Shown: piece after piece, positions 1 to 64,000 of the stretch
Position numbering within the stretch: position 1 is the stretch's first letter
How the letters are laid out: the number at the start of each line of letters is the position of its first letter
Notes under the pieces: generated by a model
What the model was told of the DNA's origin: nothing
Seen by the model: only the letters and a program-made list of their open reading frames with translations
Database searches by the model: none
Virus record (IMG/VR): IMGVR_UViG_3300028805_000115
Length of the DNA stretch: 64,000 nucleotides
Direction: 5' to 3' (one strand)
Source of the DNA: an uncultured virus (IMG/VR IMGVR_UViG_3300028805_000115)
Lineage: Duplodnaviria > Heunggongvirae > Uroviricota > Caudoviricetes
Made by a program: the position numbers and the translations under genes

Positions 1-127
1 CCTAACGATTGCTAATCGGCAACTTGAATCCGTCTTATATGTTGTACCATTTTCAAGGTAAGCATTTTGTAATGTTCCGTCCCATATATTCTTCCCACAC
101 GATGAAACCTCAATTTTATCGTAGCCA
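1..127. repeat. 127-bp exact direct repeat, copy 1 (copy 2 at 63769-63895)
   Basis: Identical by base-by-base comparison; copies diverge at 128 vs 63896. Confidence 0.95.
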
Positions 128-507
128 CTTATAGCACGGATATTGCTCGGTGACGGTGTACCACTTCCTGCCTGTATCGGCTCAAATGTTATCACGGGAT
201 TTAACGCTATCTGCGCTGATTTGAGGTCTGCGATTGAGATGGGGTTACCTGTGGCGGAAGTGGTTGTCATGTCACCCGATATACCGCTATCCGTGGGATT
301 GCCACTTGCATTTAGACCCGCCAAATTACCATTTGTAGCACTTGATACCTTGTCGGCTTTATTGTCTATTGTGGATACTTTATTTTTTTCAGCCGTGGTG
401 TAATCATTTGTCGATAAGCCTTTACCAACTTCTTTATCTACTTTTTTGGCGTCAAGTTTATCATAAACATATTTTACGCCTGTATCGTTTATTGCATTAG
501 TAGGCAT
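1..507 (-). CDS. Tail fibre / receptor-binding protein, N-terminal part (runs off window start; in frame with 62683-63768 via the 127-bp overlap)
   Basis: Not in ORF track. ATG at 507-505 after GGAGGTGA, open to base 1: MPTNAINDTGVKYVYDKLDAKKVDKEVGKGLSTNDYT...GSGTPSPSNIRAISGYDKIEVSSCGKNIW. The KVDKxxGKGLSTNDYT motif is typical of phage fibre proteins. Confidence 0.75.
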   Translation of the reverse strand, partial: MPTNAINDTGVKYVYDKLDAKKVDKEVGKGLSTNDYTTAEKNKVSTIDNKADKVSSATNGNLAGLNASGNPTDSGISGDMTTTSATGNPISIADLKSAQIALNPVITFEPIQAGSGTPSPSNIRAISGYDKIEVSSCGKNIWDGTLQNAYLENGTTYKTDSSCRLAIVR

Positions 508-523
508 AAAAATCACCTCCTAA

Positions 524-1015
524 TCATGAACCTGAAAGTAAGGTTTCTATTTCTGCATTTGTCATCCAGTGAATATCCGTCTTTTTCATATAGTCTGTCA
601 TATCAAACTTAAAGTCCAGTTTTACCCATTCACCAGGAGTTCCGGGCTTCCAAATATAGAAATCATACGGATCTTCTACATCTCCTGTAGGAATAGCGTA
701 AATGGTATTCTCATCACCACTTACAGGAAGCTGACTATATGACCAATCGATATGCAGGTCGCTTATTCCGGCTATCGCCGTATCAATGGCTGTCTGTACC
801 TGCGTAGCATTCTGGAAGTTACTATCATTCTGCAAGTCAGAAGTCTTAGTAGGAATAGTCAATGTCTGTATTGCTGTTGTGATAGCATTAGCCACATTTT
901 GAGCTGTCTGATAGGTGCTATCATTTATAAGGTCAGATGTCTTGGTAGGCATCTCGCCTTTTATCTTATTGTAAATATATAAAATACCATTTTCATCAAT
1001 CGTGTTTGTTGCCAT
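524..1015 (-). CDS. Fibre-associated structural protein with PTKTSDLxNDS repeats
   Basis: Two PTKTSDL(I/Q)NDS units; lies in the distal tail module. Confidence 0.6.
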   Translation of the reverse strand: MATNTIDENGILYIYNKIKGEMPTKTSDLINDSTYQTAQNVANAITTAIQTLTIPTKTSDLQNDSNFQNATQVQTAIDTAIAGISDLHIDWSYSQLPVSGDENTIYAIPTGDVEDPYDFYIWKPGTPGEWVKLDFKFDMTDYMKKTDIHWMTNAEIETLLSGS

Positions 1016-1019
1016 GTTT

Positions 1020-1274
1020 TCATCCTCCTAATAATTGTTTTAATTCCACATTGGTCATGAAGTGAAGTCCTATATCTTCAAAGTTACTGTCTCCATTTAG
1101 AACATGAGTATTGATAGACGGCTTGTGAGTAAGCACTCTATAATCCTTCACGGCTTCCCCACCACCTTCAGTGACTTCCCCAACACTCATATCTATCTCT
1201 TCTTCTTCACCAACACTCATCTCTAATTGTTCTTCTTCATGTACTTCCATTAATACTTCAAGAGCGTCTGTCAT
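1020..1274 (-). CDS. Small acidic tail-region protein
   Basis: 84 aa, coupled to upstream gene; KPSIN..LNG motif; C-terminal HFMTNVELKQLL resembles that of 524-1015. Confidence 0.6.
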   Translation of the reverse strand: MTDALEVLMEVHEEEQLEMSVGEEEEIDMSVGEVTEGGGEAVKDYRVLTHKPSINTHVLNGDSNFEDIGLHFMTNVELKQLLGG

Positions 1275-1582
1275 TCAATAACCCCTCCTTTAAGTACCTT
1301 GTTCACATCAATCTTGACGATGTTAGTTGCAAGTGCTGTTCCGTTGGCTAACAGGATACGTATCTGTGAATCTAACTTGCTGACAGGTAACTCAAGCGTC
1401 TCTTCTTGGGACAATGTGACAGATATTGTCTTATTAGTATTATCAACCGAACACCTTGAAATGTCAAATGTTTTTATATATGGGGACAATTTTAATGTCA
1501 CCCATATCTCAACAGCATTGGTTAAATTCAAAGTCATATCCTTCAGTTTGAAAATCAGCGTTGGTGTTGTGCCCTGATACAT
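1271..1582 (-). CDS. BppU-N-like baseplate/fibre adaptor protein
   Basis: MYQGTTPTL...VTLSQEETL...QIR pattern; GGAGG RBS; tail context. Confidence 0.5.
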   Translation of the reverse strand: MYQGTTPTLIFKLKDMTLNLTNAVEIWVTLKLSPYIKTFDISRCSVDNTNKTISVTLSQEETLELPVSKLDSQIRILLANGTALATNIVKIDVNKVLKGGVIE

Positions 1583-1596
1583 CTATCCATCCTCCT

Positions 1597-1776
1597 TTAC
1601 TCTATTAATGTTTGTCCCGTCTTAATCACATATCCCACATGACCTTCGGGACACTCTAATTCTTTGAGCAAGACTTCTTGTGGGAAACAGGCTATCCATC
1701 TTTTATAGCATTTAAGGCATATCACCTCGCAAGTTTCCCACTTTTCAGTCTTTGCGTATTTCCAATTATGATTCAC
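1597..1776 (-). CDS. Small Zn-ribbon protein (59 aa), paralog of 62303-62545
   Basis: Below ORF-track cutoff. GTG overlaps upstream TGA; ...EVICLKCYKRWIACFPQEVLLKELECPEGHVGYVIKTGQ. Confidence 0.6.
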   Translation of the reverse strand: MNHNWKYAKTEKWETCEVICLKCYKRWIACFPQEVLLKELECPEGHVGYVIKTGQTLIE

Positions 1777-2756
1777 TCTTGTATTTCCCTCAAAAACTTA
1801 ATCCTCACATGCCCATTCCCGATTTTAGGCTTGCCACTTACAGGACTTTCGCTTGCTTCGTTTACTGATTCTGTCTTTGTACTTTCAGCACTTGAAGTAG
1901 GAACATTATAGCCAACCATCTTTTTGTTGCTTACAAAGGTGTTTCCAATATAGCCAGAACCTGCACCACCACTCTTACTTGATGTGCCTTTATAACCACC
2001 ATATAGTCCGCTACCACCACCACTTACATTCGTTCCACTTTCACCTTGTCCGAAAGCATATCCTGTACTTTGGTCTGCTGAATTGTCACCACTTCCAGAT
2101 ATTCCGCCAGCTTCTTTACCAGAATAATCAGTATCACCCACAAGCAATCCACCACCACCTCCGCCAGACACCATTAAGATGTCTGACAGATTAGATGCAC
2201 CTATGCTTGAAAGAAGTCCAGCTCGTTTGGCTATGTGTGTTGCTCCACCACCGTTAGAAGCATCAAATGCCATATTCATTAAAGCACAATATAAAGCAGG
2301 TGAACTATAATAAGCGGCACCAAGAGCACTGTTACCAGATGCCGTAATAGCAACAACACCGCCTAAAATCCAAGATTCTTTAGTATCATCATCAACGACA
2401 AAGCCCCAATAAAATCCATTATAAGGATAGTTTTTTGAAATCGTGTTGCTGTACAGTTTTGTATTTTCAAGTTTTATATATGAACTACGTTCATTGTCTG
2501 TCATTTCGCCTTCAAGCACATCAAATAACTTACCGCTACCATTTATGGAATGGGAAAATGCAGGTGTTTCGTATAAATATCTACTGTCAATCCAAACATT
2601 TCCAAAGGTCGAGATTAAATTATTCAATATAGGATAACCCATAGGTTTTATTGTGGAATTTGCCTGTTGTAAACTTGCCAAGCCATCACTTGTTAATACC
2701 ACGCAAGTATGTGCCTGTCCGTCTACTGTCACGGTTTCTAAGCATCTTCTTGCCAT
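1773..2756 (-). CDS. Tail protein carrying the C-terminal half of a glycine-rich domain
   Basis: GGGATHIA, VSGGGGGG, GGGSGLYGG, GGAGSGYIG, GNGHVRI motifs. Confidence 0.65.
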   Translation of the reverse strand: MARRCLETVTVDGQAHTCVVLTSDGLASLQQANSTIKPMGYPILNNLISTFGNVWIDSRYLYETPAFSHSINGSGKLFDVLEGEMTDNERSSYIKLENTKLYSNTISKNYPYNGFYWGFVVDDDTKESWILGGVVAITASGNSALGAAYYSSPALYCALMNMAFDASNGGGATHIAKRAGLLSSIGASNLSDILMVSGGGGGGLLVGDTDYSGKEAGGISGSGDNSADQSTGYAFGQGESGTNVSGGGSGLYGGYKGTSSKSGGAGSGYIGNTFVSNKKMVGYNVPTSSAESTKTESVNEASESPVSGKPKIGNGHVRIKFLREIQE

Positions 2757-2777
2757 TTCTCGCTATCCCTCCTTTCT

Positions 2778-5057
2778 TTACTCATTATTTTGTGGAACAT
2801 AATTTCCACCGCCACCATATCCATTCTGACCACCAACATTGATATAGATGGTTTCGCCCTGTGTAAGCAATACTTCGCCCTTTGCATAAGCACCATAGCC
2901 TCCACGGGCAACAAGGTTATCATCACTTGCATTGCCACCCTGTGCGCCCCATGTTTCAAGCTGATAGATACCTGTTTTCGGAGCGGTAAAGGTCTGGATT
3001 GAGCCTGTGTATACGAAATTGTAACCCTCATTACGTCCTGTAGTACAATCATCAGGGTCACTTGCTATATCAGAACCGCCATCATTTGCAAATATAACAA
3101 AGTAGTAATGACTTTGTTCATCAAGACCGCTGAATGTAACGCTTGTAGCCGTAGCCGATAAGTCAATAACAGTTCCGTCAGTTTTACTTGCCGGAATACT
3201 ATTCTTTTTAGCAACCGCCTTGACATAACTATATGAACCATCTTCAAGTACAGGAATTTCAATCGTCAGTGTTACATCAGAACCGCTTACAGTATGGCTT
3301 ACGATAAGCGGAGCCATAATCAATCGTTGTGTGTTTACGCTGATTACTTTAGTGAAACGATAATACTTTATCGGGTGGTCAGCATCATCTAAAGCAATAT
3401 GATAAGGGAAAATGCCGTAATAATATTTCTTGTTTTCCTCAATCGTATTATCAACAAAAGGTGTTTCGCTGTATTCATCACGGGTAGTGCTAGTAACAAG
3501 TATCTCGCAATCATCCCAAGGATGTACAGGAGGCTTGCTTTCACTTCTTACAACAATAGTTCCCGCCCATGCACAAGGTACAGGTTTATAGTTTGTAATG
3601 TCTGACGGGTCTGACCATGTTATTTCTACTTGATGTGTTCCGCCTGACCTTACATATTCAAGATTTACAGAAGGTTCTTGTAACAATCTTATGCCTATGT
3701 TACGGCAATACTTGATAAATTTAATAGCTGAATCATCAACAACCTCACCTGTTCCATCATTTCCATCAACTGAGCCAGTGTTTCCGCTGTCTCCCTCATG
3801 CCAATTATCATTTGTTATCTTATATCTTGGCTGTTTCCTATCGCCCTTTGCGACATATACGTCTATAAACTCTTGTAGACCGGTAAATTCGCGTTGTAAG
3901 ATATAAGAGTATAAATTCTTCACTATCGGGACATCATCGTCAATTCCGTCCGTTTCCTCATCGTAGGTGACGTTCTCAAGATTTATTCTGTCCCCGACTT
4001 CATAACATAAGTTTCCTTCACACTCACTCTCAATGGGATAATACCACATATGGGTTATCATATTTCTTAGATTGAGTGCGGCCTGCTTTATGTCATCTTC
4101 ACGTCCTGCAATGCCTATATTGTTACTGAATACAAAACTATCAACTATATTGTAAACGCTGGGATATGTATATGACGAACTTCCCTCATAGGCAATTCTG
4201 AGGTTGTTTCTGTCCCATATAGCAACATAACCAATTCCCCAAACATGATAATCTTCATAGATTACAGGTTTAAAGCTGTCATCTTCAGTTATCAATCGCT
4301 TAGGGTCTTGGTCGTATGTCTCAAGACTGATATATCTGAATACACCAGTTCTGTCTATGTGTCCAAATACTCCGTTTGCTTCAAGTAGACCTTGCATCAA
4401 AAATCCAAAAGTAACCACATCACTCTCGATGCTCTTCTCTACTTCAAAATCATCATTTACAAGGTCTGTCTCTTCCTGTTCTACAGGATAATCATAACCT
4501 GAGCCTTTTATACCCATTGAAGTCGTTTCACTCTTGGGTGTGGACAACCACTCAAATACAGCATCTCTTAATTCCTTTATTGTAAGCGTTGTAGCTGACT
4601 TATACAAGTAGTTATACAGTTTAGTGATGTCATAATCATACAAATCCTGTAAAACGTCAAAACAAGTCAAATGACGTGTTGAACGGTCATCTGAATACTC
4701 ATCCATCTTAACAACATATACACCTACTTGAAACAGTGTAGAACTATCCCCGTCAAAGTATAAGTAGACTGCTATCTGTATATCTTTAAGGCTTGACAGC
4801 GATGCCTTATTAAATATGTCAACTTCAAACTTTGACGGGTTGATTGAACCAAATTTAAGATTCTGTTCTGCATTAAGCGATTCGGAAATATGCATTGCAT
4901 CTTCCTCTACGTCTGCTTCAGTAAGTACAAAATCTGCATTCGTTATCTCAGGATAACCACTCGGAACTATCTCAAGCACTGCGGAAGAATTGACTATAAT
5001 AAGAGACACGGTCTCATGCTCTTCAAATAATTCTTTGTAGTCGTATGTCTCTACCAT
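2778..5057 (-). CDS. Minor tail / Tal-like host-specificity protein with FN3-like domains and N-half of a Gly-rich domain
   Basis: 759 aa, follows TMP and Dit; beta-sandwich repeats (YYYGIFPY, YYFVIFA); ends YTGSIQTF...WGAQGG...VGGQNG. Confidence 0.7.
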   Translation of the reverse strand: MVETYDYKELFEEHETVSLIIVNSSAVLEIVPSGYPEITNADFVLTEADVEEDAMHISESLNAEQNLKFGSINPSKFEVDIFNKASLSSLKDIQIAVYLYFDGDSSTLFQVGVYVVKMDEYSDDRSTRHLTCFDVLQDLYDYDITKLYNYLYKSATTLTIKELRDAVFEWLSTPKSETTSMGIKGSGYDYPVEQEETDLVNDDFEVEKSIESDVVTFGFLMQGLLEANGVFGHIDRTGVFRYISLETYDQDPKRLITEDDSFKPVIYEDYHVWGIGYVAIWDRNNLRIAYEGSSSYTYPSVYNIVDSFVFSNNIGIAGREDDIKQAALNLRNMITHMWYYPIESECEGNLCYEVGDRINLENVTYDEETDGIDDDVPIVKNLYSYILQREFTGLQEFIDVYVAKGDRKQPRYKITNDNWHEGDSGNTGSVDGNDGTGEVVDDSAIKFIKYCRNIGIRLLQEPSVNLEYVRSGGTHQVEITWSDPSDITNYKPVPCAWAGTIVVRSESKPPVHPWDDCEILVTSTTRDEYSETPFVDNTIEENKKYYYGIFPYHIALDDADHPIKYYRFTKVISVNTQRLIMAPLIVSHTVSGSDVTLTIEIPVLEDGSYSYVKAVAKKNSIPASKTDGTVIDLSATATSVTFSGLDEQSHYYFVIFANDGGSDIASDPDDCTTGRNEGYNFVYTGSIQTFTAPKTGIYQLETWGAQGGNASDDNLVARGGYGAYAKGEVLLTQGETIYINVGGQNGYGGGGNYVPQNNE

Positions 5058-5069
5058 AATGCGTTCTCC

Positions 5070-5501
5070 TTAATAACCAATTAGCTCCATCTTTGTCTGT
5101 CCGTATATCAGCTTATTTTCTTCCTGCCGTAATATCGTAACTTCAATATCTGGCAAGTAGAAACTATCCTCAACATAGTTATTCAGTTCAGGCACCCAAA
5201 CTCTTGCTTTTACTTTCTTCTGACGCTTCTTGACGTAATGCAACTGTATAAATTCCATGATACCATAGAACTCATTATTATCCATCTGCTTGAAAGTAAA
5301 TTCGCAATGAGCAACCTTATGAGGATATGTAGTTCTTTTCAATGTACCTGTACCATTACGTTTTGCATCTTCATCCAAAACTGAATATGTGCATTTATAG
5401 CTTTCATATATGATTTTGGACATGGGTATAACATAATCCCAATCACCAGTCTGACTGCCCGGCACTGCTTTTATTTTTATAAGATATCCCTCATAAGCCA
5501 A
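5070..5501 (-). CDS. Distal tail (Dit)-like protein
   Basis: 143 aa immediately after the tape measure gene. Confidence 0.55.
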   Translation of the reverse strand: MAYEGYLIKIKAVPGSQTGDWDYVIPMSKIIYESYKCTYSVLDEDAKRNGTGTLKRTTYPHKVAHCEFTFKQMDNNEFYGIMEFIQLHYVKKRQKKVKARVWVPELNNYVEDSFYLPDIEVTILRQEENKLIYGQTKMELIGY

Positions 5502-5536
5502 TTATAACACACTTCCTTTCCGCTTACAACTATGAT

Positions 5537-8500
5537 TTAAAACGCTGATTTATTATACTGCATACTGTAAACAGTAGCTTCTTTCTGTACTGCCTTGAAC
5601 AATCTGTTAGGGTCTCCTTTTACATCAAATACAACTTTGATTCCCATCTTTGCTATTACGTTAGCAACTGCCTGTTCTATCGTGGACAACGGGGCTTCTA
5701 CGTTTGTACCTGTTTTTTGGTCACCGACCATTGCTAAAAACGGTTTATTAGGAGGCAATACAGCTCCACGCGCTAATGCTGGTAAAGGAACACCAAATAT
5801 AGCACCTAACGCTGAAGGTAACCACTTAAGGAGGTTCTCTGTACCCTTAGTTAATGAATCTAGATAGTGGTCAACACTTGACGTTGAGCCTGACTCATAA
5901 TAACTATTTAAGATGCCTTCAAGTGCTTTTACTACCCTTCTTGCGTCCGTTGGTGACAGGGTATTGTATTCCGATACAATTCCCTCTCTCCAAGTTTCGT
6001 ACTCATTCATTAATTTCTTTTCAATAGGAGTAGTCCCAGCACCCTCTATTTGGTCAAGTCTACCAACCTCTATACCCTTGTTGATTTCAAACAGGCGTTT
6101 CATGTAAGTTCCAAAATACTCCTCTAAATCAACAATAACATCGGTCACTTCCTGTGTTGCTTTTATCGCCGCCTGTTGCTGTTCATACTGCCTGTCAAGT
6201 GCTTTGGTATTAGTGTCTGTTGCTTCTGTATTATCTTTCTCTGTCTGAGCCACACCCTGTCCCATAACTGTTTGCGTTGATTTAATACCAGACTGAGTTA
6301 AATTATATAAAGGTGTAGATGGAATAGTACCGGCCTTTGTTATCTTAGGTTCTGGTATACCCTTCGCATATTCAGCACGTATCCTCTGAAGCGCTGAGTA
6401 TGCGTACTGTTCAAATACGTTTAAGCTGGATACATCTACTTCAGGTAGTTTAAGGTTTAAGTTCTCAAACGCTAATCTTGCTCTCTCCACAGCGCCTTCA
6501 GTCTCTTCACCTAATGACTTATTAGCATCTCTTACTTTATCACCGAGACCTTCAAACGCTGTTACAGCTGAACCAACGCCTTCGTTAGTTAATACGTCTA
6601 ATTCATCACTGGTAGTAAGTGCCTGTATTCCTAAAGCACCAAGAACACCAGTCAACAAACCTACGGCAATCTTCTCTAATCCCAACTTACGACTCTGGGT
6701 ATCTAACGCTCTATCTTTCTTTCCAAAAGCACTTAATAAACCATTACTTCCAGTAATCCCTCCGACTAACCCGCCTATCTTCTTTGCAAGCAGTCCAATA
6801 CCAAGTGCTTCAGCTAATAATTTAACCGTACCCTCATCAGCTTCAATTCCTAAAGCACCTAAACCGCCACTAATAAGAAGCTGTAGACCAAGTTTAAATC
6901 CCTTGAGGAATGTTACTACCAGTTTCTTAGCAATCTCTAAGAGGTCAATGCCTAAGAATAATTCATTAACTGCTTTAGCTAATTTACCCTCCTTACTGGT
7001 ATTATCTAAGAATGCTATAGCCTCATCTAAAAATTTAGTTATCGCATCCGTAAGCATGATACCAAAGTCCTTGAGATAGGTATTTCCTGTCTCAGGATTT
7101 AACTCAAGTCCCTTTTCAAGAGCGGCCCCCAACATGTCCGCAAGGTCTGTACCTAACCCTTCAAATATGTTACCTTTGACAAAAAGTTCTAATCCTAATT
7201 CAACTAATCCCTGGAATAAACGTCCAAAAGCCATACCTGCTTTACGCCAGCTGTCATTATCTCTGAGACGCTGTTTCAAAGCATCGATAGCGTCTCCTAT
7301 AAACTTTCCAAGATTACTCCAATTAATAGTTGTTATAAACTCATCAAAGGTATCAATAGCTGTCTGTAGTGCTTCTGCGATAGTGTTTCCAATAGATACG
7401 GCTAAGGCTGATTTACCTGTTTTCTCATCAGGAAGAGTTATCCCATTTATACCAGTAGCCAGCGTATGTGCAAATTTGGTTGTTTTAGACCTTATATTCT
7501 CCCAACTAATGCTATCCAGTAACTCGGCAATCTTTTTAGCTATATCATTTGTAGCACCGCTTAAATCAGCCTTTTTCCATCCGTCAGCAATCTTTTTAGC
7601 TAATCGTGTAAACCAGCTTTCATCAGGATTAATTTCCACTTTTTTATAAGTGACTGTATCTTTTGTCAGTGCTAATGTATTTTTAGCATCGTCTTTAGCA
7701 ATAACATTAAGTTTATCGAAACTTGCTAATGCTCCATTGTTTGCTTCCTCTGCCGCCTTAACACTTTCAGCATAATCATAATTGGCAACTGTAGCTTCAT
7801 ACACATAGTCCTGTCCAGCAAGTGTGGCAAAGAATTTGCCAATCGCATTCATCATACTGACAATTTTTTGTAATATATTATCGAGTAAAGGTGTGATTGC
7901 TTTTAACAGTGGTTGGAGCATCGTACCAAATCCAGCTTTCAGCTCTTTGAAAGAATGACCAAGTTGTGAAAGATTCTGATTCACTTCAGGAATCTCTTGA
8001 GCCATTACCTTAAATGCTTCTTTTGTGTATGAGCGAATACGTCGAATCAGCATAAACAGACTTCGTATTCCAAGAGTATATCTTAAAATCATGCTCAAAG
8101 AATGCTTCATGTTGCCCATCAATCCACTATGGCTTCTATGACTTGAGTGTAAATGATGTGAAAGCTGTTTAAACGCATTTACAAGCCGATTTAAGGCCGA
8201 TTTCATTCTCGCAAGTATATTTTTACCTACATCACCTAAAACGGACCCGTATGACCGCATAGCGTTTGTTGAACGCTGTGTTGATTCTGTCGCTCTATCT
8301 GTAGATTCGGCAACATCATTTTCAGCTTGTGTGTATCTCGATAATTCAGCTACGGTTTCGCCCTGTCTTGAAAATTTTACATTATCTACAGTCTCAAGAG
8401 CGGGTCCACGAGATATTCCTCGCTTATGATGAATCTGCGGTCCACGAACAACGCCACCACGACCATTAGACAATTCTATTCTTGCCTGCGACAAATCTTG

Positions 8501-9265
8501 TGTTGCTTTTGTCTGCTGTCTTATAGCATTAGTCTCTTGATTCAAATTCTGAAGATTCTGTACGGACGCATCATTCATCTCGGCATATCTTAACAATAAA
8601 ATGGTAAGTACCTGATTCTGAATGTTTAAAGCTTCAGCTTTTTCTTTATAAGCCTGTGAATCTTTGCCAGATGTAAATGCTTCATTCTGTTCCACAAGCT
8701 GATTTAACTGACTCTGTAAATCAGTTATTACAGGTGAAAGCTGTTCAATTCGACCATTTACACGAGTCCAAGCGTCATCAAGTTTTCTGACTTCTGTTGG
8801 CAAGCTCATTTGTTCTGCTTTGAGCTGTTTTATAAGATGGTCCGCTTCTTCAACTGCATTCAAATCACTTCGAGTACGGGCCTCTTGTAACCGAGCTTCA
8901 GCATTTTCGATATCCACAATTATGGATTTTTCTCTTGCCTGAATTGTATTTCTATCTTGCTCAATCTGGTTCTGTTTTGCCTGTAATTTTGTTAGTGAAC
9001 TCAACGCTTTTTCAAGCTGTTTATTGTAATAAGCATAATCTTCTGTTGGCAGTTTTGTATTGGACAGTCTTTGAGCTTCATCTGCCAATTTCTGCATACG
9101 ATTATATGCACTTGTTAGATTCTTGATAAATGTTAAAGTCTTTGAATTGGCTGTACCCATATCAACCTTAGACAAAGTTTTTTTAACATCTGCTTCAAGC
9201 TTCTTTGCGTCCTGTAACGCTGTATCTGTGTTTAATCCAACCGGGATTCTAACTTCACCAGCCAT
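5537..9265 (-). CDS. Tail tape measure protein
   Basis: ~1240 aa, helical/coiled-coil, LASFDKLNVI and C-terminal PALARGAV motifs; follows the chaperone pair; start set at the RBS-preceded ATG. Confidence 0.9.
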   Translation of the reverse strand: MAGEVRIPVGLNTDTALQDAKKLEADVKKTLSKVDMGTANSKTLTFIKNLTSAYNRMQKLADEAQRLSNTKLPTEDYAYYNKQLEKALSSLTKLQAKQNQIEQDRNTIQAREKSIIVDIENAEARLQEARTRSDLNAVEEADHLIKQLKAEQMSLPTEVRKLDDAWTRVNGRIEQLSPVITDLQSQLNQLVEQNEAFTSGKDSQAYKEKAEALNIQNQVLTILLLRYAEMNDASVQNLQNLNQETNAIRQQTKATQDLSQARIELSNGRGGVVRGPQIHHKRGISRGPALETVDNVKFSRQGETVAELSRYTQAENDVAESTDRATESTQRSTNAMRSYGSVLGDVGKNILARMKSALNRLVNAFKQLSHHLHSSHRSHSGLMGNMKHSLSMILRYTLGIRSLFMLIRRIRSYTKEAFKVMAQEIPEVNQNLSQLGHSFKELKAGFGTMLQPLLKAITPLLDNILQKIVSMMNAIGKFFATLAGQDYVYEATVANYDYAESVKAAEEANNGALASFDKLNVIAKDDAKNTLALTKDTVTYKKVEINPDESWFTRLAKKIADGWKKADLSGATNDIAKKIAELLDSISWENIRSKTTKFAHTLATGINGITLPDEKTGKSALAVSIGNTIAEALQTAIDTFDEFITTINWSNLGKFIGDAIDALKQRLRDNDSWRKAGMAFGRLFQGLVELGLELFVKGNIFEGLGTDLADMLGAALEKGLELNPETGNTYLKDFGIMLTDAITKFLDEAIAFLDNTSKEGKLAKAVNELFLGIDLLEIAKKLVVTFLKGFKLGLQLLISGGLGALGIEADEGTVKLLAEALGIGLLAKKIGGLVGGITGSNGLLSAFGKKDRALDTQSRKLGLEKIAVGLLTGVLGALGIQALTTSDELDVLTNEGVGSAVTAFEGLGDKVRDANKSLGEETEGAVERARLAFENLNLKLPEVDVSSLNVFEQYAYSALQRIRAEYAKGIPEPKITKAGTIPSTPLYNLTQSGIKSTQTVMGQGVAQTEKDNTEATDTNTKALDRQYEQQQAAIKATQEVTDVIVDLEEYFGTYMKRLFEINKGIEVGRLDQIEGAGTTPIEKKLMNEYETWREGIVSEYNTLSPTDARRVVKALEGILNSYYESGSTSSVDHYLDSLTKGTENLLKWLPSALGAIFGVPLPALARGAVLPPNKPFLAMVGDQKTGTNVEAPLSTIEQAVANVIAKMGIKVVFDVKGDPNRLFKAVQKEATVYSMQYNKSAF

Positions 9266-9861
9266 TATTGACCTCCCGTATCCCAATTCGCCAGAATATC
9301 ATTAAGATAGTCCTGCTCTTCCTTTGTATAGTTTTCTGTACGCTTGAAAAGTTCGGGATTCTCATTAACATAGTCCTGCTCGAATTTTTCTAATTTTTTA
9401 CCTTTAATTATCTTACGTCTTATATTAACCACTGTTGACAGTGAGCTTTCACCTATAGCCATGTAATAAGCCATGAACGTCCACCAGTGCAAATATTTTT
9501 CTGCCCTTATTTCTTTACCAGCTACATTATTTATAGCTGATATAATCATTAATGAATCTTTGTCCCAGTCAATAACTTTTGCTTCCGTGTTTATTCCTGC
9601 GGACTGCTTCTGACCACAGTTAAAAAAAGAGAACATTTGCTTGACTGCCTCTTCTATGTCGCCAAGCCGTTGAATATCTTCAACATCATTCAACTCATCA
9701 TAGAATACCACTAAACAAGCCAATATTCTCTCATTTTCTTCAAGTTCTGTATCCTGTAATAATCTAAAGCAGTCCAGCACCATACGGAAGTCTCCGTCCT
9801 TCCGTATGGCGTGTTCTGCATCATTGAGTATCACAGAAGTTGGTAACTCATACTCAAACAT
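9265..9861 (-). CDS. Tail assembly chaperone, A118 Gp15-like
   Basis: DFR...D..I...YLHWWTF motif. Confidence 0.8.
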   Translation of the reverse strand: MFEYELPTSVILNDAEHAIRKDGDFRMVLDCFRLLQDTELEENERILACLVVFYDELNDVEDIQRLGDIEEAVKQMFSFFNCGQKQSAGINTEAKVIDWDKDSLMIISAINNVAGKEIRAEKYLHWWTFMAYYMAIGESSLSTVVNIRRKIIKGKKLEKFEQDYVNENPELFKRTENYTKEEQDYLNDILANWDTGGQ

Positions 9862-9866
9862 AGTTA

Positions 9867-10364
9867 TTATCCTTTTTTAACATAGCCAGGAAGCTTATTG
9901 TTAATACGGGACTTTAAGTTATAAAACTCTTTGTTGATGTTATTCTCATAAAGTTTTGTGAGCGCGTTTATAATGTACTCGAACCTGAGCTGGCCTTCGA
10001 ATACATCAAACATACAACCATTTGGTGCACACACACTGGATACAGGAGCACTGAATATGTAGTCCACAATCCCCCTCATCTTATCATCAGTATCTTTCAT
10101 GATGCTGGTAAACTTTGACATGTCCTCTTCGGACCCGTCCTCAGCTGTTTCAGGAACTTCCTTTTCAGCGGCTTCTCCCATTTGGTTTTTCAGCTGTACA
10201 AATAACTCATACAAACGCTTTAAACCCTCTTCCAATCTGTTATAGATGGTCAAATCCGACAAGTTAAGTACAAACGATGCATCGGGATTTCCATCTATCT
10301 GAATAGTAGTTCCTTTTGTTGCTGACAAATCAAGGTTAATGATTTTTTTGTTGGTTTCTTCCAT
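9867..10364 (-). CDS. Tail assembly chaperone
   Basis: Position between tail tube and Gp15-like gene. Confidence 0.6.
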   Translation of the reverse strand: MEETNKKIINLDLSATKGTTIQIDGNPDASFVLNLSDLTIYNRLEEGLKRLYELFVQLKNQMGEAAEKEVPETAEDGSEEDMSKFTSIMKDTDDKMRGIVDYIFSAPVSSVCAPNGCMFDVFEGQLRFEYIINALTKLYENNINKEFYNLKSRINNKLPGYVKKG

Positions 10365-10422
10365 AATTCAATCCTCCTGTGATATCAAAATTATTTAGTT
10401 GTAACCCATATCGGAGCGGGTA

Positions 10423-10941
10423 TCATTCTGTTGTGCTTGTTGTGTCAGGTGTGAACACAAAGTCATCGGTAAGCTTATCTACAGTACCTGTAGTAATCTT
10501 GTTACTGTAGTAAACTGTAATAGGCATATCTGTCTTTGTATCGCCACCGATGCTGTTGTACACGATTGTACAATCGTTATGCTTCTCAGCTTCATACTCG
10601 CCTACATCGCCCTTGAATGCTGTGATAACATAAACTGTAAAAGCGCCAAGCTCTGACAGTGCGTTTCTGCGTCTCTTTTCATTCAAGAACTCAGCAAGTG
10701 CATTTCCACCTGTGATGGTGAAAGGCTCGAAATTCTGCTGGGGCTGTGACTTGTTGACATCGGTGTAGTTCTCGCCAAGAATATCGGTTATGGTAGTGAT
10801 ATCATGATTGTAATCAATCTGTGATGACTCAATACGATGTCCAAGAATCTGGCGTTTCTGTGTACTACCTTCTGTCCACTCTGCAACAGTGATGAGCAAT
10901 TTACGGTCGGCTCTCTGACCTGTCTGAAGATTAAAAGACAT
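10423..10941 (-). CDS. Major tail (tube) protein
   Basis: 172 aa, synteny, strong RBS; ends in TTSTTE. Confidence 0.7.
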   Translation of the reverse strand: MSFNLQTGQRADRKLLITVAEWTEGSTQKRQILGHRIESSQIDYNHDITTITDILGENYTDVNKSQPQQNFEPFTITGGNALAEFLNEKRRRNALSELGAFTVYVITAFKGDVGEYEAEKHNDCTIVYNSIGGDTKTDMPITVYYSNKITTGTVDKLTDDFVFTPDTTSTTE

Positions 10942-10954
10942 TGTTCTTTCCTCC

Positions 10955-11437
10955 TTAATTAGTAATTACTTTGCTATTGTCGATATAGTCAACCTGAATA
11001 GTAAAGCTGTATTTTGCTAATGCAGGTTTTAACTGCGTGTCTACTCCGTTCAATACTGGATTATCAGTTACAACGCGCATTTCCTCAATCTGACAATTAT
11101 TGCCAAAATCAGGATAAATTCTTGCTTCTTCCTGCTCATTAACCCAATCGATAATGTCCTGAATATCAACATATTCCTGCACATTCTCGTTTAAATTAAT
11201 TTGAGATTTTACAACAGCTTGATAACTGACTGACCTATAATCAATCAGTGTAAAGCTATATCTTTTCAGCACACTTCCATCAATATAAGGTTTATTGATG
11301 TTCTTATCGTTGCTGGCTGTGACAATCTGCTTGTTATCTGGTTTTGCATTGATGAAGTTAAAGAATAGCGGATTGCTCTGTATTGCTGGGCAGGTGCATA
11401 AAAAATCTATGACTGCCTTTTCTTTACTATCTGCCAT
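10955..11437 (-). CDS. Tail terminator / minor capsid-type protein
   Basis: YIDGS..RYSF...AKYSFTIQVDY; synteny. Confidence 0.6.
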   Translation of the reverse strand: MADSKEKAVIDFLCTCPAIQSNPLFFNFINAKPDNKQIVTASNDKNINKPYIDGSVLKRYSFTLIDYRSVSYQAVVKSQINLNENVQEYVDIQDIIDWVNEQEEARIYPDFGNNCQIEEMRVVTDNPVLNGVDTQLKPALAKYSFTIQVDYIDNSKVITN

Positions 11438-11885
11438 AAATCTCTCTTGCCCTCCTCAACAATATGTTTTCAACGTCTTTGGTAAATTCTTCACCCTGTT
11501 CCTGCATCATGACCTCATCCCAATGTGCTGTAGCTCTCGGATGCTTTTCTGTGCTATAGTTCATTGACCTACCCGTAGGTGATTTTGGCATATTTGGTAT
11601 GCTGAACCATCCGACAATTACACCATTTTCGATTATCGGGATATTAGGTCCGTAGACATTACCTTCATATAGATAATGTGCATACGGAACAGCTTCATTT
11701 CCCCATTGTACGTATTCTGGAGTTACCTGTGCAAATGCTGATTGTGAAAGGGCACCTTCGTCCATAGGAACATACGGGTCACATCTCTTTGCAAAAGCGG
11801 TATGTATCTCAAGCATGGTTGCATCATCAACGATATCCTGAAGTTGCTGTAATATGATATTGCTGATATCAACCGATACTGACAT
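11427..11885 (-). CDS. Minor capsid / tail completion protein
   Basis: YVPMDEGAL...PYAHYLYEG...HPRATAHWD motifs of A118-type minor capsid proteins. Confidence 0.7.
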   Translation of the reverse strand: MSVSVDISNIILQQLQDIVDDATMLEIHTAFAKRCDPYVPMDEGALSQSAFAQVTPEYVQWGNEAVPYAHYLYEGNVYGPNIPIIENGVIVGWFSIPNMPKSPTGRSMNYSTEKHPRATAHWDEVMMQEQGEEFTKDVENILLRRAREIYGR

Positions 11886-11886
11886 A

Positions 11887-12333
11887 TTATACTCCTTGCG
11901 CTCTGTAATGTGGTAGTCCTCTGCCGGGCCCAACATTTACTGCGGCGACTTCAATCTCAAAACAACCTTGTAACTCTTTATACTTCTCAAGTAAATCTGA
12001 TGAGCGATGCCCTGAGGCATACTCATTTATTACATCGTCAACATCGCCTTTAACGATGATATCTCCCTGTCCAAGTGTAAAAAATTGAGCTTTGACATCA
12101 GCAGGAAGATTTATCCATACACCTTTTTCTTTGAAGCTGGCAGACTCACGTATTCTACATACTGTACTGTTTGTCTCAAGAACTGTATCTCTGATTGTTA
12201 CTTTATCATGTACATATTTCCAGAAACAACCATCAACAACATGCTTATACCACGTGACCATCTGTGTGATTGGGTCTGTGTATTTGTTGTAGATTGTAAC
12301 AGTGGTATCCCACCAAACAGGATATTTACTCAT
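11887..12333 (-). CDS. Head closure / head-tail adaptor
   Basis: TVTIYNK...GDIIVKG...H; synteny. Confidence 0.6.
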   Translation of the reverse strand: MSKYPVWWDTTVTIYNKYTDPITQMVTWYKHVVDGCFWKYVHDKVTIRDTVLETNSTVCRIRESASFKEKGVWINLPADVKAQFFTLGQGDIIVKGDVDDVINEYASGHRSSDLLEKYKELQGCFEIEVAAVNVGPGRGLPHYRAQGV

Positions 12334-12745
12334 TCGGATATACTCCTCTATAAAGCACTTTCTGTCCAAGACTATTCTTGACAGCTGAAAGATATTGGTC
12401 GACTATCTGTTTAATCTGCGCCTTACTGTTTTCAACCACATCTTTTGCATTAAGCACATTATAACTTACAGATACACCATCGTTGGACTGACTCGCGATT
12501 CCAGCGCCTTCTGCGTTATTCTGCGCTGATGCTGTATCAAGTCCATTGACCTGCTGTTGTGCTACGATGTACTGAATAATCTTGTAAACACATCTTTTTA
12601 CAGCTTCAGGATATTCCTTTTCATTCTGAAGCCTGTTAAATGTGTACCAATCAACAACGGAAGAAGCTTCAAACTCTAAATCATTAAAGGTGGTTTCATC
12701 AGCTGTTCCACCATAATTCCGATATTCAAGATATGTCAGATACAT
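12326..12745 (-). CDS. Head-tail connector
   Basis: YLTYLEY...YTFNR...VKRCV...SNDGVSVSY...LYRGV. Confidence 0.75.
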   Translation of the reverse strand: MYLTYLEYRNYGGTADETTFNDLEFEASSVVDWYTFNRLQNEKEYPEAVKRCVYKIIQYIVAQQQVNGLDTASAQNNAEGAGIASQSNDGVSVSYNVLNAKDVVENSKAQIKQIVDQYLSAVKNSLGQKVLYRGVYPNE

Positions 12746-12764
12746 TGACTACACCACCTTTCAA

Positions 12765-13094
12765 TTATTTTGCTTTCTTAGTTCTCTTAGATACAGGTTC
12801 ATCGACTTCAGCTGTAGCTTCATCGACTTCAGCTGACTTTGAAGTTGTAGCTTTGAGCTTTGCATTTTCAGCTTTAAGCTCTGCTAACTGCTTCTTTAAA
12901 TCAGCAATCTCTGCCACATGCTTTTCATATGCAAGCTTTAATGAGTTAGTGTCGTTCGGAACATGCTCTTTAATCACGTTTCCAAGCGAATCCACAACAT
13001 CATAGCCTTTAGAGATATATTTGTCTACTGCATCTGCAGGAACGTCTAAATAGACGTTCCTGCGCTTTACTGTAACTGTCTTAGCGTCTGTCAT
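12765..13094 (-). CDS. Small head-associated protein
   Basis: 109 aa after MCP; coiled-coil and Lys-rich tail. Confidence 0.55.
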   Translation of the reverse strand: MTDAKTVTVKRRNVYLDVPADAVDKYISKGYDVVDSLGNVIKEHVPNDTNSLKLAYEKHVAEIADLKKQLAELKAENAKLKATTSKSAEVDEATAEVDEPVSKRTKKAK

Positions 13095-13116
13095 AACTGA
13101 CTCCTTATATCAACTG

Positions 13117-14130
13117 TCATTCAGTTGTTTCTGTGGTCTCGGTAGTTTCAGTTGTCTCTGTAGTACCAGTTGTGCCGGCATCAGTGATATTAAACTGAAT
13201 TGCATCCGACTTCTTGTTAAGAATGAATGCGTCCTCGAATGACTCCTCGTAGTAAACATACTTGCCTTCTGACATTGCTGAAGGAGCATCAAGTCTTGAG
13301 AAGGTGTAGCTTACGGGTGTGATGACTGCAAGCGGATGAACAAGGAACATGTTAATCTGCTTTGCTCCGGGAGCTACTTCCCAACCTGTAGTAAACTTAT
13401 AAGCTGTTTTCATAAGTGTTGCAGGAACACCGATGACTTCAACCTCATCAAGTCTGTTTACTCTACGGTCGATTGCGTTGGGTCCTGAAGTGATGTCCAT
13501 TGAACGTGAAATCTTATCAGCATTGCCGATGAGCTTCTTAACTTCATTGGTTACATACAGGATACGACCTGTAGGAGGTACCATTGCATTGTCCATCTTC
13601 AGCATTAAGTCATCAAATACATTGAGAACATTCTGAAGTGTAAGAACTGTGGTATCAGGTGTATGTGTCTCCTGAGTACGGGGATTCTTTGTCTCAAGCC
13701 AGTCAGTGTAAATCTTTGAAATGAGATAAGCATCCATTTCGGGGAACTTCTGCTCTGTATTAAATACGTTAGTGATGTTAGCGATGGTTGCTACCATGTT
13801 GGTCTGGTCAATGTCCATAGGATGAACAAGTGTAGACCACTTTCTCTGATTCTCAAGAGTCTTGGGCTCCCAAGCGTTGTCGTAATTACGCTGTGCAAAT
13901 GCTACGGTATCTCTGTCAGCATTAACACGACCGGAAGTTGAAATGCTGGGAATCTCGATAGTCTTTGCACTTGTCCAACGATATCTGCCATTGTTAGGTG
14001 TGCTGTAAAGCTTACCAAAGTTGAGGACGTAAGGCCACATCTGTGATAATGCTCTTGAATACTCGGTCGCATAGTTAAGTGCTCCCTGTGCGGTTGTGCC
14101 ATTGTTAGCGGGTGCTACATAATCGGGCAT
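13117..14130 (-). CDS. Major capsid protein
   Basis: 337 aa after scaffold; NYATEY, PEMDAY motifs; strong RBS; C-terminal TTE repeats. Confidence 0.9.
   Translation of the reverse strand: MPDYVAPANNGTTAQGALNYATEYSRALSQMWPYVLNFGKLYSTPNNGRYRWTSAKTIEIPSISTSGRVNADRDTVAFAQRNYDNAWEPKTLENQRKWSTLVHPMDIDQTNMVATIANITNVFNTEQKFPEMDAYLISKIYTDWLETKNPRTQETHTPDTTVLTLQNVLNVFDDLMLKMDNAMVPPTGRILYVTNEVKKLIGNADKISRSMDITSGPNAIDRRVNRLDEVEVIGVPATLMKTAYKFTTGWEVAPGAKQINMFLVHPLAVITPVSYTFSRLDAPSAMSEGKYVYYEESFEDAFILNKKSDAIQFNITDAGTTGTTETTETTETTETTE
13120..13170 (-). repeat. Coding repeat (TTE)n at the MCP C-terminus
   Basis: Translation ...GTTGTTETTETTETTETTE-stop with varied codons. Confidence 0.85.
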
Positions 14131-14159
14131 AGTTTTTTCCTCCTGTATAAAAATGGTTT

Positions 14160-14834
14160 TTAAGGCATAGGTCTAATCGGCGTAAAGTGCATCGCATTTA
14201 AAAAGCCTCCAGTCGGGTCACCTGCGTTTACATCTTCAGCTCCGGGTGTAGAACCTACGAACTGCGGTTTGCTCTCAGGACTTTCATTAAACTGGTTTAA
14301 ATCAATCTCAGTAATGAATGCATCCTGATTGCTTTCGGTGTATGACTTCAAGAAGTCATCAGCACCAAGAATGGAGTCATTCTCCATCTTTAACTGCTTT
14401 GCAAGCATAGACTGTATGAAGTCTCTTTTAGCGGCCGTACTTGAGAACGTCTGTCCATCAGCATACCTATTAACTGCATACTTATAGGCCTGCTCCTGTA
14501 ACTGCTTCTTATGAGCTTTTGAATCCTCATCATACTTAGACTGTAAAGTCTGAAGCTGTGTGGTAAGCTCGGCAAGCTTTGTAGTATCTGCGCCTGCACT
14601 CTCAAGCTGTTTCTTTAGAGTCTCCAAGTCTGTGTCGCGTGTTGAGATTGTACCTGTAAGAGTCTCAATCTCTCTTGCTTTTGACTCAAGCTCGGCATCA
14701 AACTTACTCTTGGACACATATGCGCCTTCGCTCAAATCAGCAAACTTAGCATTGCCAGCTTTTGCTAATTCGGCAAACTGTTCATAAGTCAATACGCCAT
14801 TCTCTGCTTTGTCAAAAATTTCTTTGATGTTCAT
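14160..14834 (-). CDS. Capsid scaffolding protein (GP20-like)
   Basis: YVSKSKF + coiled-coil; directly upstream of MCP. Confidence 0.8.
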   Translation of the reverse strand: MNIKEIFDKAENGVLTYEQFAELAKAGNAKFADLSEGAYVSKSKFDAELESKAREIETLTGTISTRDTDLETLKKQLESAGADTTKLAELTTQLQTLQSKYDEDSKAHKKQLQEQAYKYAVNRYADGQTFSSTAAKRDFIQSMLAKQLKMENDSILGADDFLKSYTESNQDAFITEIDLNQFNESPESKPQFVGSTPGAEDVNAGDPTGGFLNAMHFTPIRPMP

Positions 14835-14943
14835 AAATTTCCTCCATTCTTTATGTCTGTTATTTGTAAACGCGGATTACAGTGTCCGCTGAATGTGCGT
14901 TCTTTAAACGACTTTACGCTGGTCGTATATATCAATGGGCTAT

Positions 14944-15201
14944 TCACCCTTTTGATAACTGATTTTCCACTGATTCCATGCGTCTTTCAAGATTGTGTAC
15001 TTTCTCAATTAAGACAGGTACCTGCTCGATACCAGCACTATGTTTTTCCACCTGCGCTGTGATATAATCAAGCTTGATGTTCATCTCCGACTGATTAATT
15101 TCTAATTTATGCTCAATCTGCCTGTTCGACATGATATTGGTAAAAATTATTCCAATCAACGCTAAAACACCAGTGATAATTGAGGGCAGTATGTTTTCCA
15201 T
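14944..15201 (-). CDS. Small membrane protein (N-terminal TM + coiled-coil; holin-like)
   Basis: MENILPSIITGVLALIGIIFT; AAAGGAGG RBS. Confidence 0.55.
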   Translation of the reverse strand: MENILPSIITGVLALIGIIFTNIMSNRQIEHKLEINQSEMNIKLDYITAQVEKHSAGIEQVPVLIEKVHNLERRMESVENQLSKG

Positions 15202-15238
15202 GAGCGACCTCCTTTGAGAATATTTATTCTCACTTTGT

Positions 15239-15267
15239 AGTATAACATCTTTTGGTGAAAAATACAA
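15239..15267 (-). promoter_or_regulatory. SigmaA-type promoter ahead of the scaffold/capsid operon
   Basis: TTGTAT-N17-TATACT with extended TG. Confidence 0.55.
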
Positions 15268-15277
15268 GTGGTTTTTA

Positions 15278-16498
15278 TCATTTTACCGAAATTTTTTTGT
15301 AACCATTTACCTGTATCTTGCCAAGCTTCATAGACAATCCACAAGCTTTGGAAAACGTGCTGTATTCTGCGGTATATCTGTTTATCTTGACTTGATATTC
15401 CTTAGCTAATTCTATGTCTCCTGCGCTTTGAGCGGCTATCTGACCATCTTTAGCTTGTCTTATCTTTGTTTCAAACATTCTCTGTCGCTGTGTGCATTCA
15501 TACATTGTGAGATGTTTACCACTTGGAAGTGTATATCCTTCTTCATTCTTCTTGAGTATTTCCTGTAGCTGTTTATCTGTGTACGTCTGACCTTCAACAC
15601 CTATAACTATTGATATCGCAAAGTGCCTACAGTTTAAAGTACCAACAGCTCTCTCAAAGCCTTGATACTCTCTGCCTTGTACATCTTTGAAGTTCTCAGC
15701 ATTCTGCATCTTCTCAAATTCAGCTTTTGAATACTGGTGTCCCTGCATCTCCGCATGGTCAGGAGCAGGATTCATATGTACTGAAATTTCAACGCCATCA
15801 GCTCCAAACTCTTCACCGACTATATTCTGCATCTGCTGGTTTATAGCCCGCATTCCGTCTTGAAGATTTCGCCTGACAGCTGTATCAAGTCTCTGTGCGT
15901 ATGTTCTTCCACTCTCTGTATTGTAGACTACATAACGGATACCATTCTCGCATAACTGCTTTAAAGTGTTGTGCATCGCTGTTCTATAATCAACTCCGCC
16001 AGATGCGGCCTGCACTGCTTCATCAACGATTCTTTGATATGTTCTGGCAACATTTGTTGGTATGAACCTCTTAGGGTTTTTAGGGTCTCTGACCATAAAA
16101 GCCTGTGCTTTCGCGATGTTCTTATAACTGTCTGATGTCTGACGTGCCATAGCTTCTACGCGTCTTTTTAACACTGTGTTTTCATCATACGGTATATATG
16201 GCTTTTTTCTAAAATCGTAGAATGGCTTTGCGCTTCTGTATGCATCTTTAGCAACAAATCTTACCAGATTCTGTATATCTGCAACCTGTAAAGCTGTAAG
16301 TCTTGCAAGCTCTTCCATTATCTTCTTAGCATCTGCACCTGTGTTTCTTAGATTAATCAGTGTTTGGACATCAGAAGGTAGCACCTCGCCAACTTCCTTT
16401 ATGCGCTGTGCTATCTTCTTGATTAACCAAGTATTTATTCGCTGTTGTCGATTGATTATAGGCTCTATGAGTCTGTTTAATGCGTCATCTGATAACAT
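15278..16498 (-). CDS. Minor capsid protein (MuF / phage minor capsid 2 family)
   Basis: AVRRN...H..QG...LNCRH...QRQR.FE.KIR; follows portal; no toxin extension. Confidence 0.85.
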   Translation of the reverse strand: MLSDDALNRLIEPIINRQQRINTWLIKKIAQRIKEVGEVLPSDVQTLINLRNTGADAKKIMEELARLTALQVADIQNLVRFVAKDAYRSAKPFYDFRKKPYIPYDENTVLKRRVEAMARQTSDSYKNIAKAQAFMVRDPKNPKRFIPTNVARTYQRIVDEAVQAASGGVDYRTAMHNTLKQLCENGIRYVVYNTESGRTYAQRLDTAVRRNLQDGMRAINQQMQNIVGEEFGADGVEISVHMNPAPDHAEMQGHQYSKAEFEKMQNAENFKDVQGREYQGFERAVGTLNCRHFAISIVIGVEGQTYTDKQLQEILKKNEEGYTLPSGKHLTMYECTQRQRMFETKIRQAKDGQIAAQSAGDIELAKEYQVKINRYTAEYSTFSKACGLSMKLGKIQVNGYKKISVK

Positions 16499-16508
16499 GC
16501 GCTATACC

Positions 16509-18176
16509 TCACTGATTAAACCCCTTGTTGAAATTATTTCCGCTGTTGCCTTCGTTATTGCTCTCCATAATCATATCGTTTTCCGCGCTCTGCATGTTCT
16601 GTTTATCGATTTCCTGAAGTGCCTGCTCTGCCTGTCTCTTTGTCTCTCCAAAGTACCACATTCTGACTTCTACCTTACTTGCAAGACCAGCATTCATGAG
16701 TGATAATCTCTTATTCAGCTCGGTATCTACATCCACCAAGATTGAATCGTCCCACTCAAATGATGCATCATAATCTCCATCAGGTGTGATATTATAAAGG
16801 TCACAGTATGCATTCATGATATAAATCACATCACGCAAAGTATCTTCCAATGAATCCTGTATGTCTTTATTCGTCTGGAATGCTCTCTGCTTCATGGATT
16901 TAATCTCTGTTGCTGTCTTAGCTTCCATTGTAGCATCTGAAAGACTGCCTCGCCCTAATCCGGAGACATCTTCAATCCTCATGAGTATTGCATTAAGTCC
17001 TTGTATATAAGACGAATCACGCAATGTAGGCGCGTAAGGCTGGTATGTATCAGACTCGCCCAAGTCGATGGTTCTGAAGAGTCTTGCCTGTAATTGGTTC
17101 ATCACGGTCTGACCACCACCCTTGCCATCCTCTCTAAACTGCATAGCATCACGGTCAATATCGATTGCCATCTCGCCCGCTTCATATTCCCACAGCATTC
17201 TTGAATACTGCATGTCAGCATCTTTGATGAGGTCTTTTACTCTGCTATAGCCAGATACACCAAGCGGTGATGATGTATCAATCGTATTAGCTTCAGGCAT
17301 TCTGAAGTATGCAAAAAGCGGTTTCTGTATGTTCTTGATGGTCACTGTCTCTTTTAAGTCTTTCCAGCTTGATACACTCGACAGAGGAACTTCCTGACCT
17401 AAATCTAAGCCGTTTAAATCATCTTGATTACCTTTGTTTGTCGTAGACTTAAAAGCTTTATTGATGATGGTCACTGTATTATTCTTCCACTTGTGATATT
17501 CAAGTCTCCTGAAAATGATGTCTTTTTCTGTCTGAGTCTGTATAAAAGCGGCCTCTGTAATCTGTCCGCTTGCGTCAAATGCTAACGGGAAAAAGCTGTC
17601 TGCCTGTATGAAGTCAAATTCAATCTGCCAGTCTGTGTCTTTGCCATCTACTGCATTAGCTACAAGATATGGCTTGATAACAAGTCCACCCTTTGCTATA
17701 CCATACTCTAACTGCTTTCTAAGCTGTTTCTTTAGCTTCTTGTATTGCTCATTAAGGTATTCAGCCCTCTGAGTATTTCCAATGGCTCTATCCTCTGTAA
17801 TTGTCTTAGGCTCTAAGCTCGGCATGATATTGCCATACTCATCAGGTTCAGGTTCTTTGTATTTAGGATTAGGTATTTCGACTTCTTCAGTAGGAGTGGT
17901 TATCTCACTTTCAAATTCAAGCAAAGCTGTTCTTGCTTTCTCGCTTGCTATCATTGCAGGTAAGCCAAGCGATGCTATTCTGACGGGGTCCTGTAATGTA
18001 GGCTCTTTCAGCCAAGGAGCTTGATTCTTGTACATATCAGCCCAAAGCTGTATAGCGTGTTCCATCTGTGATGACATAATAGGTGTTACGTGTAAAGTCT
18101 GTTCGATTGTCCTTGCTCCTATCATCTTCTTCAGTATCTCCTTTAATTTTGATATTATACTTGACCAAAATGCCAT
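16509..18176 (-). CDS. Portal protein (A118/SPP1 type)
   Basis: 555 aa; PEAN...SPLGVS, KTATEI, WDDS motifs. Confidence 0.9.
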   Translation of the reverse strand: MAFWSSIISKLKEILKKMIGARTIEQTLHVTPIMSSQMEHAIQLWADMYKNQAPWLKEPTLQDPVRIASLGLPAMIASEKARTALLEFESEITTPTEEVEIPNPKYKEPEPDEYGNIMPSLEPKTITEDRAIGNTQRAEYLNEQYKKLKKQLRKQLEYGIAKGGLVIKPYLVANAVDGKDTDWQIEFDFIQADSFFPLAFDASGQITEAAFIQTQTEKDIIFRRLEYHKWKNNTVTIINKAFKSTTNKGNQDDLNGLDLGQEVPLSSVSSWKDLKETVTIKNIQKPLFAYFRMPEANTIDTSSPLGVSGYSRVKDLIKDADMQYSRMLWEYEAGEMAIDIDRDAMQFREDGKGGGQTVMNQLQARLFRTIDLGESDTYQPYAPTLRDSSYIQGLNAILMRIEDVSGLGRGSLSDATMEAKTATEIKSMKQRAFQTNKDIQDSLEDTLRDVIYIMNAYCDLYNITPDGDYDASFEWDDSILVDVDTELNKRLSLMNAGLASKVEVRMWYFGETKRQAEQALQEIDKQNMQSAENDMIMESNNEGNSGNNFNKGFNQ

Positions 18177-18182
18177 ATTTAT

Positions 18183-18845
18183 TTACCTCTCGATTTCAAG
18201 TATCTTCTCCTCTAACTGTGTGACTAAATCATCATCTGTCCAATACTGCGCTCTTACCTGCTCTTTACGCTTTCCACCGCTTCCACCACCTAACAGATAG
18301 TCTATATGGTCTACAAGATTCGGAACTATATTGAGTGCGATACAGTCTCTATGGAACTCTTTCAGATATGCTCTGAATGCCCAATCATCGTTTCTACCTT
18401 TTTCCCAATAATGTCTGTAAACAGGATTGCCGATGATGTATTTTGTAACCCACTCGGCACATTCTCGCGCCCACATATTCGGTATTCTGATACAAGGGAA
18501 GCTGAACCACATTCTGACGCGCGGAATCGCCCCTATTTTGTCTTTTATGTCTCCGTCGTACGTTTTACTACTGAAGCCACAAACAAGCCCGTTATCGTAC
18601 CATTCTGTGCGTTGTTTAAAGTCTTTACAGATAATCACATCATCTTGTAAATGCCAAGTGCCTTCTAAGTCATTTGGACAGCTGGCAAATGCGCTCATAC
18701 AAGCTTTGAGATTACCTTCATGCTTTTCATCATTATACACTTTTATATCAGCTTTTTCAATACCCTGTGCCAACATTGATGGTATTAAATATTGTTCTAC
18801 GTACCACAGTCTTTTTGGATATGTATGAATCATATATTTTGTCAT
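18183..18845 (-). CDS. Putative glycosyltransferase (GT-A-like)
   Basis: WHLQDDV, NDD, PNLVDH motifs; adjacent to a GT2 gene. Confidence 0.55.
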   Translation of the reverse strand: MTKYMIHTYPKRLWYVEQYLIPSMLAQGIEKADIKVYNDEKHEGNLKACMSAFASCPNDLEGTWHLQDDVIICKDFKQRTEWYDNGLVCGFSSKTYDGDIKDKIGAIPRVRMWFSFPCIRIPNMWARECAEWVTKYIIGNPVYRHYWEKGRNDDWAFRAYLKEFHRDCIALNIVPNLVDHIDYLLGGGSGGKRKEQVRAQYWTDDDLVTQLEEKILEIER

Positions 18846-18846
18846 G

Positions 18847-19443
18847 CTATTTTCTCCTGTCCATCTCTGTCTGACTGCCTTTTCGTAACCAATTGTAATA
18901 ATACATCAAAGCATCAAAGTCCACTACTCTCAATCGCTTTGAAAACATTTGCCTATGAAATTGCACATCACTCTTGGAATGAATGTTTCCAAATCTTGAA
19001 TCGCCAATGCTCGTGCGTTTCCAAGCTTTGTTCCATGTCGCTATCCAATATTCGCCATCGGGTCTTTTAGGTCTTGCATATAACCAATTCTTAAATATAA
19101 AACTGAAGCATAAAATATCGGGTTCGTTTTCTTCTCTTAACTTTCGGTCAAGCTCTGTCAATACATATTCGTGAAGCCACCAGTCATCATCATCCATAAA
19201 AAGTATATAATCGCCTTTAGCTTCTTCAATACCTCTATTTCTCGTTGGTCCATCACAGTGATTTTCAACTGTAAATACTTTGTCTGTGTATTCTCTGGCT
19301 ATGCTTTCAGTGTTGTCCGTACAGCTGTCACATACGATTATCAACTCGAAATCACGAAAAACCTGCATTTTTATGCTTTCCAACGCTTTTCGGATATGGT
19401 TTTCAGAGTTGAACGCTGGAATTATGATGCTAAATCTCATCAA
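18847..19443 (-). CDS. Glycosyltransferase family 2
   Basis: SIIIPAFN, ELIIVCD, RNRGI, FMDDDD, WNK motifs. Confidence 0.9.
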   Translation of the reverse strand: MMRFSIIIPAFNSENHIRKALESIKMQVFRDFELIIVCDSCTDNTESIAREYTDKVFTVENHCDGPTRNRGIEEAKGDYILFMDDDDWWLHEYVLTELDRKLREENEPDILCFSFIFKNWLYARPKRPDGEYWIATWNKAWKRTSIGDSRFGNIHSKSDVQFHRQMFSKRLRVVDFDALMYYYNWLRKGSQTEMDRRK

Positions 19444-20753
19444 TTACCCTTTCTGTTAGCGTATTTCTGTAATGCATAACGCACCGCATCTATTGAATGG
19501 TTGTTTTCGTCTGGATATGCACTTATGAAATTTCCATCTCTGTCCTGCTCGTACTCATACTGCGTAAACTCTTTGTAGGTCTCGGGACATCTTCTTGCAT
19601 CGATGTAAATATGATTTAAGCCCTGCAACCACTTTATGCCATATCGTACTGAATCTGGTCCTTTGTCAGCACCTCGAATGAATGCTCCGTATGCTTTAAA
19701 GTCTGCGATTGATTTTTCCTCTGCGCTGTCGGCTATCACCAGCTCATCCTTGCGTAGTTTCTTCAAGTCATTGTATAAAATGTCGAATACGACCTGATTT
19801 CGCGTTTTTACTGTGTTGTACTCATCAAAGATGTATAAATCCAAGTGCTTGATATCAAAATGCATTCTGACAAATCGGAACGGGTCTCTTGCAAATCCCC
19901 AATCGATGCCATTGTATATCTCACTGAATGTCTGCCACATTGGCACTTTTTTGTCCTCAATTCCCATGCCGTTGTAATGAGGTACAAGCTTAGTCATATC
20001 CAAATCGCAAGCATTGGGAAATACATCTCCGCCTGTTCCAACAGGAACTCCCATGTATTCATGCTCATACGCTCTCGGATTCTTTTCTTTCAGTTCTTCA
20101 GCTTCTTCAAGAAATTCTGGTCCTAACCATTCTTCTGGCACTTGTAAATATGTTGTTCGTATAACAAGTGTTGACTTCTTAGGTCTCAGCTCGTATTCTT
20201 CTACAAATTCATTAGCCCAATTATTCTTTGAGATAGGCGGGTTAAATGTTCTGAAATCCCAAAACAGCTGACCACCACGCTTTGTAGACTGTGTTACTTT
20301 TCTAAGCTCGCGCTCGCCCGCGAATTGGTCAAGCTCCTCAAACCAGTTTATCCCGATATATCCGAATGTCGGCTTTATTGATTTTACTTTGTCTGGGTCA
20401 TCAAGTCCCATGAAGTAGATTTTTTGACCTGTTGGTTTATATTCGATTGGTGTACTGTAATTTTTTGGTATACTGAATAAATCCTGTAACCCTAATTGAT
20501 AGATTCCCCAAACGACCTGTGGAAATATCGATGTCTGAATCGTATTGGCTATCTTTCTAAAACAGACTGCATGTATATTTGAATATGCTGTGATTAACAG
20601 CGGTATTGCTATTCCACCAATGAATGATGACTTTGTGCTTCCTCGTCCGCCCGGCAGTATATATTTGCTATGTCGATGGTCCAATATATCTTCTAAGACA
20701 TCGAAAAAGTCAGGTATTATGCACTCACGGAGAGGTATATCAATTTGTGGCAT
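19440..20753 (-). CDS. terL: Terminase large subunit (PBSX type)
   Basis: GGRGSTKS Walker A, WFEE Walker B, TFNPP, GIDWG, NHSIDAVRY. Confidence 0.95.
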   Translation of the reverse strand: MPQIDIPLRECIIPDFFDVLEDILDHRHSKYILPGGRGSTKSSFIGGIAIPLLITAYSNIHAVCFRKIANTIQTSIFPQVVWGIYQLGLQDLFSIPKNYSTPIEYKPTGQKIYFMGLDDPDKVKSIKPTFGYIGINWFEELDQFAGERELRKVTQSTKRGGQLFWDFRTFNPPISKNNWANEFVEEYELRPKKSTLVIRTTYLQVPEEWLGPEFLEEAEELKEKNPRAYEHEYMGVPVGTGGDVFPNACDLDMTKLVPHYNGMGIEDKKVPMWQTFSEIYNGIDWGFARDPFRFVRMHFDIKHLDLYIFDEYNTVKTRNQVVFDILYNDLKKLRKDELVIADSAEEKSIADFKAYGAFIRGADKGPDSVRYGIKWLQGLNHIYIDARRCPETYKEFTQYEYEQDRDGNFISAYPDENNHSIDAVRYALQKYANRKGN

Positions 20754-20807
20754 ATCTGACTGTTATTCCTTTCTGTAAAATCAGCAAAAAGCAGGCTGTT
20801 TACCTGC

Positions 20808-21968
20808 TTAGATGTTATACTGTTTTTTAAGTTTTAAAACGTCCTGCATATAATCATCAATCTGCTTTTCATTAAGTGTGAACTCGCCAGATGACTCGCT
20901 GAAGCGTTTCCATGATGCTTGGTCTTTTACGCTTAGACCTTTTCCCGCTTTGCTCTCCGCTGTAAGTCTCAGATTCCTGCCAGCATTGTCATATACTTTA
21001 AGTGAATCAACAACACCAGACAGCTTTTGTACCGCATCATATGCTTTTCTATGTGCGGCTGTCAGCTGATGCAATGGAACAAGTCTTTTCTGCTTCACGA
21101 ATCTGTCCAAGCTGTTCTGTCTTACCGTTTTGAAATCACTGTAAACAAACGACATCTCGGTCTTGTAACCAGCTTTCTTTGCGGCATCTAAAAGCTTATA
21201 CACGCCACCACCTGTAGCTGTGCCGTCATACAATGTCGGATAATTGTTCTGTAAAGCTGTTCCATATATCTGCTTTGCAAGTGCTGAAGATTCCTCATGA
21301 TAGTATGCTGTAAGTCTTTCGTCCATCTCTTTTCCATCAGCTTTAGCAAGTGCCTTTTTGATATCGTCAGGGTCAATCACCATCGGGCTTTTGTTCTGTG
21401 AGTAGAAATCTCCAATATTCTTACTGAATACACCCTTGCCAGATGCGGCACCACCACCCGTAAACATCGCAACTTTTTCCTCGCCCGGCGCATACGGCTT
21501 ATGCTCTTTGAAGTAATCTTCCATAATCTGTCTGTGTACTTCAGCACGTTCTGGAGACAGATTGCCGTTTTTATCAAGATGGTCAGCAAATGACTGTTCG
21601 CCAGCCTGTCCTGCTTCTGATGTGTCTATCTTATCAACTTCCTTGCCTTTAAACATCATCTTACCATTGCTTATAGTGACTTTATCGCCCTTAGACAATT
21701 CGTCTCTGTATTTAGACTCATTATTTAGCTTTTCCGCGTCTGTTTTGTTCTTAGCTATATCATTCTCTTTCTTCTGCGCGTCAAGCGTGTTTCCTGTCAT
21801 TTTAGAGCTATTGGAAGCTGTATTTGATTTGTTGCTCTGCGTAGACTTTTTTCCTGTTGCTTCTGCTACTCTGTTTTTGATGTCTGCGTCAGTATCACCA
21901 GCATATATCGGAATATGTTTTCCGCCCTTTAGTGTTATCCATCTTTCGGGTTCGCGTTCTTTTGCCAT
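20808..21968 (-). CDS. Zeta-toxin-like P-loop kinase with WIT leader
   Basis: GGGAASGKG P-loop, IDPDDIK, HEES, DGT, R...R.VP, YDN motifs of the zeta/PezT family. Confidence 0.8.
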   Translation of the reverse strand: MAKEREPERWITLKGGKHIPIYAGDTDADIKNRVAEATGKKSTQSNKSNTASNSSKMTGNTLDAQKKENDIAKNKTDAEKLNNESKYRDELSKGDKVTISNGKMMFKGKEVDKIDTSEAGQAGEQSFADHLDKNGNLSPERAEVHRQIMEDYFKEHKPYAPGEEKVAMFTGGGAASGKGVFSKNIGDFYSQNKSPMVIDPDDIKKALAKADGKEMDERLTAYYHEESSALAKQIYGTALQNNYPTLYDGTATGGGVYKLLDAAKKAGYKTEMSFVYSDFKTVRQNSLDRFVKQKRLVPLHQLTAAHRKAYDAVQKLSGVVDSLKVYDNAGRNLRLTAESKAGKGLSVKDQASWKRFSESSGEFTLNEKQIDDYMQDVLKLKKQYNI

Positions 21969-21982
21969 GATGCTGTCTCCTC

Positions 21983-22237
21983 TCACATTAATCCGTATTG
22001 TATCGCTGAAGCTGTTTCATATAATGCCAGATTGTAATATTTGAACTCTGCATCATTCTTGAACGCTGACCGTTCACGCGCCTGCTTCTTTGATGTGGCA
22101 TCACTATTGGCCATATTGCTTATCTGTGTCAATCTGTCATCGTCTACCTGCTTTGCGTCTGCATCAGTAAACTCTGCACCTTTGGCTTTACTCTTGTAAT
22201 ATGCCAGCTCTTTCTCATTCAGTTTCAGTTTTGCCAT
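21983..22237 (-). CDS. Small protein, candidate antitoxin of the zeta-like kinase
   Basis: 84 aa with GGAGG RBS directly upstream of the zeta gene; role inferred from position. Confidence 0.45.
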   Translation of the reverse strand: MAKLKLNEKELAYYKSKAKGAEFTDADAKQVDDDRLTQISNMANSDATSKKQARERSAFKNDAEFKYYNLALYETASAIQYGLM

Positions 22238-22832
22238 CGCTCTTCCTCCAATCAAGCTTTATAGTCATTACATTATCAGGAACACCTTTAACTCTGTTAT
22301 CGATATCGACTGTTCTCTTGGCAAGCTCCTGACCAGCTTTTATTCTGTCTGCCAGTGTAGCATCTAAACCAAATTGGTCTTTGATTTCACCATTCATGAC
22401 TTTGGTCAAAAACTGCATAACATCTGTAGCTGTCGCGATTGCATGTTCCTCTTTCTTTAAATTGATTCGGTCGATTTCCTTCTTCACCTTCTCCAGTGTC
22501 AACAAACGCGATGCTTGCTTACACGCTGTCGTTTCCTTATATCCTGCTCTTATGGCTGACTGCATTCCATTGCTTGTTTCTGCATAATAGATACAGAATA
22601 ATTTCTGCTGTTGGTTAAGTACATCTGGACAGTTTCTTTTCTGCTTGAATCCTTTTTGTCTCTGTACTCTTGGTTTCTTTTCTTTTGTCGGTTTATCTTC
22701 TTCTTTGCTGTATGTATCCTGTAATAGTTTTAATGTGCTTCTATGTGTGATTTTGGAGCTTTTCGATGTGCTTTTCTTTTTTATGGATTTTCCCGCCGAT
22801 TTTTTTGTTTTCTTCTCAGTGTCTTTATCCAT
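22215..22832 (-). CDS. terS: Terminase small subunit
   Basis: LNQQQKLFC..Y....NGMQSAIRAGY...ASRLL; DRIKAGQELAKR. Confidence 0.9.
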   Translation of the reverse strand: MDKDTEKKTKKSAGKSIKKKSTSKSSKITHRSTLKLLQDTYSKEEDKPTKEKKPRVQRQKGFKQKRNCPDVLNQQQKLFCIYYAETSNGMQSAIRAGYKETTACKQASRLLTLEKVKKEIDRINLKKEEHAIATATDVMQFLTKVMNGEIKDQFGLDATLADRIKAGQELAKRTVDIDNRVKGVPDNVMTIKLDWRKSDGKTETE

Positions 22833-22850
22833 TATATCAGCTCCTTTGTA

Positions 22851-23021
22851 TTAATACTTCTTGCCTGAAAGTCTTTCCCATTCTTTCTTGGCTCTTGATT
22901 TACCCTGTGGTGTACTCATGCTGTCTATAAGCTCTTTTGCTTCTGCTCTTGACATCTTAGCCATTGCGGCATCGCTGTCTTTCTTGTTAGGATATTTCTT
23001 GATTAATTCATCTAACGTCAT
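22851..23021 (-). CDS. Small basic protein, candidate partner of 23024-23671
   Basis: 56 aa, AAGGAG RBS, starts 2 nt after the upstream stop. Confidence 0.5.
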   Translation of the reverse strand: MTLDELIKKYPNKKDSDAAMAKMSRAEAKELIDSMSTPQGKSRAKKEWERLSGKKY

Positions 23022-23023
23022 TT

Positions 23024-23671
23024 TTACTTTCTCCTTCCTGTTCCGCCTGTCTTTATTTCTCCGTATCGCCAATCAGCGTTTCCGGCTTTCCAATCCCATA
23101 TCGATATCTGATTATTTGCTTTTGCATATGCTATTGCCTGCTCTCTGTTTGCACAATGGAATGATATCTCGGGTGTTCCTTCAAACTTGCCAGCATATGT
23201 CTTGCCATTACTCGACAGCTTCAAGCATTCATTGACTTTAGCCTGATACTGGTCATTCGTGTAATTATCTCCAATCTGACAGAATGTTACCTGATAACCA
23301 TCTTCAAAGCTTACAGGCTTTAATGTATCAAGGTCGTATGTATTATCGCCCTCATACTTATCGGATTCAAGCTCTTTTATCTTTGCTTTATGTACTTCCT
23401 GTATCGGCCTGTTTTCTTCAGCTTTTCGCGCTTCTGCTTCTTTCTGATTCCGTGCTATCTGCTGGTCTTTCTCATCTTCATTTTTGGTGATGTTCTTCTG
23501 GTCACCTGACTGCTTGGTCGCTGTCTTTTTATCAGCTGATTTATTCGATGCTGTCTTTGTCTTGTTCTGTTTTGCTACAAAGCTCTTGACTGCATCAGCT
23601 TTAGACTGACCTTTCATGATAGGAACCCTGTTGCCGTTTACAGTTATCCACTGTTCTACCTCTTTAGACAT
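23024..23671 (-). CDS. Hypothetical protein with WIT leader and unknown C-terminal domain
   Basis: WITVNGNRVPI leader; C-domain ...NNQISIWDW. Confidence 0.7.
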   Translation of the reverse strand: MSKEVEQWITVNGNRVPIMKGQSKADAVKSFVAKQNKTKTASNKSADKKTATKQSGDQKNITKNEDEKDQQIARNQKEAEARKAEENRPIQEVHKAKIKELESDKYEGDNTYDLDTLKPVSFEDGYQVTFCQIGDNYTNDQYQAKVNECLKLSSNGKTYAGKFEGTPEISFHCANREQAIAYAKANNQISIWDWKAGNADWRYGEIKTGGTGRRK

Positions 23672-23672
23672 A

Positions 23673-23858
23673 TCATTCTACCTCTTCCAAATCATCTTCT
23701 CCTACTGCATAGACTTCATCCAAATCTGACATTACTCCCCATGCGTCAAGTTCTCTGTCATATCCACGTACTTCATAAATCTTGCCTTTTTCAAAAGCTC
23801 CATTTGTTTCCCCGATGTACTTAGCTTTACTTCCTTTGTGTAACATTTTCACCCTCAC
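23673..23858 (-). CDS. Small acidic SH3-like protein, candidate immunity protein
   Basis: KYIGET...KGKIYEV...D; GTGA overlap with upstream gene. Confidence 0.55.
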   Translation of the reverse strand: MRVKMLHKGSKAKYIGETNGAFEKGKIYEVRGYDRELDAWGVMSDLDEVYAVGEDDLEEVE

Positions 23859-24388
23859 TTTCTGTCCTCAAGATTCTTCTCGTGAATCTTGATGAACGCT
23901 TCACGAACATATCCATCTTTACCCTGTACCCAATGTACTTCTCTATCTAACACTTTAGAGCCGTTTGTTATCTTAGCGAATCCAGCACAATGTTGCCAAT
24001 CTTCTGGATTTCTTCCGCTTTGCGGATATCTCTTTGCGTACTTCTCAGCATCTCTAAATACTTTAGAGCAACCCTTACCTGCAAATACATAAGCGCCTGT
24101 AATGCTTGTACCTTCTTTAAATCTGAATCTCTCTTTTGTCTTGAGATGCAATACATCAGAAAACTTATTGGCATCTTTAGCGGATATATCGTTAAGACGT
24201 AAACGCTTAGGCGGGTCTTGTTTGTTTCTTTTATCTGCTTCAGCTTTACTCTTTGACATCTGACTGTTTTTTCTTCTGTCATCTTCCATCATCTTAGTAA
24301 ATCTGCCAACAGCGTCATCTTTTGACTCACCTTCATATATTGGAACATGATGTCCATTGACTGTTATCCACTCTGTTATATTCTTCAT
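23855..24388 (-). CDS. Hypothetical protein with WIT leader and putative toxin/nuclease domain
   Basis: WITVNGHHVPI leader; FAGKG...RDA...W.H..G...EVHW C-domain. Confidence 0.65.
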   Translation of the reverse strand: MKNITEWITVNGHHVPIYEGESKDDAVGRFTKMMEDDRRKNSQMSKSKAEADKRNKQDPPKRLRLNDISAKDANKFSDVLHLKTKERFRFKEGTSITGAYVFAGKGCSKVFRDAEKYAKRYPQSGRNPEDWQHCAGFAKITNGSKVLDREVHWVQGKDGYVREAFIKIHEKNLEDRK

Positions 24389-24389
24389 G

Positions 24390-24722
24390 TCACCGCTCCT
24401 CAATCTTAACTAAGCTATAATCAATGTTTTTCTTTTGCTTGATTATCTCCCATTCTGCATTATCTGTTGGTATTTCCTGACCTCGAATATAACACCAGAT
24501 ATCACGTAGAAAGAATACTATCTGAATCATTGATGTGGACTCAAAAAGCTTCTCTTTCTTGTGCTTAGTCTCAGTATCTAACGATTGACAGATTTTGTAT
24601 ATAGTGATTGGCCGATTTTGGTCTTTACTGAAAAACTGCGATTTCTCATATAGTATCTTACCACCATATTGATTAATCGCGTTTTGCAATTTATGTATCA
24701 TAACTCTGTTGGATGCTGGCAT
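24390..24722 (-). CDS. Hypothetical protein
   Basis: 110-aa ORF with RBS, in operon. Confidence 0.6.
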   Translation of the reverse strand: MPASNRVMIHKLQNAINQYGGKILYEKSQFFSKDQNRPITIYKICQSLDTETKHKKEKLFESTSMIQIVFFLRDIWCYIRGQEIPTDNAEWEIIKQKKNIDYSLVKIEER

Positions 24723-24737
24723 TATCTTTTTCTCCGT

Positions 24738-24998
24738 CTAACTGTCGTTTTCTTCCTGCCCTTGTAATACCTCTTCACTGTAATCTTTGCCATTATTGAT
24801 ATCTCCATTCATATCATTGCCAATGTAGTTAGCGTTGCCATCTTCATTTTCAATGCTTACTGCCTCTGCGGGAACTAATAATAATATTAACACCAATGCA
24901 GTTATTACCATTAATTCTACAATCGCAATTATAAACCATCTTCTTGCGCTTGCCTTTACTTCTTGGAGTAGTTCTAAAGCTAAATGCTTTTCTTCCAT
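24738..24998 (-). CDS. Membrane protein (one TM)
   Basis: Hydrophobic WFIIAIVELMVITALVLILLLV; GGAGG RBS. Confidence 0.6.
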   Translation of the reverse strand: MEEKHLALELLQEVKASARRWFIIAIVELMVITALVLILLLVPAEAVSIENEDGNANYIGNDMNGDINNGKDYSEEVLQGQEENDS

Positions 24999-25019
24999 GT
25001 TACATTCCTCCCATGATTT

Positions 25020-25048
25020 ATTATAATATAAAATCAATCAAAAGTAAA
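25020..25048 (-). promoter_or_regulatory. SigmaA-type promoter heading the packaging region
   Basis: TTTACT-N17-TATAAT. Confidence 0.55.
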
Positions 25049-25189
25049 CAACTTTTTTTGACGCTTACTCTTTTTTATTTTCTCCCAACATATCTTACCA
25101 TATCCTCTCTGTCTGTATTCAAGCTTTTTCAGCTTTTTGCCGCATCGCTTACAGACTTTATACAGCTCCACTCTTGATATCTCTATCAT
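25034..25189 (-). CDS. Small Zn-finger protein (DUF6011-like, 51 aa)
   Basis: Not in track; CKRCGKKL...RGYGKIC; GAGGTG RBS. Confidence 0.55.
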   Translation of the reverse strand: MIEISRVELYKVCKRCGKKLKKLEYRQRGYGKICWEKIKKSKRQKKLFTFD

Positions 25190-25198
25190 GATAACACC

Positions 25199-25681
25199 TC
25201 ACTCATAACAGAATAACTCTGGTTTATCACCTTTTACTTTGATGGTTAAGTATATACTTGAACCATTCTTACCTTGTCCCTGATATACCACATTCTTTGG
25301 ACATACCCACTTTGTCCCATATATCAACAAATACTTTGCTAATAATATTGTTTGTTCTGTAGCTTTCTTTGTCTTGAATCCTTTTCTTGTTACGCTTGCA
25401 TACTGACCTTTTGCAAGTATGACTTTCTCTATTGTATCACCGCTCCATCTTGGTGAGTCTACTCGGTTTATTACTACTGCTCCTGTCAGTAATAATCTTA
25501 TCATGTCCTGTAATAAACTGTATCCACCAGCATTTCCATTTTCAATCTGCATTGTACCTGATAGATGCTGAAGTGCTGTAGGATTGGCATCTCTTAACTG
25601 TGATGGAGAAGTTATAACACCTTTAAGTATCAACACTAAGATTATAGGTGCTATACATTGTATTCGTATATAGTTTATCAT
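25199..25681 (-). CDS. SleB-like cell wall hydrolase (Hydrolase_2)
   Basis: N-terminal hydrophobic segment, E...GAVVINRV.S......TIEKVI...GQY. Confidence 0.7.
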   Translation of the reverse strand: MINYIRIQCIAPIILVLILKGVITSPSQLRDANPTALQHLSGTMQIENGNAGGYSLLQDMIRLLLTGAVVINRVDSPRWSGDTIEKVILAKGQYASVTRKGFKTKKATEQTILLAKYLLIYGTKWVCPKNVVYQGQGKNGSSIYLTIKVKGDKPELFCYE

Positions 25682-25992
25682 GTTGTTTCCTCTTCCTGTT
25701 TTAAATAACTGTCTATCACAGCAATTACATTTTCTCGATTGAAAACAGATAACATTGTTATCTGATTTCTAATATCCCACAACATGTCTTTTCTCTTCAA
25801 ATACTCTGCATTTCTACCTTCAGCATAACCCCTTTCATACTGTTCTCTGTCGTAGTTCAACGCTCTTATTAATTCGTTCTTATCAACATCAACACCGACT
25901 TTTTGAATGACTTTTAAAACAACCATGTCGTTGTTTTCTGATACTTTTGTTTGAAAATCACCATATATCAAGTTTATTGGACTCTCATACAT
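25678..25992 (-). CDS. Hypothetical phage protein
   Basis: VDKNELIRALNYDREQYERGY; RBS. Confidence 0.6.
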   Translation of the reverse strand: MYESPINLIYGDFQTKVSENNDMVVLKVIQKVGVDVDKNELIRALNYDREQYERGYAEGRNAEYLKRKDMLWDIRNQITMLSVFNRENVIAVIDSYLKQEEETT

Positions 25993-26007
25993 TATTTGTT
26001 CATCCTC

Positions 26008-26250
26008 CTATGCTGTTATTGTTTGCTTTGTGCTTATGCCTAACAAATAATCAGTGCTGATATTCAATACAACTGCTAATCTTGCTAATACTAATGCGTT
26101 GGGAGTTACTGAATAGTATCTGTATTGCCATAACTGATGTCTTGATATCTTCGCTCTTTTACATATCTCTGTTAATGTCAACGGACTGTCACAGATTGCT
26201 TTTTCCAACTTCTCTGTCAGTCCATCAACTGTCACTATTGGTTTTGCCAT
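26008..26250 (-). CDS. XRE-family HTH regulator
   Basis: HTH plus LARLAVVLNISTDYLLG. Confidence 0.85.
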   Translation of the reverse strand: MAKPIVTVDGLTEKLEKAICDSPLTLTEICKRAKISRHQLWQYRYYSVTPNALVLARLAVVLNISTDYLLGISTKQTITA

Positions 26251-26263
26251 TTATATCACCGTC

Positions 26264-26500
26264 CTATTTTTCGATTATTGTTATTATACGTTTTGGCTTT
26301 ACTTTGGACCTGTGCAAGCGTCCATAAATATCATAATAAACATCAACATCTTCATAGACTGTCCGCTTTTCTGCCACATATCCATCACAAAAAATCCCTG
26401 TTTTCATCACATCTTCAATACTGAAACTGTTTTGCGTTCCACAATACTCGCAATACTTATCAGATGTTTTTATAATCGCGCCACAATTTGGACAATTCAT
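26264..26500 (-). CDS. Zinc-ribbon protein
   Basis: CPNCG...CEYCG. Confidence 0.7.
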   Translation of the reverse strand: MNCPNCGAIIKTSDKYCEYCGTQNSFSIEDVMKTGIFCDGYVAEKRTVYEDVDVYYDIYGRLHRSKVKPKRIITIIEK

Positions 26501-29500
26501 TTACTTACCTCCTTATCTGCTTCTATAATTGTGGGTGAATTATTGATAGCTTCAACTGCAATCATTGATTCATAACCATTATCTGTCCACATGTCAACAC
26601 TACTTTCCATAACTATCTTATCTACATCTTTCAATACTCCATGTCCTTTTGGAAGTAGTGTTCCTTCTTTTAACTGTGCAAATAGATGACGACGAGCAGT
26701 TATTGAAGGTAATTTATCATCATTTGCAGTAATAAGCACATAATAATCTTCTTCAGATAAAGTAACTACTATTTGCATTTATTTACCTCCTTAATAAATA
26801 TGGATTGGACTTAAATACTTCGGGAACTTTTCAACATATCTGTTGTTACCAAACCTATCTTCAATCTCTATTCCCCATTTGGCAAGTTTGTTTATCTTAC
26901 GCTGTAATCCCTTTTCAGTAAACGCCCAAATGCCTATAAGAATGTATTCGGTTCTTGTGCTTGCTGAACATAAGTATCTCTTTATCTTCATTACTTATCC
27001 TCACTTTCTGCCGTAAATTTCAAAGTGCCGTAATAATGCCTGTCTTTTCCCTTGCATAAGAATATGGGTTCGCCCATAAGGAATAACCCCATATCAGCCC
27101 CACAAGTAGGACATTTCTTCGGTACTGTCTTATCTTCATCTGTCAGCCACGGTTTTCCGTTACCTTGTAATAATAATTCATTTTCCATCTGATACCTCCA
27201 CCTTAAATCTTTCCATGTCAATATATACACTATTCCCACAATCATCCATAAGTCCCAAACTACCGTCCTCACCAACAAAGAACTGGTCTATGTCACATAC
27301 CATTAAGCCACCCTTTTTGGCAAGATTTTCAATCACTCGATTAGTAGGTTCTTTGCCTGTCTTTGTATCAATTACTTTGAATGTCAATCTATATCACCTG
27401 CCTTATATGGTGAGTTCCACCATTCTTTAGATATACTGAAACAAAAGCCATTCAATGTGAATAAAATATAGTGCGGTTCCTGTATATCCTCTTCGGGATT
27501 AGCATCGGGATATAAGGTTGTTATCACATCGCCGTTTGTAGCCGATGCCTTAATCAATTTGAGTGCGTCCTTAAGACAAACTTCATTGTCTAACTTAGTA
27601 CAACCACTTGGACTACTTAATTGACATAAATCACATATACTCATTTTATTCACCTCTGTACTTGTCACTAATTTCCAATGCATTCGTCAATAGCGTCACA
27701 TACCATACATATACTTCTGGCTGTAGGATTTAAATCGTCGCCCCAATCAAAATCCAAAGTCTCAATCTTTGCCTTTATCTTGTCCACTATATAAGCCTGT
27801 CCGTCATTATAAGCTTTGACTACCTCATGGTCATGCTCATATTCGGATTTTTTCTTTTGTGTGACGGAGGGTAAAGCCTTTATATCTTCAACCATTCTAT
27901 ATCTAACTTCATTAAATGTTACGCAATTTAAAGCATCATGTCTGCTTATGGCATCTTCACAAGGCTGTTGTTCTAGTATTTCGGATATTGCTTCAAGATT
28001 TTCTATAATCTCTCCCATATTTCCAGCTTCATATTGAGTAGGACAGTTTTCATCACACACTTTGCCACTTACTTCACACTTCATACATGTGATTAAATGC
28101 TTTAATTTTATGTTTCTCTCTTCTGTTGTCATTCGCTCACCTCATTCTTTATTTTGTAATAACCTTAACCACATCACCATATCTATTTACTATACATCTC
28201 TTTATTTTTCTTTTGTAATGAGCATCTCCATATCTATCAATGTATTTAAGATTATCTTTTTTATAGCTATACATGGAATTGTATGATTTTGATTTAATCA
28301 TTCACTCACCATCCTTGCTCCACAACCACAACAAAACTTCCAACATTCCTGTACTGTACCACATGCTGAGCAAGTTCCTGCGTAACAATCACGTTCACCT
28401 TTTGTCTCACCTTTATATATGAGTGTTTTGTTTATCCAATGTGCTGTCTCTTTCTTTAGTGTGACAGATGGTAAAGTTTTTACTGAATTAACAGGAATTA
28501 AGTATGTATTTGAACCATAATCTACTGCTTGGTCAAGCACCGCCTGTCTGCTTATGCAATCATCACAAGGTTCTTGCTCTAATGCCTTGATTTCAAGCGT
28601 TTCATCATCCACATCACAATTTTCACAATGTGGGCAGTATGCACATTTTTCTTTTATACACGAAACTGTTTCAAGTGCCTTGATTGCCATTGCCTTTGCT
28701 TTTTGGTATTCTGGGATTGAATAGCACCCATCCCCATTTATCGGTATATTACCAATGATTATGCTTGCTTCTTCGTTTGTCATTCGCTCACCTCTTCAAC
28801 TTTAAACCATTGCAGACCGCCGTTTATAGCTTCTAACCATATTGTATCATCAATTATAAGTATATCATTTGTACTCCATTCATACTGCTCAGTATCAAAA
28901 TATATATCACCATAAGTTCTTGTTTCATTGTCAAATATTGTTTCCCAAGTATTTACTTCTACAGGAAAGCAACGATATTCTCCAAAACCATTTTTCATAG
29001 GAGCTCTCTTTATACAATACTTTCCATTCGGAATCCAAGGATGAATCTTTATATGGTCATTTTTTATAAAATCATATGGATTATATACATTAGATATTTT
29101 ATATTTCATTTGTGTCATCTCACTTAACTATAACTCTTGCATTTTCATGCACTGTAACAACTGTTTTTGGATTAAAAACAGTAACTTCACCTGTGCTTAA
29201 ATCTACTGCACTATCTAACAGTGTATCACAGATATATCCTGCTTTCTTATCAATCTTTATGAAAAGTTTACCATTTGCATCGGAAAAACATTTTCCTGCA
29301 CCACAATCTGCAAAAAACTCTTGTTGCCCTACTATTACGGCTAAAGATTTTAAAGCATCGCTGTATTCAACAAAAGCCTTATCTAATGCTTCCTTTGCTC
29401 TGTGTACTTGCTGATTTCGTAAAAATAAATCTATTTTTTGTGATTCGGTTAATTCACTATTCATCACCCAATGTCTCCTTCATTCTTTTGTCTATAATTT

Positions 29501-30666
29501 TAAGCATTCTGTCTGTATTACCTGGCCAATCATGCATATCAATTACATCCTGTTTAAGTCTTTCAGCAAATTCCTTGATTGCATCTGACTTGCCGTCATT
29601 ATAACCTCCTGACTTGCCATCATTATAACCTTTTATATAAATCTCCTGTGTCGTCTGTCCACAAGCCCTATTTGATGTCCTTAAGTGATACTCATGTACT
29701 TTTGTTTCCGTGTTCATCGTTATCCTCCATCATTCCCATAAGCTTCTGCATAAACTCTGAAAAACTCATAGGTTCATCCTTTGTGAAATCTGCCGACTTG
29801 ATATCCTGTTTATCATGCTCCTCATTAAGTTCTCTGTCAGCGTCAGCAAGTGCAAAGCTCAACAGCTTAATAAGTCTATCCTTTATAGTCACCTGTAATA
29901 CTGGTAAAGATACAAATGGTATTGATACTTCAGCATTCTTGATTGACTGCTTATAAACACCAGCCACTGCTGTTGCTATTGCTTCAAACATCTCCTTGGT
30001 TGTTCCCTCTCCTTCAATCATTACTCCATCTTTCTCTGCTTTAATGTTTAACATGTTAAATTAACCTCCTCTTGTGTAAATGCATATTTTGCGTTTTAAG
30101 CGTCTTTTGTGTCTCAGTAGTATATTTTATCGTCTGATGTGTTAAATCGTCATTTCTAAGCGTTCTGATGCGTTCTATGATATCTTCCTCAAGATTTATC
30201 CCGCTGTTTTCAAAATCATAGCTGAATTTGACTTTGTTTTGCATCAGAAAGTTATACAGTCTGGTAGGCATCACCAGACTGTTACCTCTCTTTTCAAGCT
30301 CATATATCATGACTGCATTCTCCACAGCTGAAATACTTCAAGCCCATCATACATAAAATACATACGGCCTTTATCCTCGCTCCATGTAGGGTCATATGTT
30401 ACTGTCTGTCCCAGATAGAACGCTACAGTTTCAAGACCAGCGAACATATGAACCGCACCATACTCACCACAAAGCTCTGCACCAAAATCATTATACTCGG
30501 GCTTGCCAAGCTGAATCAGTGCTATCTTGCTCTTAACTACTCTGTCAAGCCAATTCTTGACTGCTTTCTTTTTACTCTCAAATTCTGCACTCATAACAAC
30601 TCCTGTTTTCTCCATCATACCTCTTCCTCCTTTGTAATCGCTGACTTTATTATCCAACCTTCCCAC
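26497..30666 (-). other. Array of ~13 short, overlapping hypothetical ORFs (accessory region)
   Basis: Minus-strand ORFs 26497-26778, 26791-26991, 26991-~27188, 27178-27387, 27384-27683, 27668-28132, 28298-28783, 28780-29118, 29120-29467, 29457-29717, 29692-30054, 30056-30325, 30307-30666; several Cys-rich; two share an EQxPCxDxISR motif. Confidence 0.65.
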
Positions 30667-31181
30667 TTTACATCAACAAGCTTTTCGCTGATGCCATCAA
30701 CATCATTTATATCAAGATTAATTCCTATCTTGCTAAGACAAATAGGACCGATGCCGTACTTTCTTGATACCGGATTAGTAAGCTCTTTGCCACAACAGCA
30801 ACAGGTGATTGTAGGCTTAGCTAATCCATGAAGCTTCATGTAAACCATACCTCGCGTCTCTTTCTCTTTTGTACCTGTCATTATACGCATGGGCATGGGA
30901 TTGTTGTTATTCCACTTTGCCATGAAATCGAAAAGCGGTGTTGCGGGCTCTGTCATGTACTTTTTAACAGTTATCTGAATCTCTCCAAGCTTTGGACTGA
31001 TGCTCTGTATGCTCTGTGACGCATCAGAATCAATTTTAAGCACTGTTTCCTTCTTCGGTGATAACTTTATATGTATCGGGCCATTAAACGTCTTAAAAGC
31101 TGAAATTGCGCTTTGTATGCTGTCATAGCTTTCTCCGTTGACTGCTACTGACCCTTTCCAGTTCTTTAATGCTGTTATCAT
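30615..31181 (-). CDS. DUF6011-like Zn-finger protein
   Basis: CCCCGKELTNPVSRKYGIGPIC. Confidence 0.65.
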   Translation of the reverse strand: MITALKNWKGSVAVNGESYDSIQSAISAFKTFNGPIHIKLSPKKETVLKIDSDASQSIQSISPKLGEIQITVKKYMTEPATPLFDFMAKWNNNNPMPMRIMTGTKEKETRGMVYMKLHGLAKPTITCCCCGKELTNPVSRKYGIGPICLSKIGINLDINDVDGISEKLVDVKWEGWIIKSAITKEEEV

Positions 31182-31196
31182 AAGCTCGCCTCCTTA

Positions 31197-31502
31197 TCAG
31201 ACTAACTTAGCAACCTTTGTCTCGCTCTTTGTGTCGTACACGATGTAGGTCTTTCCATCTATCGTGTAGCTGTACATCGTGCTGAATAAATACCCGTTCC
31301 TGCTGACAACTCGTAAATCATCATTGTAACCGTAACCAGCTGTCTCTTTTGCTCTTTTCTCAATCGCTTTCCAGATGCTGACTTTCTTTGCTGAAGGCTT
31401 GCCGTATGCATCGTAAATACTGCCTTTGTTACTCCACTTCTTATCGTTGAAAATAGCGATGATGCTCTGTGCCTCTTTTGTTCCGTTTTTAATCTGCTTC
31501 AT
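31197..31502 (-). CDS. Hypothetical early protein
   Basis: ORF with AAAGGAG RBS. Confidence 0.6.
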   Translation of the reverse strand: MKQIKNGTKEAQSIIAIFNDKKWSNKGSIYDAYGKPSAKKVSIWKAIEKRAKETAGYGYNDDLRVVSRNGYLFSTMYSYTIDGKTYIVYDTKSETKVAKLV

Positions 31503-31523
31503 AGTGTTTTCTCCTTTCAAGTC

Positions 31524-31823
31524 TCAGAATCTCGATGCTATGTAGTATCCAACTTCTATCATTGCCTCATCCCAAGGATAATCAACTTTGCTGTCACACA
31601 TTCCAATCAAGCCCTCATCAAACTCATCTCGAATGAAAAGCACATACCCAAAGTAATCATCTTTATCTTGCTTTACAGAAATCGGTAGAATCTCGTAATC
31701 ACGCATCTTTATCCATATCTCGTTTTTGCTGACCTTTTCGATGCTGATGTCTTTCTTGGTGAAACTGCTATTTTCATCTTTTAGCTTCTTAGCTAATGCT
31801 CTTTTGATTTTTTCGATGTTCAT
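31524..31823 (-). CDS. Hypothetical early protein
   Basis: ORF with AAAGGAG RBS directly behind a repeated promoter. Confidence 0.65.
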   Translation of the reverse strand: MNIEKIKRALAKKLKDENSSFTKKDISIEKVSKNEIWIKMRDYEILPISVKQDKDDYFGYVLFIRDEFDEGLIGMCDSKVDYPWDEAMIEVGYYIASRF

Positions 31824-31839
31824 AAGCTTCTCCTTTCTG

Positions 31840-31905
31840 CAAGTGTCATCTCATCTGACAATAACATTATACAACACGTTTTTGTGTTTGTCAACAACTT
31901 TTTTA
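31840..31905 (-). promoter_or_regulatory. Repeated early promoter element, copy 1
   Basis: TTGACA (31894-31889)-N17-TATAAT (31871-31866), conserved AAACGTGTT spacer. Confidence 0.85.
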
Positions 31906-32238
31906 AAGCAATTCTAAACATTTTTTCTGAATCTGCATAACTGCATCAAAAAGCTTTTTCTTATCAAGTCTTTTTGCATCAATAAGCTGAAATAAAACCT
32001 CTGTTTCATCGTTAATATCATTTAATACGGCCGTGTATTCATCACATGAAGCCTCCATACTTTCATAGTCTGACTCAAAGTATAATTTATCAAGATTTTC
32101 CTGCTCATCATAATACTTCATTTCACGTTCTACATAATCAGCTACATCATCAGACACATAACGTCTAATTGTCTCCACCACATCAGTCTTTTCAAAAACT
32201 ATAATGACTCCATCAGGTGTTTTTAATACATCTGCCAT
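31903..32238 (-). CDS. Hypothetical acidic protein
   Basis: 111-aa ORF with RBS. Confidence 0.6.
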   Translation of the reverse strand: MADVLKTPDGVIIVFEKTDVVETIRRYVSDDVADYVEREMKYYDEQENLDKLYFESDYESMEASCDEYTAVLNDINDETEVLFQLIDAKRLDKKKLFDAVMQIQKKCLELL

Positions 32239-32385
32239 ATCTCATCCCTCCTGAATCTCATCAAGCTTTCTATCTGCATTCTCAAGAACCATCTTTACAA
32301 ACTCAACCATCTTCCAAGCTTCTGCTTCAGTTAAGTCCTTGCCTGTCTTTTCTTTCCATATCTTGTTAAGCTCTTGCATCATATC

Positions 32386-32544
32386 TCAGTCCTCCTCATA
32401 AGTCTCTACGATTTCAATATTGTTCCCGCGCTCCTGCTTGCAATACTTCTCAGCGAATCTTGCGCCGTAAGCTGAACATCTGTATTCATGCATCACATCA
32501 TCGATTTTGTAAACTACGCAATATTTTTTCAAGTATGTTCTCAT
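32386..32544 (-). CDS. Small hypothetical protein
   Basis: GAGGT RBS behind repeated promoter copy 2. Confidence 0.5.
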   Translation of the reverse strand: MRTYLKKYCVVYKIDDVMHEYRCSAYGARFAEKYCKQERGNNIEIVETYEED

Positions 32545-32569
32545 ATCTCTTACCTCGTTCTTTCTTGTG

Positions 32570-32635
32570 TCGTATCTCTCAATCACAAGAACATTATATA
32601 ACACGTTTTTATATTTGTCAACCACTTTTTTAAAA
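32570..32635 (-). promoter_or_regulatory. Repeated early promoter element, copy 2
   Basis: TTGACA (32621-32616)-N17-TATAAT (32598-32593). Confidence 0.85.
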
Positions 32636-32649
32636 ATTTTTTAAATTTT

Positions 32650-32752
32650 TCCAAAAAAAAGAAGAAGAACTGCCATTTCTGACAGCTCCTCTTCCCGTTG
32701 GATACTATGGGTTCTCGTTATGAAAGTAAAAATGTCCGTTGCTTCTACGCAA
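32650..32752 (-). ncRNA. Candidate small RNA (~100 nt)
   Basis: Perfect TTGACA-N17-TATAAT with extended TG (32786-32758), no ORF, then hairpin and U8 terminator. Confidence 0.45.
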
Positions 32753-32775
32753 ATATTATTATATCACTTCAAGCT

Positions 32776-33813
32776 TTAATTGTCAATAGCCATATCCATT
32801 GCATGTTCTACAAGCTCTTCCACGTATCTTAACAGCTTATCATCACACTCCAGCGCATCTTTTACCTTGCTTGCTCCCTGTAATTTGTCATTGATTACTT
32901 CACCGCTTTCGATATCAACAATCTTATACCATGCTCCTGACTTCTCAATGATACCATACTTTGTTGCTACATCTATGAGGTCATGTATATAATCGATGCC
33001 GTCAGAATAAGTCAGCGTATAAAAACCTGTTCTACGCGATGGCGGACATGATTTCGTCTTTGTGATACTCATCAGCACAATATTTCCATACGGATTCTCT
33101 GCACCTCTTGTAAGCTCATTTCCTTTATCGTCAATATATTTACCTTTGCTGAAGTGTAAGCGCATAGTACACATGAACTTCCAGCACTTCCCGCCGGGTG
33201 TTTTCATACCTCCCCACTGACTCTTTAAGTCCTCGCGCTCCTGGTTGATACCTATCAATGTACAATGATATTTATGGCAAGCTGTCTCAGCTTTCTTGCT
33301 AAACTTTGTCAGTGGTCCTGCGATGCCTGCATATGTAGCATCTCCAATCTCTTTTTCAATCTCTTGTGCTGACATCAAAGCGGCCAAGCTGTCAATTATG
33401 ACTAATCCTACTTCCTCACTCTCTATCATAACAAGAATCATCTGGAAGATTTCTTCAGCTGACTGTGATTTAGGCTGTGTGATATAAAGCTTATCTACAT
33501 CAACACCAAGCTTTTTTGCCCATTCCACATCAAACGTATTCTCAGAATCTATCCACAATACGTCCTTATCAGGATACATGCTCTGAAAGTTTGCCACGAT
33601 GTCAAGTGCTGATGTAGTTTTACCACCACTTTCTTCACCATAAAATTCTATCAGTCTGCCTTCAGGTATCCCACCATATGTGCAATAGTTCATTCGTGGA
33701 CTCGTAAACGGTATGCGCTTGAATTGCTCATAGTTTGTGAGTCCTTTGGTTATGATTTCCTCTTTCTGTTCCTTGTTAATGCTCTTAATAAGCTCATCAA
33801 GTTTCTTTCCCAT
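32776..33813 (-). CDS. recA: RecA/UvsX-like recombinase
   Basis: GRLIEFYGEESGGKTT, WIDSE, IIDSLAAL, INQ, TPGG. Confidence 0.92.
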   Translation of the reverse strand: MGKKLDELIKSINKEQKEEIITKGLTNYEQFKRIPFTSPRMNYCTYGGIPEGRLIEFYGEESGGKTTSALDIVANFQSMYPDKDVLWIDSENTFDVEWAKKLGVDVDKLYITQPKSQSAEEIFQMILVMIESEEVGLVIIDSLAALMSAQEIEKEIGDATYAGIAGPLTKFSKKAETACHKYHCTLIGINQEREDLKSQWGGMKTPGGKCWKFMCTMRLHFSKGKYIDDKGNELTRGAENPYGNIVLMSITKTKSCPPSRRTGFYTLTYSDGIDYIHDLIDVATKYGIIEKSGAWYKIVDIESGEVINDKLQGASKVKDALECDDKLLRYVEELVEHAMDMAIDN

Positions 33814-33994
33814 TCTGTATCTCCTTTTCTTCTACCCAGCCACAGTTTACCCATGCTGTCGGAACTGTGTGTATATATGACTTTTTAAATACAGGACTAT
33901 CCTTACAGAACTTTGACCTAATTCTGCCAATCTTCATACCTGCTTTTGTTGGACAAAATACTTTCCCATCGCTTGCGTGAACATATGATGTCAT
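33797..33994 (-). CDS. Hypothetical protein
   Basis: 65 aa, overlaps both neighbours. Confidence 0.5.
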   Translation of the reverse strand: MTSYVHASDGKVFCPTKAGMKIGRIRSKFCKDSPVFKKSYIHTVPTAWVNCGWVEEKEIQNGKET

Positions 33995-34323
33995 ATGTCT
34001 CCTTCCTCTCTATGTAATGACTTTTCAGCATCAAATCCTTCGGGATATCGTGCTTTTAATTTATCAATATTCATCTGCATGATATCCTCAAGTTTCCAAT
34101 CATTTACGGTACACATTTCAGCTATCATCCACAAACAATCTCCAAGCTCTTTCTTGAGATGTTCTGGCTCTATATCATGCCCTTGAAACTGCTTTTGAAA
34201 TAAACCTGCTACTTCACCTGCTTCACTGCATAAACCAAACACTGAATGTCTTATAACTGCATATTTACTCAATGTCTGTGATATTGTTCTGCTTGCCAGC
34301 TTTTGATACTCATTTCCAGTCAA
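33991..34323 (-). CDS. MazG-like nucleotide pyrophosphohydrolase
   Basis: GLCSEAGEV...KELGDCLW...NIDKLKARYPEGF. Confidence 0.9.
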   Translation of the reverse strand: MTGNEYQKLASRTISQTLSKYAVIRHSVFGLCSEAGEVAGLFQKQFQGHDIEPEHLKKELGDCLWMIAEMCTVNDWKLEDIMQMNIDKLKARYPEGFDAEKSLHREEGDI

Positions 34324-34325
34324 CT

Positions 34326-34856
34326 TTAATTTCCTCCCATTCTTGTAAGTTCCATCTCTGTCATACGTCTTGTAAGAACCTTTTTACAGCTCTGTAAAAG
34401 CTCTTGCGCGTTCTCCACTTTCGCCTTCATTGTTTTCCACGCTCTTGTGTAGCATATGCTTGTTAATAGCTCTTGCTGACTATTAAGCTCGGCAATACTG
34501 TCTTTATCAGCTACAGTGCCTTTGTCCATCGATGCTCTTGTGGAATGATACATTTCCTTATATACAGCTTTTGCTATATCATCTCTGATTCCAAGCTGTT
34601 CCACCATGCCACCTGCAAAGTAGATGTATGTTGAAAGATTCATACAAAAATCATCAAGCTCTGCATCTGTAGGTGGATTCTGCCCGTCTGCAAGGCAATC
34701 CTTGATAAAAAGCACATAATTATCTAAATCCTTGCAATATGGCTTAATTATGCTGTCTACAATATCGCTTAACTGCTTAGAGTTATCCTCAATGTGTAGC
34801 TGAATGCCCTTTATCTCTTTTATTTTGATATCATCATACATATTGACCTTTGACAT
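34326..34856 (-). CDS. Helical protein, possible recombination mediator
   Basis: Coiled-coil between recU and recA; function inferred from position only. Confidence 0.4.
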   Translation of the reverse strand: MSKVNMYDDIKIKEIKGIQLHIEDNSKQLSDIVDSIIKPYCKDLDNYVLFIKDCLADGQNPPTDAELDDFCMNLSTYIYFAGGMVEQLGIRDDIAKAVYKEMYHSTRASMDKGTVADKDSIAELNSQQELLTSICYTRAWKTMKAKVENAQELLQSCKKVLTRRMTEMELTRMGGN

Positions 34857-35388
34857 GATTTACCTCCTCAAAAAATTGTTTCATATCATAATCAAAAAAT
34901 ATACGTTTCTTTTTACCCCGAATAAATGCGGTTACATAACCATTTCCCAAAGAGTCACAATAAACACATTCATCATACCGTATGCTTTTCTTCCCCATAT
35001 TTTTCATGGCTTCAAGCATTTGTATTGGAATAAACAAAGTAACATCCCTGTCAATCCACCAACATATCACTCCTGCGATTACTCCTGTAATCTTTGACTT
35101 CTCAAGCAATCCCTCCCACTGAGTATCAGTTATATTTCCATAGAATCCATGTAAAACACCATTCTTATCAGGTTTTGGAATACTGTGAATACTCAAAGTA
35201 TTTCCATGTACAGATTTACACTCTATGTGATATTCATAAGGTTTTCGATACACAATAAAATCACAATGGTTAGAACTACCCAAATATCCCGTTGTTTGGT
35301 CATGCAGTCTCACAACACTAACATCTGGAATCTTCTCAAATGCTGATTCTATAACTTCTTCAAACTGCTTTCCCCTATTTACTGCCAT
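34834..35388 (-). CDS. RecU-like Holliday junction resolvase
   Basis: NRGKQFE, CDF, IECKS, Q...L motifs. Confidence 0.75.
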   Translation of the reverse strand: MAVNRGKQFEEVIESAFEKIPDVSVVRLHDQTTGYLGSSNHCDFIVYRKPYEYHIECKSVHGNTLSIHSIPKPDKNGVLHGFYGNITDTQWEGLLEKSKITGVIAGVICWWIDRDVTLFIPIQMLEAMKNMGKKSIRYDECVYCDSLGNGYVTAFIRGKKKRIFFDYDMKQFFEEVNHVKGQYV

Positions 35389-36191
35389 TATCCGTCCTTT
35401 CTGCACTGTGTTTTAAATCCACAATACTCACAAGCTTTCTTGCTGATGTTCAAAGGCTTAGGCGGTATTTTAAGCTTCTTGATATAGCTGTCACAGTTTG
35501 ATATTAAACCAACAAGGTCCTGCTTCATATCATCAGTTGGCGTAAACATAAAAGACTTCATGTCCGATGTGTCTCTGTTGATATAAACAAAGACAACATC
35601 ATCAATTCCCAACGCGATTGAATAAGCTGTTCCTTGATTAAAGTGGTCAGGATTCACACTCTCGCGATTATAAAACTTGTTCGCGTTCTCTGTTTTCAGC
35701 TCAAGTATATAATACTTGCCCATATACTTGATTATACCATCACATAAAAAGCTCATGTTAAGTGTTTTATGATAAAGCTTTGTCTCATATGAACCATGCT
35801 CAAAATCCGGCTCCTGTTTAATTTCCAGATAATCAAGATTTCTGCTTCTCACAAAATCAGCAACATTGATGTACTCACAGTCCATGCCATTGCTTTTCAT
35901 ATCAAGCACTGCCTGCTGTATTCTTTGATGTGTGTCTGTTCCAGAATTACATATTCCTATGCTCATATAAGATTCAGGTGTCTCATCTACGGGCTTTCCG
36001 TAAATGATATAAGCCATCTGTCGTATACAATGCATCGCACTCGGCTTATATGTTCTACTGCCCGAACCTCTGTTTTTACTTGCTGTAAGCTCTATGCTAC
36101 GCTTTAAATCCTGCAAGAATGCTTTTTCTATCGGCATCTGCTCCGTAGCTTTGTTTACAAGCTTTACAAGATTTTTTAAATTTCTTGCCAT
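35388..36191 (-). CDS. Cas4-like PD-(D/E)XK exonuclease
   Basis: PS..C.R, GTDTH, DG...ELK, H..Q...Y, C..C.F...C. Confidence 0.8.
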   Translation of the reverse strand: MARNLKNLVKLVNKATEQMPIEKAFLQDLKRSIELTASKNRGSGSRTYKPSAMHCIRQMAYIIYGKPVDETPESYMSIGICNSGTDTHQRIQQAVLDMKSNGMDCEYINVADFVRSRNLDYLEIKQEPDFEHGSYETKLYHKTLNMSFLCDGIIKYMGKYYILELKTENANKFYNRESVNPDHFNQGTAYSIALGIDDVVFVYINRDTSDMKSFMFTPTDDMKQDLVGLISNCDSYIKKLKIPPKPLNISKKACEYCGFKTQCRKDG

Positions 36192-36199
36192 ATATCACC

Positions 36200-37150
36200 T
36201 CATAAAATATTTACTAAAATCTGTGGTACTGCTACTTCTTCATCAATCAATCCTGACTTTATTCCAACTTCTGCATTGCGTATAATCTGCATTGCATTGA
36301 TTAACTCTTTGACAGAATAATTGCCAATGTACTTCTTAGCGTTGTTTATCTGCCAAGTGTTTAATCCTGTACTCTTTGCAATGTCTCGACTTTTACACGA
36401 TTTTACCTGCAATGTCGCTTTAAAATTACTGTACAGATTTGATATCATCACCAGCGTTGCTTCACCGCTGTCATAGCTTTCCTGCATCAACTTGAATGCC
36501 ATATAAGCATCCCTCTGCATCACAGCATCTACAAAATCAAAGATAACATCTTTTGCAGGTTGATATATTGTACCTGACTGCATGAAATAATAAAAACAAT
36601 CTTCAGCGGTATAACCGTCAAAACCGCTCTTGCTGTTAAACGCCTTGATGTATGTTTTCATCTTGTCGATTTCAAGTAAGCATCTACCATAATCATACTC
36701 ACATATTTCCATCAACTTCTCACAGTCTTTATCTGACAGCTTGATTTCTTTCTTGATGTATTTCTTCAGGATTTCGCTTTTAAGCGTCTCAAATTCAACA
36801 ACTATATCTTTATACTGCTTGTACAGTTTAACGCGCTTATCAAGCGTTGTAAACATGCACACAAGCATATTTTTGCCGATGCATCTCTGCACTGCTTCAA
36901 GTGCTTTATCATTTTTCAAAATCTCTGATGACTCAGACAGAACATATAACGATTTTGAAGCTATCATGGATTTCTTTCTGCCAGACTGTATTATATCTGC
37001 GACATCATCAATCCATCTGATTTCAAATTTACCCATCTTTGCTATCTGCTTGAGATAGATATCTCTGACCGCAATCTCTGTTCCTGTAAAGATGTAAATC
37101 TGACGCATTCTACCCGACATCATCTCAGATTTCAGCTCGGTCAATGTCAT
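36200..37150 (-). CDS. Clamp loader delta (HolA)-like subunit
   Basis: YIFTGTE, DKR.KLYK, EIDK, IFDFVDAV, IKSG. Confidence 0.75.
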   Translation of the reverse strand: MTLTELKSEMMSGRMRQIYIFTGTEIAVRDIYLKQIAKMGKFEIRWIDDVADIIQSGRKKSMIASKSLYVLSESSEILKNDKALEAVQRCIGKNMLVCMFTTLDKRVKLYKQYKDIVVEFETLKSEILKKYIKKEIKLSDKDCEKLMEICEYDYGRCLLEIDKMKTYIKAFNSKSGFDGYTAEDCFYYFMQSGTIYQPAKDVIFDFVDAVMQRDAYMAFKLMQESYDSGEATLVMISNLYSNFKATLQVKSCKSRDIAKSTGLNTWQINNAKKYIGNYSVKELINAMQIIRNAEVGIKSGLIDEEVAVPQILVNIL

Positions 37151-37154
37151 AGCA

Positions 37155-37988
37155 TCACCTCGTCCAATATCTTCTCAGCTCTATTATCCATGCATCAATC
37201 AGCATTGATTTTGATACACCTCTGATTCCAAGCTGACTCATGTATTTACTTGTAATCGATGTGCCTGTCGCATATCTAAGTGGTTCTTTTCTCATGCGCT
37301 CCGCACATACTGCCATAAATGCTCGTAAAAACAGCTTGACATCATATCCTTCGCTGTCTTGCTTTACTGCTAATTTGTCAGATACCTTAAAAACATTTGC
37401 GCCATCAGCTACATCAATATTATCAACAACCTTATTGACATAATCGTAAAACTCTTTAATCCCATACTGCTTCATATGCTCGACATCGCCCGGAACATCA
37501 CATATATCACAGACCATTCCAAGCTCATCTGCTTTAGATACTCCTAAACGCTTGGAATATGCCCTAATTTCGTCGGAAGTATATGGGTCTAACTGAAATA
37601 TCGATGCCCTACTTCTAATCGTTTCTAACGTCATTTCTGCGCTTTCCAGCGTCATAATAAAATAAGCATTGTTTGGAGGTTCTTCTGTTATCTTCAAAAG
37701 TGAATTTTTAGCCTGTACTGACATTGTATCCGCATCTGCGATGATGTAAATCATCGTTTCTGTAGCTCTATAACTTGTTGATATCATTTCACGTATTGTA
37801 TCAATTCTAACATCAGGAAGCTTATATGCTGTGACTGAAGGATTACGTCTCCTAAACTCATCGACTATCCAATCACACATAGTTTTTTTACCACTTCCTA
37901 TCTGCCCTGTCAGAACACAGAAACGTGGGAACTCACTGTTATGTATTAACAGCTTAAATATATCCTGTAGTCTTTTCTGACCAATCAT
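37155..37988 (-). CDS. Clamp loader delta' (HolB)-like subunit
   Basis: MIGQ, G.GK, NSLLKITEEPP, TIRSR. Confidence 0.8.
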   Translation of the reverse strand: MIGQKRLQDIFKLLIHNSEFPRFCVLTGQIGSGKKTMCDWIVDEFRRRNPSVTAYKLPDVRIDTIREMISTSYRATETMIYIIADADTMSVQAKNSLLKITEEPPNNAYFIMTLESAEMTLETIRSRASIFQLDPYTSDEIRAYSKRLGVSKADELGMVCDICDVPGDVEHMKQYGIKEFYDYVNKVVDNIDVADGANVFKVSDKLAVKQDSEGYDVKLFLRAFMAVCAERMRKEPLRYATGTSITSKYMSQLGIRGVSKSMLIDAWIIELRRYWTR

Positions 37989-39028
37989 CTTTTATCTCCC
38001 TCTATCCATAATAATAATCTTGCTTCTATATCGCACTTTGGAACAGAACTATACTTGATATCGTTATCAAGCTTTACCACTTCATTCAAAAGCTCTGTAA
38101 AAATGTCATTGTCCTTTATCCATGCATCAAGTCTCTTTTCATACTCGTCAAGTCTTGGTATTGACATCTGTTTCCAATCACAGCCAAGCGCGTATTTGTT
38201 GACATCAAGTAAAAACTGCACATAGCTCTTGATAAATCGCTTTAAATCTTTGCCCTCACTATGCAAAGTATCGATGATTGATATCATCGCCATAGCATCA
38301 CCATAAACCAGCTTATCTGTCAGCTGAAACATGATATCATAATTGGTTGTGCCTAATGCTTTCACCACGTTCTCAAGTGTTAAATTTTTGCTATATGATA
38401 ATGCTTTATCCATCAGCGTTATAGCATCACGCATTCCACCATCTGCTATCTTGGCTATATACTCAACAGCATCTAAATCTTGATGGTCACCTTCAGGCAA
38501 GTTACCTTCTTTTATTTCTTGTGCTAATATCCAATCTAATCTATGCACAATACCATCCTGACTTATCCTTTGGAAGTCATACCTCTGTACTCTTGAAAGA
38601 ATCGTCTTAGGTATTTTCTGCGGGTCTGTCGTACAGAAGATAAAAATACTTTTTGCAGGGGGCTCTTCCAGAAGCTTCAGAAAAGCTTGCCATCCCATCA
38701 AACTGATTGCATGACACTCATCAATGATAAACACCTTATACTCACTGTCAAGTGCTTTAGTCTTTGCCTGCTGTATGATGTTTCGTACATCTTCCACACT
38801 GCTATTTGAAGCGGCATCCATCTCGATAGGATTTCCCTTTCCGATGTTTATCTCTGATGCAAAGATTCTGGCACATGTAGTCTTGCCCGTACCTGCTCCG
38901 CCACAAAACAAATAAGCATGTTTTACTTCATTGCTTTCCAATTGTTGCTTCAAAATCACTTTGATGCTCTCTTGCTCTGTTACGTCATCGAATGACTTAG
39001 GTCTATATTTTACTGCTAATGGTGTCAT
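37985..39028 (-). CDS. dnaX: Clamp loader gamma/tau (DnaX)-like subunit
   Basis: KYRP, HAYLF.G..GTGKTT, DAAS, IIDECH, LKLLEEPP, TILSR, GGMRDA. Confidence 0.92.
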   Translation of the reverse strand: MTPLAVKYRPKSFDDVTEQESIKVILKQQLESNEVKHAYLFCGGAGTGKTTCARIFASEINIGKGNPIEMDAASNSSVEDVRNIIQQAKTKALDSEYKVFIIDECHAISLMGWQAFLKLLEEPPAKSIFIFCTTDPQKIPKTILSRVQRYDFQRISQDGIVHRLDWILAQEIKEGNLPEGDHQDLDAVEYIAKIADGGMRDAITLMDKALSYSKNLTLENVVKALGTTNYDIMFQLTDKLVYGDAMAMISIIDTLHSEGKDLKRFIKSYVQFLLDVNKYALGCDWKQMSIPRLDEYEKRLDAWIKDNDIFTELLNEVVKLDNDIKYSSVPKCDIEARLLLWIEGDKR

Positions 39029-39228
39029 TTCTCCTCCTCATACTTGATAAATGCTATAGCTAATCCACAGACTAAACAGATAACTAATCCTGTAAGCCAC
39101 AGCTTAATCTGCGATTCAAGTCCGCTTGCTTCGGGTGTCTCTGAAAAGAAACACATCATGCCGAATATGAATCCTATAACAAGCACTATCTTAATAATCC
39201 ATAAACATGCTTTCATAACTTTGTCCAT
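39025..39228 (-). CDS. Two-TM membrane protein
   Basis: Two hydrophobic helices. Confidence 0.6.
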   Translation of the reverse strand: MDKVMKACLWIIKIVLVIGFIFGMMCFFSETPEASGLESQIKLWLTGLVICLVCGLAIAFIKYEEEK

Positions 39229-39231
39229 GTA

Positions 39232-39456
39232 TCATTTCCCCTTTCCTACAAGTACGTACTCAGCGTAATTAGTTACATGTCCATAACGATTTATCGTAGT
39301 ACACGTATTGGTAATAATATTCATTCCGTGATTATGTCTCAGCACATAAATGATTGCTGAAAGTCTCGTGATTCCACCAGCAAACGCGCTCATACTTGTG
39401 ACTCTTTCGCCAGCTTCAAGTTTCTGCTTAATGATGCTTAATTGTGTTGCGTCCAT
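39232..39456 (-). CDS. Small winged-HTH-like protein
   Basis: L..G..VT...A....ITRLSAIIYVLR pattern. Confidence 0.6.
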   Translation of the reverse strand: MDATQLSIIKQKLEAGERVTSMSAFAGGITRLSAIIYVLRHNHGMNIITNTCTTINRYGHVTNYAEYVLVGKGK

Positions 39457-39773
39457 TGTAATACCTCCTTAAAAGTCTTTTCGTCTATGATGTAATAGCG
39501 ACTGCCACTATCACCAAAATCAAAACATAAAGCATTATAGCTTTTATTCATTGCGAATGCTTCTTCCTTGTTCTTATCAAGCCAATCACGTTTAATGCTG
39601 AACGATGCTTTTTCTGTCGTTGCTGTCTTGCATTCTATCAGCCAATCTTCTGTCGTAACATCGCCCTTTTTAAACTCTGTCGCTCCGCTGTTTGCTGTCT
39701 GCTTTCCTTTGATAACTTTAGCAACCGCCTTTTCTTGACGGTTGCTATAAAATCTCGTAGGTCTTTTATTCAT
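39438..39773 (-). CDS. PD-(D/E)XK nuclease / Hjc-like resolvase
   Basis: QE..VAK, NSGA...KGDV, IECK. Confidence 0.7.
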   Translation of the reverse strand: MNKRPTRFYSNRQEKAVAKVIKGKQTANSGATEFKKGDVTTEDWLIECKTATTEKASFSIKRDWLDKNKEEAFAMNKSYNALCFDFGDSGSRYYIIDEKTFKEVLQWTQHN

Positions 39774-39774
39774 A

Positions 39775-40383
39775 TCATCTCCAAATCAACCATGAAAGTA
39801 TGTTATTCTCAAGCACATATCCAAGATTGTACTCAAGGGAACAAGCATATTTCTTATCGCCAGTTCTGAACTCTTTACACTGATTCTTTATACACTCAAG
39901 CGACTTCTTAACCGAACTGATAAGCTCATCATAAATCTCTTTGCTCTTTTCAATCTGCGCCTCAAGTAACTTTATCAGCTCATCAAGCTCAATAATACGC
40001 TTCTTTATTTGCTCGAAAAGCTCATCAGGTGTGTACAAATACGTGGGAATCGTACAGCTGTAATAAGGCTTATCTGCTTTCTCTCTGCGCGGGTCATCTT
40101 TCGGTAAATCATTGACATTGATGTAAGCCCAGATATTGTAGCTACGACTTACGCCACGCTTATTTCTACCAACAACACTAAGTATCGGATGATGGTCATC
40201 TGAATACCTCTCGTACCCGTAATCTGCATTCTTGAAACTCTTTGCTCTTGAAGCAAAATCTGAACCATCTTTCTTCTTCAGAATCTCGACTTTTGACCAA
40301 AGCTCTTTCTCAAGCTTTGCATCCTCGATACTATTAAGAAGTGCACGCCTTACATCTTCAAAATCTCTAACCTCTTCGCTCAT
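39775..40383 (-). CDS. Hypothetical early protein
   Basis: AAAGGAGG RBS behind promoter copy 3. Confidence 0.65.
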   Translation of the reverse strand: MSEEVRDFEDVRRALLNSIEDAKLEKELWSKVEILKKKDGSDFASRAKSFKNADYGYERYSDDHHPILSVVGRNKRGVSRSYNIWAYINVNDLPKDDPRREKADKPYYSCTIPTYLYTPDELFEQIKKRIIELDELIKLLEAQIEKSKEIYDELISSVKKSLECIKNQCKEFRTGDKKYACSLEYNLGYVLENNILSWLIWR

Positions 40384-40407
40384 AAGCTCTACCTCCTTTC
40401 GACTCTT

Positions 40408-40475
40408 TCAAGTGTCATCTCATCTGACAAGAACATTATACAACACGTTTTTATGTTTGTCAACACTTTTTTGAA
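40408..40475 (-). promoter_or_regulatory. Repeated early promoter element, copy 3
   Basis: TTGACA (40463-40458)-N17-TATAAT (40440-40435). Confidence 0.85.
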
Positions 40476-40483
40476 AAAAAAAT

Positions 40484-40937
40484 TTATTTTTTATTTTTCT
40501 CGATGTAAAACTGCTGTTCTAAGCTATCTTCCCACAGATTCTCATCTACTTTCTTGAATCCTGCTGATGCAAGCGTTATCTCTGCTTCTTTCTTTGTCTT
40601 GAAACCCGGATGTGCGATTCTTGACTTACCATTTACTGTCGCCATAACTAACCATTTTCCAAAAGCTCTCATATCGTCTCTCCTTTCAGCAATAACAGCT
40701 GTCCTCGATTTCTTCAATCTCTGCACCAGTAAGTCCACACTCTTTCTGAAGTGCCTGCTCTTTAGCAGTGATAGATGCTGAAATAAATATCTTTTCCTCT
40801 GCGGTGTATCGTGTACTCAGAAACATCTTCATAAGCTTCTTAATACCTGTTATCAGCTCATTCTTGATATACTCATCAATATCTTTCTTGCTATTGAAAA
40901 CAACGTGGTCAATGTAGTAGCCTCTGTATTTTGTCAT
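40484..40937 (-). other. Two small hypothetical ORFs (40484-~40672 and 40686-40937)
   Basis: ORF track; both have RBSs. Confidence 0.55.
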
Positions 40938-40944
40938 ATCTCGT

Positions 40945-41030
40945 ACCTCACTTTTCTGTCACTGTCTCTCTCAATCACAAGAACATTATATAACATGTTT
41001 ATTCATTTGTCAAGCACTTTTTTAAATTTT
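40945..41030 (-). promoter_or_regulatory. Repeated early promoter element, copy 4
   Basis: TTGACA (41013-41008)-N17-TATAAT (40990-40985). Confidence 0.85.
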
Positions 41031-41438
41031 TTAAATGTACTGTGAATAACCCATGATACTTGCTAAAAAGCTTCTTTTTGCGTTTACATACTCTGCAAAA
41101 GTCAGATTCTTGTATTCTTTCGTCTGCTTATCTATCTCGAAAGATTCTGACAGCATCTCTTTAATATCGCAAACACCATCTCTACCACCGAACATTTTAA
41201 CTATCTGATAAAGATTTATTGTCATTCCCCTGTTTGTCATATCTCGTCCTCCTCACACAATCTTAACAATTTTGCCATACTCACCGTTGGAATAAATTCT
41301 GCAATATCTGATTTCTTTAAAATCTTTTCTTGCTATCATCTGTTTGATGTTTGCATCTCTTTCTTTTGCTGTCTCACAATTAAATGTATCTTGAAATCCA
41401 TCATTCCATGTAAAATACACAGCGTATTTATCTTTCAT
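41031..41438 (-). other. Two small hypothetical ORFs (41031-41240 and 41253-41438)
   Basis: ORF track; RBSs; bracketed by promoter copies 4 and 5. Confidence 0.55.
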
Positions 41439-41444
41439 ATCTCA

Positions 41445-41530
41445 TACCTCACTTTTCTGTCGCTGTCTCTCTCAATCACAAGAACATTATATAACACGTT
41501 TATTCATTTGTCAACACTTTTTTAAATTTT
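41445..41530 (-). promoter_or_regulatory. Repeated early promoter element, copy 5
   Basis: TTGACA (41514-41509)-N17-TATAAT (41491-41486); near-identical to copy 4 over ~90 bp. Confidence 0.85.
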
Positions 41531-41536
41531 TTTTCC

Positions 41537-41572
41537 AAAAAAAATAAGAGACCCTCTCGGACCTCTTATTTT
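41537..41572 (-). terminator. Intrinsic terminator after the sliding clamp gene
   Basis: AATAAGAG...CTCTTATT stem with U-tract. Confidence 0.7.
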
Positions 41573-41580
41573 ATCAAGCC

Positions 41581-42726
41581 TTAAGCTTCTGCATTATCTT
41601 CCTCAAACAAGCTCAAAATCTGCACGATATCGCCATCAATCAGCTTGATTGCTGAATCATCGCCAAACTGAATCTCGACTGTATCTGTGGACTGCGCTTT
41701 TACATGCTTTGTAAATGCTACAGAATCAACAGTGCATTCAAATTTATCCTTGCTTCCTGACAGATATGTTATATCTTCCACGCCTGTGCTTGCAAGTGAT
41801 GATATTTTGACAGCTTTGCCATCAAATGTCAGCTTGATTGCATTGTCATCATATGCACCTATAAACAACGATATTCTATCAAGCGCCTGCATCAATGCAT
41901 TCTTTGACAGCTTACAGCTGTAAGGCATATTTGCGTCTTTAAACTGCTTCAGTGCTTCTACAGGATAATCATCAATACCTTCCATCGCATGTGTGTAAAT
42001 CTGAATATCTGAAGCATAGAACAAAAGCACTCCCTCATCGTATCTCTCGACTGAAAACTTATCATCAGCTGACAATGCTAACAGCTCTATAACAGTCGGA
42101 GACAGTATTACAGGCTCTTCCATAAGCTCTGTGCTGTATATGCTCATCTCATCTCCGTTTGTCGCGGCAATGATGTCTCCTGCATAATAGCCTGTAAGAT
42201 ACGGCGCATCCATCGAAACAGCAAGCGCGGGCTTTACAGAATTAAGCATCTTTGATACCACTGAAAGTTTGATATTACCTGTTCCTGCTTCAGGCATCAC
42301 TAAGTCACTAATCGGGTCAGGATACTGTATGGAATTGCCCATTTCGTCATACTGTAAAGCTATAGTGTACTTTCCATTACCTGTAACATTAAGCTTATCA
42401 GCATCAGCTTCCATCGTGATTTTCTCACATGTCTGCTTTTCTATCAGCTTTGCGAACTGGTCAGCAAGCACTGTGGCATAGAACTCCCCCTCAATGTTCT
42501 TCTGTCTCACATACAGATAATTAGTTCCTGTCTCATCTGACACAATCAGCGTAAGCTCTCCATCTTTTACTCTGATGCACATCAACTGTGTAAGCGGTAA
42601 AAGCTTGTTATTACCTACTCCCTTGTAAGCTTTGCTTACCAATGTCTTGAATGTCTCCGCTGAAATCGTCAGCGCATTTGCTTTTACTGCTTCTGTCTTT
42701 GTCTCTGTCTTTTTCTTTCCTGCCAT
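41581..42726 (-). CDS. DNA sliding clamp (beta / DnaN-like)
   Basis: 381 aa; P.LTG...ATNG, YP, L.QALDRISL patterns; clamp loader genes nearby. Confidence 0.75.
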   Translation of the reverse strand: MAGKKKTETKTEAVKANALTISAETFKTLVSKAYKGVGNNKLLPLTQLMCIRVKDGELTLIVSDETGTNYLYVRQKNIEGEFYATVLADQFAKLIEKQTCEKITMEADADKLNVTGNGKYTIALQYDEMGNSIQYPDPISDLVMPEAGTGNIKLSVVSKMLNSVKPALAVSMDAPYLTGYYAGDIIAATNGDEMSIYSTELMEEPVILSPTVIELLALSADDKFSVERYDEGVLLFYASDIQIYTHAMEGIDDYPVEALKQFKDANMPYSCKLSKNALMQALDRISLFIGAYDDNAIKLTFDGKAVKISSLASTGVEDITYLSGSKDKFECTVDSVAFTKHVKAQSTDTVEIQFGDDSAIKLIDGDIVQILSLFEEDNAEA

Positions 42727-42738
42727 GATGTCTCTCCT

Positions 42739-42897
42739 TTATGCTTTAACTTCTTTTGAATACTCTTTCCATACATCAGAAAATCTTCCATGTTTGATGC
42801 AATCATGCACTGAAATACCTAAAATGTGCATATTGTTTTTTGCAACCATTCTGTCAATCTTTCTTGTGTGAACTCTACGAAATTTCTGTCTTGCCAT
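42739..42897 (-). CDS. Small basic hypothetical protein (52 aa)
   Basis: Not in track; MARQKFRRVHTRKIDR..., AAGGAG RBS. Confidence 0.5.
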   Translation of the reverse strand: MARQKFRRVHTRKIDRMVAKNNMHILGISVHDCIKHGRFSDVWKEYSKEVKA

Positions 42898-42911
42898 AAC
42901 GTCTTATCTCC

Positions 42912-43961
42912 TTAAAATAATGATTTTCTTTTGATTGTATTAACTCTCTTTGCTGTCTTACCGTGTAAGCATTCAGCAATAGCAATACCATACTTATATG
43001 CTACAAGACTTGGAACTCCTGAGCATCTGTTATACTGCTCCTTTAATTCGATTTCATCCGGAAAATAGAAATCATCTCCAACTGTCTGTAGTCTTAAATG
43101 CTCTCGTACCGATAAACGTCTTGGAAAATCTGCATTACCTCTTTTAGCATGTGCCTTTGAGTAATCATCAATATTCAGATATGGTTCGGGATATAACAAA
43201 GCTGATTGAATCGATGATAACACAGTTTTAGCTGGTTCATCCCAGTTACTCTGTCTAAAATTTGCACTGAATTTTGAAAACAGATTCTCCTTCATTTTCT
43301 CAGTATTATGATTTTTGACATCTTTGATTGTCTTATCTCTCAAATCATAAAAGGCATCTCTCTGTGTAGTTCTTCCAAAAAGCATCTCTTTAGGAATTTC
43401 AAACTCATACGGAATATCGTCTCTGATTGCAACCATATATACGCGCTCACGCTCTTGAGGAACGCCAAGATGCCATGAATTTACAATCTTCCAATACGTA
43501 TGATATCCAAAGCTTTCAATCTGCTTTAAGAACTCTTTGAAAACTGTTAAGCTGTCACCCATTGCAATGCCTGCCACGTTTTCAAAAAACAAAGCCTTTG
43601 GCTTACACCCAGAAAACAATCTAATTGTCTCAGCTAACAAATCTCCGTATTTTTCATCGTTTGTAAGTCGCCTCGCACCACACACTGAAAATGGCTTACA
43701 AACAGGCGTAGCTATCATCAAATCATGCTTTGGAATATCTTCAATCTTAATCTTTCGTATATCTTCACACACTGCATGATTACCGATATTAAGATTATAC
43801 GTCTTTACAGCGTCAGTGTCATTATCAACACCCCAAAGCATGTTATATCCTGCGTGTTTGAATCCATAAGCTCCTATGCCTGCACCACAGAATAAGTCAC
43901 AAGCTGTTAAACCATTTAAGTCAAGCTGTATCAGCTTATTTGATTGCAATGTATCCGACAA
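42912..43961 (-). CDS. C5-cytosine DNA methyltransferase homolog, candidate DNA carboxymethyltransferase
   Basis: Motif I DLFCGAG, IV TPVCKPFS, VI ENV, VIII QERER, IX RRLSVREHLRLQ; atypical motif X QYNRCSGVP. Confidence 0.85.
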   Translation of the reverse strand: MSDTLQSNKLIQLDLNGLTACDLFCGAGIGAYGFKHAGYNMLWGVDNDTDAVKTYNLNIGNHAVCEDIRKIKIEDIPKHDLMIATPVCKPFSVCGARRLTNDEKYGDLLAETIRLFSGCKPKALFFENVAGIAMGDSLTVFKEFLKQIESFGYHTYWKIVNSWHLGVPQERERVYMVAIRDDIPYEFEIPKEMLFGRTTQRDAFYDLRDKTIKDVKNHNTEKMKENLFSKFSANFRQSNWDEPAKTVLSSIQSALLYPEPYLNIDDYSKAHAKRGNADFPRRLSVREHLRLQTVGDDFYFPDEIELKEQYNRCSGVPSLVAYKYGIAIAECLHGKTAKRVNTIKRKSLF

Positions 43962-44664
43962 AGTTCATCCACCTCCAAAATACATCAATCTGTCTAAAAC
44001 CTGCCTGCTTCATCAAATCGATGTTCCAATCATTTGTCACAGGAACAAGCACGCCTTCAAGCGATAATCGCTTACGTTCTATATCATCTTTGCTGTAGCC
44101 GTTAGATTCTTTGTATGCATGATAATTCTTGATAAAAAGATTGTCAAGATATGCTGAACTTCCAAGCACTTTCTCAACGAATATAAAACAGCCATGACAT
44201 GGTGAAAGATTGTTATAAATGCTTTGTATAATCTGCTGTCGATAATTTATTGGTATAAACTGAAGTGTTAAAACGCTTGTAATAACATCATAGTGTCCTG
44301 ACGGAACTCCCTTTGTCATATCATGATTTAGTATAGTTACGCGTGAATCGTCTTTAAATCGCTCTTTTGCCTTCTCAAGCATCGGCTCTGATACATCCAC
44401 TCCTACAAAGTATCCTCTGTCGCGCTCAAATTTGCCCGTTAAGGCCGCCAACATCAATCCGTCAGAACATCCTATGTCTAAAACATGAAAAGACTGTTTT
44501 ACCGGATTGTCGTTAATCACAGAGGCAACTAAATCCGTTACGCTCTTTCTCATAACATCATACTGCGGAATTGACCTACTTAGCATATTCTCGAAACAGT
44601 CAGCAACACTCTGGTCAAATTCCCAATTAGCTTTTGGAACAACTTTATCTATCTCGTTTTTCAT
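43936..44664 (-). CDS. cmoA: Carboxy-S-adenosylmethionine synthase (CmoA family)
   Basis: WEFD..VA..F..M..RSIPQY, LDIGCS.G, LTLQF, EK, K..NGYS...I..KR..LE.V, GF......W.NF; collinear with E. coli CmoA as I recall it. Confidence 0.85.
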   Translation of the reverse strand: MKNEIDKVVPKANWEFDQSVADCFENMLSRSIPQYDVMRKSVTDLVASVINDNPVKQSFHVLDIGCSDGLMLAALTGKFERDRGYFVGVDVSEPMLEKAKERFKDDSRVTILNHDMTKGVPSGHYDVITSVLTLQFIPINYRQQIIQSIYNNLSPCHGCFIFVEKVLGSSAYLDNLFIKNYHAYKESNGYSKDDIERKRLSLEGVLVPVTNDWNIDLMKQAGFRQIDVFWRWMNFVGYIAIK

Positions 44665-46976
44665 ATCTCAATCGCCTTTCCGTACCACTCTTTTGTTATC
44701 TCGACATCACACTTGATTGGCATCTTTAAGATTTCCTCAGCGGCCTCTGACATCGTTTTTGCCAACAGCTCGGAACATTCTTTGATGTTTTCCTCAGGAC
44801 ACTCTGCTATGACCTCATCATGCACGGGTATAAGCAATCTGAATCCAAGCTCTTTCAGTCTCTCGCTTTTACTCAGCTTTATCATTGCCAGCTTTGTCAA
44901 ATCTGCGGCACTGCCTTGTATTCTCGAATTTACGACCTGTCGTGTAGCATCAGCAATCTTACCACCGTTGTCGATTATCAGAATCCCCTTTTCTTGCGCT
45001 TCTTTTTTGATTTTAAGCTTATCCTTAAACCATGCTCGTTTAAGGCGCTTTCTGAGCGAATCTTGCACTTTAGCGGGCACTTCCTGAGTTATCTGAACCG
45101 GCTTTCCGTTCTCATCAAACGGTAAATCGCTGTTGAAGTCTAAAACGTCATCATCCACAGGAACACCATTGATATATTTAAACTCATATTCCTCAAGCTG
45201 AAGCTCTGGCAATCTGCGCTTTCTTCCACAAACTGTTGTGACATAACCTAAATCATATGCCATATCAAGTGAATCTTGCTCGAACTTCTCGATTGCGGGA
45301 AATCCTCTGAATACGCTTTCTTTTATTGCTTTTGCTTTTGCTTCAGTACATCCTAATTGCTCCGCTATACTTGCTTCACCTCTACCGTACAAAACTCCCA
45401 ACAGAATGCTCTTTGCCTGCGTTCTACGCTCCTTGCCTTCTTTGTTTTTGCTCCCGTCTGCATTAAACTCTCTGCACTCATCATAAGGCTTGTTAAAAGC
45501 TTTGGAAGCAATCTCAGAATACAAATCCTTACCCGCCATGAATGTGTTATACATCTGTGGGTCTCCTGCTTCTTTACAAAGTGCGGCAAGACATTTGGGT
45601 TCCTGCTGTGAGAAGTCACTACTCATCAGCAAGTATCCGGGTGATGCTGTAAACATCTTTCTGATGTCTTTATTATGACTCGGTATGTTCTGAAGATTTG
45701 GCTCACTGCTTGACATTCGTCCCGTCTTTGCCCCGTATTGATTAAACTTGCAATGTATCTTCCCATCATCGGGATTGACACACTCAGGAAGCTTATCTAT
45801 GAACGTGGAAACAAGTGTTGCCAAGCTTCTATGCTCTAATACTGCTTTTGATACATCGTTATTTATCTTTGTAAGCGTCTCCTCATCTGTACTTCTCGGA
45901 GACTTCTTGTTTACAGGCTCTATGCCCATTATATCGTAAAATAATATCGCAAGCTGTGTGGAACTGCCTATATTGATTGGATTGTCAAGCTTTGCTCCGT
46001 TCTTTCGTGCTTTGTCTATCTCAGCTTTATATGGCTTCAAAGTCTCGTAAAAAGCTTGCACCTTTTCGTCAAGAAGTGCATTATACTTTTCCGACAAACT
46101 CTTGCTATACTCAGTATCAATCAAAACACCAGTATCTTCCATATCTGCTACAACAGGAACACAAGCCATCTCAATATTCTTGAACACCCAATAAAGCTGT
46201 CGCATATCTTCACGCTCATGGTCAGGTCTCAAATACTGTCTCTGATAATCACAATACTCTGTTGTTATTATCGGGTCGTGTGCGGCATACAGATATCCAA
46301 CATTGTATGGTATCAATGTAAACGGTATGCCTTTAAACAGCTCATCAAATGTGAAGGCATCGCCCTGTCCATTCATTACGTACTTTTGATGCAATGGCTT
46401 CAGCTTGTTTGTAGGCTCGTTTTCGTTAAGAATACGCGCTCCTAAATAAGCATCCCATGTACAGTAGATATCTAGAACACCAAAGTGTCGCATGACTCTG
46501 ATATCAAAGTCGGCATTGAACATATCAATATCTGGCTTTTTCTTCAGTAATCGCTTGAACTCCTCACGCACAAAATCAGCATCAAGCTGTCCAACAGCTT
46601 TCTGTTGCGTGATATAGCTGATATGATTGATTGGAATGTATGCACTCTTTTGACCATATGTGTAAATACATGGTCCTGCAATCTTATTACGCATCGGGTC
46701 AAGACCATCAGTCTCAGTATCAAGCGAAAAGTATCCATTGCCTATACATTCTGTGATGTAATCATGAAGCACTTCCTTATCTGTGATACATAAATACTCA
46801 TCACGATACTTTCCAAGATTCTTTTCGACCATCTGCTTAATCTGTTCAATTCTACCGATTAAACTGGTCCCGCCCTTTAATGACGGGACCACTTGTTTTG
46901 CTGTAGCTGTCTTGCCTGCGATTGACTTATCTAAAGCTCTGTTTGTCTTTGTCTTAGGCAACGTAAACAACGGCAT
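44661..46976 (-). CDS. polA: DNA polymerase, family A
   Basis: 3'-5' exo DTETDG, FNADFD; TGRMSS..PNLQNIP, DFSQQE, motif B RTQAKSILLGVLYG, IQGSAAD, VHDE. Confidence 0.95.
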   Translation of the reverse strand: MPLFTLPKTKTNRALDKSIAGKTATAKQVVPSLKGGTSLIGRIEQIKQMVEKNLGKYRDEYLCITDKEVLHDYITECIGNGYFSLDTETDGLDPMRNKIAGPCIYTYGQKSAYIPINHISYITQQKAVGQLDADFVREEFKRLLKKKPDIDMFNADFDIRVMRHFGVLDIYCTWDAYLGARILNENEPTNKLKPLHQKYVMNGQGDAFTFDELFKGIPFTLIPYNVGYLYAAHDPIITTEYCDYQRQYLRPDHEREDMRQLYWVFKNIEMACVPVVADMEDTGVLIDTEYSKSLSEKYNALLDEKVQAFYETLKPYKAEIDKARKNGAKLDNPINIGSSTQLAILFYDIMGIEPVNKKSPRSTDEETLTKINNDVSKAVLEHRSLATLVSTFIDKLPECVNPDDGKIHCKFNQYGAKTGRMSSSEPNLQNIPSHNKDIRKMFTASPGYLLMSSDFSQQEPKCLAALCKEAGDPQMYNTFMAGKDLYSEIASKAFNKPYDECREFNADGSKNKEGKERRTQAKSILLGVLYGRGEASIAEQLGCTEAKAKAIKESVFRGFPAIEKFEQDSLDMAYDLGYVTTVCGRKRRLPELQLEEYEFKYINGVPVDDDVLDFNSDLPFDENGKPVQITQEVPAKVQDSLRKRLKRAWFKDKLKIKKEAQEKGILIIDNGGKIADATRQVVNSRIQGSAADLTKLAMIKLSKSERLKELGFRLLIPVHDEVIAECPEENIKECSELLAKTMSEAAEEILKMPIKCDVEITKEWYGKAIEI

Positions 46977-47740
46977 TATTTATCTCCTCTTCTCTGCGGT
47001 GTACGTCTCTCAGAACGTGCGGAACTACGTCTTGCGGGCTTCTCATCTTCTTCCTCATCGTCTGCATCATCTTCCGCATCTTCTTCCTCATCGCGTCTGC
47101 TTGAACGTCTGCGCGTTGTTGCTTCTTCTCTGCTTGAACGTCTGCGCGGTCTTTCTTCTTCCCCATCATCTTCAGGCGGGAACTCTTTTTCCTCAAGATA
47201 ATACTCCATGTCATCAGCTGACTTCTCAAGAACAAGACCACCAAGAAGCTTCGGCATATCGTCCTCAAAATCTTCAAGCTGTGTATCATCTTTCTCGACC
47301 TCATAAATCTCATAGGTCGTGTTTGTGTCTTTGGGCTTTCCGTTTCTCTCGACTTCAAAAATGTGCTGTACAAGATTATCCTTGTTTGCGTATCTGCTAC
47401 ACAAACTGGACATCTTCTCGAACATCTTCTTACCTCTGTCCCACACCTGTACTTGGTCCTCATCTACATTGTAGACAGGAATTAAAAGCTTGACCTGTGT
47501 TTTTATCTTTTCACGACAGAACGGACACATATCAACAGGGTCTCTGTAAGTACGTAAACAGTTTACGTATCTCTTCTTATCGTCAATATCTACCTCATGA
47601 ACGCTGAAGCCCTCAATGTCGTTCTCGTTGTTGTAAAGAAATCTGACTCGCTTTACTCCCTTGTTTTCTGAAATACTGAAGAAGCCCCCGCCTCCCTGTC
47701 CGCCATAATTGGCGGACTCACTCGCATTAAATCGTGCCAT
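46976..47740 (-). CDS. Single-stranded DNA-binding protein (gp32-like)
   Basis: VRFL, H...C...CPFC Zn site, acidic/Arg-rich tail; upstream of polA. Confidence 0.65.
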   Translation of the reverse strand: MARFNASESANYGGQGGGGFFSISENKGVKRVRFLYNNENDIEGFSVHEVDIDDKKRYVNCLRTYRDPVDMCPFCREKIKTQVKLLIPVYNVDEDQVQVWDRGKKMFEKMSSLCSRYANKDNLVQHIFEVERNGKPKDTNTTYEIYEVEKDDTQLEDFEDDMPKLLGGLVLEKSADDMEYYLEEKEFPPEDDGEEERPRRRSSREEATTRRRSSRRDEEEDAEDDADDEEEDEKPARRSSARSERRTPQRRGDK

Positions 47741-47755
47741 AAGTTTTTCCTCCTT

Positions 47756-48403
47756 TTAGTTTTTTGCAAGATTTACGACTGCTTTAACATTGCTATACTC
47801 AATAGTAGCTGTCTTGTTGTACTTTGACTTTGAATACTTATTATCAACAGCTACATCAGCAATCTGTGAATAACTCGCGCTACTCTCGCGAATGTAAACT
47901 CTGATATTCGACTTGTTTGTTAAGATGTAAGCGAAACACTTGTTGTCCTTATCTATAAGTCGAATACGCTTTCCAACTATCTTGTACTTAGCTTTTGCTT
48001 TATCAAGCTCATCAGACACAAAACCCTGACCAAGCTCACGACTTGCAACTGCGCTGATTTTCTTCTGCTTCTTCTCTTTGACAATCTCAACCTTATCAGC
48101 ATCAACTAACGAACACTCAGTTTCAGACTCTTTCTTTGCTTTCTGCTTCTTCTCAGCTTTTCTCTTATCCTGAATCTTCTTGACTTCCTTATCAACATCT
48201 GCAAGCTTCTCAGCTCCGGGCATAGGAACAAGCTTTGACTCATCAACCTTAATCTCATCTGCCTGCTTCTTCTCAGCTTCAAGAATCTTTGCTACTGCTT
48301 TTGCCTTTGCGCCTTTCTTATCAATCTTGATACCAAGCTTATTAGCAACCTCAACTAAGCAACCCATTGTCATCGAATAAAGCTTTTCTTCACGTGTCAT
48401 CAT
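47756..48403 (-). CDS. Lys-rich hypothetical early protein
   Basis: AAGGAGG RBS behind promoter copy 6. Confidence 0.6.
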   Translation of the reverse strand: MMTREEKLYSMTMGCLVEVANKLGIKIDKKGAKAKAVAKILEAEKKQADEIKVDESKLVPMPGAEKLADVDKEVKKIQDKRKAEKKQKAKKESETECSLVDADKVEIVKEKKQKKISAVASRELGQGFVSDELDKAKAKYKIVGKRIRLIDKDNKCFAYILTNKSNIRVYIRESSASYSQIADVAVDNKYSKSKYNKTATIEYSNVKAVVNLAKN

Positions 48404-48449
48404 AACCGTTTCCTCCTTGTGATGTCTTTGATTTTTGTGATTTTGTCAG

Positions 48450-48515
48450 CGCATCTCTCTCACTGACAAGAACATTATACTACACGTTTTTCTATCTGTC
48501 AAGCACTTTTTTGAA
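48450..48515 (-). promoter_or_regulatory. Repeated early promoter element, copy 6
   Basis: TTGACA (48502-48497)-N17-TATAAT (48479-48474). Confidence 0.85.
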
Positions 48516-48559
48516 TTTTTTTTTCAAGAATGAGCAAGCGGGCTTATGCCCGCTTTGAT

Positions 48560-49069
48560 TTATCTGTTGCACCAGCGATTAGCTTTCTCAGCAACTTCCT
48601 GCATCTCATCATCGTTAAGTGGAATCAGCTTTGCTACTGTCTGACAGTGAATGTCAACTCTGCCAACCTTGAAAAGCTGAACATACGCAAACTTTGACTC
48701 ATCACTGAACTGACAAAGACCAACGATATCTTCTGTCTGCACGATGGGAAGATTAGCACTGTTTGCAAGCTCCATCAAATCGCTGTACCCGAATGAACCA
48801 GAAAGACAGCAACCCCAACTCGTAATCTCCCAAACTGAAGTACCATCTGCATTGATTGTCTGTCCGATACTGCATGTCACATCGATGCTACCACGTGATG
48901 TCTGCTTGTTGACTTTGATGATGTCGCGCCAGCTCTTGTATGTGTCGTACTCTTGCTTCTTATCAAGGTCAATCTTGACTGTCTTTATCTTTCCGCTGTT
49001 GAATGTGTAAGCATAACCCTGTCTGCCACCAATGAAGTTTCCTTTAATCTGAATGTCATTTGTTCTCAT
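48560..49069 (-). CDS. Hypothetical early protein
   Basis: ORF behind promoter copy 7, followed by an AAGCGGGC/GCCCGCTT hairpin. Confidence 0.6.
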   Translation of the reverse strand: MRTNDIQIKGNFIGGRQGYAYTFNSGKIKTVKIDLDKKQEYDTYKSWRDIIKVNKQTSRGSIDVTCSIGQTINADGTSVWEITSWGCCLSGSFGYSDLMELANSANLPIVQTEDIVGLCQFSDESKFAYVQLFKVGRVDIHCQTVAKLIPLNDDEMQEVAEKANRWCNR

Positions 49070-49104
49070 AAGCGTTTCTCCTCTCAAGTCTTGTGATTTT
49101 TTCG

Positions 49105-49172
49105 ACTGTCATCTCAACTGACAAGAACATTATATAACACGTTTTTAAATTTGTCAACTACTTTTTTAAAAA
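49105..49172 (-). promoter_or_regulatory. Repeated early promoter element, copy 7
   Basis: TTGACA (49157-49152)-N17-TATAAT (49134-49129). Confidence 0.85.
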
Positions 49173-49176
49173 TTTT

Positions 49177-49374
49177 TTAAATTTTTTTCTTGAGACCTAA
49201 AAAGTAGTCTCTTGACATAGCTCCAATATCTTTGAAAGTCTTGATATTCCAACGATATTCAGTGATTATCTTGTTATCTACCTCTTCTCGTATTCGTTCT
49301 CTCGCCTTTAGTCCTGCTTTGTCCATATCTGTAGCAAGTATTAATTCTCTGCATGGAAGTTCTCTCAGCTGTTC
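49177..49374 (-). pseudogene. Displaced 3' end of a primase gene
   Basis: EQLRELPCRELILATDMDKAGLKARERIREE aligns with AQIKKLPCRKVILATDKDDAGKKARIRLREE of 50178-51137. Confidence 0.8.
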
Positions 49375-50176
49375 TACCCTTATGATAACCTTCTGGAACA
49401 TCTTCTGTAGTTCTCAAACGTATATTATTCGTTCCATTTGTCACCCACATCCAAATACCTCGTTCTCCCTTATTATAAGGCTCTTTTCCCTTCATTGGGT
49501 TTTGCCAACCACTTGCATATCTTTCTCTTAACAGTTGTGATTTTAAGTTTCTTGTTTCTTCTGATTGCTTTGTACCTACTAATTTTTGCCTTATCTTTTC
49601 TTTTGTTTCTTCTGTATGACAACCTGTAAAACCAGAACTTCCTTTCTTAAACATTCCACCATTTCTAAAATCAGGATGTTCTCTATGAAATTTTTTCTTT
49701 GCTTCACTTCTTGTTTTATCTCGTTCTGGTGTATGTAAATATCCTTCAATAAAACCGCTGTCTAAATACTTTTGTAATTCAAATTGTTTCACATATTTTT
49801 CGATTTCGCCATTATTTATAACAGTGCGTCCAGACATAGACACTTTCATTTTCTCCCGTCTATGTTCTTTTTCAGCATCAGTTAATCCAGAAAATGTATC
49901 TCCACCGTCTCCGCCTTTAGAGATATTATATCCAACAAACATATTATCACTATGATGTACATGAATATAAATCTTCTCATATCTATTTATGTCTGAACGA
50001 GTTTCACACCACTTTAATAATTCTGTCTTAAAATTATCAATTCCGTATTTTTCAAATGCTCTACGAATTAACTTACCACTACCGTGATATTCTTTATCAA
50101 ACACTTGTGACTTATGCTGACCAATATAAATCTTTCCATTTACTAAATTAGTTGTTTTATAAATATATCCATACAT
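49274..50176 (-). CDS. Free-standing GIY-YIG homing endonuclease with NUMOD3-like repeats
   Basis: GYIYKTTNLVNGKIYIGQH, YHGSG, GYNISKGG, HTEETKEKI; AT-rich. Confidence 0.9.
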   Translation of the reverse strand: MYGYIYKTTNLVNGKIYIGQHKSQVFDKEYHGSGKLIRRAFEKYGIDNFKTELLKWCETRSDINRYEKIYIHVHHSDNMFVGYNISKGGDGGDTFSGLTDAEKEHRREKMKVSMSGRTVINNGEIEKYVKQFELQKYLDSGFIEGYLHTPERDKTRSEAKKKFHREHPDFRNGGMFKKGSSGFTGCHTEETKEKIRQKLVGTKQSEETRNLKSQLLRERYASGWQNPMKGKEPYNKGERGIWMWVTNGTNNIRLRTTEDVPEGYHKGRTAERTSMQRINTCYRYGQSRTKGERTNTRRGR

Positions 50177-50177
50177 A

Positions 50178-51137
50178 CTACAAAACTTCTCCTAACGCAT
50201 AAAATTCTTCTCTTGTCATATCGTTCATATCTTTAGCATGGTCTGGGTATGTTCTATAGTCTAATTCAGTAACAATTTTATTGCTCAACTCCTCTCTTAA
50301 TCGTATTCTTGCTTTTTTACCAGCATCATCTTTATCAGTTGCAAGTATAACTTTTCGACACGGAAGTTTCTTTATTTGTGCAATAGATAATTCATTACCC
50401 AAACCATTTAATGCTACTGCATATTTATTATAGCACCAAATAGTTAAAGCGTCAATCATACTTTCACAAATATAAATTTCATCTGGAAATTTTTCTAACT
50501 GATATAGCTCAAATATGCCATAAAGCGGTTTTTCTACTCCTTCGGGATAGTGATATCTCTTTGTCTTAACGGCTCGTGTAGCAACAAAAAGGGTGTTGCC
50601 AGAAATATCACGGACAGGGAAAGTAATACAATCACTGCTTTTATCATAGCCAATATCAAAAGTCTCAATAATCTCATCGTCCAGACCACGCTCATACATA
50701 TAAGGGTGAGTATAGCGATATTTGTCCAATACATCTTCAGACACATACTCCTTTCTTTTGTGCTTTCTGCTTCTTGACATATCAAGCGGTATATCATTTC
50801 TACTTTCTGTCTCAAGATGTGAAAAGTTCTTGAGCAACCACTTGTTTCCAAACTTGCCTAATATGTCATCATCTTTACCAAAACAGAATGAAATCACTTC
50901 TGGCAAGCTGTGAATCTCGCCACATGCGAAACAATGAAACTTTCCATCGTCTTTTCTCAGTCCTGCGGAAGGCTTCTTCTCTTGCCCTCCGCTATGATAT
51001 GGACATTGAACCATGATGTGTGTCTGTAGATTGTTACGCTTTTGTAAAAGCTGTATTCCATTGGCTTGTAGCTGAATAGCCAGCTCATCAAGAATATCTG
51101 ACAGCTCGACATTGTAATAGGTCTCGCCTATCTTCAT
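50178..51137 (-). CDS. DNA primase (CHC2 Zn finger + TOPRIM)
   Basis: CPYH...HCFAC, ICES.IDA, ATDKDDAG. Confidence 0.9.
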   Translation of the reverse strand: MKIGETYYNVELSDILDELAIQLQANGIQLLQKRNNLQTHIMVQCPYHSGGQEKKPSAGLRKDDGKFHCFACGEIHSLPEVISFCFGKDDDILGKFGNKWLLKNFSHLETESRNDIPLDMSRSRKHKRKEYVSEDVLDKYRYTHPYMYERGLDDEIIETFDIGYDKSSDCITFPVRDISGNTLFVATRAVKTKRYHYPEGVEKPLYGIFELYQLEKFPDEIYICESMIDALTIWCYNKYAVALNGLGNELSIAQIKKLPCRKVILATDKDDAGKKARIRLREELSNKIVTELDYRTYPDHAKDMNDMTREEFYALGEVL

Positions 51138-52438
51138 CAGAATACGTCCTCCTTAGCATCTGACTTTTTAGTATTGCGCTTTCTTTCTTCACGCGGTTTA
51201 CTATCTCGCGCTACAGCATCATCAACAGTAGGTAGATACGTGAATGTTCCTGTGTCGATATCCCAATTATATGCTACCTCTCCACCAACTGTTCCGTATC
51301 GATTCTTCTTGACTCCTATCTTTAGCACATTATCCTTTGTCTGTCTGATTGACAGAACTTTTGTAGCATTCATGGCTATACCATCACTGTCTCTGATGCT
51401 CTCAAGCTCAGGTACTCCCTCTTTGTCAGCATCTATAACTCCATTTCTGTTCGCCTGAACTACTACCATGACAGGAATCTCAAGTTCTACACTCAGCGCG
51501 ATTAAATCCTCACTTATGTTTGTAAGCATCGTGGTTTTTGAATCTCCACGCTTATATCGCTCATCTGAAAGATACGTAATACCATCAATCGCGATACAAT
51601 CAAGCTTGTACTTCTTAACCCAATTCTTTAACTTGGTCACTGTTATCTGTCGCTGAAAATCTGCTGGCGTAGCCACTATGAATTTATTATCACGCTCTGC
51701 GACTTCCTCGATATATGCTTTATAGTCTGCATCATCAACGCCATCTTTTGACCACATCAAGCCTGTATTTGAATAATTCTTATACAGCGTATCAAAACGA
51801 TAACCTACACTGCTTGCTGACATCTCTGGTGATACATACCCAACATTGTAACCAATCTCCCATATGTGTGTGCATATCTTCTCAAGCACAAAGCTCTTGC
51901 CCATGTTTGTACGTGCTACGATGACGATAAATTCCTCTTTACGCTGTATGCAATGAATCAGACCATCAAGCTCCTCAAAACCACATGTAAAGAACCAATC
52001 GTTCTGATGTGTCTTTCTCTCTTGATACTGCTTATATCTGTTTACAGCATCTTTGATGATGTCAATTCCACCAACATCATATTCAGGCTGTAAATGTCGC
52101 ATCTCGTTTATAAGATATTCAGCGGCCACGTTTGAATCTGTCTTTAAAAGCTCTGCGGCCTTTGTAATAACGGGAACTGACCTGAAGTAAAGATATTCTT
52201 CTCGAATCTTCTCTACCAGATATCTGTCGCTTTCAGTGACTTCTACAAGCTCTACATCTGAAAACTCGTTAAGGAATGTAGCTTTGTCAGGCACATTTCC
52301 ATACTTCTCGTAATGCTCTAATATATAATCAATTTCCTCTTTGTATTCAGGAAAATAGTCAGCTGTGATGTTATTGTCTTGCATGATGGCAAGACTTCCT
52401 GTACTCAGCACTTTTGATATAATCTGCAAATCAACCAT
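51137..52438 (-). CDS. Replicative DnaB-like helicase
   Basis: ARTNMGKS, SPEM, IDG, QANR, KNRYG. Confidence 0.9.
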   Translation of the reverse strand: MVDLQIISKVLSTGSLAIMQDNNITADYFPEYKEEIDYILEHYEKYGNVPDKATFLNEFSDVELVEVTESDRYLVEKIREEYLYFRSVPVITKAAELLKTDSNVAAEYLINEMRHLQPEYDVGGIDIIKDAVNRYKQYQERKTHQNDWFFTCGFEELDGLIHCIQRKEEFIVIVARTNMGKSFVLEKICTHIWEIGYNVGYVSPEMSASSVGYRFDTLYKNYSNTGLMWSKDGVDDADYKAYIEEVAERDNKFIVATPADFQRQITVTKLKNWVKKYKLDCIAIDGITYLSDERYKRGDSKTTMLTNISEDLIALSVELEIPVMVVVQANRNGVIDADKEGVPELESIRDSDGIAMNATKVLSIRQTKDNVLKIGVKKNRYGTVGGEVAYNWDIDTGTFTYLPTVDDAVARDSKPREERKRNTKKSDAKEDVF

Positions 52439-53097
52439 TATCTCATGTCTCCGCCTTTCAGTGTTATTATCTCACTTGCCCCATATATTCTGCTTGTTAA
52501 TCTCTCGCCTAAAATCTTCTCAAGCTCGCTTTCAGTCATTATGTTTGAAGTAAATATATTTGACTTGCCTGCCAATATCCTGTTGTTTATTGCTGTGAAA
52601 AGCTGTGTATAATCGTACTGTGATATTCCTGTAATTGCTACATCATCCCACACAACAAGCGGAACATTCTCAAGATTATCCTTATACTCTTTTGATAATG
52701 GACTGTTAAAGTCTTTCAGCTTTATCAAGTAATCTGAAACAGAGACAAACATTCCTTGTAATCGCTCATAGTTTCCAGCTGACCTTTTGTGAAAGTATGT
52801 ATGAAGCATTCTTACAGCCCAACTTGTTTTACCGTTTCCAGCTCTTCCACAGATATACAGATTATTTCCGTCAGACACAAACTTTTCAATATCTGCTTTA
52901 ATAGCTTTTAAACGCACGTAAGCGGGTCTATCTACGCGATTTACATCGTTGATATACATCTCTATAGGCTGACGCAATTTAACCGGCAATCCGCTGTTTT
53001 CCATTTGCCAGCGCATCTCTAAAAATGTCCGACACATAAAACATCTGTCTGTACAAACATCTTTATACCAGCACTCAGAATTTCTCTGATTTTCCAT
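52438..53097 (-). CDS. DnaC/IstB-like helicase loader ATPase
   Basis: GRAGNGKT, VWDD, IFTSN, ERLTSRI. Confidence 0.85.
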   Translation of the reverse strand: MENQRNSECWYKDVCTDRCFMCRTFLEMRWQMENSGLPVKLRQPIEMYINDVNRVDRPAYVRLKAIKADIEKFVSDGNNLYICGRAGNGKTSWAVRMLHTYFHKRSAGNYERLQGMFVSVSDYLIKLKDFNSPLSKEYKDNLENVPLVVWDDVAITGISQYDYTQLFTAINNRILAGKSNIFTSNIMTESELEKILGERLTSRIYGASEIITLKGGDMR

Positions 53098-53854
53098 TTT
53101 TTATTTCCTCTCTAAATTGTATCTTATCTACCTTCTTGCGCTCATCATCGTAAGTATCAAAATTTGATTTTGATTTACTCTTGCAATCATACTTGCCCTC
53201 AAGTATGCTGATAAACTTATCCTCACGTAGAATGAAATCAATATCAGCTTTCCAACCTCTATCATTCTTTCCTGTAAGAAAACTCGATTTCTGCGCTTTC
53301 GTAAACACTGCTTTGATATCTTCAAGTGAATATCTCTTTATCAGCTTCTTTATAGCTTTCTCTCTTTTCTCTGTAAGCTTTACGCATTTAGGTAAATCAG
53401 TGCATATTTGGTGGTATAATTCTACGAAGGTATAAATTTCAGAATCCGTTTTTTCACTCTTAGCATTAATAGATTTATCTATTAATGCCTTTTTATTACT
53501 TGTTTTATTGCTTATATTATTAGCTCGTAAAATCTGCGATTCAGCATCGTAAATTTTATCATTCTGCTTAGTAAATTTTACTACTCTGCTTAGTACAGAT
53601 AAAGTTCTATGTCTCCCATCAAAGTTCAAAACTCTGATGTATTCAAGCTCTGTTAGATGTCTTATAGCTTTAGATACTGCGCTTTCACTACAATTACAAA
53701 ACTGCGCGAAATAATCATTTCCAGCTGTACAATGATTTTCATTATCCAAACTGTCTATCTCGGTATATATTACTTTTTCAAGCATTGACAGCTCATTATT
53801 AAGCCAAATCTCTTTTGGTATCCACACACCCTTAAAGTCTCGTTGTTCTTGCAT
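53075..53854 (-). CDS. Replication initiator (N-terminal wHTH)
   Basis: FKGVWIP, LS.LEK, N.YFA, VSKAI..L; C-terminal GKNDRGWKADIDF...EGKY. Confidence 0.8.
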   Translation of the reverse strand: MQEQRDFKGVWIPKEIWLNNELSMLEKVIYTEIDSLDNENHCTAGNDYFAQFCNCSESAVSKAIRHLTELEYIRVLNFDGRHRTLSVLSRVVKFTKQNDKIYDAESQILRANNISNKTSNKKALIDKSINAKSEKTDSEIYTFVELYHQICTDLPKCVKLTEKREKAIKKLIKRYSLEDIKAVFTKAQKSSFLTGKNDRGWKADIDFILREDKFISILEGKYDCKSKSKSNFDTYDDERKKVDKIQFREEIKNGKSEKF

Positions 53855-53871
53855 GATTTATAACTCCTTCT

Positions 53872-54044
53872 CAGAAAAAGTAAAAAGTACAAATTCTTCA
53901 TCGCTCCCACACGATGTTGAATTTGTACTTTGTCGGGGTCAAGTACGCTTCTCTTGAATATGAGGTCTCATATACAGCGACAACTGTGGGAGAAGCCGTC
54001 ACTTGACCTATTTGTTTAGCATATAACAGTTCAATCACTGTCAT
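53872..54044 (-). promoter_or_regulatory. Structured 5' leader / candidate transcription attenuator of the initiator operon
   Basis: Nested inverted repeats and a terminator-like hairpin with U-tract before the RBS (see findings). Confidence 0.6.
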
Positions 54045-54050
54045 AATAGT

Positions 54051-54079
54051 AGTATAACATGTTTATTTCAGATTGTCAA
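54051..54079 (-). promoter_or_regulatory. Promoter of the initiator operon (degenerate member of the repeat family)
   Basis: TTGACA-N17-TATACT with AAACATGTT in the spacer. Confidence 0.7.
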
Positions 54080-54082
54080 CAA

Positions 54083-54355
54083 CTATTTAAAAGTTCTTGA
54101 AATATCTTCAATCTGATTATCACACTCAGCATTTACAGTATCCCATAAAAGCTGTCTTTCTTTCTCGATATCTACTCCTGTAACGTCAGGAATCGCTCTT
54201 TCCTCATGATATTCTACTGTAAAGTAGTTATCCTTTATCTTTACGCTTGCACGACTCGTGGCCGCGATTACCGTGATTTTGGCAATGCTTTCGTAAGCTT
54301 TCTCTTTTGCTTTCGTAGTCTTTGTTGTTACTTTCTTTGTTGTTTTAGTCGGCAT
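54083..54355 (-). CDS. Hypothetical protein
   Basis: 90-aa ORF in operon. Confidence 0.6.
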   Translation of the reverse strand: MPTKTTKKVTTKTTKAKEKAYESIAKITVIAATSRASVKIKDNYFTVEYHEERAIPDVTGVDIEKERQLLWDTVNAECDNQIEDISRTFK

Positions 54356-54359
54356 GATA

Positions 54360-54764
54360 TCACCCCTTTTTCTTTGTGATTTTAAGACTTACTGTAACAG
54401 ATTTATCTTTACAGCTCGCCATCTTCTCTACAAAGTCAGGACCCATCAGATTGTGATAGATAGCGTTCTCAAGCGCGTTTTCATCAACCTGCTCTACAGT
54501 CTTAATTAATCCTAACTCTTTAAGCTGTTTCTTGCTAAAAGTGCTGTGAAGCAAATATAACAGCTTTTCCTCATCCATGCTCTCTCGAACAGATTCTATG
54601 TAGTTAGCTGTATAACCGTCAGTTTCGTACTTTTTAAGACCTGCACTTGCCATGATATCTTTGATTTCTGCGTTTTCGGAGTCACATACTTTCTTTAATT
54701 CGCCGGCTTCAGCTTTGTGCATTGCAAGCTGTGGTATAAGTTCATCCAACTTCTGTGTACTCAT
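54360..54764 (-). CDS. Hypothetical protein (Gam/Siphovirus-Gp157-like size and pattern)
   Basis: 134 aa with RBS; family call weak. Confidence 0.45.
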   Translation of the reverse strand: MSTQKLDELIPQLAMHKAEAGELKKVCDSENAEIKDIMASAGLKKYETDGYTANYIESVRESMDEEKLLYLLHSTFSKKQLKELGLIKTVEQVDENALENAIYHNLMGPDFVEKMASCKDKSVTVSLKITKKKG

Positions 54765-54774
54765 GATATCCTCC

Positions 54775-55032
54775 TTATAATGGTAAAGTTAAATCGATGT
54801 TCTCAATCTCAGCACGAACTTCCAGTATGTGCAAATATTTACCCATAGCTCTTGCTTGCTTCTGTAACAGCTCAAGACTGCATACAGGCTCGAATCCAAG
54901 TGTCCCTGCTTCCATCTTTATGATGGTCGAATGTAATTTGTTATACCTGATTTTTGTCTGATGATATTCTGCACGAAATCTTTCTTTGTAGTTGTCGGAT
55001 GTCATCGCATCCACTGTGTTTGCTAATTCCAT
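54775..55032 (-). CDS. Conserved phage hypothetical protein
   Basis: YKERFRAEY.Q.KIR...LL..Q..AM..YL.ILE.RA. Confidence 0.65.
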   Translation of the reverse strand: MELANTVDAMTSDNYKERFRAEYHQTKIRYNKLHSTIIKMEAGTLGFEPVCSLELLQKQARAMGKYLHILEVRAEIENIDLTLPL

Positions 55033-55035
55033 TTT

Positions 55036-55314
55036 TTACTCTCCTTTTTTAACATACTTTTGTGTTACTGCACCCATAGCTCCGTTACGACCGATGGGTA
55101 TCTTCTCTTTAAATTCTTTGACTTTCCAGATGTCACTGAATTTCCAGCTTCTTGTACCTCTTGCATGGTCCTGCTCAAAGTCAGGAAGAAGCTTTGACAG
55201 CTCATGGTCAGGCTCTGCCTGTTTGAATGCATACCAGTTATTGATTGTCTTAACAGATACACCAACTGACAGCGCAAGCTCCTCTACTTTGATGCGTCTT
55301 TCTTTAGTTGCCAT
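55036..55314 (-). CDS. HTH DNA-binding protein (MerR/excisionase-like)
   Basis: ELALSVGVSVKTINNW; own promoter TTGACA-N17-TATGTT at 55380-55352. Confidence 0.65.
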   Translation of the reverse strand: MATKERRIKVEELALSVGVSVKTINNWYAFKQAEPDHELSKLLPDFEQDHARGTRSWKFSDIWKVKEFKEKIPIGRNGAMGAVTQKYVKKGE

Positions 55315-55397
55315 ATTGATTCCTCCTTTCTTAAACATTTACTTTAAACATAACATAACACATTTAAAATGCGCTGTCAATCTCTTTTTTAACTGTC

Positions 55398-57071
55398 TCA
55401 CGACAGGAGGAAGTCAATGACTTCCTCTTTGTTGACAGTAAGCTTACCATCTACAAGCATATCTGCCATCGCGCCTTTCTTGTAAACAAGCTGATGTATT
55501 CTCTCATCGATGGTGTTCTTTGCAAGCAATGTATAGATTGTTACGTTCTCTTTTGTACCAACTCTGTGGCATCTATCTTCTGCTTGCTCTTTGTTAGCTC
55601 TGTTCCAAGGCTCATCCATGAAGATTTCTACTGTGCCAGCTGTAAGTGTTAAGCCTGTTCCCATCGCTCCTGTCGTTCCGATGATGACTTTACACTTGGG
55701 ATTGTTCTGGAACTCATTCTTTGCTGTCTCTCGCGCTTCAGCATTAAGCTCTCCTGTGATTGATACACAGTAATATTTCTTTTCAAGTCTCTCACGTATC
55801 GGTGTTGTCATCTGTGTCCAGTTGCTGAAGATGACAACTTTCTTACCGTTTGCTACAGCTTCTTCAACAAGCTCTTCCATTCTGTCAAGCTTTGCGCTTT
55901 CTCTGATACTGCTTGAAAGAATGCCGGTGTAACCAGTCGCCTGTCTCATTCTGATTAACTCAGCAAGTGGATTACTTGCTTTCTTTATCTGGTCGATGTT
56001 TGCTTGTATATCTGCTGTGACTTCTTTGTAAATCTGTAACTGCTTGGGTGTAAGCTCGACAAACTCATCAATATAAAGCTTTTCAGGAAGGTCAAGCACA
56101 TCACTCTTTAAACGTCTCAGCATGATTTCATTAAGTCTCTCGCTAAGCTCATCAAGATTCTTGTAACCGATGATTTCATATCCGCCGTATCCACCATATT
56201 CACAATAGTGCTTTTTGAAGCTGTAGAATGCATGACTCTCATATCCTAACCACTTCAGTATGATGAACAAGTCAATGGGCTGATTCATAACGGGTGTACC
56301 TGTCATCGCGATTCTTACCTTAGGCTCAAGCTTTAACAGTGCTTTGCCCTGCTGACTTGTAGGGTCTTTGCATTTATGTACTTCATCAACAGCGATGATA
56401 CCAATCTTGCCTGATTTGCAAAGCTCGCTTATCTTAGTCTGTATTGACTCATCGCGGATGCTCTCTATGTTTGTGATAATGAAATAGCTGTCTATGTTAT
56501 CGATGTTCTCTAAATCTGCTAACTTCTCTTTGTTACCCTTGATTTTACCATTTCTGTTACCAAGTATGTATCCTGTCTCGTTGCTGTGAATGCTTATCTC
56601 ATTCTGCCAGTTGTACTTCAGACCGTTGACACAACAGATAATCAAGCACTTTTTGATTTTGTACTGAAGCTTTTTAGCTACTGCGATGTCAATTACTTGC
56701 TTTGTCTTACCAAGTCCCTGCTCATCAGCAAGCAACCATCTGTCGTGATTCAAGCCATAATTGAAACCATCTATCTGATGCTCAAAGGGTTTTGTTTTGA
56801 ACTGAAATCCGTCGGGCATCTTAACTTCCTGCTTTGTCAGTGATACATACTCATTAGCGTTAATCTCGATTTCAAAGTCTGAAGCTTTCTCAATGAACTC
56901 AGCAAGCTTATTGAATGGAAGCTCCCACTCTTTGTTCTTAGCGTCCCAATGCTTCATCGGAAAGCTTCTCACTGCATCAACAAGTGACTGATTGTAAGGA
57001 AACGAAATAAACAAGCTGTTATCATCTATGCCGACATTTTCTCTCTTGCGAATATCGATTTTTACTGTCAT
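55398..57071 (-). CDS. SNF2-family helicase with HARP-like N-terminus
   Basis: DEQGLGKT, DEVH, TGTP..N, GTGLTL, QAEDRCHRVG. Confidence 0.92.
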   Translation of the reverse strand: MTVKIDIRKRENVGIDDNSLFISFPYNQSLVDAVRSFPMKHWDAKNKEWELPFNKLAEFIEKASDFEIEINANEYVSLTKQEVKMPDGFQFKTKPFEHQIDGFNYGLNHDRWLLADEQGLGKTKQVIDIAVAKKLQYKIKKCLIICCVNGLKYNWQNEISIHSNETGYILGNRNGKIKGNKEKLADLENIDNIDSYFIITNIESIRDESIQTKISELCKSGKIGIIAVDEVHKCKDPTSQQGKALLKLEPKVRIAMTGTPVMNQPIDLFIILKWLGYESHAFYSFKKHYCEYGGYGGYEIIGYKNLDELSERLNEIMLRRLKSDVLDLPEKLYIDEFVELTPKQLQIYKEVTADIQANIDQIKKASNPLAELIRMRQATGYTGILSSSIRESAKLDRMEELVEEAVANGKKVVIFSNWTQMTTPIRERLEKKYYCVSITGELNAEARETAKNEFQNNPKCKVIIGTTGAMGTGLTLTAGTVEIFMDEPWNRANKEQAEDRCHRVGTKENVTIYTLLAKNTIDERIHQLVYKKGAMADMLVDGKLTVNKEEVIDFLLS

Positions 57072-57084
57072 ACGTTTGCTCCTT

Positions 57085-57155
57085 TCAAGTGTCTTATCTC
57101 TCATCGACAAGAACATTATATAACACGTTTAATCATTTGTCAACACTTTTTTGAA
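57085..57155 (-). promoter_or_regulatory. Repeated early promoter element, copy 8
   Basis: TTGACA (57143-57138)-N17-TATAAT (57120-57115). Confidence 0.85.
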
Positions 57156-57495
57156 AAAATTTTTGTAAATCGTCCAAAGTCTTGTAAATATGCGCTCTTT
57201 CATCAGCTGAATGGGTTGAAATGTGCAATGCAATTATAAATTCTTTTATCTCTTTGCACAAATCACGCATCAGATTTACAACAGCTCTTTCTCCTGCATT
57301 TCCAAGCTCATATTCGCGTTTTATGTTCGCGTATGAAGAATATGTCGGCAAAATATCTAAAAGCTCTTTTTGAGTGCTTTCCGTGCGTTGTAGATGGTCT
57401 CTGACAATGTATAAAGATGCTAACTTCTGGCATGAGTCATAAGAGTTATCCTGTAACAGTCTTTTTATCTCGTTGTTTATATCATCTGTATTCAT
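57133..57495 (-). CDS. Hypothetical protein
   Basis: 120 aa with GGAGG RBS. Confidence 0.6.
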   Translation of the reverse strand: MNTDDINNEIKRLLQDNSYDSCQKLASLYIVRDHLQRTESTQKELLDILPTYSSYANIKREYELGNAGERAVVNLMRDLCKEIKEFIIALHISTHSADERAHIYKTLDDLQKFFQKSVDK

Positions 57496-57507
57496 ATATC
57501 CTCCCTA

Positions 57508-57538
57508 AAAAAGGCACCTCATCTCTGAAGTGCCTTTA
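57508..57538 (-). terminator. Intrinsic terminator
   Basis: AAAGGCAC...GTGCCTTT stem plus U-tract. Confidence 0.65.
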
Positions 57539-57541
57539 AAA

Positions 57542-58096
57542 TTATTTAATCTTCATGATGCAGTCTTTAATCGCCTGTCGTTCATGTTCGCTCATGGTAT
57601 CATCCATCAGTGTCTCTAACTTCTGTACCATCTTCTTTCTGGAAGCGTCTCTGCTATATTCGTTGGAATTTCCTTCTGCATTTGACCATCCTCTATCCTG
57701 ACTATTACGAAAGTTATCTCTGCTTTCGTTATATCGTCCGTCGCCATCTCCGTCTCGACCTCTACGTGCATTTGACTGCCCCTCATAAGAGTTGTTAGAC
57801 TGACCGTCATATGTATTTCCCATCCAAGGTCTCATGTTAGATGTGCCTTCCATTGAATAAGGATATCTGGCATTGGACATACCGCCAAAACTGTAATCCA
57901 TGCTCTGTCCGCCATCTTTCATCCTATCTTCCATTTCGTGCTTTTCAATACACTTGTCAACCACTTTAAGTGAAGATGTAAGTTTGTACAGATTATCCAG
58001 ACTATCCTTATTTAAGTCATGTTTTCTTTCGATTTCTCCAATCTCCCGTTCAAGCATATCACGGAGATTTTCATACATTTGAATTTTGTGTCCCAT
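57542..58096 (-). CDS. Hypothetical protein with low-complexity G/S/R/N centre
   Basis: RRGRDGDGDGRY; helical termini. Confidence 0.65.
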   Translation of the reverse strand: MGHKIQMYENLRDMLEREIGEIERKHDLNKDSLDNLYKLTSSLKVVDKCIEKHEMEDRMKDGGQSMDYSFGGMSNARYPYSMEGTSNMRPWMGNTYDGQSNNSYEGQSNARRGRDGDGDGRYNESRDNFRNSQDRGWSNAEGNSNEYSRDASRKKMVQKLETLMDDTMSEHERQAIKDCIMKIK

Positions 58097-58109
58097 AATA
58101 TTCTCCTTT

Positions 58110-58577
58110 CTATGCTATTCTTGATACTGTCATATTAGCGTTCTGAACTAATATAGCAGGTGCCGGGTCAGTGGGTGTTGCGCCCTCAGAAGTATTCTCT
58201 GCTGAAACATTGAAGCAACATCCCCTTGGTACATCGATTGTAGCGGTACTTGTTACATTAAAGAAATTCTCCTGTGTTGGAGGTTCTGTGGCAACTTCCG
58301 CGGGTGTTACTATTGCTCTGCTTGTTAAGATGGGTTCACCATCCAATGCTAAAGCAACACTGATGGGACCTGCTGTACCTGTAGAAGGTACAGCAATATT
58401 CCCATTAAATGTCACCTGATAACGTGCAAAACAATTATTCGTAATACCACGGAGAGTTACAATACCACTTCCGTTTCTGTGGTATACATAACCTTTATTA
58501 CATCCAATACGTGTATTGAGTGTAACAGGCTGATTAGCAAGTACAGTCTGTACTTCGTTTTTTGTAAACTCCGCCAT
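58110..58577 (-). CDS. Beta-rich protein (BclA-C/C1q-like)
   Basis: HRNGSG...YQVTFNGNI...NAN.TV.R. Confidence 0.55.
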   Translation of the reverse strand: MAEFTKNEVQTVLANQPVTLNTRIGCNKGYVYHRNGSGIVTLRGITNNCFARYQVTFNGNIAVPSTGTAGPISVALALDGEPILTSRAIVTPAEVATEPPTQENFFNVTSTATIDVPRGCCFNVSAENTSEGATPTDPAPAILVQNANMTVSRIA

Positions 58578-58590
58578 AGCTTATACCTCC

Positions 58591-59460
58591 TTAGAAATTG
58601 CCATTACCGCATCCACAGCCACATCCGCCAATGTTGTTATTTGACAGATTGGTAGCGCAAGTGAAAATAGGTGAACGGCCGAAAACGGGAGTAGTGTCTA
58701 CGGGACAGGTGGCAAGGCGGTTATAAATACCGTCTACGATTCTCTGGTCCTGAGCAATCTGTGAAGCCTGACCTCTTGCGTACAAGTTCTCCTGACGGAG
58801 CTGTGCGATTTCATCATTCTTAGCATCAATCTTGTCCTGGTATCTCTGGTCGCTCATAGCTTTAAAGCCGTCATTGATAGCATTAAGGATAGCCTGAGTG
58901 TTCTGAGTATCAGTTGCTCTTGTTGAGCAAGCTTCTGTAGCAATGGTGTACTTCACATCATTTGTTGCAAGTCTGTTTTCACAGCAACAGTCAGCTAACT
59001 TAGACTGGACACCATTAAAACCAGCATTCATTGCGGTCAGCTGATTAAAAGCAGTCTGCATATTTGCCATCTGGCGTGCATTAGCACCCTGCTCAACACC
59101 AGCAAAACCATTAGCAATAGCCATCTGAGTGCTGTTAAATCCATTACAAAGCTGAGTTGAAATATCAGCAATGTTGTCTCTGATGCCGTTTATACCATCA
59201 TTGAGCATTGCATCACGGAAACCATTGTTGGTGTTAGCGTTGATGTTATTCTGTCCGTTGAGTAACCAAGGGAAGTCATATCCTAACTGTGCTCCTCCGA
59301 AACCGCCGAAGCCTCCGCCCCAACCTCCGTTGCAACAAAGCAGTAAAAGTATGAGCCACCAGCCATCACCGCCGAATCCTCCACCCATACTACCTGAATA
59401 TGCAGGACCTACGGGCATGTAGAAGCCATTGCCTACGCCATTTTCCATTGAAAGTGACAT
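58591..59460 (-). CDS. Gly/Asn-rich membrane-anchored coiled-coil protein with CCC motif
   Basis: GWWLILLLL TM, ADCCCE, C-terminal GCGCGC. Confidence 0.7.
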   Translation of the reverse strand: MSLSMENGVGNGFYMPVGPAYSGSMGGGFGGDGWWLILLLLCCNGGWGGGFGGFGGAQLGYDFPWLLNGQNNINANTNNGFRDAMLNDGINGIRDNIADISTQLCNGFNSTQMAIANGFAGVEQGANARQMANMQTAFNQLTAMNAGFNGVQSKLADCCCENRLATNDVKYTIATEACSTRATDTQNTQAILNAINDGFKAMSDQRYQDKIDAKNDEIAQLRQENLYARGQASQIAQDQRIVDGIYNRLATCPVDTTPVFGRSPIFTCATNLSNNNIGGCGCGCGNGNF

Positions 59461-59546
59461 AATTTTTTCCTCCTATAAATTTTTTAGGTTAATGACTACT
59501 TCAAGATGTAGTCGTCTATAACAAAAGTCCTGCGCACTGACTTTTA

Positions 59547-59792
59547 TCATCTAAATAGATTCTGAATTTGTGGGTTATTTCTCATCTGCATGGCAGTATT
59601 TACCTGCTGTTGAGATACCTGACCTGTATTCAATAAATGTTGTACTATATCCTGAGGCTGATTAATATTTTGAGGTATATTGTATCTACTGGATACTATT
59701 TGCATAGGATTCTGTTTGAACTGTGCTATCATCTGTAACATATTAGCATTCACCAATTCTACCATCTCCCTCCGGTCTTTTTCGGTTGTCAC
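59547..59792 (-). CDS. Gln/Asn-rich small protein
   Basis: NP...P..IVQHLLNTGQVSQQQ; start uncertain. Confidence 0.6.
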   Translation of the reverse strand: MTTEKDRREMVELVNANMLQMIAQFKQNPMQIVSSRYNIPQNINQPQDIVQHLLNTGQVSQQQVNTAMQMRNNPQIQNLFR

Positions 59793-60156
59793 CCTTTAGG
59801 GCAAGTATCTCTTCCTGTAAATCCATCACTTTATTTACCAGGTCCGCCAAATCATTCTTGAGGGCATATTTGTTGGCATCCATTGCCGGTAACGTCTTTT
59901 CATCCGTTTCTTCCTTTATCAATTTATATCTCTCAAAAACAGGTGTATCAAATTGATTGAACCCCATTGTCTTTGTATAGATATAGGGTTTATTTTCGTC
60001 TTTGAATATTACAGAGTATCCGGGTCCAACAGGATACATTCTGGCTTCATTCTCATTTCGAACACTTAAAAGAGTGCCTGTTTGAATAGTTTGCTGTTGT
60101 GCGGCCTGTTGCTGTTGATAATAAGGTTGATAAGACTGCTGATAATAATTATTCAT
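59743..60156 (-). CDS. Hypothetical protein with Gln/Tyr-rich N-terminus
   Basis: EA..YPV.PG.S...D......Y.K. Confidence 0.65.
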   Translation of the reverse strand: MNNYYQQSYQPYYQQQQAAQQQTIQTGTLLSVRNENEARMYPVGPGYSVIFKDENKPYIYTKTMGFNQFDTPVFERYKLIKEETDEKTLPAMDANKYALKNDLADLVNKVMDLQEEILALKGDNRKRPEGDGRIGEC

Positions 60157-60537
60157 TTATACCTCCTTTTTCCAATAGTAAATTGGAATTTCATTTCCAC
60201 TATCCCAGGTGTCAAAGTAATTTCCGTCTTTGACAGCTACTACATGTGTACCAGTCGCTAAAAGATATTCACCCTGTGGATAGTCTCTTGTAAAATCTTT
60301 TATTGTATAACAATCAGGACAGGTGTTAGGGATTGCTCTACGTTGAAAACCATTTTGATGTAAATACGCTCCCCAAACTGCATTAGAAGATGGCATGTCG
60401 TGCATCATGAATCCTTGTAGAACTACGTTCATATACGCTGTTTCCCAATCCTGCTTCATCAACAGACTTATTCCACGTATCACGCAATCTCCCGTCAGAT
60501 TGTTTGATGGATTTGGATTGATGTAGATGTACGCCAT
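60157..60537 (-). CDS. Putative papain-like (Cys-His-Asp) peptidase
   Basis: NPNP...GDCVIR, THVVAV, YFDTWDSG. Confidence 0.5.
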   Translation of the reverse strand: MAYIYINPNPSNNLTGDCVIRGISLLMKQDWETAYMNVVLQGFMMHDMPSSNAVWGAYLHQNGFQRRAIPNTCPDCYTIKDFTRDYPQGEYLLATGTHVVAVKDGNYFDTWDSGNEIPIYYWKKEV

Positions 60538-60677
60538 CTTTCTCACCCGCCTTTAATAAAAGAAAAGCACATAACGATGAACACTGCTTATCTTTCATTG
60601 TAGATGTTAAAATACTGCTAATATCCATCATTATGTGCTTCCCCCTGTTTTTTGTTTTATGCAAAAAGTATAAAACA

Positions 60678-60712
60678 AAAAAGAGACTCAAAACTATTGA
60701 GTCTCTTTTAAA
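60678..60712. terminator. Bidirectional-type terminator
   Basis: AAAGAGACTCA...TGAGTCTCTTT. Confidence 0.7.
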
Positions 60713-60742
60713 AAACTGTGAGAAAACTGTTATGAAAAAGCC

Positions 60743-60952
60743 TTAAAGGATTTTCATCATTTTTCTTTTTACTTCTCTTGCTATTGCGTATACAGTTGAT
60801 TCTGAAGTATTCATTTCCATTGATATTTCAATATTTGATTTATCTTTTGCTCTTAAATTGAAATACTGTAATTCAGATGATGTAAAATTACATAATCTCC
60901 TGAATACTTCTAATTCCGGCTCCGTAAACCGACAAATCTTCAACTGCTTCAT
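60743..60952 (-). CDS. LuxR/sigma-region-4-like HTH protein
   Basis: FT..EL..F.LR...KSNIEIS..MN.SESTV......VKRK. Confidence 0.7.
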   Translation of the reverse strand: MKQLKICRFTEPELEVFRRLCNFTSSELQYFNLRAKDKSNIEISMEMNTSESTVYAIAREVKRKMMKIL

Positions 60953-60953
60953 A

Positions 60954-61730
60954 TTATCCTTCCCATATAAATCCCAATTTCTCTGCCGTCTTTTTACCGA
61001 TTGTTCCTGTCTTATCATTAAGACCGTTATCATGTTTGAAGTTTTTACTTGCTATCTCTGTGTTCTTACCAAATATCCCATCAATCGTTCCGGGATTATA
61101 ACCATGAGCTTGAAGTAATAACTGTGCCTCTCTTACATCTTCACCACGCATACAAGGGTCGGTGAGTTTTAATTCTCTTTTCAGTATTGGCTTTTTGGGT
61201 TCAACGACATACCAATCAGGACGTGTAGCATATTTCCATTTACGGTTGGCAATAACAGTTTCAACAACACCCTCATCATGATTCTTGCTTTCAATGGCTG
61301 ATGTTTCACTGACTGCATATCCTATATGCCATTTATTATCGTCAGTGCCTTCAAAAAGATAATCACCATTACGTACTTCAGACAACGGTATCTCTTTTCC
61401 GTGTTTTTTAGTGTATCTGTAAAGAGCGTCAGCCGTCATATCCCCGTCAATGATACCATTCTCAAGTAAGAATTTGACCGCTAAACCACCGCAATCTTCA
61501 CCACGTATATCAAATATATTGACACCTTGTAAAAGCCTTTTATGAAGTAATGTCAATACTCGCTGGGTGTTATTAAAGGCTTCCTTTTCAGTATGGTTAA
61601 TCATTTCCATGTTCTTTATTCGTGGAAGCTGATTTACAAATAATTCACCATTACCGCTGTAAACATACAGGTCAATATTAACACGTGAGAAAAGGTAGTT
61701 ATCCCAATCTTTAAGATATATTTTCGTCAT
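60954..61730 (-). CDS. Endolysin (NlpC/P60-like peptidase + peptidoglycan-binding domain)
   Basis: DCGGL...HIGY catalytic pattern; GEDVREAQ.LL...IDGIFGKNT PG-binding motif; next to holin. Confidence 0.8.
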   Translation of the reverse strand: MTKIYLKDWDNYLFSRVNIDLYVYSGNGELFVNQLPRIKNMEMINHTEKEAFNNTQRVLTLLHKRLLQGVNIFDIRGEDCGGLAVKFLLENGIIDGDMTADALYRYTKKHGKEIPLSEVRNGDYLFEGTDDNKWHIGYAVSETSAIESKNHDEGVVETVIANRKWKYATRPDWYVVEPKKPILKRELKLTDPCMRGEDVREAQLLLQAHGYNPGTIDGIFGKNTEIASKNFKHDNGLNDKTGTIGKKTAEKLGFIWEG

Positions 61731-61926
61731 GCTCTGTCTCCTTTTCTTTCTTGCCCGATTGTGTACCAAAGTAGAAAGATACTACCATTAGGAAGACTTG
61801 TAAGAAGTCCTGTCCACTGATAGTCCCTTTGATTGATAAGTATGCAAATACACCTGTAAGTACAAAAGTGACGATTGATTTAACGTCTACTAACTTAGCA
61901 ATCCTTTTTAAAATCGTCATCATCAT
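61711..61926 (-). CDS. Holin
   Basis: Two TMs, VKSIVT...FYFGTQ, charged C-terminus. Confidence 0.8.
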   Translation of the reverse strand: MMMTILKRIAKLVDVKSIVTFVLTGVFAYLSIKGTISGQDFLQVFLMVVSFYFGTQSGKKEKETEHDENIS

Positions 61927-61999
61927 TCCCTCCTTTCAATATTGCTAAAAACATACCTACTGTGACAATATAAAGTAAACCACATACTACATATTTCAT
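61895..61999 (-). CDS. 34-aa membrane peptide upstream of holin
   Basis: Not in track; AAAGGAGG RBS; MKYVVCGLLYIVTVGMFLAILKGG. Confidence 0.5.
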   Translation of the reverse strand: MKYVVCGLLYIVTVGMFLAILKGGNDDDDFKKDC

Positions 62000-62100
62000 G
62001 CTTCCTCCTTTTTTCAAATTTCCGAGGGTGGATATTTCGCCAGCCCTCGGTATAAACCCGTAGGTTTCAATAGTAAAATTTTGGTTTTATGTTGGTTATT

Positions 62101-62289
62101 TTATAAATTTAAACTCGGTAAACCAAAGTGTGTGCATAACGCATTACATACATTAGCACATCCACAATTAAAATAGTAATCAGACTTTCTATCTCCTGTT
62201 GTTGTACCGTCTGATTTACTTGTGTGATTGCTGAAATATAATTCCTCTAATTTCTTATAAAGTTTTTTCTTTGATATTAAACCAAACAT
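62101..62289 (-). CDS. Hypothetical protein
   Basis: MFGLISKK...; AAGGAG RBS. Confidence 0.55.
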   Translation of the reverse strand: MFGLISKKKLYKKLEELYFSNHTSKSDGTTTGDRKSDYYFNCGCANVCNALCTHFGLPSLNL

Positions 62290-62302
62290 TGTTTTTCTCC
62301 TT

Positions 62303-62545
62303 TTATTCATCATATTCAAAATATGGGCAATCCTCATCATCCGATAACCCTAATTTACATTTACCATCCTTAAATACCTTACAGGAATCGCACAATTTCT
62401 CGTTTGTTTCTTCACCTGTTTCAATAGCAAACCCTGTTTCGTGGCATTGTGGACATTCTAATTCCGTTAATAAAACATCACGTTCTCTAACCGATACCCA
62501 ACGCTTTAAACATTTAAGACATATTACTGTTGATACTTTCCACAT
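62303..62545 (-). CDS. Zn-ribbon protein
   Basis: CLKC...CPQC...CDSC...C. Confidence 0.65.
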   Translation of the reverse strand: MWKVSTVICLKCLKRWVSVRERDVLLTELECPQCHETGFAIETGEETNEKLCDSCKVFKDGKCKLGLSDDEDCPYFEYDE

Positions 62546-62589
62546 AATTTCCCCTTTACAGTTTTAAAATATAATGATATAATAATTTT

Positions 62590-62652
62590 GCGTTGATATA
62601 CTACGGTTTTAACCGTGGATGGGAAGTCGGCATCTATTTGTCGGCTTTTTTT
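62590..62652 (+). ncRNA. Candidate plus-strand small RNA (~63 nt)
   Basis: TTTACA-N17-TATAAT with extended TG (62555-62583), hairpin, then G-U-containing terminator with T7. Confidence 0.4.
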
Positions 62653-62682
62653 ACTGAATGATAAAATGGTTATTTTATGGGG

Positions 62683-64000
62683 TTACTCTTTTGCCACATA
62701 TGCAAATGACGTAAATACTTTTTCTGTTGATGAAGTAGTATAACTTGCCGCTGAACCGCCATAAGAATAAATATACTGACAACCAATTCCACCATCTGCT
62801 TGAATCCTAAATCTTGCCATACGGCTATCAATCAATATCATTGCTGAATCATAAACTTCTATCGGCTTATCAATATCATCAACATAAGTAAGCATTTTTC
62901 CAACGGGACAATTCCATGCGGTCAATATTCTTATTCTACCAATACGATAAATCTTCCAATTTTCGTTTGAACCCGAATAGTAAACTTTAACATCAACGTT
63001 CTTCAAACTATCTCCAAGAGCATTTAATGTTTCGCCCAACTGACTAACATCCGCCAAACTTGCCATCTCGCCGTTGTGGTAAGCAAGGCTGATTGAAGTG
63101 CCGTTAGTAGAGATGTAATTGTACCCCTGTGAAAGTGCGATTTCATGGGGTGTGAGTTGGATGGTGAATGGTGTGGCTAATTCATAAATAAATTGTCCCG
63201 TAGGTGAATTGCTATCCCCGACTACCAATCCTTTGCCTTGTCCGACAACTATTCTACCCGTTGTAAATGAATTATATGCCGCAACCTCAAATTTTGAACA
63301 ATAAGCAACCGGAACCGCTGAATTTGATGAGGGAATCTTTATATCACTAATAGCGGCAGACGCATAACGAGGTGGTTCATTAGAATAGAATGTCCATGAT
63401 AAGGTGGACAAGTCAACCTCTTTATGCGTAACCGTAAACTTCCCCGTCCTCGGATTGTACGTTCCACCATACACCGTCTGCCCCAAAGATTCGGATAAAT
63501 CTGTGGTTTTAACGGGTGCTTGATAGGTTGTTGCTGTTTGACCTTCTTCAACTTGTATTTGAATGTTGTTTGTATTGTCATTCGTACAATAAATTAACAA
63601 ATACTTTGCACTTGCTGATGTCTGAACCGTTTGTGTACCCGTTGTTATTGCCCCGCCATTGTAAAGTGATGTATATACTCCATTAACAACAGGATATTCG
63701 GGAGATTCTGCAATACTAAATCTTGAACCGCCATTTTTATAAACAGTATAATATGTGCTTGCCTTTACCCTAACGATTGCTAATCGGCAACTTGAATCCG
63801 TCTTATATGTTGTACCATTTTCAAGGTAAGCATTTTGTAATGTTCCGTCCCATATATTCTTCCCACACGATGAAACCTCAATTTTATCGTAGCCAGATAT
63901 AGGACAGATGTTGGAGTAGGGAGCATATGCTGTGGGTTGACTTCCGCTTTCAATCTGTATATTTATAAGACCTACTGTTCCCGGAGTATAAACTGTTACT
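62683..64000 (-). CDS. Tail fibre / receptor-binding protein, C-terminal part (frame open to window end)
   Basis: Open frame 63999 to 62683; IQVEEG..AT.Y and YELATP modules typical of carbohydrate-binding tail proteins. Confidence 0.75.
   Translation of the reverse strand, partial: VTVYTPGTVGLINIQIESGSQPTAYAPYSNICPISGYDKIEVSSCGKNIWDGTLQNAYLENGTTYKTDSSCRLAIVRVKASTYYTVYKNGGSRFSIAESPEYPVVNGVYTSLYNGGAITTGTQTVQTSASAKYLLIYCTNDNTNNIQIQVEEGQTATTYQAPVKTTDLSESLGQTVYGGTYNPRTGKFTVTHKEVDLSTLSWTFYSNEPPRYASAAISDIKIPSSNSAVPVAYCSKFEVAAYNSFTTGRIVVGQGKGLVVGDSNSPTGQFIYELATPFTIQLTPHEIALSQGYNYISTNGTSISLAYHNGEMASLADVSQLGETLNALGDSLKNVDVKVYYSGSNENWKIYRIGRIRILTAWNCPVGKMLTYVDDIDKPIEVYDSAMILIDSRMARFRIQADGGIGCQYIYSYGGSAASYTTSSTEKVFTSFAYVAKE
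63769..63895. repeat. 127-bp exact direct repeat, copy 2
   Basis: Identical to 1-127. Confidence 0.95.

What the first reader, a model, noticed from the sequence alone, without database searches (positions are those of the whole stretch)
20808..24388. Three unrelated effector-like proteins share one N-terminal leader, each with a small partner ORF: candidate virion-loaded polymorphic effector system
Seen: ORFs 23855-24388, 23024-23671 and 20808-21968 begin WITVNGHHVPIYEGESKDDA, WITVNGNRVPIMKGQSKADA and WITLKGGKHIPIYAGDTDADI (motifs at 24338-24370, 23618-23650, 21906-21941). After variable linkers they share a second block (RKNSQMSKSKAEADKRN / EKDQQIARNQKEAEARK / KKENDIAKNKTDAEKLN), then carry three different C-terminal domains, one a zeta-like kinase. 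Each abuts a 56-84 aa ORF. All are interleaved with terS and terL, and this phage's MuF has no toxin extension. Known: polymorphic toxins pair a conserved trafficking domain with variable toxic tips and adjacent immunity genes, and MuF toxins do so in phage heads. Inference: the WIT leader is a head-packaging or ejection tag for interchangeable cargo aimed at host defences or rival phages.
Basis: partly seen in the sequence, partly recalled or inferred. Interest (0 to 1): 0.78.

Follow-up and report, generated by a model that had tools for sequence, protein, structure and literature searches.

The report
Hairpin tag on swappable phage cargo
Three unrelated proteins encoded among this phage's DNA-packaging genes start with the same short hairpin, an apparently undescribed tag found on over a thousand groups of similar proteins, which probably loads enzymes into the virus head for delivery into the next host; loading and activity have not been measured.

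Summary
Confirmed. The three ORFs share a W-I-T-x-N-G-x-H-I-P-I leader (a β-hairpin plus helix in the model) and carry unrelated tips. The leader marks 1,328 protein clusters; 237 tips fall into 101 groups. 117 of 145 tagged genes have a head or packaging gene in their locus, and the tag also sits behind MuF, portal and scaffold domains.

All three tips occur elsewhere fused to head proteins. A close relative has swapped tip 2 and its partner as one block. Partners track tips, but only 31 of 106 tagged genes have one, and the kinase's partner lies upstream.

New lead: tip 2 weakly resembles T3-type SAM lyase (Z 4.6, catalytic Gly/Glu/Gln in register). That points to counter-defence rather than killing.

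Best reading (0.6): a portable head-loading tag on cargo that is held inactive by cognate partners. These are not MuF toxins, but work like them. The tag is absent from Pfam, PHROGs and NCBIfam, and six paper searches did not find it. This scan earlier reported sister tags on other DNA. Packaging, binding and toxicity are untested.

The parts
23855..24388 (-). Cargo protein 1 (177 aa): WIT hairpin (aa 4-18), helix (aa 23-55), beta-rich basic tip (aa 60-177) with invariant H133, E150... see alignment; tip also found on a minor capsid (MuF2-size) protein. Activity unknown; nuclease-like toxin is an inference
24338..24370 (-). WIT core motif, copy 1
23673..23846 (-). Partner 1 (57 aa, acidic, net -8); follows tip-1 genes in the relatives inspected; candidate inhibitor
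23024..23671 (-). Cargo protein 2 (215 aa): WIT leader and linker (aa 1-~80), ferredoxin-like tip (aa 85-215) with G161, F163, E168, Q188 in the register of SAM-lyase catalytic residues; candidate SAM-lyase-like enzyme
23618..23650 (-). WIT core motif, copy 2
22851..23021 (-). Partner 2 (56 aa); follows tip 2 under four different leaders and is fused to it in protease fusions; candidate inhibitor
22858..23432 (-). Exchangeable cassette (tip 2 plus partner 2), replaced by an unrelated tip and partner in L114/L127
22215..22832 (-). Terminase small subunit (context)
21983..22237 (-). Partner 3 (84 aa), upstream of the kinase; similar ORF precedes the kinase in five other loci; candidate antitoxin-like inhibitor
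20808..21968 (-). Cargo protein 3 (386 aa): WIT leader, linker, zeta-like P-loop kinase (Walker A at aa 171-179, invariant D201)
21906..21941 (-). WIT core motif, copy 3
19440..20753 (-). Terminase large subunit (context)
16509..18176 (-). SPP1-type portal, no WIT copy (context)
15278..16498 (-). Short MuF2 minor capsid protein, no toxin extension, no WIT copy (context)

Best explanation
The WIT hairpin is a portable ~20-residue tag that brings an attached domain into the assembling head, from which it is delivered with the DNA into the next host. It does for free-standing cargo what fusion to MuF, portal or protease does in other phages. Steps: (1) the cargo genes lie in the packaging cluster and are made late [position shown; timing inferred]. 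(2) The small cognate partner binds the tip and keeps it inactive in the producing cell [co-inheritance shown; binding inferred]. (3) The hairpin docks the cargo inside the prohead; the untagged partner stays out or is stripped [inferred; docking site unknown]. (4) In phages with a DUF2213 scaffold the tag is probably freed by cleavage after an x-x-Asp site, leaving it 4-10 residues from a new N-terminus, as it is by translation in SPP1-type phages like this one [pattern shown; cleavage inferred]. (5) After ejection the tips act on host metabolites or defences: tip 2 probably destroys SAM or a SAM derivative and so disables SAM-dependent restriction or BREX; tip 3 phosphorylates a small molecule; tip 1 is a probable nuclease-type toxin [all inferred]. 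(6) Tip-partner cassettes are exchanged by recombination in the constant leader-linker DNA [one clean exchange shown].
For: 1,328 clusters at 50% identity match the 34-position profile at E<=1e-3, 250 at 1e-10. 237 regions behind the tag form 101 BLAST groups, 68 of them singletons. Named tips are the MuF/polyvalent repertoire: ADP-ribosyltransferases, papain-fold Tox-PL1, PBECR1, LPD3, MuF_C, zeta. 117 of 145 tagged proteins have a head/packaging gene in the locus, 112 within 5 kb, 116 on the same strand. The tag lies between structural and effector parts in MuF (L053, L057), portal (L060, L116, L123, L040) and DUF2213 (L047, L102) fusions. DUF2213 is the Pa193 virion scaffold gp24. Each window tip has a head-fused relative: tip 1 on a 451-aa minor capsid protein (E 4e-8), tip 2 on prohead protease and portal, tip 3 on cyanophage PSS2 minor head protein (E 3e-15). 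SPP1-type loci have a Met within 13 aa of W in 39 of 39 leaders; DUF2213-type loci have W within 13 aa of the called start in 1 of 31, and an xx[DN] motif 3-11 aa upstream in 27 of 31 against 20% background. Swap: 247/268 identical, then 284/575, then 73/78. 21 of 22 partner-similar pairs also have similar tips, against 34 of 465 pairs overall. The phage encodes two SAM-dependent methyltransferases, a reason to inhibit its own SAM lyase.
Against: No virion proteomics, binding or activity data. Three leader queries found no convincing match among 50,697 phage records, so no cultured phage is at hand to check. Only 31 of 106 N-terminally tagged genes have an adjacent ORF of <=100 aa (control 112 of 757; crude gene caller, no ORF called for 42), far below the 89% (<150 aa) reported for MuF toxins. 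The tag occurs in phages with different portals, scaffolds and capsids, so a single protein docking site is hard to name. 75 of 104 and 112 of 131 tagged proteins have no Pfam family, so most tips are not known to be effectors. C-terminal copies exist, which a strict N-terminal signal would not allow. The xx[DN] motif was defined after seeing these sequences, some 'MD' may be true starts, and the same regex did not separate capsid proteins of the two classes (5 of 12 against 3 of 4). DUF2213 versus prohead protease was not significant (probability 0.7). The SAM-lyase match is weak (Z 4.6, tied with GHMP kinases and Cas2; profile P 0.02-0.07).
Confidence: 0.6

Rival explanations
1. The cargo is not packaged. 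These are late-made toxin-antitoxin-like pairs acting in the producing cell (superinfection exclusion, lysis timing, maintenance), and the hairpin binds terminase, another phage protein or a host factor.
For: Partner 3 lies upstream of its kinase, like epsilon-zeta systems (arrangement recalled). One representative is a WIT-TerS fusion (P0088). In this lineage the genes cluster around terS and terL. One tagged gene of record G002 lies about 62 kb from the other seven.
Against: The same tips and the tag are fused to portal, MuF, prohead protease and scaffold in other phages. The pre-sequence pattern follows the head-assembly type. Most tagged genes lack an adjacent small ORF.
Confidence: 0.17
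2. The cargo is packaged, but the hairpin and basic linker bind DNA or the portal channel, so the cargo rides with the genome. The tag is an ejection or DNA-piggyback signal, not a prohead-docking signal.
For: It explains use across unrelated head proteins. It also explains why the tag persists behind MuF or portal, which are already head-bound, and why it is repeated before each domain of polyproteins. Leader 2 is basic (net +8).
Against: Leaders 1 and 3 are near neutral (+1, +3), and many upstream flanks are acidic. The conserved residues are hydrophobic (W, I, P), which suits a protein pocket.
Confidence: 0.15
3. The leader has no protein function of note. It is a DNA-level landing pad (ribosome-binding site, start codon and homology block) through which foreign domains are captured and swapped.
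For: The swap breakpoint falls right after the leader-linker. Leader-only ORFs of 35-57 aa exist (L001, L021, L074).
Against: The amino-acid pattern is kept (W, T, G invariant in 50 of 50) across loci titled Clostridia, Melainabacteria, Bacilli, Elusimicrobia and Turicimonas. It is predicted to fold (pLDDT 86-89) and is kept in internal and C-terminal positions where no start is needed.
Confidence: 0.08

Closest known systems
MuF polymorphic toxins (Jamet et al. 2017, PMC5576092; Apk2/IapK, PMC12226406)
   Same: Constant N-terminal part, variable tip, small cognate neighbour, head-module location, overlapping tip repertoire; tips 1 and 3 occur on minor capsid/head proteins elsewhere.
   Different: No MuF domain; the phage's MuF2 is short and separate. 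The constant part is about 20 residues. There are up to 8 tagged genes per genome, whereas phages usually have one muf gene. Partners are not the rule.
Phage polyvalent proteins (Iyer et al. 2017, PMC5512222; 2022, PMC9503650)
   Same: Same effector domains (ART, PBECR, LPD3, zeta-like kinase), fusions to MuF/portal, predicted packaging and injection; large relatives carry 2-4 tags.
   Different: Here each domain is a separate small protein with its own tag. The passages I read describe no such tag; their supplementary alignments were not seen.
T4 capsid targeting sequence and internal proteins; T4 Alt; P1 DarA/DarB/DdrB
   Same: Head-loaded, injected counter-defence proteins; for T4 a short N-terminal peptide directs loading (recalled; Alt and DdrB packaging seen in PMC5512222 passages).
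   Different: The T4 sequence is removed by the head protease and is lineage-specific (recalled). The WIT tag appears to be retained, is position-independent and spans unrelated head types.
Phage SAM lyases (T3 gp0.3, Svi3-3; PMC7877911) and SAM-AMP lyases (PMC12255297)
   Same: Tip 2: best structural match is T3 SAM lyase (Z 4.6, rmsd 3.3-3.6, 85-87 residues); Gly, aromatic, Glu and Gln in the same order.
   Different: Short loop between Gly and Glu, Phe for Tyr, 12-14% identity. It is encoded among packaging genes with a tag and a partner, whereas T3's is made first after infection (search listing of PMC8406200). The start of AcrIIIB4 shows no WIT motif.
Zeta/PezT/AvrRxo1 kinases
   Same: PF06414 above its cut-off; profile matches 1GVN (E 2e-12), PezT and AvrRxo1; small conserved gene upstream.
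   Different: Tagged N-terminus; the upstream ORF matches no epsilon family; substrate unknown.

Membership tests
MuF polymorphic toxins | N-terminal MuF domain | tested here: not met
   No MuF match in the three ORFs; MuF2 is a separate short gene
MuF polymorphic toxins | Variable C-terminal domain behind a constant N-terminus | tested here: met
MuF polymorphic toxins | Small cognate ORF immediately downstream | tested here: inconclusive
   Met for ORF1 and ORF2; upstream for ORF3; 31 of 106 family-wide
MuF polymorphic toxins | Encoded in the head/packaging module | tested here: met
   Window gene order; 117 of 145
MuF polymorphic toxins | Toxicity neutralised by the neighbour | not testable with these tools
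   Needs expression assays
MuF polymorphic toxins | Temperate phage | tested here: inconclusive
   No integrase among the 37 window proteins scanned; not all ORFs were scanned and the window may not hold the whole genome
Polyvalent proteins | Two or more effector domains in one chain | tested here: not met
   One tip per window protein; met in relatives P0151, P0001, P0009
Polyvalent proteins | Packaged and injected | not testable with these tools
   Needs virion proteomics
Phage SAM lyase (tip 2) | Ferredoxin/PII-like fold | tested here: inconclusive
   Model pLDDT 88; top match T3 SAM lyase Z 4.6, within 1 Z of GHMP kinases and Cas2
Phage SAM lyase (tip 2) | Conserved Gly, Tyr, catalytic Glu, Gln | tested here: met
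   G161/F163/E168 align with T3 G55/Y57/E68; E168 and Q188 invariant in 19 of 19; Q placed by motif and structural range only; Asp replaces Glu in remote relatives
Phage SAM lyase (tip 2) | Trimer with active sites between subunits | not tested
   No complex prediction was obtained
Phage SAM lyase (tip 2) | Converts SAM to MTA and homoserine lactone | not testable with these tools
   Needs an enzyme assay
Zeta/PezT toxin (tip 3) | P-loop kinase fold with Walker A and catalytic Asp | tested here: met
   PF06414 81.7 bits, cut-off 22.3; G172, G177, K178, D201 invariant in 7 of 7
Zeta/PezT toxin (tip 3) | Upstream epsilon/PezA antitoxin | tested here: inconclusive
   Conserved 79-85 aa upstream ORF, no family match
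Zeta/PezT toxin (tip 3) | Phosphorylates UDP-N-acetylglucosamine | not testable with these tools
   Relatives include AvrRxo1, so the substrate is open
T4-type capsid targeting sequence | N-terminal peptide removed by the head protease (recalled) | tested here: inconclusive
   No protease gene recognised among the window's head genes; candidate cut site upstream of the tag only in DUF2213-type phages

The most novel reading that the evidence does not exclude
The WIT hairpin is one of a small set of interchangeable, position-independent peptide tags that load arbitrary domains into tailed-phage heads of unrelated assembly types. It defines a large hidden arsenal of injected proteins (over 1,300 clusters, most tips unnamed). 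That arsenal includes a virion-carried SAM lyase with its own inhibitor, which would remove SAM before any phage gene is read.
Probability: 0.4. Interest if true: 0.88.

Novelty: new variant of a known kind. Interest (0 to 1): 0.74.

Why it matters
How MuF-type and polyvalent cargo get into and out of phage heads is open, and their physiological role is unestablished (PMC12226406). A 20-residue tag makes this testable with point mutants and reporter fusions. The tag also works as a search handle: it lists over a thousand clusters of candidate injected counter-defence proteins, most without a Pfam family. A packaged SAM lyase with an inhibitor would be a new way to beat restriction and BREX at the moment of DNA entry.

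Tried and rejected
Family libraries: the leader matches nothing in Pfam, PHROGs (best E 0.03 over 50 members) or NCBIfam. The PDB sequence search gave one hit, 3PSQ 'hypothetical exported protein' (E 0.002); I recall it as a sortase-like protein and treat it as a chance hairpin likeness.

Cultured phages: three leader queries found only a weak HNH-gene match (E 0.6) or nothing, and a tip-1 relative found nothing. Short tblastn queries are insensitive.

Tip 1: no PDB match by Foldseek; the VIA list was filled by the long helix, so the tip itself was barely tested. The ESM Atlas gave only unnamed clusters for tips 1 and 2. The longer-protein search for tip 1 gave one hit.

Tip 2: a sequence-profile search of the PDB missed SAM lyases; Foldseek's top rows were eIF4E at E 0.1 (rejected); DUF3293 matched 3 of 19 members at best E 0.047. 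The N-terminus of AcrIIIB4, read by eye from the supplement, has no WIT motif.

DUF2213 as a protease: His and Ser line up but the comparison is not significant; the xx[DN] regex did not separate capsid proteins of the two classes.

No complex prediction for tip 2 with partner 2 was obtained, so trimer formation and binding are open. 

RNA-library contigs cover parts of all three cargo genes (X3, X4, one sample), but such contigs can be DNA and show no strand, so expression is not claimed.

The motif-word paper search was swamped by an unrelated acronym and is weak evidence. The second block as part of the tag was rejected. 'Every cargo has a downstream immunity gene' was rejected.
Full report
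OBSERVATION. The window is most of a tailed-phage genome with all genes on the - strand. The order is ORF1 (23855-24388), partner 1, ORF2 (23024-23671), partner 2, terS, partner 3, ORF3 (20808-21968), terL, two further genes (one a glycosyltransferase), SPP1-type portal, short MuF2, scaffold, capsid. The three leaders are related (E 1e-11 to 3e-6); the tips and partners are not. No fourth copy exists in the window. The 84-aa ORF is upstream of the kinase, not downstream.

THE TAG. A structure model of ORF1 from 79 sequences (mean pLDDT 89.5) gives a hairpin at residues 4-18, one helix at 23-55 and a separate beta-rich tip. A regex finds it in 21 of 97 representatives with an immediate N-terminal tag and in 0 of 28 with a pre-sequence. 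In 50 aligned leaders W, T and G are invariant and I, H, P nearly so. The leader has no family in Pfam, PHROGs or NCBIfam.

SPREAD. Exact DNA patterns gave 41 and 137+ viral stretches and 29 genome stretches. An HMM over the 200 sequences then held found 190 distinct tagged proteins: 149 N-terminal, 33 internal or C-terminal, 8 without a start. At least 26 of the 29 genome loci were confirmed; their titles include Clostridia, Melainabacteria, Bacilli, Elusimicrobia and Turicimonas. Among 1.84 billion representatives, 1,328 match at E<=1e-3; 138 of the best 150 have a copy within the first 45 residues, and 17 listed large proteins have 2-4 copies. Five whole records carry 8, 8, 4, 3 and 1 copies.

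CARGO DIVERSITY. 237 regions behind the tag form 101 BLAST groups. I scanned 104 of the 190 locus proteins and 131 of the 150 representatives against Pfam; 29 and 19 had a family. These include Tox-PL1 (9 of 104), zeta (4 of 104), ADP-ribosyltransferases, LPD3, PBECR1, MuF_C, KTSC and Nudix. This is the repertoire that Iyer et al. describe for MuF fusions and polyvalent proteins (PMC5512222, PMC9503650; passages read). The rest have no family.

LINK TO THE HEAD. 117 of 145 tagged proteins in loci of 4 kb or more have a terminase, portal, MuF, scaffold or capsid gene in the locus, 112 within 5 kb and 116 on the same strand. The tag is internal in MuF, portal and DUF2213 fusions, between the structural part and the effector. 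DUF2213 matches Pa193 gp24 (E 5e-38), which was found inside mature virions (PMC11456595, passages). Each window tip has a head-fused relative. Tip 1 matches a 451-aa minor capsid protein by structure (E 4e-8). Tip 2 sits behind prohead protease or portal in 7 of 8 longer hits. Tip 3's best cultured match is cyanophage PSS2 minor head protein. Tip 2 also appears behind three other short tags, so tags and tips are freely recombined.

POSITION DEPENDS ON HEAD TYPE. In SPP1-type loci, like this window, 39 of 39 non-redundant leaders have a Met within 13 residues of the Trp. In DUF2213/portal_3 loci only 1 of 31 has the Trp that close to the called start, and 27 of 31 have an [AVKRNTI][MLQFVHK][DN] motif 3-11 residues upstream, against 20% at random positions. 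I read this as a maturation cut that exposes the tag near a new N-terminus. Caveats: the motif was drawn after seeing the data; some 'MD' may be real starts; DUF2213 did not match the prohead protease significantly; and the regex did not separate capsid proteins (5 of 12 against 3 of 4), although 8 of 12 show A-x-D-A by eye. C-terminal copies show that the N-terminus is not required.

PARTNERS. Partner 1 follows tip 1 in the window, L114, L127, L090, L129, L204 and L210. Partner 2 follows tip 2 under four leaders and is fused to it in four protease fusions. Partner 3 precedes the kinase in the window and five loci; a distant tagged kinase (L141) has a different small ORF downstream. Against L114 the DNA is 247/268 identical through leader and linker, 284/575 across 23432-22858 and 73/78 after it. 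The exchange thus starts after the linker helix and ends at the partner's stop codon, replacing both. Among 31 tagged genes with a small neighbour, 21 of 22 partner-similar pairs have similar tips, against 34 of 465 pairs overall; related phages make these pairs non-independent. Against a general rule: only 31 of 106 tagged genes have such a neighbour (control 112 of 757; none called for 42), whereas 89% of MuF toxins do (PMC5576092, part 2 of 6 read). Physical binding was not tested.

WHAT THE TIPS DO. Tip 3 is a zeta-like kinase; its profile matches zeta, PezT and AvrRxo1, so the substrate is open. Tip 1 has 82 relatives, 57 with a strict WIT match, and invariant His, Glu-x-His and Gln residues. 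It is basic with an acidic partner. A nuclease is my inference; no solved fold matched. Tip 2 models as a ferredoxin-like domain (pLDDT 88). Its top structural match in two searches is T3 SAM lyase (Z 4.6, rmsd 3.3-3.6, 85-87 residues), with Svi3-3 at Z 3.2-3.6. That Z is weak and tied with unrelated folds. However, SAM lyases share only Gly, Glu and Gln strictly, plus a Tyr (PMC7877911, passages). Profile alignment puts G161, F163 and E168 on T3 G55, Y57 and E68 (P 0.07 and 0.02), and E168 and Q188 are invariant in 19 of 19 close relatives. I put lyase activity on SAM or a SAM derivative at about 0.5. The phage encodes two SAM-dependent methyltransferases, which gives an inhibitor a purpose.

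MECHANISM. Most likely (0.6) the hairpin loads late-made cargo into the prohead, partners keep it inactive in the producing cell, and the cargo is ejected to blunt defence in the next. Shown: shared tag, diversity, head context, fusions, cognate partners and one cassette swap. Inferred: timing, docking, cleavage, ejection, binding and all activities. Rivals: action in the producing cell only (0.17), DNA piggy-backing or an ejection signal (0.15), DNA landing pad (0.08).

KNOWN OR NEW. It works like MuF toxins and polyvalent proteins, but fails their defining features (no MuF domain; one tip per chain). Six full-text searches did not turn up the tag; one search was swamped by an acronym, most subscription papers are not in the library, and the supplementary alignments of Iyer 2017 were not seen and could hold the motif. 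Also read as passages: PMC12226406, PMC12255297 (with supplement passages), 10.1101/2025.04.28.651013 and 10.64898/2026.08.28.747851. The T4 capsid targeting sequence and the epsilon-zeta gene order are recalled. Two sequence look-ups in this scan's notes found nothing. A word look-up found sister tags on other genomes (e1-6086990, glycine-rich; e1-5763154, lysine-flanked). I had already seen a glycine-rich tag, probably the same one; these notes are not independent support.

VERDICT. Real, widespread and apparently undescribed: a new variant of phage head-loaded effector systems. Interest 0.74.

Noticed in passing
P0152, P0153, P0157, P0158; L211-L227: Tip 2 is carried by at least three other short tags: a Gly-rich G-S-G-N-F-G-H motif, an N-x-N-H-D-x-x-x-G-R-F motif and a W-R-T-I-x-G-R-x-V-F-I variant. 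In multi-domain proteins one tag precedes each domain.
   Followed up: partly
P0151: One 330-aa protein joins the WIT leader, tip 2 and tip 1 in a single chain.
   Followed up: no
P0088: WIT leader and linker fused to a terminase small subunit domain (PF03592, E 1e-5).
   Followed up: no
L042:7991-8845, L046:7179-8042, L050, L065, L069: Loci, mostly titled Melainabacteria/Gastranaerophilales, encode a lipase-like (alpha/beta hydrolase-like) protein that ends in the WIT motif; in L042 and L046 it lies between portal and terL.
   Followed up: partly
L102:7027-11835: Three consecutive head genes carry four WIT copies: two in the DUF2213 protein and C-terminal ones on a 282-aa protein and a probable MuF-like protein.
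   Followed up: no
L001:2135-2242, L021:4932-5060, L074:4753-4926: Leader-only ORFs of 35-57 aa; remnants of swaps or free competitor peptides.
   Followed up: no
L090:12952-14450, L129:1858-2130: Effector genes (one ADP-ribosyltransferase) next to WIT genes start with a different Gly-rich M-G-[GS]-x-G leader.
   Followed up: no
L114:8662-9543, L127:1821-2702: Close relatives have a fourth WIT gene just before the portal, which this window lacks; the glycosyltransferase slot (window 18847-19443) is also replaced there.
   Followed up: no
window 42912-44664: Adjacent C5 DNA methyltransferase and class I SAM-dependent methyltransferase genes beside DNA polymerase A.
   Followed up: partly
window 49274-50176: GIY-YIG endonuclease-like gene; a 74-aa ORF at 49177-49401 resembles the primase C-terminus, which suggests an insertion with a target duplication.
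   Followed up: no
window 57133-60537: Cluster of Gly/Asn/Gln-rich genes without Pfam match in the three scanned; from recall they look like host spore-associated genes of Lachnospiraceae.
   Followed up: no
L204:4535-5155, L208: In one relative the slot-2 gene appears to be interrupted between leader and tip.
   Followed up: no
L090:5620-8350: In the 111-kb record terL is called in three pieces, followed by an HNH-like ORF; possibly introns.
   Followed up: no
capsid genes of L072, L088, L098, L054, L116, L120, L128, L142: 8 of 12 DUF2213-type major capsid proteins show A-x-D-A 30-60 residues from the start, by eye a candidate maturation site.
   Followed up: partly

Follow-up and report, generated by a model that had tools for sequence, protein, structure and literature searches.

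Can a phage both make its own carboxy-SAM (Cx-SAM) and transfer the carboxymethyl group to cytosines of its DNA, and would it do so here with a transferase built differently from those already described? The question is raised by a trio of overlapping genes in the 64-kb stretch of DNA analysed in this work (the window), which is most of the genome of an uncultured siphovirus-type phage. According to Yang et al. (Nat Commun 2025; PMC12783734), CmoA and CmoX, with or without CmoY, make 5-carboxymethylcytosine (5cxmC) in Synechococcus phage S-B43; the first-pass annotation of the locus had correctly referred to such a report from a cyanophage. With a system of this kind already in print, the novelty of the locus is much lower than that annotation had rated it: a phage CmoA feeding a C5-cytosine DNA methyltransferase (C5-MTase) homologue to write 5cxmC is established chemistry, and the cassette itself is no discovery. 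What appears to be new is the methyltransferase homologue (MT), which comes from a separate branch and whose cofactor pocket, judged from its motifs, would be differently built.

All members of the trio lie on the minus strand, as do the other features described below. The upstream member, polA (44661-46976; 771 aa), encodes a family A DNA polymerase with a 3'-5' exonuclease domain (PF00476, 306 bits; PF01612, 36 bits), and its stop overlaps the start of the CmoA-like gene in the ATGA read at 44661-44664. The cmoA and MT genes in turn overlap by 26 nt (43936-43961), provided that the TTG at 43961 is the MT start; a GGAGG Shine-Dalgarno-like site (43972-43976) lies 10 nt upstream of this TTG, within the 3' end of cmoA. 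The open reading frames and both overlaps had been noted on first reading and are confirmed, the second under the same proviso. Downstream, a 52-aa ORF without Pfam or PHROG match (42739-42897) separates the MT gene from its conserved neighbour, a DnaN-like sliding-clamp gene (41581-42726; PF00712, 24.2 bits, marginally below the cut-off of 24.4). This ORF is probably outside the modification system; it is missing in the relative L010, in which the end of the MT gene and the clamp gene are 11 nt apart. The order polA-cmoA-[cmoY]-MT-clamp is repeated in loci L008-L012 and L018. A promoter-like site matching the sigma-70 consensus at 12 of 12 positions (48474-48502) is likely to start a transcription unit orf215-SSB-polA-cmoA-MT-clamp, and the next perfect match downstream falls at 41486-41514, just past the clamp gene; both sites are consensus matches only. 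A search with the 5.5-kb region found no near-identical DNA in the phage collection, and one 28.9-kb record (G001) is identical to the window across 40000-48000. We infer that the host probably belongs to the Clostridia (Bacillota); the Firmicutes host suggested by the first-pass annotation is plausible at this inferential level.

The 242-aa product of the middle gene (43936-44664) matches TIGR00740 (CmoA) over its full length with 145.4 bits (E 2e-42; runner-up family, 42 bits) and phrog_4752 with 226 bits, and its nearest solved relatives are the CmoA/YecO structures 1im8 and 4gek (E 1e-25 to 1e-24). The TIGR00740 score falls short of the curated equivalog cut-off of 193.3 (NCBIfam), as are those of a homologue in PaBG (130.5 bits), a Staphylococcus phage homologue (166.3 bits) and the experimentally validated SpCmoA, which reaches only 115.6 bits. 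The protein carries the motifs NGYS (residues 188-191) and IERKR (195-199), and its Arg199 (codon 44068-44070) aligns in 4gek, where chain numbering minus 14 gives E. coli CmoA numbering, with E. coli CmoA Arg199, to which Byrne et al. (2013; PMC3663124) assign a salt bridge with the Cx-SAM carboxylate. As further cofactor contacts the same report names Y39, D62, G64, S66, A70, D89, N90, D117, I118, N132 and F137, those of A70 and I118 being described as main-chain or water-mediated; it proposes Glu164, placed near the substrate and given no cofactor contact, as a possible general base. When these 13 residues (12 cofactor contacts plus Glu164) were mapped by hand from the HMMER alignment, nine proved identical in the window protein, namely R199 together with Y35, D63, G65, S67, D90, D115, F136 and E164, and the equivalents of A70, N90, I118 and N132 were different residues. 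The first-pass annotation had pointed to CmoA-specific motifs including a carboxylate-binding Arg and had seen neither cmoB nor a tRNA gene, and on both counts it agrees with our data: no CmoB-type Pfam family was found among the 95 window ORFs scanned, and no tRNA gene in the 64 kb. No CmoA was found in any of the 120 genomes scored from the class to which a Lachnospiraceae genome belongs, the E. coli control being positive, which fits a phage that needs to bring its own synthase.

The MT gene (42912-43961) encodes 349 aa from its TTG start, and its product passes the curated cut-offs of PF00145 (196.5 bits against 22) and TIGR00675 (168.2 bits against 100.65), and profile searches place the two neighbouring proteins in the CmoA and C5-MTase families, as had been proposed. 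In the AF2 model (pLDDT 83.2, pTM 0.87; below 50 in the catalytic loop, residues 89-101) the protein adopts a complete C5-MTase fold, for which the best Foldseek match is M.HaeIII (TMq 0.76, TMt 0.82); M.HhaI also matches, and the SpCmoX structure 8YF3 ranks 13th (TMq 0.64). Residues 22-30 read DLFCGAGIG. Motif VI is ENV (127-129; 43575-43583) and motif VIII is Q169-E-R171-E-R173 (43443-43457), with ENV, Q169, R171 and R173 invariant both in alignment A1 (38 homologues, 62-85% identity) and in alignment A4 (15 sequences, 36-63% identity). The departures from the canonical C5-MTase signature lie elsewhere. Motif IV is T85-P86-V87-C88 (43698-43709), with Val in place of the Pro that precedes the catalytic Cys almost universally in the C5-MTases surveyed, and motif X is Y310-N-R312-C-S314-G-V-P317 (43011-43034), in which R-C-S-G without Asn replaces Gly-Asn. 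These departures are not due to chance, since TPVCKPF recurs in every one of the 121 family members that were aligned and R312 to G315 are invariant in the 38 homologues; in fact R312, C313, S314, G315 and P317 are invariant in both A1 and A4. The catalytic Cys, ENV, QxRxR, TPVC and the altered motif X with a gained Arg had all been recognised on first reading.

The interpretation then given to two of these motifs has to be revised. The first-pass annotation had by implication aligned motif X Gln to Gln and likened its Arg to the N374K substitution of M.MpeI. HMMER against M.HaeIII, MAFFT and a profile-profile alignment all match Y310-N311-R312 to the canonical Y-[KR]-Q, with R312 on the canonical Gln, and the latter two place it opposite SpCmoX R347, three residues upstream of the position in question; these three alignments rule out R312 as the equivalent of M.MpeI N374, HhaI N304 or SpCmoX R350. 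The motif-X loop is one residue shorter than the canonical one, and the canonical Asn position is occupied by Ser314 (opposite R350 in the profile-profile alignment) or by a gap (opposite R350 in MAFFT). Across the pair P0127/P0123, I changes to R at position -3 and one residue of G-N is lost. The annotation had further taken TPVC as a departure at the cofactor pocket. As a cofactor-pocket signature it was rejected on two grounds: a canonical FPC is retained in cmoA-linked members that share this motif X (L028, L111-L117), and the sibling P0127 pairs PVC with a canonical GN.

The motif X pattern Y-x-R-C-S-G-[VI]-P defines a clade (hereafter RCSG) with 98% SH-aLRT support in a quick, midpoint-rooted tree for which SH-aLRT is the only support measure; the GN-type sequences P0127 and L224 nest within it. 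Among the nearest 150 representatives of 50% clusters, a regular-expression count gave 113 GN, 9 RCSG and 28 unclassed sequences, of which 21 were of other types and 7 had only a spurious GR match; no CmoX of the GR type is among them. The Arg equivalent to R312 occurs in one of 249 unique GN-type MTs and is invariant in the seven GR-type CmoA-linked MTs (7/7), where it is R347, accompanied by E346, G349 and R350.

The genes around these enzymes separate the RCSG clade from other C5-MTases. A cmoA gene is present in the locus at 16 of 17 IMG/VR RCSG loci, at the single RCSG locus found among genomes (1/1) and in all 12 close (TPVC) metagenome relatives whose contigs extend far enough upstream, as opposed to none of the 147 C5-MTase loci, canonical or otherwise, from the same scans (74 + 9 + 60 plus L217, L224, L227 and L231). 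Related loci in these counts are not independent, and some of those from metagenomes are probably duplicates of IMG/VR contigs. The linkage of the clade to cmoA is tight, though not absolute among its distant members: cmoA was found neither within 6 kb on either side of L119 nor elsewhere in its 281-kb contig (67% complete), nor within 5 kb on either side of L216, L223, L225, L226 and L228, and none was seen at L222, where the upstream flank is just 259 nt. For the GN-type sibling P0127, a natural control, viral and metagenome contigs yielded no genomic context. Of the 14 close relatives with a visible upstream gene, 7 have an Asn-synthase-like CmoY homologue between cmoA and the MT gene, and the distant member L028/L111 has the order cmoY-cmoA-MT-ParB. 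A CmoY-type ligase requires DNA that bears a carboxyl group, so its presence beside RCSG MTs counts in favour of 5cxmC as their product.

Taken together, these observations suggest the following route. The CmoA-type synthase would convert SAM and prephenate to Cx-SAM. The MT, with the normal Cys88, ENV and RxR chemistry and a motif-X pocket that lacks the canonical Asn and has gained Arg312, would accept Cx-SAM and pass its carboxymethyl group on to cytosine C5 in the phage DNA; the predicted product is 5cxmC, which would stay unamidated and whose likely role would be protection against host restriction. We judge it probable that Cx-SAM is made by the phage and used to write 5cxmC that is not amidated, a reading in which both activities, the product, its target, the host and the role of the mark are inferred. 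The core of the first-pass annotation, namely a phage-made Cx-SAM used by the MT to write 5cxmC, thus stands as the best-supported reading, shorn of its placing of the Arg, its use of TPVC and its novelty, because the clade is linked to cmoA, CmoY is found between cmoA and MT in relatives, and the chemistry has been demonstrated for S-B43. Counting against it, the MT has neither of the two features, SPPC (S95-P96-P97-C98) and an Arg at R350 (HhaI N304), by which CmoX is defined in Yang et al. (PMC12783734). The C5-MTase fold, the catalytic C88, E127 and R171/R173 and the association with cmoA, to which an AMP-forming ligase is often added in CmoX loci, are all there, whereas motif IV is TPVC and Ser314 or a gap stands at R350.

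The lack of SPPC and R350 would also suit an ordinary SAM-dependent MT that makes 5mC, in which case the CmoA-like protein might deplete SAM as a countermeasure to SAM-dependent host defences, SAM depletion by CmoA being a possibility raised by Yang et al. (PMC12783734), or feed Cx-SAM into RNA modification. The closest solved and sequence relatives of the MT are indeed methylases (M.HaeIII, E 9e-31; Bacillus phage phi3T-type enzymes, 31-33% identity), and some of the distant RCSG loci are those without a nearby cmoA. We nevertheless consider this improbable: the canonical motif-X Asn has been lost and an otherwise rare Arg fixed throughout the clade, cmoA accompanies this clade and not ordinary MTs, the homologue of a carboxyl-dependent ligase has been inserted between cmoA and the MT gene in relatives, and an RNA-directed role would have neither CmoB nor tRNA genes in the window to draw on. 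Val-Cys and the altered motif X might alternatively mark a protein that is catalytically dead or no DNA transferase at all, for example a DNA-binding regulator, and the rarity of any residue but Pro before the catalytic Cys and the low modelling confidence of the catalytic loop could be read in this way. Such a loss of function is very improbable, since homologues down to 36% identity show no change in Cys88, ENV, QxRxR or motifs I and IX, the pattern expected from purifying selection on catalysis; moreover, FPC is preserved in relatives that share this motif X, and in two members of the family an intein sits precisely at the catalytic Cys.

A different objection grants the carboxymethyl transfer and regards 5cxmC as an intermediate only, to be hypermodified further by an enzyme unrelated to CmoY, whose gene would be one of the unassigned window ORFs, lie beyond the window or belong to the host. 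Virion DNA of S-B43, as described by Yang et al. (PMC12783734), had the glycine amide only and no free 5cxmC, half of the close relatives of the window locus carry CmoY, many ORFs of the window could be assigned to no family, and the window may be an incomplete genome. Against this, five CmoY queries and a small HMM gave no match at E <= 10 in any window ORF of at least 40 aa, and no PF00733 (Asn-synthase), ATP-grasp or other ligase-type Pfam family was found in the 95 window ORFs, an absence that applies to the window, which may be less than the whole genome. The 26-nt overlap of cmoA and MT closes the slot that CmoY occupies in the syntenic loci, and CmoY is missing altogether from two relatives whose completeness is rated 100% (G003, G004), in a search that did recover the positive control G007. 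We therefore regard further modification as unlikely; with no CmoY-type amide ligase in the window, we predict that the carboxymethyl group is left without an amide. The 5,615 CmoX and 2,251 ligases in the census of Yang et al. (PMC12783734) already imply that many cassettes have no ligase.

If unamidated 5cxmC is written as proposed, a wider reading suggests itself, which we offer tentatively and, all its points being taken together, at somewhat less than an even chance. The RCSG clade would be a second, independently recruited natural family of C5-carboxymethyltransferases that recognises Cx-SAM without R350; the Asn position would have been emptied (Ser or deletion) and the carboxylate held by the Arg three residues upstream; the R347-equivalent Arg would be a hitherto unremarked Cx-SAM determinant shared by all Arg-bearing CmoX types; and free 5cxmC would be the final virion mark of the window phage and of its complete CmoY-less relatives. 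Were this true, a census based on SPPC and R350 would undercount natural carboxymethylating enzymes, and the RCSG enzymes would probably target sequences other than the GC sites of SpCmoX. The SPPC and R350 rule does pass over the RCSG clade altogether, which would leave surveys of natural 5cxmC incomplete. The clade offers a natural experiment on the retuning of a methyltransferase pocket for Cx-SAM, with the R347-equivalent Arg as a shared candidate determinant, and its complete CmoY-less genomes predict phages whose final mark carries a free carboxylate, a form not seen in the S-B43 virions. Enzymes of another lineage, nearest to the M.HaeIII fold, may carboxymethylate new targets and could be useful for 5cxmC-based sequencing or labelling.

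Among the systems with which the locus can be compared, the bacterial CmoA/CmoB pathway to tRNA cmo5U shares the synthase and differs in the partner. E. coli CmoA (4gek) and H. influenzae YecO (1im8) resemble the window protein in the CmoA fold and in the Arg199 that contacts the carboxylate, and they align with it over the full length; there the partner is CmoB, whereas here, where neither CmoB nor a tRNA gene was found, it is a DNA C5-MTase. For the MT, the closest solved structure is the GGCC C5-methyltransferase M.HaeIII (1dct, 3ubt), which aligns over residues 21-326 with the small domain matched but uses SAM and has the canonical PPC and GN, neither of which is present in the window MT. 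With an identity of just 28%, the GGCC specificity of M.HaeIII is not transferable; observed/expected ratios of palindromes in the window are 0.49 for GGCC, 0.86 for GCGC and 1.03 for AGCT, yet several GC-containing 6-mers are depleted. M.MpeI N374K, an engineered Cx-SAM-using CpG methyltransferase as described in PMC12783734, resembles the window MT in being a C5-MTase scaffold whose motif X has lost Asn and gained a basic residue, use of Cx-SAM being a prediction for the latter. M.MpeI carries its basic residue at the very position of the Asn, whereas the window enzyme is natural, has Ser or a deletion at the Asn and carries its Arg three residues upstream.

Also comparable are two Staphylococcus phages, vB-SscS-F1 and an SPbeta-like phage, which are known from annotation only and, as is probable for the window phage, are Bacillota phages; they have cmoA beside a C5-MTase homologue in which, as in the window, the motif-X Asn is missing. 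One of the pair has a CmoY homologue and the other has none. Their MTs form a third clade, with motif X Y-D-V-V-G-G-V-I (Gly at the Asn position, no Arg) and motif IV GSPC. The nearest functional precedent is the CmoA-CmoX-CmoY set of S-B43, in which, as in the window, translational coupling joins cmoA with the gene of a C5-MTase homologue without the motif-X Asn and there is no cmoB. S-B43 is a T4-like cyanophage with the order cmoA-cmoY-cmoX, whereas the window phage is of siphovirus type with a probable Bacillota host and has cmoA-MT inside a polA-to-clamp operon; CmoY is present in S-B43 and in relatives of the window cassette, though not in the window itself. The window CmoA keeps the E. 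coli-type Arg199 where pairwise alignment places a Glu in SpCmoA, and the window MT is 26% identical to SpCmoX over the N-terminal 300 residues, the two belonging to different well-supported clades. In SpCmoX, according to Yang et al. (PMC12783734), R350 binds the carboxymethyl group and its change to Asn abolished activity. What the two transferases share in motif X is an Arg, R347 in SpCmoX and R312 in the window MT, three residues before the canonical Asn position.

The operon described in the first-pass annotation can be read directly from the sequence, and all of the motifs that it quoted are present where it placed them. On the minus strand, the stop of a family-A DNA polymerase gene (polA, 44661-46976) shares an ATGA with the start of the middle gene of the trio, which encodes a CmoA-like protein of 242 aa (43936-44664), and the 349-aa C5-cytosine methyltransferase homologue (MT, 42912-43961) starts from a TTG located 26 nt within cmoA, with GGAGG 10 nt ahead of it. 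Next after MT come an ORF of 52 aa and the gene for a sliding clamp, and two perfect sigma-70 consensus sites (48474-48502 and 41486-41514; consensus matches only) bracket orf215-SSB-polA-cmoA-MT-clamp. The intergenic stretches 41435-41549, which overlaps the second of these sites, and 40380-40503 have 82-85% identical copies elsewhere in a related 28.9-kb record (G001) and could be promoter cassettes that are repeated. The window is a phage of the siphovirus type; it carries genes for terminase, portal, major head protein, tail and endolysin, together with a replisome of its own. As the annotation had noted for tRNA genes and cmoB, no tRNA gene was found in the 64-kb window, and no CmoB, Asn-synthase or ParB family among the 95 window ORFs scanned with Pfam. 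Elsewhere on the minus strand are encoded a family 2 glycosyltransferase (18847-19443; PF00535, 87 bits; weak GtrB-like PHROG matches) in the gap between large terminase and portal of the packaging and head module, a 392-aa protein (20808-21986) whose residues 158-338 match a Zeta-toxin-type kinase domain (PF06414, 81.6 bits) and whose gene lies between those of the small and large terminase, a DUF6011 protein (30615-31181) and a small crAss001_48-related protein (54775-55032; PF21825, 64 bits).

The CmoA-like protein matches the CmoA equivalog model TIGR00740 end to end (145.4 bits, E 2e-42; runner-up family, 42 bits), and its best solved relatives are CmoA/YecO. The score lies below the NCBIfam cut-off of 193.3 bits, a shortfall of little weight because the experimentally validated CmoA of Synechococcus phage S-B43 (SpCmoA) scores just 115.6 bits. 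The text of Byrne et al. 2013 (PMC3663124) names 13 residues of E. coli CmoA, twelve cofactor contacts plus Glu164, proposed as a possible general base; nine of the 13 are identical in the window protein when the two are aligned, including Arg199, which forms a salt bridge to the cofactor carboxylate and is residue 199 in both proteins.

Full-text searches turned up one paper on such a natural system, by Yang et al. (Nat Commun 2025, PMC12783734). In S-B43, CmoA makes carboxy-SAM (Cx-SAM), the adjoining C5-MTase homologue CmoX writes 5-carboxymethylcytosine (5cxmC) at GC sites, and the amide ligase CmoY joins glycine to 5cxmC; in PDB 8YF3, R350 of SpCmoX, at the position of HhaI N304, contacts the carboxymethyl group. 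Since these authors demonstrated CmoA-CmoX-CmoY, the central idea of the annotation, that a phage makes its own Cx-SAM to write 5cxmC, is already in print and its novelty has been overtaken.

Window MT belongs to enzymes with the motif X Y-x-R-C-S-G-[VI]-P (RCSG clade), and their genes are closely linked to cmoA in counts that include loci sharing a contig and related phages, which do not count as independent. A C5-MTase homologue lies beside cmoA in 13/13 IMG/VR loci fetched with window CmoA, being visible within 12 of them; the other (L020) ends after CmoY, and L025/L110 show where its MT begins. Among 82 loci fetched with MT patterns, cmoA accompanies all seven with TPVC in motif IV, one FPC, RCSG-type enzyme with a fused ParB-like domain lies with cmoY and a divergent cmoA, and the remaining 74, all of the canonical Gly-Asn type (GN-type), have neither (0/74 for each). 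The gene was likewise found in 16/17 RCSG-type and 0/9 other loci of a further 26, in 1/1 RCSG and 0/60 other genome loci, and in 12/12 of those metagenomic TPVC-clade loci that reach far enough upstream. In the full set of 15 such loci, the gene directly upstream of MT is an Asn-synthase-like CmoY homologue in seven and cmoA in seven, and is cut in one. More distant RCSG metagenome loci carry cmoA in 10 of 16 cases; it is absent within 5 kb either side in L216, L223, L225, L226 and L228, and from L222, where the upstream flank is short. Outside these 16, L119 lacks cmoA in the whole of its 281-kb contig, rated 67% complete. Two fragments with cmoA and an unreadable MT motif (L229 and L230) were left out of the counts. 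By analogy with SpCmoX, which can rely on host CmoA in E. coli (PMC12783734, main text), we conjecture that cmoA-less RCSG phages may depend on the host enzyme. In one close relative (L018/L104/L201) the cmoA frame is broken into a pair of ORFs (144.7 and 127.4 bits), through a frameshift or else a fault of assembly, beside an intact MT. Erwinia phage Yoloswag and Alcaligenes phage Afa-NA1 encode a CmoA homologue, adjoined in Yoloswag by a CmoY-like gene, with no C5-MTase within 5 kb either side; the methylases annotated nearby are adenine only.

A word-indexed search with window MT at an E limit of 1e-20 returned 201 proteins, and among the matches listed (120 of 201) all are metagenomic and 60-96% identical to it. 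The TPVC sub-clade has no member in one genome per species across 185,579 species, where the best match is a 44%-identical RCSG enzyme of an Aneurinibacillus plasmid with cmoA adjoining, nor in the cultured-phage collection (best matches, 31-33%). TPVCKPF occurs in 121/121 aligned family members, and R312, C313, S314 and G315 are invariant across aligned homologues. By pattern count, the best 150 representatives of 50%-identity clusters include nine RCSG and 113 GN sequences; seven apparent GR-type hits (SpCmoX-like, with R350) were regular-expression false positives. In a quick, midpoint-rooted tree of 52 sequences (SH-aLRT support only), RCSG sequences form one clade (98%) with the GN-type P0127 and L224 nested within and a YRIVGNGV group as sister, separate both from the SpCmoX/PaBG clade (99%) and from a third comprising FPC...ERAGR and Staphylococcus-phage enzymes. 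The cmoA-linked C5-MTases of Staphylococcus phages vB-SscS-F1 and SPbeta-like, which could provide culturable test systems, have a third form of motif X, Y-D-V-V-G-G-V-I, which lacks Arg altogether and has Gly at the Asn position; one of the two phages has a CmoY homologue. Two RCSG-type representatives (P0131 and P0141) carry about 330 additional residues exactly at the motif IV catalytic Cys (GGFPC...HNC), which look like an intein or homing-endonuclease insertion.

The annotation had located the altered cofactor pocket in TPVC and in the motif-X Arg, and was wrong on the meaning of TPVC and on where the Arg lies. Most RCSG representatives keep the canonical FPC, TPVC is confined to the window's sub-branch and P0123 has TPTC, so TPVC was rejected as a cofactor signature and, judged by this distribution, is a lineage trait. 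The register of motif X was taken from HMMER against M.HaeIII, from MAFFT with 12 CmoA-linked MTs and from aligning a profile of 15 RCSG-type sequences with one of seven GR-type sequences. All three place Y310-N311-R312 on the canonical Y-[KR]-Q, equivalent to T345-E346-R347 of SpCmoX, make the loop one residue shorter, and put Ser314 or a gap at the canonical Asn (SpCmoX R350). The same change is seen in a sibling pair, P0127 (KQYEIVGNGIPSL) and P0123 (KQYERCSGIPSL). Because these alignments and the pair set R312 on R347, a substitution of the N374K/R350 type, as the annotation had supposed, is ruled out. An Arg equivalent to R347, a residue unmentioned in the main text of Yang et al. (PMC12783734), is present in 7/7 GR-type CmoA-linked MTs, in which E346, R347, G349 and R350 are invariant, and in just 1/249 unique GN-type MTs compared.

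The window holds no match, up to E 10, to any of five CmoY queries or to a small HMM, and the cmoA-MT overlap closes the syntenic CmoY slot. CmoY is also missing throughout G003 and G004, two relatives to which CheckV assigns 100% completeness; the same search recovered the known CmoY of G007. Cassettes without a ligase are already implied by the main text of PMC12783734, because its 5,615 candidate CmoX, selected for SPPC and R350, share contigs with 4,257 CmoA and only 2,251 ligases.

A clostridial host is plausible because the large terminase is closest to those of Blautia phage Montmirail (46.5%) and Clostridium perfringens phages (about 44%). CmoA was not found at E up to 1e-20 in 120/120 scored genomes, sampled from the class to which a Lachnospiraceae genome belongs (one more sampled genome was unscored; the E. 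coli control was positive), which, if the host guess is right, fits a phage needing its own synthase. Under a maximal-order Markov model, the window (1-64000) contains one GATC against about 297 expected, four CTAG against 74, and no GAATTC, AGTACT, CCATGG, GCATGC or GTTAAC (8-13 expected each); AGCT, CGCG, TCGA and GCGC are not depleted. Such extreme palindrome avoidance suggests heavy restriction-site avoidance beside the modification cassette.

The outline of the 5cxmC proposal thus stands. The best-supported reading, which we consider fairly probable and in which all chemistry is inferred, is that the window CmoA and MT form a CmoA-CmoX-like cassette predicted to leave free 5cxmC, its transferase belonging to a C5-MTase lineage of its own that has solved motif X in another way. 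SpCmoX is just 26% identical to window MT over the first 300 residues, and M.HaeIII, an ordinary methylase, is the closer of the two both in sequence (E 9e-31, against 5.5e-16 for 8YF3) and in the modelled fold, where M.HaeIII gives a TMq of 0.76 and 8YF3 ranks 13; motif IV reads SPPC in SpCmoX and TPVC in window MT.
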